Positions 1 to 64,000 of a stretch of 64,000 nt of DNA are shown here, one piece after another. Every line of letters begins with the position of its first letter. Positions within the stretch are counted from its first letter, which is position 1. Location of the stretch: assembly GCA_951406725.2 (NCBI GenBank), contig OX597815.1, forward strand, positions 41,230,001 through 41,294,000, given 5' to 3'. The position numbers and the translations under genes were made by a program. Source of the stretch: Octopus vulgaris (Eukaryota). The notes under the pieces are model-generated. The model did not search any database. It worked only from the letters and a program-made list of their open reading frames with translations, and was not told the origin of the DNA.

Positions 1-1724
1 CAACGTTACCCCCTTGATTTGAAAGGAAGAAACACATAGATTCTTTGGATTCAAAAGGTTTGTTGAATCTATTTTATTGAATCTATTTATATGAATCTAT
101 TTACACGTTCATTACATTGGACAGATGCAGTGTTACCAAAAAAAAAAAAAAATTCTGTCATAACAAGGAACATGTTTTTAATAGAATTTTACTGATGTCT
201 AATGAGTCCTCATTACCACCAAGAATTTCATTTTTACCACACTTTACCCTGGTTCACCGCCCACTGTTTCATGTTGATTCAGATGCTTTGAAATATGTTA
301 ATAGTTGGAAAATCTGGAAGTTTGTTACCTGGTAAAATGTTTAATTATCAAGCACAGGGTAATTAAATAACTTGTTATGCTTAATGGCACTACAGTTGTG
401 ACTTGAATTGAATTGCTTAATAACTTTTCAATGTATTTAGCTGGATTTAAAAAAAATTCCAGTGTTTCAATTACATAGTGTCAATTATTGCATAGTGTAA
501 TTGCATTATTGCATAATGTAATTGCTTTGTCATTTACCCTATCAAATAAAAATACATTTTTACTAAGGAGACACTGAGGAAGCCTCTACATTTGAACTGT
601 TTGATATAGCAGCTAAATCTCCCTCCTATCACACCCTAAACAACTCAAATAAGGGATATCAGTACATAATGCAGTCCTAAATACAGTATATATGGGGAGA
701 AAATTATTACACTGGACTAAAGGCCTTAGGTGAGGTGAGACTAACGTTTTAGTTTCATGGATTCTTCCTAAATCTGCTGAAATTCTACTTCATTTTGTCT
801 AATAATAATAATGTCTTTCTACTATAGGCACAAGGCCATTGATCTAAAGCTTGTCTGGTACTTATTTCATTGAACCAGGAAGGAAGAAAGACAAAATTGA
901 CCTTGGTGAAATTTGAACTTAGAACATAAAGAACTGGATGAAATGTCACAAAGCGTTTTGTCCAGCATGCTAACGAATCTGCCAGCTTGTCATCATCATT
1001 GACATTTAACATCTGTTTTCCATCCTGGCATGGGCTGAATCCTTTCTTCTATAGGCACAATCCTGAAATGTGGGGGAAGGAGGCTAGGTGATTATATGAA
1101 TCCCAGTGCTCAGCCGGTACTTACTCTATTGACTCTGAAAGAATGAAAGGCAAAGTCAACCTCGGTGGAATTTGAACTTGGAACTTGGAACTTATTTGGT
1201 CTGATAGGGTAATGATTTTGCCAGCTTGCCACCTTAACAAAGCTGATCTCGGTGGAATTTGAAATCAGAATATGAAGATCTGGAAGAAATACTGCAAAGC
1301 ATCATTATGTTTCAATTAATGGTCTCACTTACGTATAATAACAACTGATTCACACACATTTTGTTTTTCTCTCTCTTTCTTTCTCTCTTTCTCTCAATCA
1401 CACTCAGATGTACATATGAAAACACTAGGTACCCATGCTAGTGACATGTAAAAGGCACCTGTGCCGGTGACACATAAAAGGCACCCATGCCAGTGACAGA
1501 CATGTAAAAGACATTCAGTACATTCTATAGAATGGTTGACATTAGGAAGGGCATCAACCATAGAAACCAAGCAGAAACAGATTGAAGTCTGGTGCAGATC
1601 TCTGGCTTACCGGTTCCAGTCAAACCGTCTTACCTATGCCAGCATGGAAAACGGATGCTAAATGATGATGATGATGATGATGACTACACCCGCTAGCATT
1701 CATACTTACTAACCATCTTACTAA

Positions 1725-2095
1725 CAATAACTCTGAGTACCTTTTCAAACTCCACCTGTCTAACACCCATGGACATGTTTAGAAAGTCAGAAAACAGCAC
1801 AGCTCCCATGACTTTCGGAAACATTTTTTCACGCTAAGAGTTGCTGAAGCATGGAACAAACTGCCAGCATCAGTTGTTAGTTTTCGGAGCACTGCATCCT
1901 TCAAAACTTCCATGCTTCCTGAGATTCACCAACACTACACCTGATTTTCTCCTCTCCATACACACGCAAGCATGTATCTGACTCATACACAGTTCACTTC
2001 CCAGACATTTGTACATTACTGCATATGCTTTATACGCACTTTTGACAAGTTGTGGTGCACCTAAGCACTGTATCCAATAATTTCATTATTATATT
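1725..2095 (+). mobile_element. CR1-clade LINE 3' end
   Basis: Translates GHV*KVRKQHSSHDFRKHFFTLRVAEAWNKLPASVV, the typical R..FF..RV...WN.LP terminus, followed by a UTR and an ATT-rich tail. Confidence 0.75.
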
Positions 2096-5000
2096 ATAGC
2101 TTTTATTTCTTGGCTGGCATTGCTACATTTGATATCAAGAAAGACGTTGCCAGTAAAGCTGAAAAACAAGCACATATTTAACGAAAAATGTCCATCATAA
2201 AGATATCAATGAATACAAAGATTAAACTGACAAATAAGTTCCACTATCTTGCAGATGTTCTTAAAAGTTTTTACTCACATACACTGGTAAATATCTTCAT
2301 ATATATGATAGAATCAGTAGAAAAGCTGTCAAAAGGCTTGGTGTCTATATTGAACTAGATCGGATTTAACCTAATCAGAGACACTAGAGTGAAAGGGGAT
2401 GTTATTCAAAATAGACCAAACCATGAATTATCCATTACTTTGCTTGTTATTGATTGGATTCTCCTTCTCTAGATAATTTAAGAAATAATACAAAGAATTT
2501 GTGAGATTGTTAAAAAATAATAATAATGATGATGATGATGATAATGATACATTATTTAAATAATTTACATCCGACAGACATTTGTCCTCATCTTGTTTGT
2601 TGTTAACACAACGTTTTGACTGATATACCCTCTAGCCTTCTTCAGGCAGTACTGGCAACGACCTCGCTCAGGCAGTTCAAGAATTTCATTATTCATAACA
2701 TGGTCAATAAAAACATTCCAACCTTCATATTCCTATTCAATAAATCATCCAGACATCACACCAGAATAACTTCTTTGCATAGCATCAAGATCCTGTCTCA
2801 ACAGAAGACTCGTTTATATCTTTTTAAATGCAGCATGTGCCCAAGGAGTTCAATTTAAAATTTCTTCTGACACAGTACCATTCTTATTGTGGTTACTTCC
2901 TGGATTACAAAAATGATTAACTTAACATGATGTTTGTGAACTTGAAAGTGAAAAGGATGTATTTCTGTCCAAGGCAGAGAATCTATCAGGATCTTATGTT
3001 TTGGATATAGGTTTCTCAACCTAAATGTTCAAAATATGCTTGAAGTATATTGTAGATCTTCAGGAAAGACTGTACTGTGTTATTTGAATAATGAAGCTTA
3101 GCAGAACACAGATTAAGATGTTAAGAATTGTAAAGTCAAAGACAGCTTATCATGAAATCAAGATGGTAGGGTTAACAAAGTGAAAAAAAAAAAATCTAAC
3201 AGACTAGAGCCAGTCAAGTGACTATTTACATTTACTTAGAAGTTTCTTCTGGGCTCACAAGATCAAGATTGAAGCCTGGTGCAGCCATCTGGTTCACCAG
3301 GCCTCAGTCAGTCATCCAACCCATGCTAGCATGGAAAGTGGACGTTAAACGATGATGATGATGATGCATTACATCACCAGCTGCAATGGATTGGCCTATC
3401 TAAACAACATTGCATCATTAACAGCCAGAGATGTTTATGTATAGGGAATTGGAAAAGTGAACTCACCCAGCAGAAGTGATACAAAAAACAAATTAAATGA
3501 ATGCTCAAAAACTTTAATATTGATGCTTTGTTGCAGATTGTTGATGCTCTGGATCATCTAGTTTGACAGAAAAAATGACATATTGGACATGAATTCTTAG
3601 AAAGTAACTGGAAAGAAGCAGCTGACTGAATATGGGAGTTGACAGGAAGAGGTAAACAGAAGGTAAGGAACCTTAGACCCAGATGTGCTTCAATTCCCAT
3701 ATCCTTATCAGTGTTCTTTGAGGCCAAAAATGAGTTTAGATGGTTATCCCAGAACCTATAGATAAATCAATGGAATCAGTCTCTTGACACCTAGAGAAGC
3801 TAATGATGATGTACAATACTCATGTTGCATTCTATACACGTTCTTTCCATGATAACACTAAATAATAATTTTAAAATTGTCCATACATAATTGCTGAAAC
3901 AATAATCTAAGAAATAGTTTGGATATAACATTGTTTTGTAATATTCATTTAAGGAGGCGAGTTGTTAGAATCATTAGCACATCAGATAAAACATTTAGCA
4001 ATATTTGTTCTAGCTCTTTACATTCTGAGTTCAAATCCTACTAAGGTCAACCTTTGTCCTTCATCCTTTCAGGGTTATTAAAATAAGTACCAATCAAGTA
4101 CTATGTCAATGTAATCAACTTATTTCCTCCCTGAAAAATCACTGGCCTAAAATGCTGCAATGAACTGGCATTCCACTCAGTGGGAATGTTGTGATTTTGG
4201 TCACTTAGATGCCATAGATACCTAGGGCTCAAGATAAAAAAAAAAAAATTCATTTAAGTGAAACCAAACCAATGAAGGAAACTACATTGTTGCTTGTCTT
4301 GCTAGAAACAGTGACCAAATTCCCTTGAATCACATTCTACTGATTCAAAAAAGGACACATTGGATAATGTTTTCCAAGATGAAATGAAAGGAAAGGTGTT
4401 CCCAGTTGCAATTCCTTTGATCTTGTTTGCTTTGGTTAAGCCTTGTATCACCACCTCATGTCTCCTGTTGGCTCCATTCATTCATGCAACTCTTTGTATG
4501 TAAGTTCACCCAATCATGGCTAACCTTAAGAGTAAACATCAACTAAACCAAAATTTTATATTATTGGAAGCCTTAGCATTTTGAGAATTATGAAGGTTTT
4601 GTATGTTTTCTGCTTCAAAAGACAAGTTTACTGTCTACAAAAAAATAAAAATCTATATTACATGCTTCTGTAGTATTTTTTAAACACACACATACACATA
4701 TACTGTTAAAATAAAATATTTATAAATATATTTTTTTGATAAATGGCAAACTGTAAGTAAATAGATAATATTGATAACTTGTTTTTGTTAAATTATTTTG
4801 AAAAATATTCAGGGAAAGGAATTTGCTATGCAATGTTATTTACATAAACTTTGTTGTTACTTCTATTTTCCAAATTAATTATATTCTTGTGCAACAACTT
4901 CATTCAAATGTAAATCACACCAGGCATGGATACAAAAAGAAAATAAAGAAAAAAAGGGAGTTACAAGAGAATGGCATGGTCTTTTTCTTTTTATAAGAAA

Positions 5001-6295
5001 TTTGTGAGGCATCTGAAGAACTTTTAATTAGAATTTTCAATTGATAAAACTTTTGTTATATGCTGAAGAAGAAAATACCACCACATCTGACTTCAATGTT
5101 GGTTTGGAGTGGATAGATTGCCATGGACTAAATTCTTACTTATAGTTATTATCCTAGACAGGTTGGGAGAACATGTCTCACTCGTATATTCAATTTTTTG
5201 GCATGGTTTCTATGGCTGGATGCCCTTCCAAGTGATAACCATAATTCAGATTGTACTGGGTGCATTTTGTCATGTTTGACATGAGAGCTGTTGCTGTATT
5301 CTCAGAAAGACTAAAGAGGCACCCTATTCCATGTTGTTTCTGTTCATTTGTCAGCCACTTTAGAGTGTACTGGGTGCACTTTAGCATGGCACCAGTACTA
5401 GAGAGGTTGTCATGCTCTCAGCAAGACTAAAGAGTGAGAGATTATGAGTGTGATGGGGAGAAACAGAGAGAGGGGTTAAAAGATGGTTGGGGAGGGAGAA
5501 ATAAAAGAGTGACAGTTACAAGCTGGATGTCAATAAGAATGAATGAATGAATGGATAGTCAAGGATGAATAATTGAGATACAAATGGAGGATAATTTTAA
5601 GAAATAATTTTGAGAGTTTTAATTCTAAAGGGAAATTATTGACTAGCTGAGGTAGTCAACAGCTTTCTCTTTACATTTTGACATTGGTTTCAAATTTTGG
5701 CACAAGGTCAACAATTTCAGGGTAGGAGACACATTACCTTCACCCCAGTGTTCTACTGGTACTTATTTTATTGACCCCCAAAAGGATGAAAGGCAAAGTC
5801 AACCTCGGTGAAATTTGAACTCAGAACATAAAAATAGATGAAATGCCACCAAGCAGTCTGCCCAGTGTGTTAATGATTCTGCCAGCTCACTGCCTTATCT
5901 AAAAAGCAAGCCTCTACAAAGAAGTGAACCTACACCATTACACTAAGTGACCCATTTTATATCCTCATTTTAAATAACTTCTTATGCAAATCAGTTTACT
6001 AATTGTTATTGTCTGGAATGTGCTACAGATAAAATCAAAGGCTCGGTCTTCAATGATGTAACAATGTTAATCATTTTTAACATAAGTACAAGGCCATAAA
6101 TTTGGTGGGACATACATAGTTGATTAAACAGACTCTAGTACTTGACTGGTACTTTATTTTAACCACTCAGAAAAAATGAAAATCAAAGTTAATCTCAGCA
6201 GGATTTGAAATCAGAATGTAAAGCGAGAGACCATTGATCACACCCTTTCTGTATCTTCATTAATCTCTCTTTTCCTTCTGAGCTACACCTTAGCC

Positions 6296-7450
6296 CAGTG
6301 GTTCTCAACGAGGGTCCATATAAGATTTTTGAGGGTCCACACTACAAAACAGTAAACTGGGGATCCACAATAGTATTACAAGGGCCCATGAAAACATTTT
6401 GCTTTAGCTGTATGTATTGCAAAAAAACAGCTAGGTTTTTTTTCTTTAACATTTTATATGGTTCAGCCTACACAAGTAAATGTGTGAAAAATAAAATAAG
6501 AATTTTGAAAGAAGTTTCTAAAAAACTAGTTTTTAAAATTGGATGGCTATTGGGGTGGGAGTTCCACCAGAATAAAATAGTAATCAAAGGAATCCAATGG
6601 TAAATGAAAAAGAAAAGGCATCTGGGAGGTGATACATTCCTTGCGCAGATAATTTTTTTCACAAATTATAGTGTGGCTTACAATGCGTTGCTTACCCATG
6701 CTTTTTAATTGAACTGAATTAATTAAAAAAATTTTTCTTTTAAGTATCACCATTATAGGTATTTATACTCTAGTGAAATTAAGAAATCAACTAGTAAAAT
6801 AAATGAAACCCTTGAATCTATCAGTGTACACACACACAGTTGCAAATCTATGTATGTACCCATGTATCTATAAGCATAGGTACACCATGATCTATATACT
6901 CGCAGACAAGTGTCACTTCATATGAAAAAGAAAGAAAACAAAATAATATAACCACTTGCTAATCAGGAAATTTGAAAGTTCGCTAAAAATTTTTTTTTGA
7001 AGTATCACCATTATAAGTATTTATATTCTGGTTAAATTAAGAAATCAAGTCATAAATAGACAAAACCCTTGAATCCATCACTGTACACACACACAGTTGC
7101 ATATCTATATATGTATGAATGTATACATGTCTACACGCATAGGTTCACCATGATCTATAAACACACAGACAAGGGTTGATTCATATGAAAAAGAAAAGTG
7201 AACAAAATAATATGACCATTTGCTTATTAGGAAACTTGTTAAGTTCAATTAAAAATAGATTTTTTTTTTAATTTAAAAAAATAATCAAACCAAATGTTCA
7301 TCATTTCGAGCCACTCACCCAATGAGTATTTCTGCCAAATGTGGTGAAAATCCGTTCAGCTGTTTTCCAGTAATTTGCAAACACACGAAGACGATTACAG
7401 TACCCTGCTTTTGCTTACCCACACAGTGTAAAAATGGTTGAGAACCCCTG
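6296..7450. mobile_element. Non-autonomous hAT (Charlie-like) element with a nested insertion
   Basis: TIRs CAGTGGTTCTCAAC and GTTGAGAACCCCTG. The 8-bp flanks CCTTAGCC and TCTTAGTC match at 6 of 8 positions, consistent with an hAT target duplication. Confidence 0.75.
6725..7250. repeat. Two diverged tandem copies of an approximately 258-bp unit
   Basis: AAGTATCACCATTATA...AAACCCTTGAATC...GTACACACACACAGTTGCA...CACCATGATCTATA recurs starting near 6742 and 6999. Confidence 0.85.
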
Positions 7451-9894
7451 TCTTAGTCTGTTATACTTCGGGTTTAATACCCTTCCTAACAGCTATCATC
7501 CTCAACTTCTCATATTCACTTTCACATATACATATGTCTATACACAACCGTATCTAATCCTTACAGACGTTGCCTGCTTCCCTCTCCACATACTCTTGTC
7601 ACTCACTCACACTTCCTCTATCCCCATTCACTTCTCGTCTTGTACTGTGAGATACTGCCGCAACACCTCATCGCTATTAATCTCTTTACAGCTGCAACTG
7701 ATTCATTCTCACTTTCTCCTCTGAAAATGAACAGTTGTGTAGCCTCTCCGCAATTAAGAACCTGCTCTGCTTTGAGTTTTGTAGTCTTATGACCTTACTA
7801 GTGCTGGTGGCATGAAAAAATGCATCCAGTAAACATTGTAAAGTGGTTGGCATTAAGAAGGGCATCTAGCTGCAGAAACCATGCCAGACACAGAGGCACA
7901 ATGGATCTTGTCAAACTGTCCAACCCATGCCAGTATCGAACATGGACATTAAATGATTTTTGTCCTATATTCTAATGATTCAGCCATGGCATCACCTTAA
8001 TAATGATAAGGCAGCAAGTTGGCAGAGTCGTTTGCACACTGTGAAAAATGCATAGTTCTGAGTTCAAGTTCTACTAGGGTCAACTTTACCTTTTATCCTT
8101 TTGGGGTTAGTAAAAGAAGTACCAGTTGAGCACTGATGTCAATGTAATCGACTTATCCTCTCCCTTGAAATTGCTGGCCTTGTGTCAAAATTTGAAACCA
8201 GTGTTATTTATAATGACTTCTAACGTAGATACAAGGCCAGTGCTGTCTAAAGGCATTGACATATTGGGCAGTTGTATGGTGCCCCCTGCTAATCTATGCA
8301 TGCTGTGGTTTGTTGTCAATAAATATGGGTGGAGGGGACTGGCTTTGCTTATAATGTTGTTAAGACATCTTTGTGTGAAGTGGCACATTTTGGTGGAGGG
8401 TATCATCACTTGCATCACTGATTTTAACTCCCTTCATTACCACATTTCTACAGAATCACACAGCAGCTGTTTCAATTAATTTTAAAAATAAAGAATTTAG
8501 TAAGGTAATTTTGCCATTATTAAGCTGGTAAACAATTCTAAAATAATTCAGCTGTATTCCAAAAATTGATCAATTTTAAACAGATATTGATCACCAAACT
8601 ATCTCTAATTTTTTTTTCTTGTTTCAGTCATTCAACCACAGCCATGCTGGGGCAAGACAAATTTTCATTGAAATCCACACAGCTATATTTGATTTTTTTG
8701 TCAATATCATACCTTATTTTAACATTAATATTCTGAGCCTGATATGTTGGCTTGTCATTTTTGTGCAAAAGAAATATAAATTTTCTATGCATATTCAAAT
8801 TTTTTAGTTTTAAATAGTAAGTTTCATTCCTTTTGTATCTTGTAAAATTGAATTCATCTTCTTCAGTAGAGAAGTATCAATAAAATTTGCCTCCAAAGTG
8901 TTAAGACAATAAATATCAAGCAAATGAAGGAACCTCTATGCAGTTGCTTGGCCTGCTAAGAACATCAGCCAAATCTCCCTCAAATAGCATTCTACTGTCT
9001 TAATAATTATGGTTTCAATTTTGGCACAAAGCAAGCAGTTTTTGAGGGGAAGGGAAAGTCAATTACATTAACCCCAGCACTTGATTAGTACTTATGTTAC
9101 TATGTGGCAAAGAAGGATGAAAAGCAATCTTAACCTGGGTGGAATTTGAATTCAGAACACAAAAGCAGATGAAATAAAAAGGTACACTGCATGATGTCAT
9201 CTTAAATATACAAAAGACAAAATGGTTCCAGCTGGAATATTTCTGACCAGAGTTTAATGTAGGAGAACAATAACAATAAACATGCTAGGTGTTACTTGAC
9301 ATGCCTGAGACATTTGTCTTTAATATTAAAGCAAGAAAATGTTTGCCTACTTTGTCAAACATTACTGGAAACCTGAGTTAAAATGTTATAGACTGTTTGG
9401 CTTTTTTAGGAAATTTTTTGATAACATTTTAGGTTTTAGCAACAAAATGGAACTGTGTATTGTAAAAATAAACTTTATTTCTTAACAACACAACAAATGC
9501 TCTAATTTAAAGAATATTTCAAATATAATATCTAATGATGACGATGATAATACGTTTCTTCCACCAACGAAAATAACCATTATTTTAGTTGTGATTTATA
9601 ACAAAACAATTTCATAATTAAGTAAAAGTAAACCATGGAGATATTCAGATACAAAATGGAAAACAAAAAGATGAAAAAGTTTTATTGAGTCTTTGAGTAA
9701 TTCTCTCCATTTTAATATCTGATTTCAGTTCTCTAACATGGAATGTGCAAAGTAGACAGAGTTTCCACTTTCTCATTTTCTATATGTGTGTCTGCTGTAT
9801 CCGACCATTTAACATGCCATACCTGACCCAGATATTTTACTTTGTTTTATGTTCAAACCAGCCAGATATGCCTCTCACACCTATCCTACAATAT

Positions 9895-10069
9895 ATATTT
9901 CTTTACTACCCACAAGGGGCTAAACACAGAGGGGACAAACAAGGACAGACAAATGGATTAAGTCGATTACATCGACCCCAGTGTGTAACTGGTACTTATT
10001 TAATCGATCCCGAAAGGATGAAAGGCAAAGTCGACCTCGGTGGAATTTGAACTCAGAACGTAGCGGTAG
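9895..10069 (-). mobile_element. 5'-truncated SINE inserted into a family-B MITE
   Basis: Reverse complement of the 3' part of the 52190 SINE, flanked by ACCTATCCTACAATAT at 9879-9894 and 10070-10085. Confidence 0.85.
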
Positions 10070-10375
10070 ACCTATCCTACAATATCTTTCTAAAAATAAA
10101 CAACCAGCTCATCAAAATCCTGAAGCTACAAGATAATATATGATTAATTCAAAACAAAAATGTGAATAAATAGGCATTACATTTGAATGAATAATCTGAA
10201 TGATACAGGGTTAAGGGGGGGAGGGGGAGGGGACAGCCGATTTGGTAACTGCAGAGAATGGTTAAAACTCATGATACATCATTGTTACATTTTAAAAGCA
10301 ACAAGTTTTGATTTAATCTCAAAGGATTTGAAAAATTCAGTTATTTCAGCATTATTATTTAAGCTGTAGCTTAAA

Positions 10376-10599
10376 CCCTTTTGTTACCAACCCGGCTGAA
10401 ACCGGCTCTGGATGATCTGAGTACAAATATCTTGTTTTCATAACTTTTGAATTAAAATCTTCCACCAAACCTTAGTCACAATTTATGTTCCTAACACTAG
10501 CTGAATGATAACTAAGTTATTTTATTAAATTCTCTGTTATATCTAAAATAATTTGAAAGAAACACAGAGCATCTCAAAATAAATACAGTAACGAAAGGG
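10376..10599 (+). mobile_element. piggyBac-like MITE, family A
   Basis: Ends CCCTTTTGTTAC and GTAACGAAAGGG in TTAA-like flanks. A second, inverted copy is at 30433-30653. Confidence 0.75.
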
Positions 10600-11130
10600 T
10601 TAACTTTAATGAAGCAGATCTACGATCAATAGGCATTCAAGCAGTAATCCTCCTTTCCACCCTGCCAGTTTTTTTTTTTTTTTATCAGGCACAATATAAC
10701 TGGAACTACATTATCTAATATTCTCTCTTTACCACAGTAGTGTATGATTTGATGGAAATTTGGCTGTTGTTTTTAGCAGGATCATATAAAAACTTTTGCT
10801 GGCTTGTATTTCAAGTTTTATTTATCTATTCATACACATCTAGTCTACCTAAAGAGGATTAGTAGTATGTCTTCTAGTCAATCCAAATTCTGCAAATACT
10901 GAGATTATAAGTTGGTTTCTTAAATTTCTTTTGAAGAACAGCAGTGTCAAAGACATACAGAATACACCTTATTCCAGAATATGAATGATTCTATTCAAAT
11001 ACACTAACAATAAAATAAATCTAATTTACATTTGCTACTAGATGGGAATTAAGAGCAAAATTATTACTTGAATCCTTTCAAAAGTGTTCATAATAAATAG
11101 AGAATTTTCTCTGGAACTTGTACACATTCT

Positions 11131-11270
11131 AAAGATGGCAATAAAACATTTGCATATTTCCCCTGCTCACAATATCAATATTTGAATATTTCCTACAATC
11201 AAAGATGGCAATAAAACATTTGCATATTTCCCCTGCTCACAATATCAATATTTGAATATTTCCTACAATC
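11131..11270. repeat. Perfect 70-bp tandem duplication
   Basis: AAAGATGGCAATAAAAC...TTTCCTACAATC at 11131-11200 and 11201-11270. Confidence 0.95.
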
Positions 11271-12652
11271 TACACCCCTGGAAAGCTTTATATAAAAAGT
11301 AGCAGTCTCTGATCAAAATAACCAGAGTTATTTTCTTAAATTGATGTAGACACATGTTTGCTTCTTCAATTATTATTATTTTTTTTTGTGTGTACTTTTT
11401 ATTGAAAATTAAACAAGTAACAGTATGGTCCACTACATTAGTAAAATGTCTAGAAGAGAAAACAAAAAAAAAAACCCCCAAAAAACCCTAATAAAACTTT
11501 TTCACTGAAATATCAAATTATATGCATGAAAAAAAAAAAAAGTTGTAATGAAACTTTTGACATACCTGAAGCAAATGAGCATTTGTGCCTAATCTAGTAG
11601 GTATCTAATATTTAGTTTCAAACTGAAACTAATGTTTATTTGACAATTCAAGAGAATTATATTAAAGAAATGGCATTAGAATACTAGTTAAGCTTAGGTA
11701 TGTCTTTTCTGGAGAAATAATCAACCTGTAATTAAAATCTACAAGTTTGGTTATACAAATTAAATAAACAAAACATAATTAAGATTATATATTTAAAATA
11801 ACAAATGGCTAATGAAAATAAATTGTGACATTGAAAAATATAATGCAGTAGCATATTGTAATATTTATCAATGTAACAGACTAAAACATTATAATACCAA
11901 ACTAACTTTAAAGAAACATTCACCTGCATATATCATTTGATAAATTGGTTTCTTCAATTACCTTTGTAATTGCAAATTATACCAAAATTCTTAATGTAAT
12001 TTTGCTAATGAGCTGAAGTATAAATTGCTTTGGAACAAAGAAAAGAAAGTATGTTTGTGGAGGTGTTTATAAGATATGCAGCTTGAGAGTAAAGAATACA
12101 ATCTGAGTATTCTAATTAGTTTAAACCCAATCACACAGGTGGCAAGCAGCTTTAGTTAAATTTTATTAAATACATTTCATACATGTAAACTTAGTTTTAT
12201 TATAATTTCAATAGTTAAGAGGAAAGAGAAAATGATATTATGTGAAATATTTTGAGATTGATTTTATTACTAATTATTTCACATGATAAACCTTTGTTAA
12301 AAAAAAGCATTAAAAGAAAATCATCAAACTGGAGTGTGTGTGTGTGTGTGTGCACAATCATCTTCAGCATTTAATGTCCATTTTTCATGTTAGCAGGAGT
12401 TGGACAATTTAACAGGACCTTGCAAGCAGTAGGGTAGCATCAAACTCCAATGTCAGCTTTGGTGTGGTTTCTACAACTGGATTCATTTTCTAATGCCAAC
12501 CTCTCTACAGTATGTACTGGATGTTGTTTTTTTGTGCCACTAGCCAGCAGTAGTGAGGGCATCAAGTAACTTGCAAGACAGAAATATGTGTGTGTATGCA
12601 TATATGCATGTGTTTCTACATATATTCCAGCATAATCTATCAAACTGGACTG

Positions 12653-12693
<41 letters not shown>

Positions 12694-12694
12694 A

Positions 12695-12729
<35 letters not shown>

Positions 12730-12980
12730 AAATGAATATTAGCAAGATAATTAGTTCTGTGTAATGAACAGTATACTTTAGTTTGAAACAACTGAAGTTC
12801 CATTAAAAGTGATTTTAAAAGATTTTGCCACTCAGATTTCTGACTGCTTCATTATGAGTGTTAGGAAAATGCACATGGTCATATTATTGGGCAAAGAATT
12901 TGTCAAAATAAATTAGCTTTTATATTTAACTTGTAATCACTGCTTTAATGTGAAATATAATTTTGATATATTAGCAACAG

Positions 12981-13032
<52 letters not shown>

Positions 13033-13040
13033 TACATATA

Positions 13041-14300
13041 TTGGGTCATCCCATAAATAATGTTTTTTTTTATGCTTCGTTTATTTTTCAAAATAAAGAT
13101 AAACAATGTTCCTTTTTTTAATCTAAAATATTCTTTCCTTCATTTTCTACAATGCTCTTCCATCTATCTGGTAGACTTGCAAGGCAACTCTTCCAAAATT
13201 CACTTGTCTGTGACAAAAAATACTCCTCCAGTACTGTTCTGGAAAAATTCATATTTTTTCCATCCAAATGATTTTGAAGACTGTGGAATAAACGATAATC
13301 AGATGGGGCAATGTCTGGCAAATATGGTGGGTGGGGCATTGTTTGATCCCATTCAAACTGCTCTAGCCTTTGGAATGTCATCCTCACTGTATGTGGCCAA
13401 GCATTATCTTGATGGAAGAACACCTTTTATCTTGAAACCAAAGATGGTCGTTTTTCTTCTAGTGCTGACTTAAGCCGCTCAAGATGCTCACAGTAGATCT
13501 CCTGCGTTATCATTTGGTTTGGGTTTAAAAGTTCAAAGTGGACTAGACCTTTCATATCCCACCAGATAACAATGCCATACATGGGTGAATACCTTTAGAC
13601 TGGAGTACCAGTGTTTCTCCTTTCCTTACTCAGTCTTCAGTGCTTGACATTTTTATAGAGAACCTATTTCTTGTCACCAATCACTATTTGGACCAAAATA
13701 GGTTCATTTGTGAGATGTGACAGCGAAGAAGAGCACACATTCACTTTCTGCATGTGATTAGTCTTGGAAAGTTTGTGAGGAACCCATTGACCCAATTTGC
13801 TGTCTTTTCCAATGGCACACGGGTGTCAATAAATGGTTGAATGACCAAATCCAAGCCTCTCTGCTAGTTCCTCAACAGCTACAGTGGGATTTTGTTCCAC
13901 CAGGGGTTGCAGGACATCCTTGTAGAGCTCTACAGATCTTCCAGGACAAGGCTTGTCTTCTAGGCTGTAGTTTCCGGCTTGGAATTTCTGGAGCCACCAT
14001 TGACACTGGCTTACACTCATTGTTCAATCCCCATATACTGCATTAATATTCCTTGCACTTTCCGTTGCATTGTTGCCTTTATTGAAATCATAAAGCAAAA
14101 TATGCTGAATATGCTCCTTTGTCACTTCCATAACAGCTTTGAAAAAATAACTGTTAAAATCGAACTGCATTCTTCAAAACTTGCACTAAGAATAAGGACA
14201 ACTACCTGCTTTTATAGAAAATTGATGCTGGTGGTTTATCCTGTTCTCCTTCAACTTTTAGTTCAAGCAATTGGAAAAACTGCATTATTTATGGACCCAA
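13041..14300 (-). mobile_element. Degenerate full-length mariner element (different subfamily from 28123-29400)
   Basis: TIRs TTGGGTCATCCCATAAATAATG and TTGGGTCCATAAATAATG, both flanked by TA. Broken transposase 14131 to 13118 with MEVTKEHIQHILLYDF, WVPHKL, HQDNAWPH and HPPYLPDIAPSDYRLF, carrying several stops and frameshifts. Confidence 0.9.
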
Positions 14301-16248
14301 TACATGTATGTACATATCACACAGATTCTCCTGTCATAGACAACAGATGACAGTTTTGCTATTTCTAGCTGAACAACCTGCAGAGAAGATTTGTTTAGTG
14401 AGAAATGTTTATACTCATTCTCTCCATCAAATTGACATTGCTTGTACAGGTGCAAAGTGTCTCAGATGTCAATGTGATCATAGAGCAATGTGGGATGAAG
14501 TGTTCTGCTTAAGAACACAATGAGCCACTTGGTGATCATAAGTGTAACACTAATCACAAAACCATGCACCTTCGTCTTATATATATATGACTAAGACTTA
14601 TCTTTACTAGAAATTCAGTTTTCCTCCTGTTAAATATAAATAGTAGCAAAAGGTAAAATGAGTTTGATTTTGTTTTGAAATCGTGACCAGCTGATTCATA
14701 TGAAAATAAAAAGAAATGCCCAATTTAATTCCAGAATTTATGAAGAGTCAAATTTTTCTAATTTGCATAGATATATTTTATTTTAACAACACCACATGCA
14801 GACATTACCATCACCTACCTTCCTTTCTTTTTCGCTCCAAACATCCTCCCTAATATAATATACATAAACAATTCCTCATGCCTTTTTCTTATGAACATTT
14901 TATTCCCAGTCATCCTCACACCACTTCCAAAGTCCTCCTTTCACCACACTAACATTGCCTATTGTTATATTACTCTGGCATATTTTGTCTACTGATATTA
15001 CTGTTGTCATCAACAATCTTCCTTAAAGTTACTATCATTAGCTTTTGCGAAATCGTCATGGTAATTTTAGCCAGCTCTATACTATATCTTCATATTCAGT
15101 CTTTTCCACATGACAATATTGTTGTCTTCAGTGTTCACTATATTATATCTGAATAATACCTTGCAACATTTCCAAAGTTAAATTTGTCAATCACAAATGA
15201 TAATGAATTTCCTCTTCCATCACTTAATGCCTTATTAACATTACTGATAACTGTTTCATTAATCCTGGAGAGATTAAAAGGTAAACTTGATAAAATTTAA
15301 ATACCAGTATTCTATATTTCTAGTATAGTATCCACTGTGTTTCAATTTTGAATTTCGCTTCTCCACCCTCAAAAGACCATCTCTTGTTTAAACAGATGAA
15401 AATCTATGTAATTAGTTTTTGTTTAAGAGAGCGAGAGGACACATAATTACAGATAAAACATTTGATAATAATAGTAATAATCCTTTCTATTACAGGCACA
15501 AGGCCTGAAATTTTGGGGGAGGGGGACGGTCAATCCCATTGATCCTAGTACCTGACTGGCACTTAATTTATCGATCCTGAAAAGTTAACCTTGGTGGAAT
15601 TTGAACTCAGAATGTAAAACTGGACAAAATGGTGTAAAGCATTTCGCCTGGCATGCTAACGATTCTGCCAGCTCGCCAATAAAAAAAAAAAAAAAAAAAA
15701 AAAAAATTGCAAAGCAAAATTAAATTAATATAAATTGATTATTCCAGGATAAACACTAAAATATACAAAAAAGAACATGAAGACGATATTCATTAAGAAG
15801 AGAGAGTTGAGTGAACAAGAGAGGTTTTTTTTTTCAAAAGTTTAAAATTTTATTCTGCAGCACATTGTGCTTCAGATCAGATTTATAGGTTTTACAAGAA
15901 ACTGGGATCAAATCCAAAAACGTATTGGAAAGAATTCAATGACTCCAGTTAACATTTTATGAATAAAACTTTCAGTCTGACTGTTTTTTTTAGCTTATAT
16001 TTAAAATTTTTTTTGTAGATTATATTTTTGTACTGGCAGGATCTCCTCCTCATGATATGCAGTGGAAACCATTTGAATTAATGCTTTAAATAAAACAATA
16101 ATTCAATTCAAAACTTGGAAAAATAAGATTTTTTTTTAATGTCATGCCTGTTCTCTTTAACTTAAAACCATGTTCAGTATTTTGTGGCATTGCTATCCCT
16201 TATTCTAAAAAGATAAAATAACAAAAACAAAGACATTGCCAAAAAATG

Positions 16249-16308
16249 AGAGATAGAAAGAGAGAGGGAGAGAGAGAGAGGGGAGAGAGAGAGAGAGAGA
16301 GAGAGAGA
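16249..16308. repeat. (GA)n tract, read as (CU)n in the probable 3' UTR
   Basis: Directly visible about 160 nt downstream of the stop codon. Confidence 0.85.
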
Positions 16309-16465
16309 ACAGGATGTTTACATTTTATGGAATATCCAACAGTTTAAATGAGAAATCTCAAGTCAAAACCATTCAGTATATGCAGGAATATTACAGAGCT
16401 GTTAAAATCATCAATAAAATTGCCAAGACAGTATTTCTGCTTATAAAACCTCACAAAACAGTAGT

Positions 16466-18771
16466 TCAATACTTTGAGGAATAGTAAGAATGATGAGGAT
16501 TATATGGCTCGTAAGGCCGTTTCAAAGGTGGAGCCATATATGGATTAGTCTGAGCATAATACTGATGCCAGTCCTGTGTGTAGGTATAAGCATAGGGGTC
16601 AGTAGGGTAAGGAGTGTTCCGATAAAAATCCCTTTCTCCTCTTCTTCTTTCCCGATAAGAATCTGTGGTCTGTCTGTGAATTAGAGGATTGGGTATTGGC
16701 TGTTCAAAGCGTCTGTTTAAGGAATCAGTTCGCCGACTGTTATCTCCCCTATGCTCAGCAACATTGCGAAGTCGTTCAGGTTCATATCGCCGAGCTGCAA
16801 TACCAGAAACAGTTAATATTGGGGCTCCCTTTGGTTCTTCATTTTGACAATCAGGTACTTCTTCCCTTTCCTCCTCCTCTTCTTCCTCCTCCTCTTCAAC
16901 TTCTTCCTCTTCCTCCTCCTCCTCTTCCTCATCTTCAGTTTGGGCACTACAAGTGCCAATGTCAGCAGAATGATTGGACTCTGTATTTTCTATGCTGTCT
17001 GTTGGTTTCTTGCTGTTAGTTGGACTGTCTTCAAGTTTTACTGCAGTTAAGTTCCGTACATTACTTACAGATTCCTGTAAGTCTGTGAGTGAATCTACAA
17101 TTGGCGGAGTAACAAGATTACTAGATTTCCTTTTTAATTTTTCAATGAATTCTCTTTGGTCATCAGGAAAATCTGATTGAGAAAGTACACGGTTTACTCT
17201 GCTAGTGTAGCCAGAGGCCCCATTACTGTTAGGAGAGGAAGACTGAGAGCTAGTCTTAGAACTCTGCATTGTATCAGTCAAAGTAGAAATATTGTCAGCT
17301 GAACCAGAATAATCTGGTAAAACAGAACAGTTGAGTCCTCGAGCATGAGGTGGAGGCCCCAAGTTTACAGGTGGAGGTATGCTGGTATCATGTGGGGGAG
17401 GTGGATGATTCATCCAAGGTAGAGGTATAGAGCAGGGTTCAGGACTTGTTTGACTCTGGGGACTGCTGTTATAACCATCTGGGTGTTCAGTAGTGTTACT
17501 AACAGCGCAATAAGGAGTTCCCATATCATGTTTCCACGGGCTTTGTGGAGCAATGGGATTCTCTGGTGGATGGAAAGAAGGGGCCATTCCAGGAATACCA
17601 CCAGGTAATACCATCTGGTCCCGCCTTTGCATATTGTTCATGCCATCAGGCGGTTGCATAGGTGGCATACCTGGCGGAGGAATTCCTTCTGAAGGTGGAG
17701 TAACCATTCCAGGCAGAAGACAGTCTGGAGGAGGAACTGGTGCTACGGAAGGGAGTGAGTCTGGAGGAAGTGGAGGCATTCCTGACATTCCTGGAAGGCG
17801 ATCAGGTGGAGGTGGTGGCCCCATCATTGGAGGCAGAGTTGACAGATCAGGTCGTTGTGGAATAGAAGCTAGTCCAACTTGCTCATGCCGTTGTGGAGAA
17901 ATAATGGGAGGTGGCATGGTGGGAGGGGGCGGGGGAGGTGCACTTGTGATGAGATTAGGAATATCATCAGAAGGACCACGTTTAGCTTTCCAGGCTGCCC
18001 ATGACTGAGCGGAAGTAGTCTGATTGTGCTGGGAGGATGAGGTTTGTAAGGAAGATTGAGTTGGTAGCGAAACAGGTCCTGGCCCCATAGGAGGTGGGGG
18101 AATCTGTGGAGGCATGGCAGGTTGGTTGAGATCAACAGAAGAGTCCTTATTTTTGCTGTCATCATATGAAGTGAATGGTTTCATTCCTGTATTCATTAAG
18201 TTCTGAAGGAAACTAGCAGTACTGGTTTTGGGAGACTTCTGGGTTTGATTAATGAGTTTGGTCAAGAAATCAATAGGATTTTCTCTCGTAGTTTGCTCTT
18301 CTTTTTCATCCTGTACAGGTGTACTTCCACCTTCATCATTAAGTGGAGTACTACTACCTTCATCATTTGACAAAGGAGGAGAGTTATAAGCTGGTACTCG
18401 ACCTGAGGAGGATGAAGAGGTTGAATTGTGCAAATTACTACTGGAAGGAAGTTTTCTGTGACTTGTTTTATGTGAAGAATGACTTGGACTAGTTGTACTT
18501 CGACTGGATAGCACAGGAGAATGGTCAAGCCAATCTGAAGTGTCATCTGGTACTACATCGCTACCACTTCTTAGGTGTTTACGGTCAGAATGATAGCGAT
18601 GTTCTTTCTTTGATGAAGAAGAGGACACAGGCGATGGTTGTTGACGCTGGATATCCTCTACAGGACTAGAAATATTGCTAGCAATTGGTAGATTTGGTAA
18701 CATACTAGCTATTCTTTTTTCCAAGCTGTTACATTCTTTACTTGGTTGGCTGACAGCAGAATCAAGTGGTG
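16466..18771 (-). CDS. RPRD2: RPRD2-like protein, large terminal coding exon (Ser/Pro-rich disordered tail with poly-Glu tract)
   Basis: Lies within the 775-codon ORF, with acceptor tttatcttttcAG at 18772-18773 and TGA at 16466-16468. Motifs LEKRIASML, STPVQDE and the C-terminal PPLKRPY...Y resemble RPRD2, which also has a long last coding exon. Confidence 0.88.
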
Positions 18772-21700
18772 CTGAAAAGATAAATGAAGACAAAAATAAT
18801 AATGAAAATTTGGTATCAGTCCATTAAATAAACAGAATTTGAAGGATGATCAAAACCAAACAAATAAAAAGTTTTGTTTTATTCATATTACTGTGTGAGA
18901 CTGAGATCCGTAGCCAAAGCAACTGAAGGCTCACTTAATTTTTGAATTAGAACTGATGATTAATTTGAACTTTTCAAAGTAAAGAATTTATTTTTCATTT
19001 TTCCAAGAGGAATCAGAAATGGTTGAAGTTCTTGACTTGGGCTTCACAAACACACCAACAACAATTACTGACTATGCATCATCTGCACTGAAAAGATTTC
19101 TAACATAGCATCAAACTATTTGTTGCAAAATAACTAAATACAAAATGGCTTGATGCATTATTGGAAACTTGCAAGCTGCTGCCTCAACCTGAGAATGATG
19201 AAAAGTTTGGATTGCTTCAGGAAGGAAATCTCTAGGAGTTCTTGCTTGTATGCAATATGTAACTTGGGGTAGTGGCACACTAGCTGGACTGTTGAAAGTA
19301 GCAATGACACCAATCTGAAATTATACCAGATACTATACTAATGGTCTGTTTTAGTAGATTTTTTTATAATAACAGGTGTAGCTGTAAGAAGTTTGTTTCC
19401 AAACCACATGGTTCTGGGTCTAGTCCCACTATATGGCACCTTCGACAAAGTGTCTTCTACAATAACCCTGGGCCAACCAAAGCCTTGGGAGTGAATTTGG
19501 TAGACAGAAATTGGAAGGCTTTTTTTATGTATGTGTGTGTATGTGTTGACATGATAGTTGTAAAATTAAGTGTCACTACCATACAAGAAGTGTTATTAAT
19601 TTGCAGTATTCTGCAAGAACATATCAGGGTGTGGGGAAATATTACCTTGTTTGGAAACAAGTGAGGGTTGGTAACAAGGGCATCTGGCCATTGAAATTTT
19701 GCCTCAATAAACTCCATCTGACCCATGCAAGCATGGAAAAATGGACATTAAAACTATCAGAATTACTACTTCAGCATTCTATTTTAATAGATTTTTTTTG
19801 TAATAACAACTATGTCATAGGTAGCAATTGTTTTATCTCCTATAAGATATATTTGCAGAACAAGATATATTTGATGTCGGCCAGTTTGGAGAAATAGACA
19901 TGAAATGTTGGTGGGTAAGATATGTGTATGTGTGTATATACACATTCAAAAAGAAAATAAAAATAAAGGAAAAGATATTAGTTTTCACTCCACCCTAATG
20001 AAAAATAGAAATAGTCTGAATTGAATGACATATCTATATCTCTACATAATGTTTGTATTTTATTGGCAACATGAAATCCCCTCTCAAGTGCAATGTATGT
20101 ACATGTGTATAACCTCTAAACATAACTGTATCAAGAAAGTATGTCATCAAACCAGAGTTAATTAATAACTAATATACCACTAACTGCTCTTTAATTCTCA
20201 CTTCCCACTATCTTCTTACTAAATTTACTTGAGCATAATGCAAGAAATTTAAAAAAAAAAGAAAAAAAAGTCAGACAAAATTGGCGGGTAGCATATTTCA
20301 GTGCAAAAATAAATGCAACCTGTGAAAATGAAGATAGCTCAAGAATCTAAAAACTCATGTATGCACTTAATTGCCTGCAGCTATGAAACACAATATGTAT
20401 AGCAAATACATATATCAAATGGCAACTGTTGATTCTGTTAGTATGCTGGTGGTGAGAGGTTATAACCTTCTATTGTTTAAATATGATTATTTAACTTAAA
20501 AGGTTATAATTTTTTTAAACACCAATGTTATATTTCTATGTATGCAAGCAATGAAAAATATTTTACATGTATAACATTATAATAATAAAAAGCATGGGTG
20601 TTAAAAAGAGATATATTGTTCATAGTACAGCCTCAAACAAATATGGTGTTAAGAGCAACATGAGGCTATGGAAAGAGAATGAGGTCTAACTGTAGAAAAT
20701 GCCAAGAAATAAACTATCTCTATCTCACTATCCAGAACTGGAAAAAGAATTGGCTGAATGGATGGAATATAAGAGGAAAGATGGTTAAATTGAAATAACA
20801 CTGCATAATCACAGGAAAGCTAAATCAAGAAGAAGGATTACAGTTATTTAGAGGATCATATGACAAATCAGACTGATTGTTTCTAAATGATAACCTCTTA
20901 TTCTATAAACAATGAGTTGTTTTTTTTCCTTAAACTGTACTGCAGCCTTCCCTCAATAGCTTTTAAGAAAACGTTACTGAGCAGAAAGCAGGAATCCCAT
21001 CCGTTTAGCTTGTGTTTCTGTATTTAAAAAATTTGCAGCAATATCATGTTGGTTTCTTAAAAAAATATGATCTATAGTTAGAGGTTATATTGTACAAGAA
21101 AAAATACTACCAACTTCTTTTTTACCTACAAGAGCGGAGTCATATTATATTTGAGATCATATTTTACTTAAGTAAATAAAATAGATTTCTTATCCTAGCT
21201 GTAGTGAAGTAACTCCTATCAACAGTGATCAAGCAAGTTCTAATCATCAAAACTGAAGGACACACTGGGTACATTCTGCCTAAATAAGAAAAAAGAAGTG
21301 GGGGTTGCTCATGGCAAGAGCACCTTTGCTTTAAATCTATTTGATCAGAACCAACCTGGAGTTATTAACAAATGGAGTATTTCATTAATGTATCATCAAG
21401 TAGTGGATGACTTAAGGGATACACGACTGTTCTTTCTAGTATACATAATGCTACCTTTTATACGTTTGTTAAGGTGACAGAAATGGTTTATACTACACAT
21501 TAGGTTTCAATCATCTATTTGTTTTTGCAACTGTTTTTCCAGACGAGTATGGGATGATCTAATGTATGATCACTGAGGCATTGCTTTACAGACAATTTTC
21601 CTGCCACAAACCTTTATTTGCTTTTCAAGAAAGGGATTTCTTGTTTCACGCATCTTTTGTGGCACAAAATTAGCATACAATTTGTTGACATGCTCAATAA

Positions 21701-23133
21701 TTTTCAGAGAAGTGCAAATGTAAACACACAAGCATCTCTCTCTCTTATATATACATACATACATATATACAATGAACTTCTTTAAGCTTTGATCTACAAA
21801 GGCTTTGGTCGGTCTGTGGGTACAGAAGACATTTGGCAAAGGTGCTACACTGCAATATTGAATCACAAACCATGTTGTTGGGAAGCGAACTTCCTAACCA
21901 TGCAGTTATGCTTATATCCAAGGTTTGATTTACATAGTTTTATAATTCTAATTCATTGCTCAGTATAACACTGCCATCTGGTCCTAGGGTGCTTTAAGCA
22001 GGGTTCACTCTATCACAAACATTCAGACTAGGCTTGTGGTTTGAGGATGTGAAGGTGCATGACCCAGTGGTTAGGGTGTTGCACTCATGATTGCAAGAAC
22101 ATGGTTTTGGTTCCAAGACCGGCTGTGTATACTGTTCTTGCGCAAAACACTTCATGCCATGTTGTCCCATTCCATTCAGCCCTAAACAGACAAGCTTGTG
22201 ATGAATTGGCATACAAAGGTGAGGTGGGGACACAAGAAAATCACCAGGATGGAGGTCTTGCAAGCCACGTTTTGTAGTCCGCAATCAAAAAGATAGATTG
22301 TACCACCCATACAGTGAATCCCAATTGATTGGGCTTAGTTGTTCAACTACAACAAAAGACGACGAAGGTCTGATAATGACTTCCTTCTTCCAAATAGTTT
22401 TGGAGGGCCTGGAATGGGTATTGTCTGCTACCCTTCCTCTTCTGACAAAGTAATTAAAAAAAACAAATTTTCAAGGAAAATTAGATACTAAATAGAATTA
22501 TGGTGATTATTATTTAAAGACATTGATTGAAAATCTTATTTTTAGAATCCAAAATTCATTACTATATAAAATACTTTCACAACCAGTGTATTACAGTGAG
22601 GACAGTTATAGAAATTATATTAAGGATTTAAAAAGAAGAAATATGTAACAAACATGTGAATACTGCAAAGAAGGATTAAAGTTCTCCACCCCCACCTTAC
22701 ATAAATTGAGTCTTAATTTTAATTCTTGATTACCGAAGCTATTGGGGCAGTTAAATATCATATTTTCCATTCCCTTTGGCAATTACTCCAGAAAAATTCC
22801 TGAAGCACTGACAAAGCCGCCTCAAATCATGCTTTGAAGTAGACATTTTTTTCTTTTAGAAAGACAAAATAATCAAGCATATGTCATCAAAAAATGAATG
22901 CTTTTGGTAAAATTTCATTTCATTAGAAACAATTATGATGTGAAATATGTAGGACTATATAGCTAGAGCTCTATTTAAGACTCTCCAGTTATGTTTTTAA
23001 AACAATTCAACACTAAACACAGCCGTGAAATGTAGCTGTAGAAAGAAAATAAAGCATAAGTAAACACACACACTGTACCGTTTAAAATTTTTCAGAAAAA
23101 GTTCTAGCAAGATATAGTATAAATAATACTTAC

Positions 23134-23241
23134 ATTCACAGGATTCCTCAACATTGTCTTTCAGGTCTACAGTGCGGTTGGAATCAGGTGAGGGAGGAGG
23201 GACTGACGACACAGATTTAGGAGAAGCTTCAGCTTTTCTTT
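23134..23241 (-). CDS. RPRD2: RPRD2-like protein, 108-nt internal exon
   Basis: Acceptor ttctttattatccAG and donor GTAAGT. Phase 1-1, encodes ERKAEASPKSVSSVPPPSPDSNRTVDLKDNVEESCE and joins the terminal exon in frame. Confidence 0.8.
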
Positions 23242-25829
23242 CTGGATAATAAAGAAATTAAAGAAAAGTTTGCATGTAAGTATGAGGTCATTGTTATTTT
23301 GGAAACTAAAACCTAGCTGTTTTGTTGTGTTTTTATGCAGTATAAATTTCTGTCTGCTTAGCTAAAAGTACGTTTACAAACTAGCATGTTAACCCTTATG
23401 AGAAGCCATCCAAGTCTATATTATGTAATGTGTCCTTCTCTTTTTAAGACATTAATAGAGATTCAGCAGCTATTTCTAGTATTTCAAGCAACTGCATAGA
23501 GTCAATATTCATTGACTATTTACTTGTGCCATACTGTATACAGTGCAATATGCAGAGACAACTGATGATGCAATTAGACTGGAGTAAACCCAGAATACTA
23601 GAGAATTAAGTTAACAAAAGATATCTTTATAGCTACACTGATATGGAGATAATGTAATTTGTTTTTGTTCTAGGGCTGGGTCCCTACATACAATAAGACA
23701 ATGTCTTGGGTCATGACCTTCATATTCTCAAGATAATATATGATGAGAGAGAAATGTAACAGTTTCAGCTGGGAATCTAAATTGAGTTGCAGATTACCAC
23801 ATTGCAGTATCAGCTGTTATGTGCAATAAAAATACTGAGGAAGCTGCTAAAGCAAGCAATTAAATTTTTGCCATCATTAAACTTTATGTTCACTAATTTC
23901 CACATGTTGTAGGTTAATGAGGATATTTGACACAATCTCATAGGACTTGACAAGTTAATGTATAAAATTTTTTAACAACCGAGACTATTACAGCTTACAG
24001 TTTACTAACTGTAAAAAGTTTAGAATATGAAAGAAGTTTGATTTAAATATAAGGAATAAGCACCAAAAGTGAAAAACAAAACCAGCAAGCTGATAGAAAT
24101 AAATCTTCCTCAAACCATGTGCCACTGTCTTAATAGAGAAACGACACACTGATCCTAGATGTCTGAAGAAAATAAATGAGATGGTCATGGTTGAAATACT
24201 TTTGATCACATGTGTGTTTGGTCATGCTATAGGTTAAACAATACCACTAATCTTCAATTACCTAAGATGGTCTTAATCAAAATTTTCCTTAGATATTTTC
24301 AGCAGCCAAATCTATCCGTTGAACTAAGCTTTCAATTTTTCCAACCTAGACACATATTCCTTTACTATTTTATTGATTTCAATCTTTGGACCTCAGCTAT
24401 GCTGGAGCACCTTTCATCATTCAACAGATTATTAGCAAGTTCACTTTATCTTCTTGCAAAAGAAACACCTCGTTATACTTTTTAATTTATTTATCATGCA
24501 TAGATTACATGATGAGCATTAGCATTTATAAATAAAATCAGAACAAGAAAACTACAAGAGAAGTTCATTTCTTGATGAATATTAAAGCACATTTTTATTA
24601 ATTCTTTGAAATTAAAAGAAAGGCATCTGTCTATTATTTTATGTGAGTGATATTGTAACATGAATCTAATTATCTTAAGAAGCACAGCATGGTTACTATC
24701 ATTCAATTTTAATTATTCACCACAAAGAAAACAAGAACAAATTCACAACCTTTAATATCAATAGAGAATGTGAAAGTTGAGATGTCGCTTGTTAAAGAAG
24801 AAATACTTAAAAATGCAGGAATGTAAGACTAGGAATAACGTGTACAAATTAAACAAAATATTCAATTAAATGGGAACATGCCACAATTTCAATGTTGTGA
24901 TAAATGACAAGACAATAAAGAGATAGTAATATACCAAGAGATGGTTTATATATATTTGCATGAAGGAAGTCACACGATGTAACAGCTACAAGAAACAATA
25001 CTTTTAATTTAAATAGAAAACTGAAAGGATCCATCTCTTTAAAGAAAATGACATAACAGAGACATTTAAAAGAAAATCATGTTAATTAAAGGACTAGGAC
25101 AGTAGTTATGGTGTGTAATTACAGGTTATTAAAAAAATGTAATAAGTCAGCTGACAGACACACTAATCATGAAAGATAGATTCTTTTATCCAACAATTTT
25201 AGATTTTCTGTTTAAATAACAAAAGAGTTTTTTAAAAAATGCTAACTTATTAGTTTAAGCAGAATAGTGGTTAAAAGAAAATCTCCCCCACTCTTTTAAG
25301 TTAATAAATAGAATAGCTTCTAATTAAATGGATATCAACATGCATATTATAGCTGAATCTTCAATTAGAGAAGTATTTTAAAGTAGGTAAAAAAAATAAA
25401 TGGTACACTGAAAAACAACATCAATTATAAAAGATAATTTTTTGTTTTGTAAAAAGGCGGTTTCAAAATATAATAAAAAAAAAAAAACACTAAATAGTAT
25501 CAGTAAACTTATACTTGGTAACAATTACTTAGAGGAAGAAATACTATCTGCAATTTTTTTATAATAATTTAATTATATACAAAAATTTATTTCTCCAAAG
25601 TATTTTAATAACATCCCAGTTATCATATTCAGAACTAAATTCCTCTATTTTAACTAAGAATTTCTTTCTGTTGCATTGTGCTTACATATACATGCATCCA
25701 TGTGTTACACCTTTACTTAGGAAATTACTACTTACAACAAAGATTACAACAATATTTTGAGTAGAAGTGGGGAACTTATTTGCAATGAAATTTATTGTTG
25801 CAAAGACTGAGACATTGGTCCTCTCAAGA

Positions 25830-26430
25830 AAGTCTTCCTAGTACACTCTGCATGTTAGTGGAACATCACTGAGACAAGTGAAGTAGTTTAGGTATCTCAG
25901 AGCCATATTCACAAGTGACGGAAGGCAGGAGGCTGAATTAAATTCCAGAATTGCAGGTGTTGGCACAGTAATCTTCAGCATTCAGTCTTCAAAAGGGAAG
26001 AGATTGGCAAAAATGCCAAACTCACTACTTTTAATATAGTTTACATGACTACCCTCATTTATAGTCATGAATACTGGGTAACGACTGATAAAGGACAATA
26101 GCAAATGTAAGCGGGTAAAGCTTAGCAATCAGAGACTCTCCAGGTTGAGCTGCTACTTCTCTGCATTAAGAGGTCACAACTTTGCTGCTATGGGCATGTG
26201 ATTAGAATGTGACTAGAAAGAATCACAGATCTTTCAGGCCAAACCAACTGGCAGGAGAACTAGAGTAGACTAAGAATGAGATGGTTGGATAGCATCCATA
26301 ATCTCAGCTGATCATACTTGAGAATCCAGCAAGAAATTGTAATGATAGTTGCTTCTGATAGGACTCTATAGAGGAGGTGCTTAGACTGTACCCACACATA
26401 CCCTTCCGGAAATTGTAGGCAGAGCAGATG
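25830..26430 (+). mobile_element. Decayed RTE-like LINE fragment
   Basis: Remnants YLRAIFTSDGRQEAELNSRIAG, YGHVIRM and AKPTGRR...RMRWLDSI. Confidence 0.65.
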
Positions 26431-28122
26431 GATAGAGGGATGAACTATTGTATTTTTTACCTAATCAGCAAGAAGTGTTTCCTAAAACTTACAGAAATTA
26501 TAACAAAGTAAAGAGGAACCAGTTTAATATTTAACAGAGAGAGAGAGAGGAGAGAAAGAGTAACTTAGTTGGTTACTTTTCTATAAAGTAAATCTAAGCA
26601 ACAGAAGAGCTTAGAAAGCAGAGTAATTGCTTGGCAATGAAACCACAGTATTGATAGCGATAAACTGATAAACTCAGCCAACATGAAGATTTAACTCCTT
26701 CATGTTTATACTTCTAACATGTATATTTTAATCTTTGAAAAGTAAAATAAAATAATTTTTTAATGGTCTACTAAAATAACTTGAAATTCATTTATTTATA
26801 TTTATATTAAATAAGGGTAAAGGGTAAAGATCCCCTCCAGTCATGATGACCATGGGATTGCACCTAGAAAGTTACCCTCCAAGGCACAAGTCCAGGCAAG
26901 GTTGTTTATGGAAAACCAGCAACTGCCGATGCATACCAGCTTCCCCTCTCCATGCCCCCAATGTTGTCCAAAGGAAAGGCCAATACAGCTTGGCACCAGT
27001 GATGTTGCAACTTATTTCTACAGCTGAGTGTACTGGAGCAATGTGAAATAAAGTGTCTTGCTCAAGAACACAACACAACAACTCAGTCCAGGAATCAAAC
27101 TCACCACCTCATAATTGTAAGCCTGATGTTCTAATCATAGAACCAGGCATCAAGTATTTGAAATCCTACTCCAATGATACAATTCAACAACTATTTAAGT
27201 TAAACAGGTAAAAGATAAAACAAAAACCATAAGCTAATTGGTCCTTAGCAAAGCAAGTAAACAAATTCCTACTTGCTCCATATTTTAATATAAACCTCAA
27301 TTATAATCAAAAGCTAGTATAATGGGAGTTTAGATGCAGTGTGCAAGAGAGAAGACTGTGCGGTTTGGTCATGTGATACGGCTGAATATCAACAGCTCTA
27401 TGAAGTGTCAATCACTCAAAGTGGATGGAACTTGTGGAAGAGAGAAGACATAGGATGAAGTATTGAATGATGACCTCAGGACACTAAACCTTATGGAGGA
27501 GATGACAAAGGACTGAGTTATCTGACACCTTGCGGTACTCAAGAAAGCTTATCCTTTACAGCGGAAATGTTAATTCCGTTCTCCCTGATGAAGAGGTTTA
27601 GCCTGTAAGATCCCTGTGCCGGTGCCATGTTATAAGCATCCAGCACAAACTGTAAAAGGATTGGCATTAGGAAGGGTGTCCAGTCATAGAAACCAAAACA
27701 AATCAGACAGGAACCTGGTGCAGCTCTCCTGTTAGCCAGCTCTAGTCAAACCATCCAACCCATGCCAGCTTTGAAAATGGACGTTAAAGGATGATGGTGA
27801 TATAATAATTCTAATAAGAATTTCTGCAATTTTGTTTTTTATCACTATCATCCTAATAGGTACTTTAAATAATTTACACATTTAGAAAACTCAGTTCCAT
27901 ATAATGTGTTAGTATGTGATACAAACACTTAAAATGGGATCTTTTGAAAATTAAATAGCACACAAACTGACATCCAGATTTGATTGAGAAACTTGCATCC
28001 TAAGCCTGAGGTTTGGAGTGCAGTCCCAGTGTGGTACCTCAGGCAAGTGCCCTCTACTGTAATAGTCCTGGCCTGTAGTGTGTGTGCGCACACACACACA
28101 CACAAACACACACATATATATA

Positions 28123-29399
28123 CGAGGGGCGTTCAATAAGTAATGCCTCTGACCCACTTGCCGTTGTTTGATCTAGCTGCAATTATTCATATCTCTATAG
28201 ATTAAGTGGCAAATTACAGCTCCGAACTAATTGTGGTTTCTGATTTACATGTGTTTGAAATGAGTCAAGTGGGAAATGGAGCCTGTTGAGTGTCGAGCAG
28301 TGATCCGGTTTTTGTATTTGAAATGACGCACACCACAGGAGACTTTTGATGAAATGAAAGTAACTTATGGTGATGATGCCCCATCATATGACCTTGTAAA
28401 ATGCTGGCATCGTGAATTCAAACATGGTCGGAACTCTGTGGAAACAGCTCCCAGATCTGGTCACACCCCTTCTGCCATTGATGAGGCATCTGTCCGTCAA
28501 GTTGAAGCTGCCATTTTGGAAGATCGACGCATAACTATTCGCCAAATAGCCCATGAGGTCAAGATTCGTACCGGGTCTGTGGAAACTATCATTCATGACC
28601 ATTTGCATATGCAAAAGGTGTCTGCCAGATGGATTCCCAAGTTGCTCACACTTTTCCAGAAGCAAGAACGCGTCGAGTGCTTGAGGATGAATTTAGGGAT
28701 GTGCCAAGAAGATGAGTCAAAATTTTTCAAAAGTCTGATTACACAGGATGAGACCTGGGTCCATCACTATGATCCAGAGACCAAAGCCCAGTCAATGCAG
28801 TGGAAGCACCATGACTCACCTCCTCCAAAGAAGGCAAGGGTGCAGCCCTCTGCTGGCAAGGTCATGCTCACAGTCTTCTGGGACCAGGACGGAGTAGTGA
28901 TGACAGATTTCCTGGCAAAGGGTACCACAATTACAGGAGCCTATCATGCTTCACTTTTGAGGAAATTAAGAGAAGCTATCAAAACCAAGAGGCGGGGCAA
29001 GATCAGCAAAGGCATCCTCCTCCTGCAGGACAACGCTCCGGTCCACAACTCGCGTGTCGCCAGATCAGAAGCACAGGCGTGCGGCTATGAACTATGCCCC
29101 CATCCCCCTACTCTCCTGACCTTGCACCCTCTGATTTTCACCTCTTCCCAGCCATGAAGTTGTTTTTGAAAGGAAAGCATTTCCCAGATGATGCAGCCTT
29201 GATTTCTGAAGTCACGTCGTGGTTGGAGGACCAAGCTGGGGTCTTCTACGAAAACGGTCTCCAGAGCTGCATCAAACGATGGGAGAAATGCGTAACTCTG
29301 GGTTGTTTCTATGCTGAAAAAGACTAATACCTGTGCCAAGTTTCGTTGCTCTACTGCTATGGGAAGTGGGTCAGGGGCATTACTTATTGAACGCCCCTC

Positions 29400-29400
<1 letters not shown>
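28123..29400 (+). mobile_element. Full-length mariner element (DD34D, irritans-like), 1278 bp
   Basis: 37-bp TIRs CGAGGGGCGTTCAATAAGTAATGCC(T/C)CTGACCCACTT with one mismatch, TA on both sides, and a transposase inside. Confidence 0.95.
28276..29327 (+). pseudogene. Mariner transposase with one nonsense codon and one frameshift
   Basis: ATG at 28276 (MEPVECRAVIRFLYLK), TGA at 28324, motifs WIPKLL, ITQDETW, LLQDNAPVH and YSPDLAPSDF. A 1-bp loss in the C run near 29108 shifts the frame. The second and third catalytic Asp are 34 residues apart. Confidence 0.92.
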
Positions 29401-29434
<34 letters not shown>

Positions 29435-30107
29435 GAGAGAGAGGGAGAAGAGTGTAAGAAAGAGATCCATATATATGAGTGTATCATTGTGTTTTCCACC
29501 ATCACCAGTTTGTTTACGCCTCTATAATTTAGTTTGGCAAAAGAGACCAATAGAATAGGTATTAGAGTCAAATTGCTTGTCTAAACCTTCCAAAGCAATG
29601 ACCCAATGAAGCTGCAGTCCAATGACTGAAATAAGTAAGATAAAAGATACCAAAGTAGATGGATCCATTTTCACAAATGTTTCTAGGAGTGTTTCATGCA
29701 ATAATATTTCCATTAAATTGAAATTATTTCCCAATTTTTTTACTGTTTTCTTTATTAAGTGGTTAAATAGTCTTCAGACAAAAATATTTCCATTAAATTT
29801 TCAAACTTAAAAACATCTAATTCATATTTTTCATGTGTGTTTAGTATGACCCTCATTTTATCTCAACTGGGAATATTCATACACTGCTTGCATCTAGTCA
29901 AGTGAAAATTTCTTATTCTGATTAATTAATAATGATAATAACAATTATGAATACACTCCAACCATTTGAATCATTAAAATTCATCTAAATAAGTAATGGG
30001 GGAAGAGAAAGCGTCTGTAATTAATTTTCATTATGATTCAGTATTTATCTGTCCAGCTAATTAATATCACTAACATTTTAAGTCACTGATTTTGCTTAAC
30101 GTTTTAA

Positions 30108-30323
30108 CCCTTTAGCAATCCGAATGTCAAATGTAATGCTTATTTATTCATACTCTTTTGAATTATTCATGCATTATCTTTTTGAGTTGAGAATTTCAAC
30201 AATGTGCTTGTTTATTTTTAGTATGACATTGTAGGGTAGGTGTGAGAGGCTGAATATAGCCAGTTTAAACACAAAACAGGTATAATATTTGGACCAGGTA
30301 TGATTGGTTTAAATGCTGAAAGG
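30108..30323 (-). mobile_element. piggyBac-like MITE, family B
   Basis: TTAA|CCCTTTAGC...GCTGAAAGG|TTAA. Internal sequence is the reverse complement of 51825-52045. Confidence 0.7.
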
Positions 30324-30432
30324 TTAAAATTACTTTCATTAACACCATCAACATGTATAAGCACAAGCCATAGAGAGTGGTTTTTATGTGGTCACATAAG
30401 ATACCAGAAATAGAAGCAAAATTAACGCGCAA

Positions 30433-30653
30433 CCCTTTCATTACTGTATTTATTTTGAGATGCTCTGTGTTTCTCTCAATTATTTTAAATATATGACAGA
30501 GAATTTAGTAAAACAACTTAGTTATCATTAAGCTAGTGTTAGGAACAAATTGTGACTAAGGTTTGGTGGAAGATTTTAATTCAAAACTTATGAAAACAAG
30601 ACATTTGTACTACAGAGCCAGAGCCAGTTTCAGCCGGGTTGGTAATGAAAGGG
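30433..30653 (-). mobile_element. piggyBac-like MITE, family A
   Basis: Reverse complement of 10376-10599, with ends CCCTTTCATTAC and GTAATGAAAGGG followed by TTAA. Confidence 0.75.
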
Positions 30654-32141
30654 TTAAATCGCATATTACAGTTTTCAAAAATATATCTCATTAGATACAC
30701 ACACAATGCCCCTCCTCCACCGCCACAAAAAAAAGAAGAAAAAAATCCCATTAGCATTAAGAAATGAACAAATCAATGGTTATGGCTAGAGAGCATTTTT
30801 TGGACAGGTCTACTCAATTAGCAACATATAAGCAGATCTATTCATATTTGCAACATATAAGCAAAACATTAGTTCTTTCTTTACTTAAAAATGATTATAT
30901 AATTGTGTGACAAAGCTACAAATTAGTTTATATGAATATGGAAAATTAGATGTGAAACTTGTGATGATATATATGAAACTGGTGAACATAAAGTTAGCAA
31001 ATTGAGAAAAATAACTGCTAAGTTTAAATGCCATGTAGTGAAATAAGAACATTCAATTGCATCCAAACAGTCCTATTAAGAAGCATATGTTTTTATTTTA
31101 ATATCCAGAACACCATTTATAATAATGCTGAGTTTCTATGAAACAGATTATTCTTGTCAAATCAGCCCAAACAAATCATTACACATAAAATGTAGGAGGA
31201 AAATCAGACCAGACCTGACCTTAGATCTTTCATCATTATCAAAAAACTGTTCTCAGTTTTCTTTGCAACATTCAAAATATTTAAGTTACAATAATAAGAG
31301 AAAATAAATCATCAAATATTCTATAGAAATTACCTGAGATTTAGAAATCTAGAGGTAAAAATATTCCTAACTAGTCTGAATTTGGCCACATGTCCAACAC
31401 TATGTATTGCTTAAGTTTCAAATAACAATAGCAATACAAAAGAGACAAGCAGGTAACAATACCAATACAAAGAAACAAGCAAAATATAATTTTAAATTTT
31501 ATTTTATTGAGCAAGAAACCATGCAATCAGACGAAAACACTATCTATGCAGGAGTGGTAACTGGTGTATTAGTAAAAACAATGAAGATAAATAAGTACAG
31601 ATGATGAAAGCAATCACATTTAAGGTTTGGTGTGCTATAAAGGTGATACAGTTTAACAGCATGTCCACACTGGATGCTAACTGGTTCAAATATGAAACAT
31701 TTTCTAAAAAATGTTGTTAATCTACGCCAACCCTGACACCCCTTTTTAATGCAAGTATTGTTGCTAGAGCAAAAAAAAGATGTTAAATATAAAATATATT
31801 TACCATTGAGCTAGTGTTAATATGAGAAGGAGAGTGAGAGAAAGAAGGAGGAAAGGAGCAGAAACAGTGCCATATGTATGGTATGCCATTTATTTATTTT
31901 TTTTAATTCTCCAATATTATTTGATTTAAAGGTGTTAGGGAAGAAAGTTGTAAAATAAGTTACTATTTCATGCAATAAAAAGCATATATTATATATATGA
32001 GAATAAATAGGAGAGATATTGGATATATTTAAAAGAGCAGCAATTTAAGGAAAATATTTTTTTTTAAATGTGTGTGCAATTATATATGGAAAGAAAAAAA
32101 AGGAGAGATAGCAGTAGTCAAATTTATTAAGTTTGACCTAC

Positions 32142-32288
32142 CGATAGCCGGCATTCCAATGATCTCAGTAACACTTGAGATCGGCTGTAGGATGCTCTTT
32201 GTAGTAGTAGTCAGGGCAACCACAGGACACGCAGTTGAAGGAGTAAGTGGAGAAGGAAGAGGAAAAGGAGGAGGTGGAGATGATGTTG
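32142..32288 (-). CDS. RPRD2: Probable 147-nt Pro/Ser/Thr-rich cassette exon of the RPRD2-like gene
   Basis: Acceptor gtgtctttcAG and donor GTAGGT. Phase 1-1, encodes ATSSPPPPFPLPSPLTPSTACPVVALTTTTKSILQPISSVTEIIGMPAI. It is a GC-richer island in AT-rich intron. Confidence 0.65.
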
Positions 32289-33214
32289 CTGAAAGACACA
32301 ACATCACTTTAAAAGACCAGCATCCAGAAAAAACACGGAAGACAACTATCAAAATGAAATTTGTAAGATAGAATAGCTGCCAACACTGTGACACTAACTG
32401 ATATAGATGCACTCTATATAATCAGCTAAGAAAAATGGCAGAATACAAAAAAAGCTTTTTTATATTCATATAAGCAAGCATCAATGAAAATTATGACAAA
32501 AAAATGTTCATAGAATTTTCAAAATCATTATTGTCAAATTTTTCAATCTGGCAATATAGCTTACAGACATCTCTCCTTACATTTCTGAAAGCATTCATGC
32601 CTTCTCAAATTATTTTAGTGTTTAACAGTTCATCGTTAATGTTCATCCCCCTCCTCTCCAGTCACTGCAGATATTCTACCAAGGGATAGGAATACACTTT
32701 TTACACATATCTTAACATGTGTGTATTTACCATTTTATGAAGAGGGGATTTAAAAAATTTCTTTTTTATTTCAAAGAGGTAGCAGTTCTCAAAACATTTA
32801 TTTCCCTACCCCTAAGCATTATTCCACCTCAAGCTTTATTCGTAATTTCTATCAACTCCTCTGCAGTGTCTACAGCCTTCACAATATGGCAATTTATATA
32901 TTCCAAAGGACTGTCCATATCAATCCTTCAGAGATCTTACAACACTTTTAGTGGATAAATTATGTGTACTACATATACAGTACTGAACTCGTTGCTGCTC
33001 TCTTCTGCAGTAGCTCAAAATCACCCCCTTGCTGCTGTTGGTGTTCTGTTGCTCTTACTATTTAGTCTTGGCCTGTCAAACTTGAAGCCTTTTGGCTTAA
33101 ATGAAATCTACCACATTTCAACCTCCATTTATCAGTTCTTCAATAGATTCTCGAACATGAATGTCTCGTAGATGTCAACTTGTACACAATCTTAATGACT
33201 TCAGTCATTCTTAC

Positions 33215-33271
33215 ACCGACTTCCAACGTCTGCACACAAAATCTGAATTTCACTCATTGGCCAAGGTCTTT
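33215..33271 (-). CDS. Candidate 57-nt cassette exon (ERPWPMSEIQILCADVGSR)
   Basis: Acceptor aattttttgacAG and donor GTAAGA. Phase 1-1, open in the host frame. No homology support. Confidence 0.4.
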
Positions 33272-35341
33272 CTGTCAAAAAATTACAGAATTTTGAAATT
33301 TTGACAAAAGTCAAAAAGCATTGGTCTTGAGCATTTCGAAGAAAGGAGTTTGGCGAGAAACCAACAGTTAATGCAAACAGCCAATAATTTATAAATTAAA
33401 TAGGTACCAGGTGAATTACAGGCTCAATGGAAGTAGTGGATAAGTTATGTTCTCTAGGTTGTATAATCAGAACTGGTAGTTTAGAGTTTAAACTGGATGG
33501 AACGTAAACATGGTTGTTTCAGCCTAAAACAATGTTTTTCACTCTCAGGCATGTGTAATAAATGAATTTATTGTATGTTCAAACCACCCAGGTAAAGCTT
33601 CTAACACCTACCCTACAATGTCGTTCTAAAAATAAACAATCTCATCATTGAAATTTTGAAGCAATGAGATAATGCATTCAAAATAATGTGAATAAAATCA
33701 GCATTACATCTGACAGAATAATCTGAATGCCAAAGGATAAAGTTGACTTAGTGGAGGTACAACATTAATTTACACACAAAAGCCTCAGCTTGTTATTTCA
33801 GAAAGCAACTAAGCACTGAAGGTCCTTAGTTGACAACTATGTTGTTATGGACACAATGCAAAAAAATGATGCATACAGGACAGGAGGGGAGAGAGGATAT
33901 GGTGCATTATTATATTATTATTATTATTATTATTAATGCAACTTGGTGGAGTCTTTTAAAATATTTATAATACAATCTATTCAATTGCTTCTTTATATTT
34001 TAACAATTAATTGAATAAAAATATTTCATCACACATCTATTATGATTTGATCACTGGTACTATAATAGATATCCATTTACATGCTAATAGCTAGTTCTTA
34101 TATACTAATTGTTTTCCCTTGTTTTTTTAAAGAGATGCTCTCCAGTTGAAAGAAAGAAAAGAGATGACAAAGGGATAACATATATATATATATCATCATC
34201 ATCATTTAACGTCCGTTTTCCATGCTAGCATGGGTTGGACGGTTCGACCGGGGTCTGGTAAGCCATGGAGGCTGCACCAGGCTCTAGTCTGATTTGGCAG
34301 TGTTTCTACAGCTGGATGCCCTTCCTAATGCCAACCACTCTGTGAGTGTAGTGGGTGTTTTTTACGTGCCACCAGCCACGATCGGTTGGTGCTTTTATGT
34401 GTCACCGACACGACGCTAGTATCTGCCACGTTCAGACGGTGCTTTTTACGTGTCACTGGCATGGGTGTCTTAACTACAATTTCCATTTGAATTTTTATTT
34501 TGATGTTGACGTACTTGACTCAACAGGTCTCATATATATATATCAAAATCTTGGACATACACAAACCCAAATATACACTTCAATTTGTTGCTACTGATGA
34601 CTACAACTAGTTTTACTATTACAACATTACATAAAAGGTCAACATCGGTAGGACAATCAGGTGGTGCTTGATGTAGTTGAGGTAAAGGTCAGCTCTGAAT
34701 AAGGAGGACCTATGACCAAAGGCCTTCTAGTCATGACTATATTGTCTCTAAATTTTTTACATAAAGTGTGTCGAAGAAGAGTTTCCTTTTAAGATGGTTG
34801 GCTGGGTAATGTGAAAGAGACTTGGCTGCTTTTTTCTTGCAGATGGGTATGTGTAGAGCATCCCTCACTATTTGTTTACACCTTTTTGTTTCAGGTGATG
34901 CTTTTAGTTCTTGTTTTTGTTATTTATTGTTCAATATTTAAATACAGTAAATTTACACTAAACACACAGTAATTATCAGCTTATGGCTTATGTCACAAGC
35001 TCAACATTTTCAAATTGTTGACTTCCATTAATTCTCTGGACATCATTTAACCTAATATACTGAGAGCTTATCAAGAAAGGGCATATGAATTCCTAGGTTT
35101 CGTGTTGACCTCATATACCATAAATATGTGGGTATGTATGAACACACACACACATGATTAATCCATATCTATGTACATGCATACTTACAATGTGTTAGTG
35201 TGTAAATCATAAGTCATCAACTTATAAACTTATCACCAAATAAAATTAAGAACTTTAGAAAACATTATGAAGTTTGAGTTAACAAAGGAAAGTTCAAAAT
35301 GTTGGCAGCTATTTAAAAAAATTTAGATCATACTAGTTCAT

Positions 35342-35384
<43 letters not shown>

Positions 35385-36789
35385 TTTAAAAATGTTTAAT
35401 GAATCTTTGTATTTTTTAATAGTGTGTAATAAACTGAAAATACTATAATTCAATGACAAAACATTGAGAATTAAAGATATTGGTGAGAATATAAAGAGTG
35501 AGAACTAAAAGATGTTTTCAAAGAGTCAAAACACAGAAATTTGCTGTGAAAATATGACATATCAACAATGAAACAGCCATACTATCATAATAAAAAATGC
35601 AACTTAAAATTCAACTGTTCAAAATTAAGGTAATTTAATAAGTTTATTAAAAAGAAAATTAAAAAAAGAGAATTTATAGAATAAATATCATCGGATATTG
35701 AAAATGTTTATTAAACAAGATGGAATAATCTGATATAGTTTCAATAATTGAACACCTATTATATTATTATTATATTATTTAGTCTCACACCTAGACATTC
35801 TTCATGGTTAATTTAACTCGTTCTCATTAAAAACTAGCATACTATAATTCAAATAAAGCATCATTACTATGGCAAGAAATGTTTTAAAATAGTCATAGCA
35901 AGATTGTCATTTTTAATTCCATAAACAGCTTTATTGGTTCCTCATTTAGTGTACAATCAAAGAGAAAAAAAACTGGGTGTCAAGATCTTGGTACATAGCT
36001 TCTAGTCTATCAGATATTTACTATAACTGCAAGTCACAGTTAAATAATTTTGGGGGAAAAAAAACCAACAAAAAAACAAATCACCACAAAACAAGATCAT
36101 AATATATAGAAAATGATCTTTTGATACAGTCACTGCAACGAACAAATGTTATTGAAACAGGCCACTGTTATAGGTTTTCAACATGACAAACACTAGGTTC
36201 CACAAAATATTAGCGAAATCCACCTTATACCCCCACACAAACCCATTATTAATGAGAAGACAACATAGGGTTTACATCCATATAATCTTTCTTTCTTCAC
36301 TACTGTGTAAGCTGGAAGTACAATATACACAATTCAACTGTCAGTAAAATACACAGAGAAACTAAACCTCATGATACTCTAAGTGAGATTCACTGACAAG
36401 AACACTAATTCTAAATGTTTGACAAACTGCATTAATTTCAGTAATATGAAACAGACAGAGAGGATATTCCTTCATGACCTACATGTCTACACACATATAT
36501 TGAAGAAGGCACTGTAAAGTGCAACATGAAGACAAAGACCGGGCTTATTGGTGGGTTCCACATTCCATTTCAGTATAGAACGATGTAGGCCATCAACATC
36601 AAGATAGGCTAGCATGTGGAATATGAACCAAATAATAGAAATAATAATATACAGAAAACAGGTGTTTACTATGGAATACAAAGTGCAAGATTGCATAATG
36701 TTTCTACAACTGTTATGTAAACAGCATTTTGCTGAGATGCTTGTATATTCTATAAAGCATTGAATATCATACCTGTTTTCTGTTTGTTG

Positions 36790-36970
36790 ACAAACAGACA
36801 GACAAATAGATAGATAGATAGATAGATAGAGAGAAAGAATGATAGATAGAGAGATAGATAGATAGAGAGATAAAGACAGAGAAGGAGGTAGATAGAGAGG
36901 GAGATAGATAGAGAGAGAGGGGGGAGATAGAGAAAGATAGATAGAGAGAGAGATAGACAGACAGACAGAG
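36790..36970. repeat. Compound (GATA)/(GACA)/(GA) microsatellite
   Basis: Directly visible. Confidence 0.9.
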
Positions 36971-39900
36971 GTTGCATAATAGATCAGTGGTCAGTGACTT
37001 CAAAATAAGAGCTACCTCAAGCCAGTGACCAAAATGATTTGGAGAAAAAAGACAAGAAAGTTGAAAGAGCTTTCCACTGGTCATAGATTAAGAAGATATC
37101 AATTATGACAGAAAAGGAAATAAAGACTAGCAACATACAGCAAAATTGATAGTTTTTATATGACAACCTGCTGAGGACTACAGAACAGATCTGAGCCTGG
37201 TGTAAGGTTCCAGCTAAATGAAAGATGACATGGAAGCAATATTGTAGCAAAGTCATAACAGCTAAGCAACAGACTTGGAATGACTGGAAAAAAGGGGGCA
37301 GCAGAGAAAAATATAAACCAGTATGTAGAAGAGAAAATAAACATTGAGTATACATAAAGTAAACTGAGCAAAATCAAAAGATTTGGGAAGGACAAGAGGA
37401 CTCTGATACCACCAAGGAAATGGCTGTGCTTCATTTCTCGAAAAGGAGTTGGTAGAAATTTCATGTGTGCCCAGTGTAAACAATAGACACACAGGTGGGC
37501 TAACGGAGGAGGTAGATTTCCTATGCAGTAAGTGCATTAGGGGAATGGATTCTCTCAAATGCCCAGGCTGTTTACTTGAAGTAGCTGATAGCTTTTGTTT
37601 TAGCTAGGTGAACTAATTAGGACAAGTGTTCGAAAGCATAATAGATAGAACAAGAATGGGTTGCAAAAAGTTCAGAGAGCTATTACCTCTGTTGGCAACA
37701 AAGGGTCTTCTCCTTCAAAATGTAGAGCAGCTTGGATTATGTTTGCATGCATCAAGCAATGACTGAGGACTGTATCGTCTGGCAATATGCAGTGTAAAGA
37801 AGACCTGACCTACAGTATAACTTGGTGAAATTCACATAAAAAGAGTGGAATCATGATCAAAACCAGGATATGTATAAATACTAAAGTCTCCTTGCTTACT
37901 CTATAACTTATCATCCACCTATCACCTCTTCTCCTACTCACCATACCAAGTCACTCACAAAATGCATCCTGAACCTTCCCTCCTACTCCCACTGTCCATA
38001 TCTTGCAACTCTTCTTACCTGTGTCATTCCAAATCTTAAGTGGAGAAATTTTGCTTCATATTTGTGGTATCTGATGAGCTTCTCCATTTACCTTCCTGAG
38101 CTGCTCACCACTGCCCCATCAACTCCACTTTCTGCTGGTCACATTTCCAGTCACGCATCACTCACTCTCTTCATCTTGACTATCCATCTCCATGTTCTCC
38201 CTTACTAGTTAACATTACCTCACCCCTGCCCTTCTATATTGCTGGCTGTTACTACCACTTCTCCAGGTAACACTTTACCTGTCAGCAGTCATTTCAATAT
38301 TCCACTTACAATCCATCCATCTTTACACACTCCTGTTACTAATTTTTACTCCTGTAGCACTATCTCTTCCATTTCTCCCCATCTCTTCTACCAATGTCCG
38401 CCCTCTACTATTGCCCTCTCTTCTACCCACCAATTAAGCTGAACAAATGGAGACAACAAAGAACAGTGAGGCTCTTGGAACAAGGTAACTTCACAAGCAC
38501 TGGTGTTAAAATAAAGCGCAACTTATGAAGTGGTGGATGAATGACTGGGAGTGTCACAGGTTCAAAAGAATCCTAAGACTTGTCTTGATAGGAACATGAC
38601 AACTTTTCTGATGTTGGTATCAGAAAAAATGCATCCAGTATATATTAAAAGGGTGGGTAGATATGTGGTGACATTTCAGAGTTCAGAAGAACTCTTTAAT
38701 CCAATTTTGTCAAGGACATGACCTTTCTAGAGCTGGTAGCATGAAAATACAACCAGTACACTCTGTAAAGTGCTTGGTGTTAGGAAGGGCATCAAGCTAT
38801 ACAAACCATGACAAATGAAAACAAACAAGACAAGTATGGTTCCATTCTAATACCTGAGAGGGCAATAACCCCAGACAAAAATGGATTCTAACTGTGAAAC
38901 ACAGTCAACCCATACCAGAATAGAAAGTAGATGTATAATGATAATATATGAGAGAGAAAGAGAAAAGAGAGCATTTTTAAATGTAACAATAGCATTAACA
39001 TCAATATTTCTTGAAGATGTAAGATTATTTTACACACACAATGAGTAAAATAAAAATGCCATCAAAATTTAATACCCTTACAGCTAGCTCTCTTAGAAAT
39101 AAGCTAACCAGTAATCCCAAAGGATTACTCTAACAAGATAACATGCACTCTTATATGAAGAGAGATCATTTTTGCTAGTTTGTGATTGCGTATGTTGCCC
39201 TTGCATGTTTGGTAGGTTGTTGAACAACTAAATACAAAACCCGGACTGAAAGAATCTCACCTAAAAAGGATGCTGCTGTTTGGATTATGAAGCATTGTCA
39301 CAAGGTTTGAAATTTGTTGCTAGAAATTTCACATGATGACCTCCTTAAATGAACATCAAAGTCTAGGTCTAAACTTTTGAGAATAACTGGTGTGATTGTG
39401 ATTGCATAGAGGACTTCTGGGTTGAGTAAAATGGATAACTTCTAGAAATCCTTGGCCTGGCAGTACTGCCAAGGTGCTCAACCAGATTTGTAATCACACA
39501 CATTGCAATGGAAAAATACGGACATCTTTGTTGAACTAGAAAGATTATCTTTGAGAGAAACCTAAAGACAGTTTCCTTCACCCTCATTGGCTTTCATCCC
39601 TGTTCTTCCCTTTTTTGCATAACTTTTTACAAGTAACTGCCTTTCCTACCATAAACCACTTTAGAGCATGATTTGTGGGTATTTTAGTACAGAAGTTGTG
39701 TTGCATAGTTTTTAATCAAAGTTTCTGCTCTCCTGAACATGTCTTTAAATTCTGTAGGTAAAAAGGTCTGGCTGAAAAAGTAATTATGTCATAGTGGCAA
39801 TTTATGATCCCTGTAAAAAAAAAACAGTGCTTCTATAATGTATGGGTGAATGATTAATTGCAGCTTACTGCTGGAATTCATGGTGGCTACCCTTAAGTGT

Positions 39901-40756
39901 ATTCTCTCTCTCTTGACTGTGAGCTTATGTTAAACAATTACTGCAACGTATAGAGCAGATTATGTTTTCTGTCAAGTCTATCATAAAGATGCATCTTCAC
40001 TTTTCTTTTTAACGAAAGAAATTAGGTAACATTTTTTTTGTGTCTGGAGGCCACAAACTGAGAGGTTTGAGCCAGATATTGTCCTTTCTGGTGAAACATT
40101 CACTGATTTTGTTGTTTTAAATAGAGTGCTTAACTAAATACTTCTACATTGCATTAATATTGCCTTATCAAAAGATCAAACCTCACAAGTTATTCATTAT
40201 CAATGGTAATAGAAAGGCATATCCTGTTCTTTGTTAACTTTTAAAAGTGCACTGTACAGTTAAGTTTTCTGTCAGACAATTTCAGTGCAGTATACACTGA
40301 TAGGTCTCTCTCTTGACATATAGTCTATCTACTAAGAGTACTCCACAGTTTGGTTATGCTTCCCATTGTACATTAATGATCTACTTGCTGATACTTATAA
40401 ATACATACCCTTCTATGTAGATGATACCACTCTCCACATTTAAAACCTTTTGCAGCACACAAATATCATTCACCTCCAACCTAACCAGTTTATGTCAGAC
40501 TTACAATGCTGACATGAATAGAAACCTTGAAAACAATTTCAATGGGGACTGGAAACCTAACGAATACTAGACATATTAGATTCACAACACATTCTTCCTA
40601 TGCTTGAACACACAAGCAATGCCCTCAAAATTCATAATCTCTGATGATCTCTCAGAGGCCATGCATTTTAAAGACTAGGCTTCCACTGCAGAAGCCAGAA
40701 CATATTTTAATCTTGCACCTTTGGAAAAGTGCTCTCACACTTAGGATGCTGCTGCT

Positions 40757-41048
<292 letters not shown>

Positions 41049-44000
41049 GTTTAGCTAATTGGCAAAAATCCACTAGAATGTTACAATTACTATCTCACAA
41101 GTCTGACTATTTCTTCTCTCAGCTAGTTTTACTGCAACTACAATGACTTCCACACTTCTGAACTTAAGCTGCTTATCATCACCTCTTTGGCACACCTGCT
41201 GCCCAAACTCATTGCCTTTACCTTTCAGACCACACAACAGACACTTTTCCCAATCATTCCTTTCTAAGGTGCAACCCTTAGAATTCCTCTCTTGTCTACC
41301 AATGTCCTCCCACCAGGCATCAGTTTACAGGAAGCTCAAACTGAACATCAATTCCACTACTCTGAGAGGACCTACAAAGATTACGAATGCTCCTTTCTGA
41401 CTTGCATACATATAAATTATTATCATTAGTTATTGGAAAGTGACAATCCATCAATGATTACAGTTAGCATGTGTGCAGTATAGGTTGAGAAACTACAATA
41501 AAAACACCAACATTACATACACATATAAATGTTCATGTGCACACTCACACTCAAATGCAAAGGCTAGTATCGGGTAGAACAAACTTGCTCGTAAGAGCCA
41601 CATGTGATAAACTACAGATGTTTGAGTTACAAGATATGAACAATATTTACATACAAGTTTATATTCTTCATCATCATCATTTAATGTCCGTTGTCCATGC
41701 TGGCATAGGTTGGATGGTTTGATCAAGGCTGGGAAGCTGCACCAGACTCCAGTCTGATTTGGCATGGTTTCTACAACTGGATGTCCTTCCTAATGCTAAC
41801 CACCCCAAGAGAGTAATGGGTGCTTTTATGTGCCACCAGTACAGGTGCCATTAGCATGACACCAGTATCTGCCATGACTGCAATTTTATTTGGCTTGATG
41901 GGTCTTCTTCTCAAGTACAACATAATGCCAAAAGTCTCAGTCATTGCCTCCATGAAGCCCAACACTCGAAAGGAGCTTTCTACCTGCCACCAGAAACAAC
42001 TACTTTGTGTCCGTGAGGCCCAACACTCAAAAGGTGCTTTTTACATGCCACCGGCATGGGTACCAGTTATGTGACACCAGTGCCAGCCACGACCCTGATT
42101 TCACTTGGTTTCAGATATACATGTACACAATAATAATATTCACTCGTAAATGTAATTGATAATGTGATTTAGTTTCAGTCATTACCAAGTATACATATAT
42201 ACCAAATGCTTTAAAAATTTTGACTGGTGATTGTTTTAACTTAATTGAGTGGCTTTAATACGATAATAAACTATGAGAACATCTTAGAAAAATAGTAATT
42301 TGCATTTCAGTAAATAAACTAAAACAAAAAATTAATTTCTTATTGATATTTGTCTTTAAATATCTGAAAACATGAGGGAAATGTATTTAAAAAAAACAAA
42401 AAAAACTAATAAACTTAGAGATATTTCAATCAGATACCACTAATTACAGTCTTGTAAAATTTTTATGACAAACAGACAATGCTACAATTATCAGATTATT
42501 TACTGCAAGTAAGAGCTCTTATGGGTCTCTATCTTGGCTGTAAATCATTGAAAATCCAGGTGATATGCTGTCATGGTTGAACAAATTAGTTCTGCCAAGT
42601 GGTTATTAAGGATTTGCATGATACTTCAACTTCACAAACTTAATTACAGATAGTGATTCAAAGTAGCATGTTGCGCTGACAACTGAGATGGATTTCGCAC
42701 TAGTTTTCTGTAGTTTAGAATATATTATTTCTGGAATTTGTTTCCAGAACTTGATTACAAACTGGGATTTCCATTTCTACAGTAGTTGATTATGAAACCA
42801 GATGCTAAAGAATCAGACATCTTGCACTGACACATCATTTAAGAATGGATTTACTAGACAGGTGAAGCAGTATCTTACAATTTATAGTCTTATATTTCAA
42901 TACCACAGAATGAATTTACTCTCTTACTGAGTAAGATCAGAAACAATTATGTTCTTCCCCAGCAATGCCAAGTCAAATTTTGCAGAAGATTCTTTACTTC
43001 AGTAAGAAACGTCAGAACTTGCATCCATTCATCCTTTTCCAGTTGAGAATAAAGACTTTTCTTTGAGAAAAAAATAATAAAAACATGGCTGTGTGGTTAA
43101 GAAGTCTGCTCCCCAGTCACATGGTTTTGAATTTGATCTCAGTGTGACATCCTGGCCAAGTGTCTTCTACTATAATCCTAGGCCAACCGAAGATCTGGTA
43201 AGCCACACAGCTGTGCCAAGCTCTTGTGTCTGCTTTGGTAGGTTTTCTATGGTTTGATGCCCTATTTAACACCAACCACCTTAGAGTGTGTATTGGGTGC
43301 TAGTGAGATTGCCAGCTAAGTTGTAAGACAGAAAAGAATAGGAAAGACAAAAGCTGCCCCCCCCCCCCGCCACGATGAGTCGTGGTGGTGGAGTATTAGG
43401 AAGGAGGAGGTGGTTTTATATTAGGTGTTGAAAGCTTAAAGTATGACAGAGGGACAAGCATAGGTGTCTTGCTATAGATAAGATACACTGCTACCCCACA
43501 TTATAAAGGGGGAGAGATACATACATAGTAGCAATTGGGAAGATGAAGACAAGAAATATCATAGTGGTGGAATGCCAGAGCAAACTCTCAGTAAAGCAGA
43601 GCACTCCCATATTTCACTACTCTGTAGCTTTCTAACTTCCTTAAGTTTTAATGTTATTTTGAGTTTATAAATGCCTAAGAAAAGGAAAGTGGGAGGAATA
43701 GTTAAGTAAACTGATCCAAGTTATGTTTAATGAAGTAAACAGTTAGGTGAGTAAATGACTATGTGTATGCCATTTGCTGAGTGAACCTTGGCTGCTATGA
43801 GCAACCACATGCAGGCTGTTGTTGAATTCCAGTTAGCCCTGACCAAACAGACCTCTTATGATCAAAGGATTCCAGCCATGACCATCCATCTTTTTCTTAT
43901 GTGAAAGACACCCGTGACCACATTATCTAACACCATTCTCTAAGACAGAAAGATGCGATTTGAAAGGGATTCGATTGTTATTTCTAGTAAGTAGAGTGTG

Positions 44001-47000
44001 TCTTAACCTGGGTAAAAGTGTTCTCTAGAAAGTATTGTAATGCACAAGAAAATGGTTAATATCAACAGGACACTCTACCTTGGTTGTGAATAGAATATAA
44101 ATAAAACTTTCTGTTATCAGTGACAGAACAAAATAAACATCTCTATCTTTGAAAAGAAATAAAACTGCTGGTAATATTTTCTTTCACATACTTGGCTGAG
44201 AAAGGGTTGAGCATAGTAGTAGTACAACTGTTAGCTAAACAGAGTAATAGATTATGAAACTGTAAAAGAAGAGACTTCTGGCTCTGTTCAGTACAGAGCC
44301 TCAAGTCTCCCCATTTACAGTTTTGAACTTGGTAGTTTTAACTCTTAAAGTCTTGTACTATAAGTAACTGCAACGGTTGTCGAGTCATGATAACTACAAT
44401 TCACATAGTACACACAACTATAATTCAGATTGTGCTGTTGTTTGTGACCCCAGAACAGGTATTATGCACTCTTCCATGTGGGCCGCAAAATTTAACTACA
44501 CTTTAGAAAGAATTTACAGTTAAAAGACTTCCTGTTTGCAAAATGTGTTTATTTTTTGCTTCAATGATTGAACTTCTTTGGATTTTTATTTTTCTTCCTT
44601 CTATTTTTAGAGAAAGAGGGCTTGGAATTAGCAAAAATAATTAAAGTGATATTTCAGCATCATCTGTACACACCAACAATCTAAGTGATATCGGAGATTT
44701 ATGGATTCTGAACAGGAGTGAAGTTATCATAAAGTTGATCATAATAAGGGCATGTTTTGGAATGCTTTTTCTCAAGGGAGTCACAGAGACTACTGGAACA
44801 CAGATTCAGCTGAGATAAGACAATGACCAGAAACTGATATCTTGTAAATATATATGAAAACACCTACATGTAATGAACTTACCAATATTCAACCTACCTT
44901 GGAAAGTGACATGACAACATATAAAGATCAACAGGTAAAGAAGAAAAAAATCATCCACAATGTGTACACTTATTTGATCCTATTTATTGTTACTATTATT
45001 TTGTAAAGTATAAAGATGAGAGTGTTGAGCAACAAAACATGGAGAATCACTGATGTAGAGACTCTCTTGCTGTCTTATACAGTTTCTACGAGTGTATGTG
45101 GTTAACATGTAAAAGCATAATAAAATAAAACATTTCGAAAGTGAAATTGTCAACATGTGGTATGTAATTATCAGTATTAGACATAAATTTATAATTTAAA
45201 CCCCTGCAGCAATTTTAACAAAACAAAGCCTACTGAATTAAAGAATACCATTTTCATCTTTTCAATATTTTATATCATATTACAATTGTGGTGCAGACAT
45301 GGCTGTGTGGTTAAGAAGTCTGCTCCCCAGTCACATGGTTTTGAATTTGATCTCAGTGTGACATCCTGGCCAAGTGTCTTCTACTATAATCCTAGGCCAA
45401 CCGAAGCCTTGTGAATAGATCAGTTAGATGGAAACTGAAAACAGTTTGGAGTGTGTGTTGGAAGTTGGTGCACTGTTAGATGAAGTAGAGACTATGAAGT
45501 AACCTACATATCATAGAAACAATCCTTATTCATTATTTTATGTTTTTACATCAGCATTCGTTTAAGGTTAAGAAGAATTTGTCTCTATCCTTCATCTCTT
45601 TGAGTGAGTTTGAATCAAGAAAATAGAGATAAAATGAAATAATGTACAGCATTTATTTAACCTGAAGCTGTACTTCAACTCACAATAGCATCTTTCAACT
45701 ACTACACTCATGTTGTAGTTTCACTTATCCTCATTTTCAATCTGAATCCACAAAGTATTACTCTATGTTAGAGGACCTAGTGGTCATGACCATTTGTCTG
45801 CCTCTTTTCCAGGTTAGGATGATGTAAATCTGATTCCTAAACCCATTTTATTAGTTGGTGACTAAATGATTGTCTGGTTTATATAAAAGAAATTTTAATA
45901 TCACATTATAAAACATTGTGTCATACACTGATGTATGGAGAGGCTGTATATGTAGTAAAAGAAATTTTGAAGGAGCAAGACTCGCATGTCCGTGATGCAA
46001 ATGAATTTACACATAAAGGTTAAGACTTACTCCTTTAAAATTTCTTCTATCACATACACAGCCACTACAGACATCAGTGTATGTCATGATGTTTTATAAT
46101 GTGATATCCAAATTCCTTATTAGGATTAGAACATCTTTGCTACTTATCTATCAGGTGCTTTTCACAAAGCCTAATAGATTGATCCTTCTACTTAGCTGCT
46201 ATTGTTACAAGAAATGCATGCACAGAAAATATAGTAGTTGTCACCAGCCTAAGCTTAATAATTACTGCTAGGAAATCTATAGTGATTAATTGCACATAAT
46301 TACACTGTGTAACAAAGGTTTTTGTCCTTGGGTAGCAACTGTTATTTTCTATTTGCTTAGCCTCAGAAAGTATGAAAAATGGCTAATATTTCCTTCAAAC
46401 ATTGTTTTTGTTACATTTATTCAAACCCTAAAGAATCCCTCTCAAAACATGGATATGATGCTCCCCAACTACTGTTACTTGTGATCAGAGATGCACATGT
46501 CAGTCGCTAAGGTACATGCTCAAGTGGTTACAGCCAAGCAACTGACAAGCAAATCTGTGGTATTGAGCAGAATATTTGCTTTAATGATATTTCTGCTTCA
46601 GCAACTCAGTGCTTAATTTGTCTGAAATGTAATGGAAACTAGGTAAGTTTCAAAACATTTGATATCCAAATCACAAAAGCAAAGTTTGAAGGGAATAGTA
46701 GTCATTTCCTTTGATTTCTAGATAGACACAAATAGGAAATAACACTTACTGACCAAAGAAAAAAGTAGGGATTATACAGTGTTATTTGTATCACAAAAGA
46801 TTTTTATATTTGAAGGACAGCTATAATACTGATCAATATAACTTAATATTTCAATAATTAAATAATCTTTATGGTACACTTTCTGCAATGAATGAACACT
46901 TGCATATGCATGTATATGTATGCACATACAAAGAGTTTTACACTGAATTAATAGGAAGTACATGGAAAAGAGCATGCAAGGTATTTTAACATTTTGCTTA

Positions 47001-49850
47001 TTAGTGGAAATTAAATATAAAGAAAAAATAACACCCCAGAGTACAGGAGGCTGAAATACCAGACAAACTATTAATTTGCAGATGTTGACCCAGATGCAGA
47101 GCTTTCAGAAGTGCAAAGTGGGAATTAACGTGAATAATTACTAAGTTATAGTAATAATAACTTTCTCATTTTTGCAAAACCAGCAGCTATTAAATTTAAA
47201 TATAATGCTCCCTTCCCTCTCAAAAATTCCTTGTCTTGCAAGTTACTTGGTGACCCTGCTGTTGAGGGTGCCATGTGAAAAGCATCCAATCCACATTGAG
47301 AAATGGTTGGCATATGGAAGGGCATCCAGCTGTAAAAACCATGCCAAAACTGACCTTGCCTGTGCTGGTGCCACATAAAAAGCACTCAGTCCACCCTGTA
47401 GGGTGGTTGGTGTTAGGAAAAGCATCCAACCATAAAAAACTATGCCAAAACAGGCACAGAAGCCTAAGGTAGTCTTCTACCTGGTCAGCACCTGTCAAAC
47501 TATCCAATCCATGCCAACATGGAAGGTGGACATTAAACGATGATAATAATGATGATGATAATATTTCTAATTTTGACTCCAAGTAGATGACTTATTTCAT
47601 CATTCAAAATTAGACTATCTCTATACTTCTCATAATTAATCATTATTTGTTGGCCATTGTGAGTCTGATAATCTTTTGGGAGCAAGAATCTACAGAAAAC
47701 ATTACATCTATGTAGTGTACCTAGACAAAGACAGGTTAAACAAAATTTTTCCTAATGCTGTATCCATAGAAAAAAAAAAAATCAGTATGGCAAGCAAAGT
47801 GTTCATCAATTATACAATGTTCCTGCTATTTACAATAACAAGTTGTAGGGTCCTATGATACCGACTTACAACAAGGTAGATTTGATCTTACAGGTATGTA
47901 GATCAGGTCAGTGTATGGGAAAATATCTTGTCAAAGAATTCAATGTAGTGTTGGGTGCTTAAACCTATGTATGAGGGCCAAGTTCCTAATTTGAGGATAC
48001 CTGCCACCCTCCACCCTCCCTACCATCAGTCTTGGAGGTCCTAAAAAAATGGGTCATATGCACTACTCTCCTTCCTGATTTAGCAACTAAACAAAACAAA
48101 TATAAAGGAGCTTTTGTTATTACAAGCAAATATGGAAATCCATTGGGTTACTGATATAGTCACTTCAATTGTGGACTAAGAATGATTCATAAGCCAACAA
48201 AAGTAGAGAGATAGGTACAGCCATAAAATTTGTTCAGATCCTTCATCCATCTATCTTCTTTACCCATGATTCCTGGGATGGTTGTAGGAGCAGAGTCACC
48301 AGGTACCTCCTCCATAAGGTCCTATTAAAGAATTATGTGCTAAATGGTGCTTGAATTTTGAAATCTCTTTTCTCCAACAAAATCACTATGACCATCACTA
48401 TTAGTGTTGTTATAATATGCTCATTATCCACTGGAGGGTTTGCTACAGTCCAAGTCATTTCTTATTAGGACTATTGCTCCCATTAACTGGTACATGTCAT
48501 TTGGCTTGGTTTCTATGGCTTGATATCCTTATCACCAACCAGAGTATACTGGGTGCATTTTCTTGTGGCACCAACACTTGAAACATTAAATAGTTCTCAG
48601 CAAGATAAGACTATACTTGTATTAAAACTCTGAAAATAGCTGGTTATTTAAATCTAATTTCATTTGCATTTATAATTGTGGTTAGCTAAATGGACAGGCT
48701 GTCAGACTCAGCTGTTTGTATTTTGTAACTAAATCCTACTGAAATGAACTTTGCTTTTCATCATTCTGAGGTTGATAAAATAAAGTACTAGTCAAATATT
48801 AGGGTCAAATGTAATATTATTTTTCTATGAGAGAAAATAAGTTTTGAAATTCTAGCTTCATTTAGTTCATGATATTTTGATAAAAAGCACTAATATATCT
48901 GAAGAAACTATTGATATTTATATGATTTGCATGTAAAATAATCTGAAAAACATAGCCAGTCAATAATGAAAGGCGAACAATTTAAAATGTATAGGATCTG
49001 AACAAGTCATATGACTACTTGTGTCTCTGTACTTAACTGAAAATATCTTTTCTTATCTACAGATGAAGTGATTATATCAATAAATCTCTTAATTCAAAAA
49101 TTTATACAACTGAATTTGAAGAAGTATTAGACTCTTAATGCAGAGTGAAGATAAAAGTTCATCTTTGCAATATGACGTCCCAGGTTCAATCCCAATATAA
49201 GGCATATTGAGCAGAGATCTTTACTATAAACTCAAGAGTGAAGTTGGATAGAACAGAAACTATGTAGAAGACCACTAGATGGACTGTGCTTGTAATTCAA
49301 AAGTACAGCTTTGTCTCATATTCTTTTACACTGATTTGGCCTATGGGCTAAGAAGACACTTTCTGCAGAATATTCAGTCATATATTAGTATAAATGAAAA
49401 AGTAGATCAGTTCATTGAACAACTGAATGTTCATTGTTGAAACTGACGAAGGATACATTACTATAGCAAGGAGAAAAAAAAATACTAGGTAAATCATACT
49501 TAGGTTTTACTAAGTAGCAAATTATTCTCTTACTTGAAAGCCAGAAACATGGTGAACAATAATTGTGAAATCACAAAATATACAAGGGCATGTTAAATAC
49601 AGTTGAGTAATTGTTTGATATGGAACAGTTGTGATAAATAGATTTAGTTATGTGGGTGAGTGCAATACAAAATCAATGATAATTAAGGAAAATTTGAATT
49701 TCCTCTCGCAGTGACCTTTTTAGGAGAATATTTTTAACCAAAATACTAATGAGCAGTTTTAGAGAGTGATGCTGACCTATTAGAAACACCTCAATGCAGA
49801 CTAGTATTAACACTGGCTTCCACTGGAACAAATTTTTTTAGTTACATATA

Positions 49851-50284
49851 CAGGGTATACCTCCAAAATTGGCATCATCTGTAATGTGAATATCTGAGCA
49901 ACTACATGTCCGAGACATAAAATCATGCACACCATCTGTGACATGACACATGTCAAGTAAGTAGTCCAGCTCCTGCCAAACATGTTGTAGCATGTTATTG
50001 TGTAATATTCTCCAGCACCTCAGTGATTATCTGCTGAGTTCCTCTAGGCTTATAGGAAGAGGGGGATACAGACCAATCCTTCAACATAGCCCCATAGAAA
50101 AAAAATTACAAGGTGTCAAGTCGGGTGAACTTGGTGGTCATTTCAACAGTACGTTGTCATTATCACTGGCATGCCAGATCAAAACTTAGTTTTTACACAT
50201 TTTGTTAAAATTTGAGGTCATTTGGGAGAGAATTGGCTACATTACTAGACTGCGAAATGATGTCAATTTTGGAGGGACACCCTG
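49851..50284 (-). mobile_element. Internally deleted Tc1/mariner-superfamily element (434 bp)
   Basis: About 28-bp TIRs CAGGGT(A/G)T(A/C)CCTCCAAAATTG(G/A)CATCAT with TA on both sides. Minus-strand remnant *PPSSPDLTPCNFFLW matches the WPPRSPDLTP.DFFLWG transposase motif. Confidence 0.8.
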
Positions 50285-51447
50285 TATATCATCGTTTAAA
50301 TGTCCATTTTCCATGCTTGCATGGACCAGATTTGTTGTGACAGATTTTCTATGGCCACATGCCCTTCCTACCACCAGCACTCACTTGTTTTGAAGGTAAT
50401 ATTTCCTCATGTTTTCATGGACATTTCACCATCCAGCTACATCTATGTACATGTGTACACACACATACATACATACAGATGTTATATCAATAGCATTTAG
50501 ACAGATTTAAATATAAAACGCAACTTCTCTAATCCCCGCCACCGAAATTAATCCTAGTAGAAGACATGAAAGGATCTCAGGAAGAACATAATGTAATCCA
50601 GAAAAATCCAACTCAAAGATATATGTTCTAAAATCTCAGCCTACAAGATGTTAGTTAATCCATCACTTGCATACCAGCATATAGAGCATATGCTCTAGAG
50701 CCTCCATTGCTTCTGTTGTCTTGATTGTTTTCCCAGTGCCTGTTAAGAGACCTCAGTTTTTTTGTTGTTTTTTTTTATCTTCTCTTTCATCTTACTTGAG
50801 TCCATCTTAATTTTGTTTCTGCATACTCATTATCTGGTTGTTGCAGAACATGACAAGCCAAATGCATTCTATGTACATTTACCAGGTCTTGAAATCTTCA
50901 TGATAATAGTCTTCTTAAAACTTCATTTCTATGGATTTTCCTCCAAGACTTTTATTTAAAGACAGTCAACTCTTTGACGATTTTCTTTTCTTCCTTCTTT
51001 CACTTGCATATAGCATTGTCGATAGTTTGATGGAACAGTGATCCCTTGTTTATCGCAGTAGATTTGTTCCGAGACCGGCTGCGATAACTGAATTTCCGCA
51101 AAGTAGGGACACCATATTTACAGTATTTATTTAACGTGTATTTGGACTTTTAAAACTCTCCCTGTACTGTTAACAACTCACCCATTACAGTAGTCTATAA
51201 ATAACAAACACAACTGTTAAGCAATAACACTTTAGATTTAAAAAAATATTGTTACTGTTACACAGGCCAGATTACAAAATAGAAAGCTGTGATTCGTCGT
51301 CTCTCTCCATTGCACAAATCCCAGCCCATCTTAAGTTCAAATACCCCTGTATATGCTTTTTTGCTATTTTGCTCTTGTTTTGTTGTTCATAGACTAGGAA
51401 ATAATATTTATTATTAATATTTTAATGGATTTAATGAAAAATTTTAG

Positions 51448-51728
51448 GTGTTCATATAGCTGATTAAGTTGTTGAACAATGAGGACCAAGTGGTCGTTGC
51501 TCGCGCCGCTGTCATTGTACACCACTTAACCAGAAATGATGCTAGCCGGCATGTTATCCTTAATTCTCCACAAATGGTTGCGGCTCTTGTACGAGCCATG
51601 AATAATACAAATGATTTTGAAACCACTCGTTATGGAGCTGCAGTTCTCCATAGCCTCTCACAACATAGACAGGGACTTCTGGCTATATTTAAATCTGGAG
51701 GTATTCCAGCTCTTGTAAAATTACTCAG
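51448..51728 (+). pseudogene. CTNNB1: Isolated beta-catenin (armadillo) exon fragment covering the first ARM repeats
   Basis: Encodes [89 protein letters not shown], unmistakably beta-catenin (ELTKLLNDEDQVVV...[15 protein letters not shown]). AG at 51446-51447, donor GTAAGC at 51729, and in-frame TAG at 51457 where Glu is expected. No other beta-catenin exon was seen in the window. Confidence 0.85.
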
Positions 51729-51824
51729 GTAAGCTTTTCAATCTTCGATACTCTGTTACTCGTTTCACTCCCAGTCATTGGACTGTAGCCATGCTGGAGC
51801 ACCACCTTTAAGGGTTTTATTTAA

Positions 51825-52045
51825 CCCTTTAGCATTTAAACCGGCCATATCCGATCAAAAGTATTCTGCCTGTTTTATGTTCAAAATGGCCAGATCTGGT
51901 CTCTCACACCAACCCTACAATATCGTTTTAAAAATTAATAGCTACCTCATCAAAATCTCAAAACTACAAGATAATTCCTGATTAGTTCAAGGCAATGTAG
52001 ATGAAAAAGCATTAATTTTGGCAGAATAATGTGAACACTAAAGGG
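51825..52045 (+). mobile_element. piggyBac-like MITE, family B
   Basis: TTAA|CCCTTTAG...CTAAAGGG|TTAA. Related copies at about 9790-10210, 30108-30323 (inverted) and 33570-33740. Confidence 0.75.
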
Positions 52046-52189
52046 TTAAACAAATCAACCCCTAGTACTTATTCTGTCAGTCTCTTGCTGAACTAAGTTA
52101 TGGGGGCATAAACACACCAACATCAGTTGTTAAGCGATGGTGGGCAAACACATACACATAGATACACACGCACACACATATATACACCA

Positions 52190-52422
52190 AGGCGGCAAGC
52201 TGGCAGAAACGTTAGCACGCCGGGCGAAATGCACAGCCGTATTTCGTCTGCCGTTACGTTCCGAGTTCAAATCCCACCGGAGTCGACATTGCCTTTCATC
52301 CTTTCGGGGTCGATTAAATAAGTACCAGTTACGCACTGGGGTCGATGTAATCGACTTAATCCGTTTCTCTGTCCTTCTTTGTCCCCTCTGTGTGATAGCC
52401 CCTTGTGGGTAATAAAGAAATA
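52190..52422 (+). mobile_element. tRNA-derived SINE, same family as 53820-54052
   Basis: Near-identical CpG-rich copy with A and B boxes. Older copies occur at about 800-990, 1045-1300, 3953-4150, 5685-5896, 8010-8200 and 15483-15678. Confidence 0.88.
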
Positions 52423-52574
52423 TATATATATACACATGCGCACGCACACACACATATAATGGTATTTTTTCGGTTTCCGTCTACCAAATTCACTCACAAG
52501 GCTTTGGTGATCTCAAAGCTATAGTAGAAGAGACTTGCCTAAGGTGCCACACAGTCATGTCTGCAAATTATATA

Positions 52575-53145
52575 TCTATGTATATAAATTTGACATGGGC
52601 AATTCTTTCTTGTCTTGGGATTCACGATCAAACGGCTGGGTGGAATTGCGCGAAAAATTACACAGATGTATAGAATGATCTGGGGGTGATGCTGGGCTTT
52701 GTATTTTTTTCATAGTTCCCCTGGTTACCAAGATAATCTACTATAATAATACTCTTGTGTTTATGAATGAGAAAGGAAGGCATGATAGATGAATAAGGAA
52801 GGAAGTGGTGATGTCATACTTGGTGGTGGGATGAGGAAAATTGTACGCTGAAAAATAAATCAAACAGCATTTCAACTCTGTGTGTATGTAAAGGAGGGGG
52901 TATGTGTGCGCGTGCAATGGAAGTGGGATGGTTCATCGTTGTTCACTTAGTATTTGGATTTATTTTTTGATTTGGTTGAATCTTGGTTGTTGTTTTTTGT
53001 AGTTATTTTTAGCATTTTGACAAAAAAGTCATTCTAAAATTGTTTTTTTATGTAAGCATGCCCAAACAAGTCAAATGCTTTCACAGAGCAGGTTTTACAG
53101 CCACATCATCCAAACCGACCAGGTGAAACCAGGCTTAGCTGCTAG
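52575..53145 (+). mobile_element. Non-autonomous Helitron-like element
   Basis: Starts A|TCTATGTATATAAA and ends with a degenerate hairpin CCAGGTGAAACCAGG about 8 bp before CTAG|T. No target duplication. Confidence 0.55.
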
Positions 53146-53174
53146 TATATATATATATATATATATATTTGGAT

Positions 53175-53211
<37 letters not shown>

Positions 53212-53819
53212 ACATAAATAGGACCTACTCAGCTTATGCAAGGAAAAGATAATGTAGGTGATGTATATCTATATATACATCAGTTTTGAAATACTTGGAC
53301 AGATTTTCAATTCAAGGTAGAAAGCTGACAAAATCATCATTTAATGTCCCTCTTTCCATGTTGGCTTGGGTTGGACAGTTTGATAGGAACTGACAAGCCA
53401 GAGGGCTACCCCAGGCTCCAGTGTTGACTTTGACATGGTTTCTATGGCTGGAGGGAGACATTTCTTAGCACCAGCCATTTTACAGGAGATATTAGGTGGG
53501 TTTTTTTTTTTGCTTTGTTTTGAGTTTTTTTTTTCGGCATAGCACTACACCAGTGAGGTCACCAAATGCTTGCAAGACAAGACATCCCTCAACTGAGTGG
53601 GATATAATCTTGCTTTCCAATTTTGGCACAAGGCCAGCAAATTCAAGGAAGGAAGAAAGTCAATTACATCAACCTCAGTTCTCAACTCGTGCTTATTTAT
53701 CGGCCCCGGGAGGATGAAGGGCAGGGTCAGCTTTTGCAGAGTTTGAACTCTCAATGATTCTGCCAGTTTGCTGCTTTGAGTGGAATATAATATTGAAGGA
53801 TATGAAAGTATGGTAGAGG

Positions 53820-54052
53820 AAGGCGGCGAGCTGGCAGAATCATTAGCACGCCGGGCGAAATGCTTAGCGGTATTTCGTCTGCCGCTACGTTCTGGGTTCA
53901 AATCCTGCCGAGGTCAACTTTGCCTTTCATCCTTTCGGGGTCGATTAAATAAGTACCAGTTACGCTCTGGTGTCAATATAATCGACTTAATCCGTGTGTC
54001 TGTCCTTGTTTGTCCCTTCTGTGTTTAGCCCCTTGTGGGTAGTAAAGAAATA
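53820..54052 (+). mobile_element. Young tRNA-derived SINE with 21-bp target duplication
   Basis: Head GGCGGCGAGCTGGCAGAATC (A box) and GGTTCAAATCC (B box), core GCCTTTCATCCTTTCGGGGTCGA. Flanked by GATATGAAAGTATGGTAGAGG at 53799-53819 and 54053-54073. Confidence 0.88.
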
Positions 54053-54189
54053 GATATGAAAGTATGGTAGAGGGACAGAAAGTTGATGGAAAAAACAAGG
54101 GTTGTTCATAGGAAAGGCATCTGGCAATTAAAAAAATGAATCTCCCAAAATATCTTGTCTAACTCATGCTGGTATGGAAATAAATTATG

Positions 54190-54582
54190 TTGAGGCAAGT
54201 GAGGATCAGAATTGAAATCGATCAATGGAAATTGCAGATGTGTTACCAGTGCCGGTGGCATGTAAGAGAACCTTCCGTTTCGCGACCGTTGCCAGCACCG
54301 CCCCGTTTCGTGTCCGTTGCCAGCCTCGCCTGGCACATAAAAAGCACCATCCGTTTGTGGCCGTTTGCCAGCTCTGTCTGGCACCTGTGCGGGTGGCACG
54401 TAAAAAGCACCCACTACACTCTCGGAGTGGTTGGCGTTAGGAAGGGCATCCAGCCGTAGAAACACTGCCAGATTTGACTGGGCCTGATGAAGCCTTCTGG
54501 CTTCACAGACCCCAGTAGAACCGTCCAACCCATGCTAGCATGGAAAACGGACGCTAAACGATGATGATGATGATGATGATGA
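54190..54582 (+). mobile_element. Abundant retroposon with (ATG)n tail (SINE or LINE 3' end)
   Basis: Ends GGCGTTAGGAAGGGCATCCAGC...CCAACCCATGCTAGCATGGAAAACGGACGCTAAACG(ATG)n. Other copies at about 1430-1683, 3270-3366, 7795-7958, 27610-27800, 34192-34530 (-), 41668-42110 (-) and 47215-47560. Confidence 0.8.
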
Positions 54583-55242
54583 TTTTAAAAATCCGCGAAA
54601 TTATGAATCCGCAAAGTAGTGAGGGATCACTGTATTGTATATGTAGATTTTGAATGTTAGTGTCCAGTGTATTCATGGACCATATTTTGTACATTTGCAG
54701 AAATGTTGTTGTCACTTATTTACATTCTGAATTTGACAGTGAGTATCTCTGTCATTAAACAAAACACTACCAAGTATGTGAATTAACTCATATGAGAAGT
54801 GAATAAGCACCGACAGAAAACCACATTAATTCATGAAAAATTTAACATGAAAATTCATCAAAACTCTAAAGGAAATCACACAAATTATTTTTAAATGTGC
54901 AGAGTTATTACCAATCAAGACAAGAGAATTTAGTGTTAGAGTCTAGCAAAAAACAACATGAAGCATTTTAATTGGTAATATAATACTTCAGGAATTGGTA
55001 CAATCCAAAAATCTTTCAAGACAACTCACTATTTGTTTTCTTTTGTAGTTTTGAAATAATATCCAGAAATAATTTACTGGTGTTACTATTTCTGTGTCTA
55101 TCAAAAGAAACAATTTTTCTGGTATTTAATCAATTGGGATCATATCGTGGTTTTAGCACAGCTATGTTTTTTTGGGAACAGATATTTGTGAAGACCAAAC
55201 TGAAGTTTACTATTACAATTATCATCACTTGCATTTATTTGC

Positions 55243-55410
55243 ATGGATGAAACTAAAATTAAATCCATTGTGACTCTTCCATGCTATAAAGGTCTGGCTG
55301 AGAATATACAACATACAACAAAATGTAGCAAATATAAGATCAGAACAGTGTTTAGATATAATACAACACTCTATAGTTGTTTTATCAAATTTAAATTTAT
55401 TCAAGAAAAG
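55243..55410 (+). mobile_element. Penelope-like retroelement remnant
   Basis: IVTLPCYKGLAENIQHTTKCSKYKIRTVFRYNTTLYSCFIKFK resembles the linker between RT and the GIY-YIG domain (LPY.KGLSE.I.R....Y.IRTVF....TL). Confidence 0.5.
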
Positions 55411-58400
55411 GCTGCAGACAGGGTTGTGTAGTTAAAAAGTTCACCTCATAACTACATGGTTCTAGGTTGAGTCCCTCAGTGTGGCACTTTAGGTAAATGT
55501 CTTTTACTATAACACTATAAATCAATGCCTTATGAGTGAATTTAGTAAACGGAAACTGTGGAAAATCACTGCACATGTGGTGAGTTGAGGGTGGGGGTCC
55601 ATTTGTGCACAACCCTTTGTCTCAACACTAAACAACCAGTGTTAGTTTGCTTACATCCCCATAACTAAGCAGGTCAGCAAAAGGAGGTCACCAGACTTTA
55701 ATAAGTGAGCACTGGGGTTGATCTGATTGACTAAACCTACCAAGACAGTATGTTAGCATGGCCGTTGTTCAAAAATTGAAACCACTAAAAGAGTATACAA
55801 TGTCCCATGCACTTATAGCAGAGAAACAACAGTGGAAAGCTCAAAATACAAGAGAAGTCAGCTACAACAGAACATCATATACTATAAAAAGCATATGTTA
55901 TAAAAACTGTAATAATATACTGAAAATAATGTTTCCATTATAGGGAAAGAAACAGTGGAAACTAGAGAAAATAAAAAAAGCAGTTCATACAGTGTTTTGA
56001 GAAGATAATCAGTAAATATAGCACTGAATTTAGCCTAATATAGCTGATATTACCAAAAATATGTCTAAATATAATTTAAATCGACATAACTATTCCATGG
56101 GGACTACAGCCTAGTGGATAAGAACATAGAACTCTATATTTGAAATAAAGACTCAAGAATCTCCAACCTAAATTCAAGCACATATCAACAAACATGGTAA
56201 ATATGGAATCTGATATCACAGGGGGATCAAAATGATCAAAATGGTTCATTAAGACAGTTAAATCAGTGAAAGGAATTGAATATTTATAGATATAAATTGA
56301 ACTGCATTCACTAAATAAGATACTCATTACAAAGAGATTATCTTCAATTCAATGAGCTAAATCGACAGATCTAATGCTACAATGTCTATTTTCTGTTAAC
56401 ATCAGCATTGAAAGGCTTCTAACGTATCATAATCATAATAAACATTGGCAATTTAGTTTGTGTCTAATACATGCTTAAACAAACAAGTAGGAGGAGGAAA
56501 AGATTGTGTGACACTTTCGACAAAATAAAAATATTTTAGATAAAATAGAATAAACAAACATGATATGACTCTAAAGCAAACATTCATCTCTGAATGAGGT
56601 ATCCTGAAAATATGGGTTGTTTTCTTATAAAGTTTTAAAATATTGTTAAGTCAATTACTTTTTCACAAGAGGGAGAGATACGAACAAAACCATAACTTGG
56701 GGATTTAGTCGTGGGGGGGCAGCAACTTTATTTTCCTATGTCAAACACAGATGAGGCACATATTTGAAGCACAAAAGAAGACAAATATAGCAAATCATTC
56801 AAAAAGATATTCAGATATTTAGTCGCATAGGCCGACTTAGCCATGCAGTAAGAAGTTTGCTTCCCAGAACCATTGTTCTGGGTTAAATTCTACTGTATGT
56901 CACTTCGAGCAAATGTATTCTGCCATAGTCCCAGCCAACCAGAGCCTAGTAAGTGATTTCAGTAGATGAAATAAGCCCATCATATATATATATGTGTGTG
57001 TGTGTGTATACATACATACACATGCATGTATATATGTGTGAATGCACATGTACATGTGTTACTGAATTCATCAAGTAAGTGGTGTCCTTTCCTCCAAATT
57101 TTCCATTAAAACAGATGAGGTTTGGCAACAGGCAGGGCACCTGGCTGGAGAAAATCAGACTCAACAAAATTCTGCCTGATTTATGCAAGCGAGTATGGAA
57201 ATATAGACATTTAAATGATGTTGATAACATTCACACATTTACACGGAAAACAATTATCACAAGAGCAATGCTTCAAAGCAATAACTATACATGATTTTTT
57301 TCCACAGCAAATTATTGTGATTTGTCATCAAACTTCTTTTACATAGCTGAACTGCTTTTTCTATGCCACTCCAACCCATTAATTTGGACTTTTACAGCAA
57401 AGGATAGAGTCAAAAATCTCCAAGTCAACAAATGCAAACTAAAAAGCTGTTTGTAACTGTCCAAATACTTCTCTTACAATTGACTTCATCATCATCATCT
57501 TCATCATTTAATGTCCGTTTTCCATCTCCATAAATATTCTGTCATTCTCTTATTCTCACTAACCCTAATCCTTGTTTTCTTTCCCTTCCATACTTTAAAG
57601 TGTATACCCTGTTCTTCCCAATATACTTCAATCCTCTCTCTCATCACCTTGCCTAATGCTGACACCTATTTTCATTTCAGTCATGAAGGCTCTTTACTCT
57701 CACAAGTTACAAGTCAATGTCATTAGTTCTGGTGCCTTGAAAAGCACCCAGTACACTCTGAAAAGTGGTTGGCATTAAGAAGGACATCCAGCCATAGAAA
57801 CTATGCCGAAAGTGAGACAGACGAGTAAGAAGTGATCCTCTGAATTGTTGTATACTGTCCAACTGGCTAATCTTTGTCAACATGGAACCTGAATATAAAA
57901 TGTTGATGATAGCTGAAAATCTAATGTCACCATGGTTGTGAAGGCCAACATTCTGAGCTTTTATATCATCACTTCTTCCCATGTCACTCTCTGCCACTTT
58001 ATCATTGAATACTCAATAGTTGTATGCATCATGTCTATACCAATGCAGTTATTACATCAAGACATACTGGCCAATATTTTTAATACCTAACTATTTTTCT
58101 AGCTCAGTTGTGCTGTACCTTTAATGCAAAATAACATCCTGCAACAGATGTAGCAGCTTCTGTACTATTCTTTTGAATAACCTACATGTTTTGTATATTT
58201 CCATAGATATTTCATAGCAGGGATGTGTAAATTCTTATATTTAAATCTGAGGATGGTTGATCTCCTTTTAACTCAAAATAAAATATTGCAAGTATAAGAC
58301 ACTTTTTATGTTGAAAATGACTGTAGTTGAATAATCAGTGATAGAATTAAAATAAACTCAACCTAATTGCCACAACAAACTTAGAAATATATTAAAAACT

Positions 58401-61400
58401 TGATGTAGTTAGCTTTCTGTAAAAAATTGATAAATTTTCATTTTTAATTTAAAGCCTCTTTTTAAAACCAAACGCCATTCTTTTAGATGTGTTAGCCTAT
58501 TACTTTTCAGAGACCCTCAAAAATTTTCAACAAATTTTGATAAATTTTACTAAATATATTGTTTTCCTTAGTACTTTTTAATTACTTTATAAGTCTTCTT
58601 AAAAGCTACTCTCATGACAAAACCCACATCTCTAATCTCCAGTATGCATAATAGAGATTACCATTGTTTAGCAGTAGAAACCTTGAAAGGCTACAATAAA
58701 AATAAATATCATATAAAATTAAAATGAAACTATATATTATCAACAGTCCATATTCACTAACAATGCGTTAAAATACACACATGTGTGCGCGCACACACAT
58801 GCATGCACATACACACATGCAAGTACATTGCTCTGAGTATTCAAGACAAACTTAAAGGCTGGTTACAATAACATTATCTTAATATTTGAAGTCAACATTC
58901 AGAAATATTTTGTAACTGAATTGTTCTAAAACTGCCATGTTGAAGCTATCCTTGAACTATGGCCAAACCAGAACTCAAACAATCTTTTTGACAAGAGTGA
59001 AATGTTTAAATCAGAAACAATATGCTTTATATGTATATTTTAACTATGTCAGCAAAGACGTCTATAATTTTAATGGAAAATTAAACAAAACTGAAAGGGT
59101 TTAATAATAATAATAACAACAGTCACTGTCATCATTTTACGCCCACCTTCCATGCTGGTATCATGCTGGTCATGATGATCTGAGATCTTATTTCCATCAA
59201 TGCTCTCCTGGATGGGTCGACATCTTGCTTGTGCATTTCAATTTTGTCTTAGATTCTATGGCTGCATGCCTCTCCTAACACCAACCACATGCAAAGTGTA
59301 CTGGAGGCATTTTTTTCATGGCCCCAGCACTAGAAAGGTTACCATGTCTTTGATTAGCCTAAGAAGTCCTCTAAACTTCAATTTATCATGACACAAGCAC
59401 TGATGAAGTTACCTTGTATCCAATAAGACTGAAGAAGCCTTGCTATTTTGTAAAGTGTTCATTTGCTAAAGGCAACATGACTGAACAAGGTGAATAGAAC
59501 AGAGAGTGAAGGTAGAAGAACCTAGATTGGTGGGCAAGAAGAGTAAGGGAGTGATTTATGTGAGATGGTAGAGGTGGGGATGAGAAAGAGAGTGGTGGAT
59601 AGCAACAGAGGTGGACAATGGATGTCAACAACAAAACTTAAAATAATCCCACTTAGTACTTAATAATTTACAATGAAAATTATGAGATACAAAAATCTTA
59701 TACTTGATCATAAATAATTACCAGAATCCCTTTGTTGAATAAATAATACAAATGCAATGAAATAATCGGCTAATTTTCAGGGCTTAGGACAGATTGCTTA
59801 CAATGAATCCAAACCAAAGTATAGTAATTTTTCAAGATGACGCATTCTAAATATTTCCCCAGATGTTCACCAAAGCATTCTCTACTTAAGAAATCCTCTA
59901 TTTTTATGCCAATTATATTCTAACACAGGTAAAGTTATGCTATGTGTTACACTGAACAGAATTTTGAAATGTAGTATATCCTGAGTACTGAATCATAATA
60001 TCTTGGAATACTCAAATATCTGTCTTCACAATTCCATTAAAGACCATCAATCTTATCTGCTATCATACTTTATAAATACAGCTTTACTAATCCTATGTGT
60101 TTTCGAGAAGGCTTACCAATTCTTTTTGAGAAATTTAACAAACCAGATTAGACAACTTTTATGAGATTATGATTACAAATATTTGTAAAAGAAACAAATT
60201 GAAATATACACTGTTAAATTGAAAATAATATAAGCATGAAGCTAGACAGATGTGTTTTAAGAATAATTACATACATGCAATCTCACTCTCACACACATTA
60301 TATTAATTATAACTAGATTTATAATGTCACTACATACCCTGCTCAACAATTTGTTAACGCATGTTTATTTTCTTTCCTAATATTTATTTTCTTATATTAA
60401 GATTATATTTCAGATAGAAATTAAACACACATTCTACTGTCATTTTAAGGTTCCTTTTCTCATGCTGGCACGAGTTGGAATAGTCACAAATGTTTCAGGC
60501 AAACAAAATATTCTGGAGAGAGAGAGAGAGAGAGGGGGGAGAGGGAAAGAGAGAGAGAGAGAGAAACTTTGTAGTGAAAAGAGTGTTGGGTAAAAACAAT
60601 TATTATATAGATAATTTGGTAGTTTTTAAGAGAATTATATTTTTAATAATTTTTCACAATGTTTACTCTCAAATCTGCCTGACTGTTAGTTACTTATAAA
60701 TCACCAACCACCAAAATATTAGATGATATTACTTGCTTATTTGAAAAGACTAGGTAAATTTCAACTTTCATAAGGTATTTGCTTGTTTAAAGCATGAAAT
60801 TTATGAAAAGGGTCAGCTTTTGCGAGTGTATTGGCTGCGCCCCACTAAGATCAAGTGACAAGAAAACAATGGAAAAAAAAATTTTTTTAACACCTTATTC
60901 TAACAGTAACAACATAAAATACAATAAAAGTTTACAGCTTACAGACGTAATTTCAACTTTCTGAAGATAATTTCTTAATTTGATAAATTCTAACAAGCCT
61001 TACATGAATGTTTTTTTTGTTCATTTCAACAAAAAATTAGATTGTCACTGGGAGGGAGACTTTATTTAAAGAAAAAAAAGTATTATTTCAGTATCTACAT
61101 AGGCTCTTACAACATATATTTGAAATTATCAACAACATAATACAAGTTTAAAAAGACAAATAATTCACAACCTATATTTAAAACATACAATTAAGTTGAC
61201 AAAAATCAGAAGTGGAAAAAAAAGTAAGCAAATTAAATAACAAAATATTATAAACAAATATCAGTCTTAAGCAACTTCATGCAGAAGATGTATATGAGAG
61301 GTTGTATGAACACAATAAAGGAACCAGACTGACATTTAGTAAAAGTAAAAATGAATCATGCCATAACTGGATGAAGTGACAAATTAACAGATTTGCAAAT

Positions 61401-61675
61401 TGTAAGCCCAACCCAAAAGTGATATCAAAGTAGTTAAGAAATTCAGAGCCACTAAGGGAGTTTATCTTTAAGTGTGTATTTTGTGTGAAAGTACATGTGC
61501 ATTTATGTATGTGAATAAAACTTTTACGTAAGTAATTTTTTTTTATTTATTTATTAACCAGAGGAAGTTGGACTTAATTTAGTAAAATATAAACAAATTC
61601 TTAGTACAATAAGCTAACGATTAAGTTTAAACAAATGCTAAAAAACAAAAAGATATATATAAAAAAATTACTTAC

Positions 61676-61693
61676 CAGTTTCATTGACAACAA
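61676..61693 (-). CDS. RPRD2: 18-nt microexon of the RPRD2-like gene (VVVNET)
   Basis: Reads ttttgtttcatttttAG|TTGTTGTCAATGAAACTG|GTAAGT, with a strong polypyrimidine tract and a consensus donor. Phase 1-1, open and in frame. Confidence 0.7.
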
Positions 61694-62079
61694 CTAAAAA
61701 TGAAACAAAAATTTAAATCATTATCTATACCAAACAAGGATATTTTTTTTTTTTATTATAGAGTATTTTTGTTATTTTTCAAAGTACTAATTATATTTAT
61801 GAACTGAATATTAAATGAAACTTATTTATATCAGATATATCATGGGATTTCAGTTAGACAAGGAATATGATTCAAAAATAAACCTTTAGAATGTTAAAAT
61901 AAGTTGCTATTACCAAAAGAAGTCAAGTAGTTATGTGTTAATTTTCTACTTAATTATACAACAAATTTAATAGAAATTACTTATGAGTTTTAGAATAACT
62001 TGTTGGCTACAAATGTTATAAAACAGGAAAGGGACATTACCAAAAGTATTGAAAGGTAAAAGCTTTGAAGCTAAGTTAC

Positions 62080-62311
62080 CTAATATATTTCGAGTTGCAT
62101 CACTTTCATCATTGTCAGAATCAGAAAGTTCCATATCAATTGCTTCTGTGTTATCTTGTTGTGTATCTACGTCTGCTGGTGGAGTACTACTAGGTGATGG
62201 AGCATCAGGTGTAGGTGAAGGCAGAGGACTAGCTGGATCTGGTAATGACAACTTCAGTTCATCGAGTTTCTTTTTCACAATTGCAACTCTAGAACCAAAG
62301 TTTTTATATGC
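62080..62311 (-). CDS. RPRD2: RPRD2-like protein, internal exon
   Basis: Acceptor ttttacttAG and donor GTaact. Encodes AYKNFGSRVAIVKKKLDELKLSLPDPASPLPSPTPDAPSPSS...IDMELSDSDNDESDATRNIL, matching RPRD2 AYKTFANRV..KKKLDQLK..LPDP..SP.PSPS.DAPSP and DMELSD motifs. 232 nt, phase 0 to 1. Confidence 0.9.
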
Positions 62312-63576
62312 CTAAGTAAAAAAAAAAAGGAAAGAGAGAATATTTAATTCGCCAGAATAAAATAGATACACAAATAACTGAGTTTGATCTTAAGAAACCA
62401 TAAATTTAAAAATACCAACACAATGAGATTAAGATAAACATAAGCACCCCCATACATACACACTATTTTATTGGTTTTAACCATTTGGTTATGGCTGGGG
62501 ACACCACCCACACACACACACTCTCCCACTCTTCAGAACCAACCCAATCCAACCTTTGCAAGTCACAAAACCCACTTATCAATTCAACATCTCCACAATT
62601 TATCCTACATCAACATATCATCAATTAACCACATTTGTAAATCTCAATGTTTAAGATAGCTAGTTCATTGAACCTCTGCCAACTCTATGCTCACTACTTA
62701 TGATAACATGACTGCATGTCACTCTTAACCATTTAGATTTCATACACATTCTTATTCACCTGGTCAATTAATACAAACACTTAGAATAATAGACAATGGA
62801 AAGAAAAAAAAAAGAAAAAAGTCAACATATATTTCATACTTTTTAATAATGAACAACAAATGTTAGCAGTATTTTCAATCAAGTGACTGATTAATATTAT
62901 TATTATTATTATTCTAGTAAAGCTAAATCAAAATAAAAACTATGAGTGACAAAACCAACAAGTCAAGGAACTCAGTTTTTAAAAATTGTACAAAAATAAA
63001 CTAAATACACAGATGTCCAAATACTTTTTCTCACTTGTATAATTTTATTTGTCAAATTCATCACTGTCATTTTATTAAACAATCTGCCAGTTACTTATAA
63101 ACTCTAAGAATACATGTATCTAGAGGTGACAATCCAATTATCACTAGATACTGCTTCTTAATAAATACTCTATTAATCAGTCCATATTTTTGTCTCAAGA
63201 TTTGTTCCAATAACTTTCAATGTCTATGCTGGTACATACAAACATTCACCACATATACATTCTAAACAATCTGTTCACTTCATATTCACCAAAACCCAAG
63301 TCTGTGCCTTATCATTTTTATTCAGAATTGTTTCTTCCTGGAATGATATTTTTGTTTGCATTATTTCACAAACCACAAGCCTGCAATAAATGAAACTTAA
63401 CATAAACTACACTAACGCACTAAGTTCTCACTGTGCTCCAGTCGACAACATATTAAAAAGGTTACAGCTAATGTCCAGCAACAGATTACTAAGTATTTAA
63501 AAGAAAGCAAAACAAAAGGAGGAAAAAAAAACATTCAGTTTTGTAGTCTCAAGATTGTACAAAGACATGAACATAC

Positions 63577-63752
63577 ATTGGCAACTATCTTAGCCTCCCG
63601 ATACTGGTCTTCATAGAACAGTTCACTCTGCTCAAGCATGGTTATCATGGCAGTCCTATGGTCTATCTCTTTCTGTAAACTCACAACGTAGTCATCCAGT
63701 TTGTTACAGGCATCTTCAAATTGGCGTGAAAATTCTTTTCCATGTGCTCGGT
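63577..63752 (-). CDS. RPRD2: RPRD2-like protein, internal exon (coiled-coil region following the CID domain); upstream exons lie beyond the window
   Basis: Acceptor ttcaattgtAG and donor GTatgt. Encodes (D)RAHGKEFSRQFEDACNKLDDYVVSLQKEIDHRTAMITMLEQSELFYEDQYREAKIVAN, closely resembling vertebrate RPRD2 as recalled (KKFSKEFEEASSKLEEFV...FYEAQYKEVKVVAN). Ends in phase 0, matching the next exon. Confidence 0.88.
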
Positions 63753-64000
63753 CTACAATTGAAAGGAAACAGAACAAAATCATGTATAATTCATCATCAT
63801 TATTTAATGTCCACTTCTTTACACTTGCATGGGTCAAACAGAATTAAGGGAGACAGATTTCCTTTGGCTGAATGTCCTCCTTGTCACCAACCCTCACCTA
63901 TTTCCAAGCAAGATAATATTTTCCAACGGCTAGATATGTTTTCCATTGATGACCAGAAACGAACAACCTCACTCATATGACAATGCTTATTTACAATTAT

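Follow-up and report, generated by a model that had tools for sequence, protein, structure and literature searches.

A retained intron is usually taken as proof that a duplicate was copied from DNA. LINE chimeric retrocopies carry a copy of a cellular RNA 5' of a truncated LINE 3' end, both in the same orientation and at one target. Host DNA held within terminal-inverted-repeat (TIR) elements of animals, as Pack-TIRs, is a larger class than the preliminary description of the present locus assumed in calling it rare: Tan et al. (2021, PMC8277862) report 370 in 100 genomes. Their rules ask that the copy have 80-120% of the parent's length and that TEs be absent from the 100 bp next to either parent end. 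As the main text words it, their retrocopy filter drops only intronless copies, so that a copy of a pre-mRNA would pass as DNA capture; the discussion mentions LINE template switching and 5' transduction, and the words octopus, mollusc and editing are absent from the main text. Templated sequence insertions (TSIPs), in the account of Onozawa and Aplan (2016, PMC5110952), bring distant transcribed sequence, also intronic, into a break or LINE target, with evidence of reverse transcription, and those of class 2 show microhomology with neither target duplication nor poly(A). The Tigger family of pogo is described as having TA targets, short TIRs, a full element of ~2.6 kb and a DDE_1 transposase (PMC9219625, PMC7386202). 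Among open-licence PMC and bioRxiv texts we found no cephalopod Pack-TIR and no edited pre-mRNA copy fixed in a genome, a result that is weak as evidence of novelty.

A split Tigger MITE in an RPRD2 intron

The window analysed is a 64,000-nucleotide stretch of Octopus vulgaris (GCA_951406725.2, contig OX597815.1, positions 41,230,001 to 41,294,000). At 51036-54632 it holds a composite, one ~490-bp Tigger (pogo) MITE split by a 3.1-kb insert, within a 39-kb intron of RPRD2. The host gene, in which CID and CREPT domains were found, lies on the minus strand, and no exon of the annotated protein maps inside the intron (23243-62080); the beta-catenin copy in the insert is antisense to it, as had been proposed. 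The inverted termini reported around 3.6 kb are likewise present: CAGTGATCCCT at 51036-51046 has its reverse complement ending at 54632, an 11-bp perfect match with each copy occurring once in the window. The long arm (51036-51457, minus strand) corresponds to the element's 3' end, as oriented by the transposase in full-length copies, measures ~422 bp where ~300 bp had been given, and ends in ATATA, the remnant of a (TA)n tract. After 3126 bp of insert, the short arm with its terminal inverted repeat follows at 54584-54632 (minus strand). The TCCGCAAAGTAG motifs do lie on both sides (51095-51106 and 54608-54619), but they are direct, internal repeats of the element. Of the TA flanks, the right one exists (54633-54634) but the left flank reads AA; in full-length family copies TA stands on the left in 24 of 27 and on both sides in 21.

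Placed end to end, the arms rebuild a MITE family (400 first-look candidates, 40 scored, most of them full-length at 90-95% identity), and their terminal match is not due to chance. Within a single family member the two arms follow directly on each other, which upholds the attribution of both ends to a single Tigger/pogo element and rejects a reading as two separate ones. From its family majority the long arm differs at 19 of 417 column sites (12/391 outside CpG). Comparison within the octopus genome indicates that the MITE is a non-autonomous internal deletion derivative of a 2.56-kb element: locus L166 has both arms (88-95%) around a transposase remnant in 2557 bp, flanked by TA, and a frame in L154 matches DDE_1 (E 5e-30), its best named matches being Tigger-derived protein 1-like (77%). 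The MITE ends had no counterpart at the 30 best DDE_1 loci, and the link was found through a longer deletion derivative, L075; transposase frames are broken in all three long family members examined. Foreign DNA occupies the same tract as the cargo in 5 of 30 other MITE copies, picked by the left arm alone, and one insert, that of L087, was traced to a young mobile element with near-identical copies, so that L087 was rejected as a candidate for a second gene capture; L073, L077, L078 and L093 were also viewed.

We compared contigs from DNA-type sequencing runs (X1, X2, X5 and X8) with the window. The flank-to-MITE junctions are bridged, the left one in X1, X5 and X8 and the right arm-to-flank one in X1, X2 and X5, but the MITE/exon and LINE/MITE junctions are bridged by no contig among those listed. 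X1, X2 and X5 all contain the cargo version of the intron letters, at roughly the depth of a single copy, alongside full-depth donor-type contigs. No empty-site joint was seen among the 15 listed, and, because the four runs differ from the window by only 0-2 letters in ~500 at the listed flanks, none is useful as an outgroup. Such contigs merge isolated differences; they can neither confirm the exon base by base in other animals nor show that an empty allele is absent. The structure of the split element is real, and both its termini and its cargo are confirmed.

The beta-catenin cargo and its LINE tail

The cargo, 2.7 kb long, reproduces a truncated beta-catenin exon together with most of the intron that follows, and it matches a single parent, on another chromosome, at 91% over 2.6 kb. 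The exon copy (51458-51728, plus strand; donor G000:C1:194979929-194980199, minus strand) has Catenin beta-1 as its best PDB match (E 5.8e-42) and keeps its GTAAGC donor site at 51729. The ARM-repeat exon that had been recognised thus stands, but of its 305 nt the first 34 are missing, as is the acceptor; a 1-nt microhomology (A) marks its joint with the MITE. The sole exon change relative to the donor is a CpG transition at 51478, from Asp to Asn (1 of ~270), and 268 identical bases run over the exon, the next longest identical run being 104. Contig depth over the exon is ~1.5-2x single copy in X1, X5 and X8.

Alignment to the donor locus likewise bears out the intron-like DNA as beta-catenin intron (51729-54052, plus strand), composed mostly of nested repeats, SINEs included, common to the donor; 126 of 2247 aligned sites differ, with 15 gaps. 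An inverted SINE-like copy (53610-53778, minus strand) corresponds to the first arm of a hairpin predicted in the donor pre-mRNA and a second SINE-like copy (53820-54052, plus strand) to the other. The latter has a 21-bp target duplication (53799-53819 and 54053-54073), whose right-hand copy is lost from the donor and intact in the cargo. Intron DNA at 54053-54187 (plus strand) is kept in the cargo and missing from the present-day donor; within it is a degraded 3' end of LINE type (score 56.5, where 300 shuffles gave at most 47.5), and the segment has one weak match elsewhere. A template switch at the second SINE as its source was rejected, since the cargo still has the whole target duplication. 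The parent match ends at a SINE end, and the length ratio of cargo to parent is 107% (2731/2553) without the LINE and 122% with it.

The exon and intron of the cargo were correctly identified at the outset, but its last 396 bp (54188-54583, plus strand, same orientation as the beta-catenin copy) are the 5'-truncated 3' UTR of a young LINE with a (GAT)8 tail, which we take to be of the RTE clade. This tail differs from the majority of 16 copies at 3 of 391 sites; a full-length relative has a 1059-aa frame with endonuclease and reverse transcriptase, and of 150 LINE matches scored, 13 fall inside an open frame of 1059 aa. The layout of a retro-insertion is present, with a sense copy, 5' truncation and a LINE 3' end with a (GAT)n tail at the target. 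Neither a target duplication of the insert or LINE tail, beyond a possible AT, nor poly(A) was found; an AT run follows 5 of the 16 copies. Other copies of the LINE, judged by eye and not counted, also lack a clear target duplication.

Genome-wide the exon has two matches, itself and its donor; there is one cargo-bearing MITE, and no sign of past transposition of the composite. Multicopy, transposing Pack elements (Pack-MULE-like, FoSTeST) would instead show the composite repeatedly, at differing target sites. Both neighbouring beta-catenin exons match once, on contig C1, which rules out a nested gene, in agreement with the initial view. Structurally, the composite is a single-copy Pack-TIR and belongs to an already-described class. 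The identity of the cargo is eye-catching, but the copy is most likely neutral.

An A-to-G cluster in a predicted pre-mRNA hairpin

One hairpin arm contains a cargo-specific cluster (53708-53741, plus strand; donor positions about G000:C1:194977960-194977993, minus strand) that the preliminary description had overlooked: over 34 nt of the beta-catenin sense strand, six to seven A have become G, none of them after a G. The sites are 53709, 53710, 53724, 53725, 53730 and 53741, with 53708 unpolarised. The donor pre-mRNA hairpin (about G000:C1:194977650-194978100, minus strand) has a predicted MFE of -195.6, against -123 +/- 6 in 25 dinucleotide shuffles, and all six polarised sites pair with U in the predicted helix. 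Changed in the cargo are 6 of 9 A after A, 0/5 after G and 0/2 after U. In this arm the cargo has G at 7 of the donor's 21 A, versus 24 of 625 elsewhere (P 2e-5), and the partner arm has one polarised A>G only (53895). Six cargo-derived A>G in 40 nt were reached in 0 of 20000 randomisations for A>G and in 1 of 20000 for any change type. All these cluster tests were picked once the cluster had been noticed. On the sense strand, cargo-derived A>G outnumber T>C by 12 to 3 (P 0.017), compared with 8 and 5 among donor-derived changes; cargo-derived G>A and C>T (12 vs 5) were too weak and set aside.

The cluster is not a subfamily variant, and conversion from a SINE subfamily as its source is not supported: 62 of 67 family copies lack all six G, no copy has more than 2 of them, and a 20-mer that spans two of the sites is found a single time in the genome. 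Among ordinary family copies, 2 of 78 show five A>G in 40 nt relative to the family majority, over about 11% divergence. Assembly error is ruled out by X1 and X2 contigs that carry 53657-53784 with 0 differences, X1 also having a donor-type contig at similar depth, and an edited RPRD2 transcript would have given T>C on this strand, not A>G. Coleoid editing is reported to affect adjacent adenines, the downstream A first, in clusters of 32-45 nt (PMC8891338). We thus consider it likely that the cluster reflects A-to-I editing of this kind and points to an RNA template; if so, the cargo was likely copied from unspliced, edited RNA.

Origin of the insert

At the 1802 polarised intron sites there are 47 cargo-derived and 51 donor-derived changes, and divergence is 4.6% for the MITE arm versus 1.9-2.8% per branch for the cargo split. 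Under a published rate in which 0.09 equals 25 My (PMC13282606), rough ages would be 8.5-12.7 My for the MITE, 5.4-7.9 My for the cargo/donor split and 1.7 My for exon and LINE; the split from O. sinensis is put at about 2.5 My (PMC10700109). These clocks conflict: exon (1 of ~270) and LINE tail (3/391), together 4 of 661, agree as young, whereas the intron (126/2247) appears old. A single young event therefore needs a donor haplotype ~5% divergent from today's, and none was seen in the three runs with a listed exon contig (6-7 other letters each).

The reading we favour, with a probability of roughly 0.7, is that a MITE in the RPRD2 intron was split at (TA)n by an insert likely reverse-transcribed from a likely ADAR-edited, unspliced beta-catenin pre-mRNA, probably by a LINE enzyme, the DNA transposon likely being the landing site only. 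The MITE would have inserted first and then stayed put, until a nick or break opened its (TA)n tract. Reverse transcription would have started on the 3' side and crossed the intron, reading the inosines of the inverted-SINE hairpin as G, before it stopped in the exon, where the end would have been joined at the 1-nt microhomology. The LINE tail may have arrived in the same event, either because the enzyme switched templates, leaving LINE RNA for the pre-mRNA, or because a LINE tail then stood in the intron; alternatively, it could have inserted later at the right junction. Although the preliminary description had a DNA transposon acquire the exon and place it in RPRD2, there is one cargo copy, its tract takes foreign DNA in other MITE copies, and the insert ends in a LINE tail and shows signs of having been copied from RNA. 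The MITE was thus likely passive, and the product is most likely a non-coding, neutral fossil.

The standard route to a single-copy Pack-TIR offers an alternative at the DNA level: a break in the (TA)n tract would have been filled from beta-catenin DNA on the other chromosome, the A>G changes arising by error-prone hairpin synthesis or chance and the LINE being added later. The AA context of the changes also fits error-prone polymerase eta. This explanation accommodates the retained intron, agreement with the structural criteria of PMC8277862 for internal length and a unique parent, a breakpoint inside the element with few bases lost, the microhomology, and the symmetric 47 and 51 changes, which suggest an old split with a younger LINE (P 0.009-0.06). 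It does not, however, lead one to expect A>G changes on the sense strand that cluster in a pre-mRNA hairpin and nowhere else, at 6 of 9 AA sites; it leaves the 268-bp identical exon tract unexplained (P 0.007-0.03, cargo branch alone), and 59.8% of single-copy Pack-TIRs copy the same chromosome (PMC8277862), which the octopus cargo does not. We therefore regard it as rather unlikely. Capture of the fragment by the MITE at another locus, followed by a jump of the whole composite into RPRD2, would suit its intact termini and a 3.6-kb length near that of the 2.56-kb full element, but is highly improbable given the single copy, a MITE arm at least as old as the cargo split, the broken transposase frames and a cargo site that is an insertion hot spot in resident copies.

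Pairing between RNAs would tolerate mismatches, which counts against a further proposal, that selection keeps the exon identical because the antisense copy in RPRD2 pre-mRNA might pair with beta-catenin RNA, as a small-RNA source or as an editing guide in trans. The long identical tract would fit it, as would the raised exon depth, which is expected if the copies are alike; the only exon change is non-synonymous, however, and the tract can be accounted for without any function, by recent capture, by gene conversion or by chance. We consider such selection very unlikely; it concerns retention and is compatible with an RNA origin. Misassembly or a misplaced beta-catenin allele would explain why none of the listed contigs spans the inner junctions, but with the outer ones bridged and cargo-type letters at single-copy depth beside full-depth donor-type contigs, it is scarcely credible.

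A bolder version of the favoured RNA origin is tentative: the locus may be a germ-line fossil of one edited, unspliced transcript, in which a LINE enzyme switched to beta-catenin RNA as it was being made and fixed both ADAR edits and an intron haplotype since lost from the donor in DNA, all in one event. Intron-bearing RNA copies of this sort would get through every DNA-capture filter, and some animal Pack-TIRs and short interchromosomal duplications may be hidden pre-mRNA retrocopies. As a Pack-TIR alone, the locus would be a routine new member of its class. The octopus case suggests that the retained-intron proof of DNA copying can fail and offers a cheap test, namely strand-specific A-to-G clusters in pre-mRNA hairpins. 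If the interpretation is true, hidden pre-mRNA retrocopies would be countable by their editing scars, above all in cephalopods. The scar should be easiest to find in coleoids, which edit heavily and have many intact LINEs; it would also directly attest intronic RNA editing in germ-line cells and a route for edits to become heritable DNA.

Among known systems, the family of the octopus element resembles published Tigger/pogo elements in its TA targets, short TIRs, ~2.6-kb full element and DDE_1 transposase, and the MITE differs from a full Tigger in being ~490 bp, non-autonomous and internally deleted. As in LINE chimeric retrocopies, what is probably the copy of a cellular RNA lies 5' of the truncated 3' end of a LINE in the same orientation, but here the RNA would be the unspliced pre-mRNA of a protein gene, and tail and cargo may have arrived jointly or in turn. 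With class 2 TSIPs, as published, it shares microhomology without target duplication or poly(A); TSIPs, however, were described in humans, whereas here an editing-like scar is what points to RNA, the insert closes with a LINE 3' end bearing (GAT)n, and it landed in a microsatellite of a DNA transposon. Like the Pack-TIRs described by Tan et al., it holds host DNA (100-5000 bp there, 3126 bp here) between the halves of one TIR element of the TcMariner group, in a single copy, with a unique parent at >=90% identity, an internal breakpoint and short microhomology; it departs from them in a cargo ten times their median (224 bp), taken from another chromosome, with a LINE tail and an editing-like A>G cluster.

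A split Tigger/pogo element in the RPRD2 gene

Within the 2.8-Gb genome, the window lies at G000:C2:41230001-41294000, and an exon at 62021-62311 is a 100% match to an Octopus vulgaris-labelled protein that has a CID and a CREPT domain and relatives named RPRD2. When this protein is mapped to the window, the RPRD2 exons fall on the minus strand with a single intron, 23243-62080, inside which the split MITE and its cargo are located. Also in this intron are a mariner-type transposase frame (28327-29157, plus strand; 276 aa; Transposase_1, E 1.6e-24) and an uninterrupted (GA)n stretch about 300 bp long (40740-41050).

The composite begins with CAGTGATCCCT at 51036, and the complement of this sequence ends at 54632. 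The first 423 bases have 93% matches at many places in the genome, and an empty copy used as query retrieved a family of ~490-bp elements (at least 400 candidates at first look, of which the best 40 were scored). TA is present on both flanks in 21 of 27 full-length copies; the window copy has AA on its left flank, and 19 of its 417 compared sites depart from the family majority. In the family alignment, the left arm reaches an internal (TA)n tract, directly beyond which the right arm continues; we thus conclude that the two termini belong to one element split at a microsatellite, rather than to separate elements. The Tigger/pogo identity proposed in the preliminary description was confirmed by L166, a TA-flanked locus of 2557 bp found via longer deletion derivatives, which has both MITE arms around a transposase remnant; a sister frame matches DDE_1 and Tigger-derived protein 1-like sequences.

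Other relatives (L075, L078, L084-L086, and L097) derive from the same Tigger by a nested series of internal deletions; they are about 0.5, 0.6, 0.8, and 1.15 kb long and have one breakpoint in common, near short-form position 228. One MITE copy (L059, G000:C27:6457446-6458819) has its first ~180 bp in five or six tandem repeats of 96-99% identity. The MITE (TA)n tract is a hot spot of insertion and expansion (L073, L077, L078, L087, L093, L100, and L105), with inserts comprising SINE-like, LINE-tail, and unidentified pieces. A decayed octopus Tigger transposase (L154:1680-2870; G000:C10:21112110-21113300) shares 74-77% identity along its entire length with reedfish and softshell turtle proteins, which suggests horizontal transfer; Tigger transfers are reported to be common, in passages that do not name octopus (PMC9219625).

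Contigs of four sequencing runs (4 of 24 listed), all too close to the window to serve as outgroup, were compared with window 50560-55100. The joint between left flank and MITE was spanned in X1, X5, and X8, and that between short arm and right flank in X1, X2, and X5. The latter three runs also had intron letters of the cargo type, at approximately single-copy depth, alongside donor-type contigs. No contig among those listed spanned the inner MITE/cargo junctions, and repeat noise masked most matches over the compared stretch.

The beta-catenin copy and its age

The cargo (51458-54052) is 91% identical to G000:C1:194977653-194980205, inside an intact beta-catenin gene whose remaining exons are visible across 27 kb. 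The exon has two genome copies, cargo and donor, and the exons on either side have one each. Of the exon's 305 nt, the copy omits the initial 34, along with the acceptor; it has 1-nt microhomology at the joint and continues through the intron, so that intron sequence and nested repeats are common to both loci; the structure as first described, matched ends around a beta-catenin exon and intron in an RPRD2 intron, was upheld. Retained in the cargo are a SINE's right-hand target duplication and 135 bp that are gone from the donor; in the cargo, GAAATA marks each end of the missing segment, which would fit a microhomology-mediated deletion in the donor intron (G000:C1:~194977650). A (TA)n run in the cargo (53146-53209) contains an additional 11 nt that the donor lacks and that are similar to the L093 insert at its 3' end.

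The intron copy is followed by a 396-bp LINE 3' end that carries (GAT)8, is oriented like the beta-catenin copy, and is joined to the short arm. Some members of the LINE family are full-length: of the best 150 matches, which were scored, 13 lie in a frame of 1059 aa that encodes endonuclease and reverse transcriptase and has a weak PHD-finger match as well. At least 32645 first-look candidates exist genome-wide, and nearly all of those 150 share 97-99% identity with the query in the reverse transcriptase.

Because ~80% of the copied intron is repeat DNA, other copies of the repeats could be used to polarise the cargo-donor differences: of 1802 sites, 47 had changed in the cargo and 51 in the donor, the other differences being ambiguous (48, 50, and 12 ambiguous in 1795 sites with a smaller repeat library). 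Cargo and donor are distinct at one of ~270 exon sites and at 126 of 2247 intron sites. The exon's 268-bp identical run, by far the longest in the comparison, would be improbable if the cargo branch is taken by itself (P 0.007-0.03), a case weakened by the intron sites outside polarised repeats, of which fewer differ than in the rest (16 of 452). Against the majority of its family, the LINE tail has 3 differences in 391 sites, two of them at CpG. One young event may have copied a beta-catenin haplotype ~5% divergent from today's; such a haplotype was not seen in the run contigs compared with 50560-55100, and one source gives heterozygosity as 1.22% (PMC10700109). About equal weight goes to an older RNA capture, after which the LINE inserted and the exon stayed close to the donor through conversion, selection, or luck. 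Because the acceptor is lost and the sole exon change is non-synonymous, the exon copy is most likely a neutral fossil.

A probable edited RNA template

Taken together, the A>G cluster, 5' truncation, sense orientation, and LINE tail lead us to prefer, with a probability of about 0.7, reverse transcription of the insert from edited, unspliced beta-catenin pre-mRNA. On the beta-catenin sense strand, 12 cargo-derived changes are A>G as compared to 3 T>C, and six of the former lie inside 33 nt, which was equalled in 0 of 20000 randomisations (tests of the cluster being post hoc). The cluster sits in an inverted SINE predicted to pair, in the donor pre-mRNA, with a SINE 40 nt downstream (-195.6 kcal/mol, versus -123 ± 6 for shuffled controls). 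Donor A reads G in the cargo at 7 of 21 positions in the hairpin arm, as compared to 24 of 625 elsewhere, and within the arm the change affected 6 of 9 adenines after A, 1 of 5 after C, 0 of 5 after G, and 0 of 2 after U. Both the tight clustering and the preference for A preceded by A resemble coleoid editing, in which clusters span 32-45 nt and adjacent adenines are favoured, beginning with the downstream one (PMC8891338).

These G letters, found in DNA contigs from two studies, are not a SINE subfamily trait: 62 of 67 family copies have none, no copy has more than 2, and a 20-mer across two of the cluster sites is unique in the genome. However, the hairpin partner arm holds one polarised A>G, five A>G in 40 nt relative to the majority are also seen in 2 of 78 old family copies, and the AA context of the changes also suits polymerase eta.

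The transposon and known systems

The preliminary description was correct as to one Tigger/pogo element with beta-catenin cargo, but the transposon was probably not the agent that captured or moved it. The composite is single-copy in the genome, unlike a multicopy, transposing Pack element, and foreign DNA has entered the same (TA)n tract in 5 of 30 family members chosen by the left arm alone, one of these five inserts being a young mobile element. LINE copies followed by AT runs number 5 of 16.

Our literature search, limited in coverage, found no matching report. The composite has the main structural features of a Pack-TIR; the Pack-TIR screen excluded only intronless retrocopies, and its main text mentions neither editing nor octopus (PMC8277862). 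In human cells, RNA-derived intronic insertions without target duplications have been described (PMC5110952). As one copy with foreign DNA inside a resident element, the composite resembles the single-copy Pack-TIRs that Tan et al. attributed to repair within such an element (PMC8277862), and its proposed mechanism is closer to that of a templated insertion of the LINE type.
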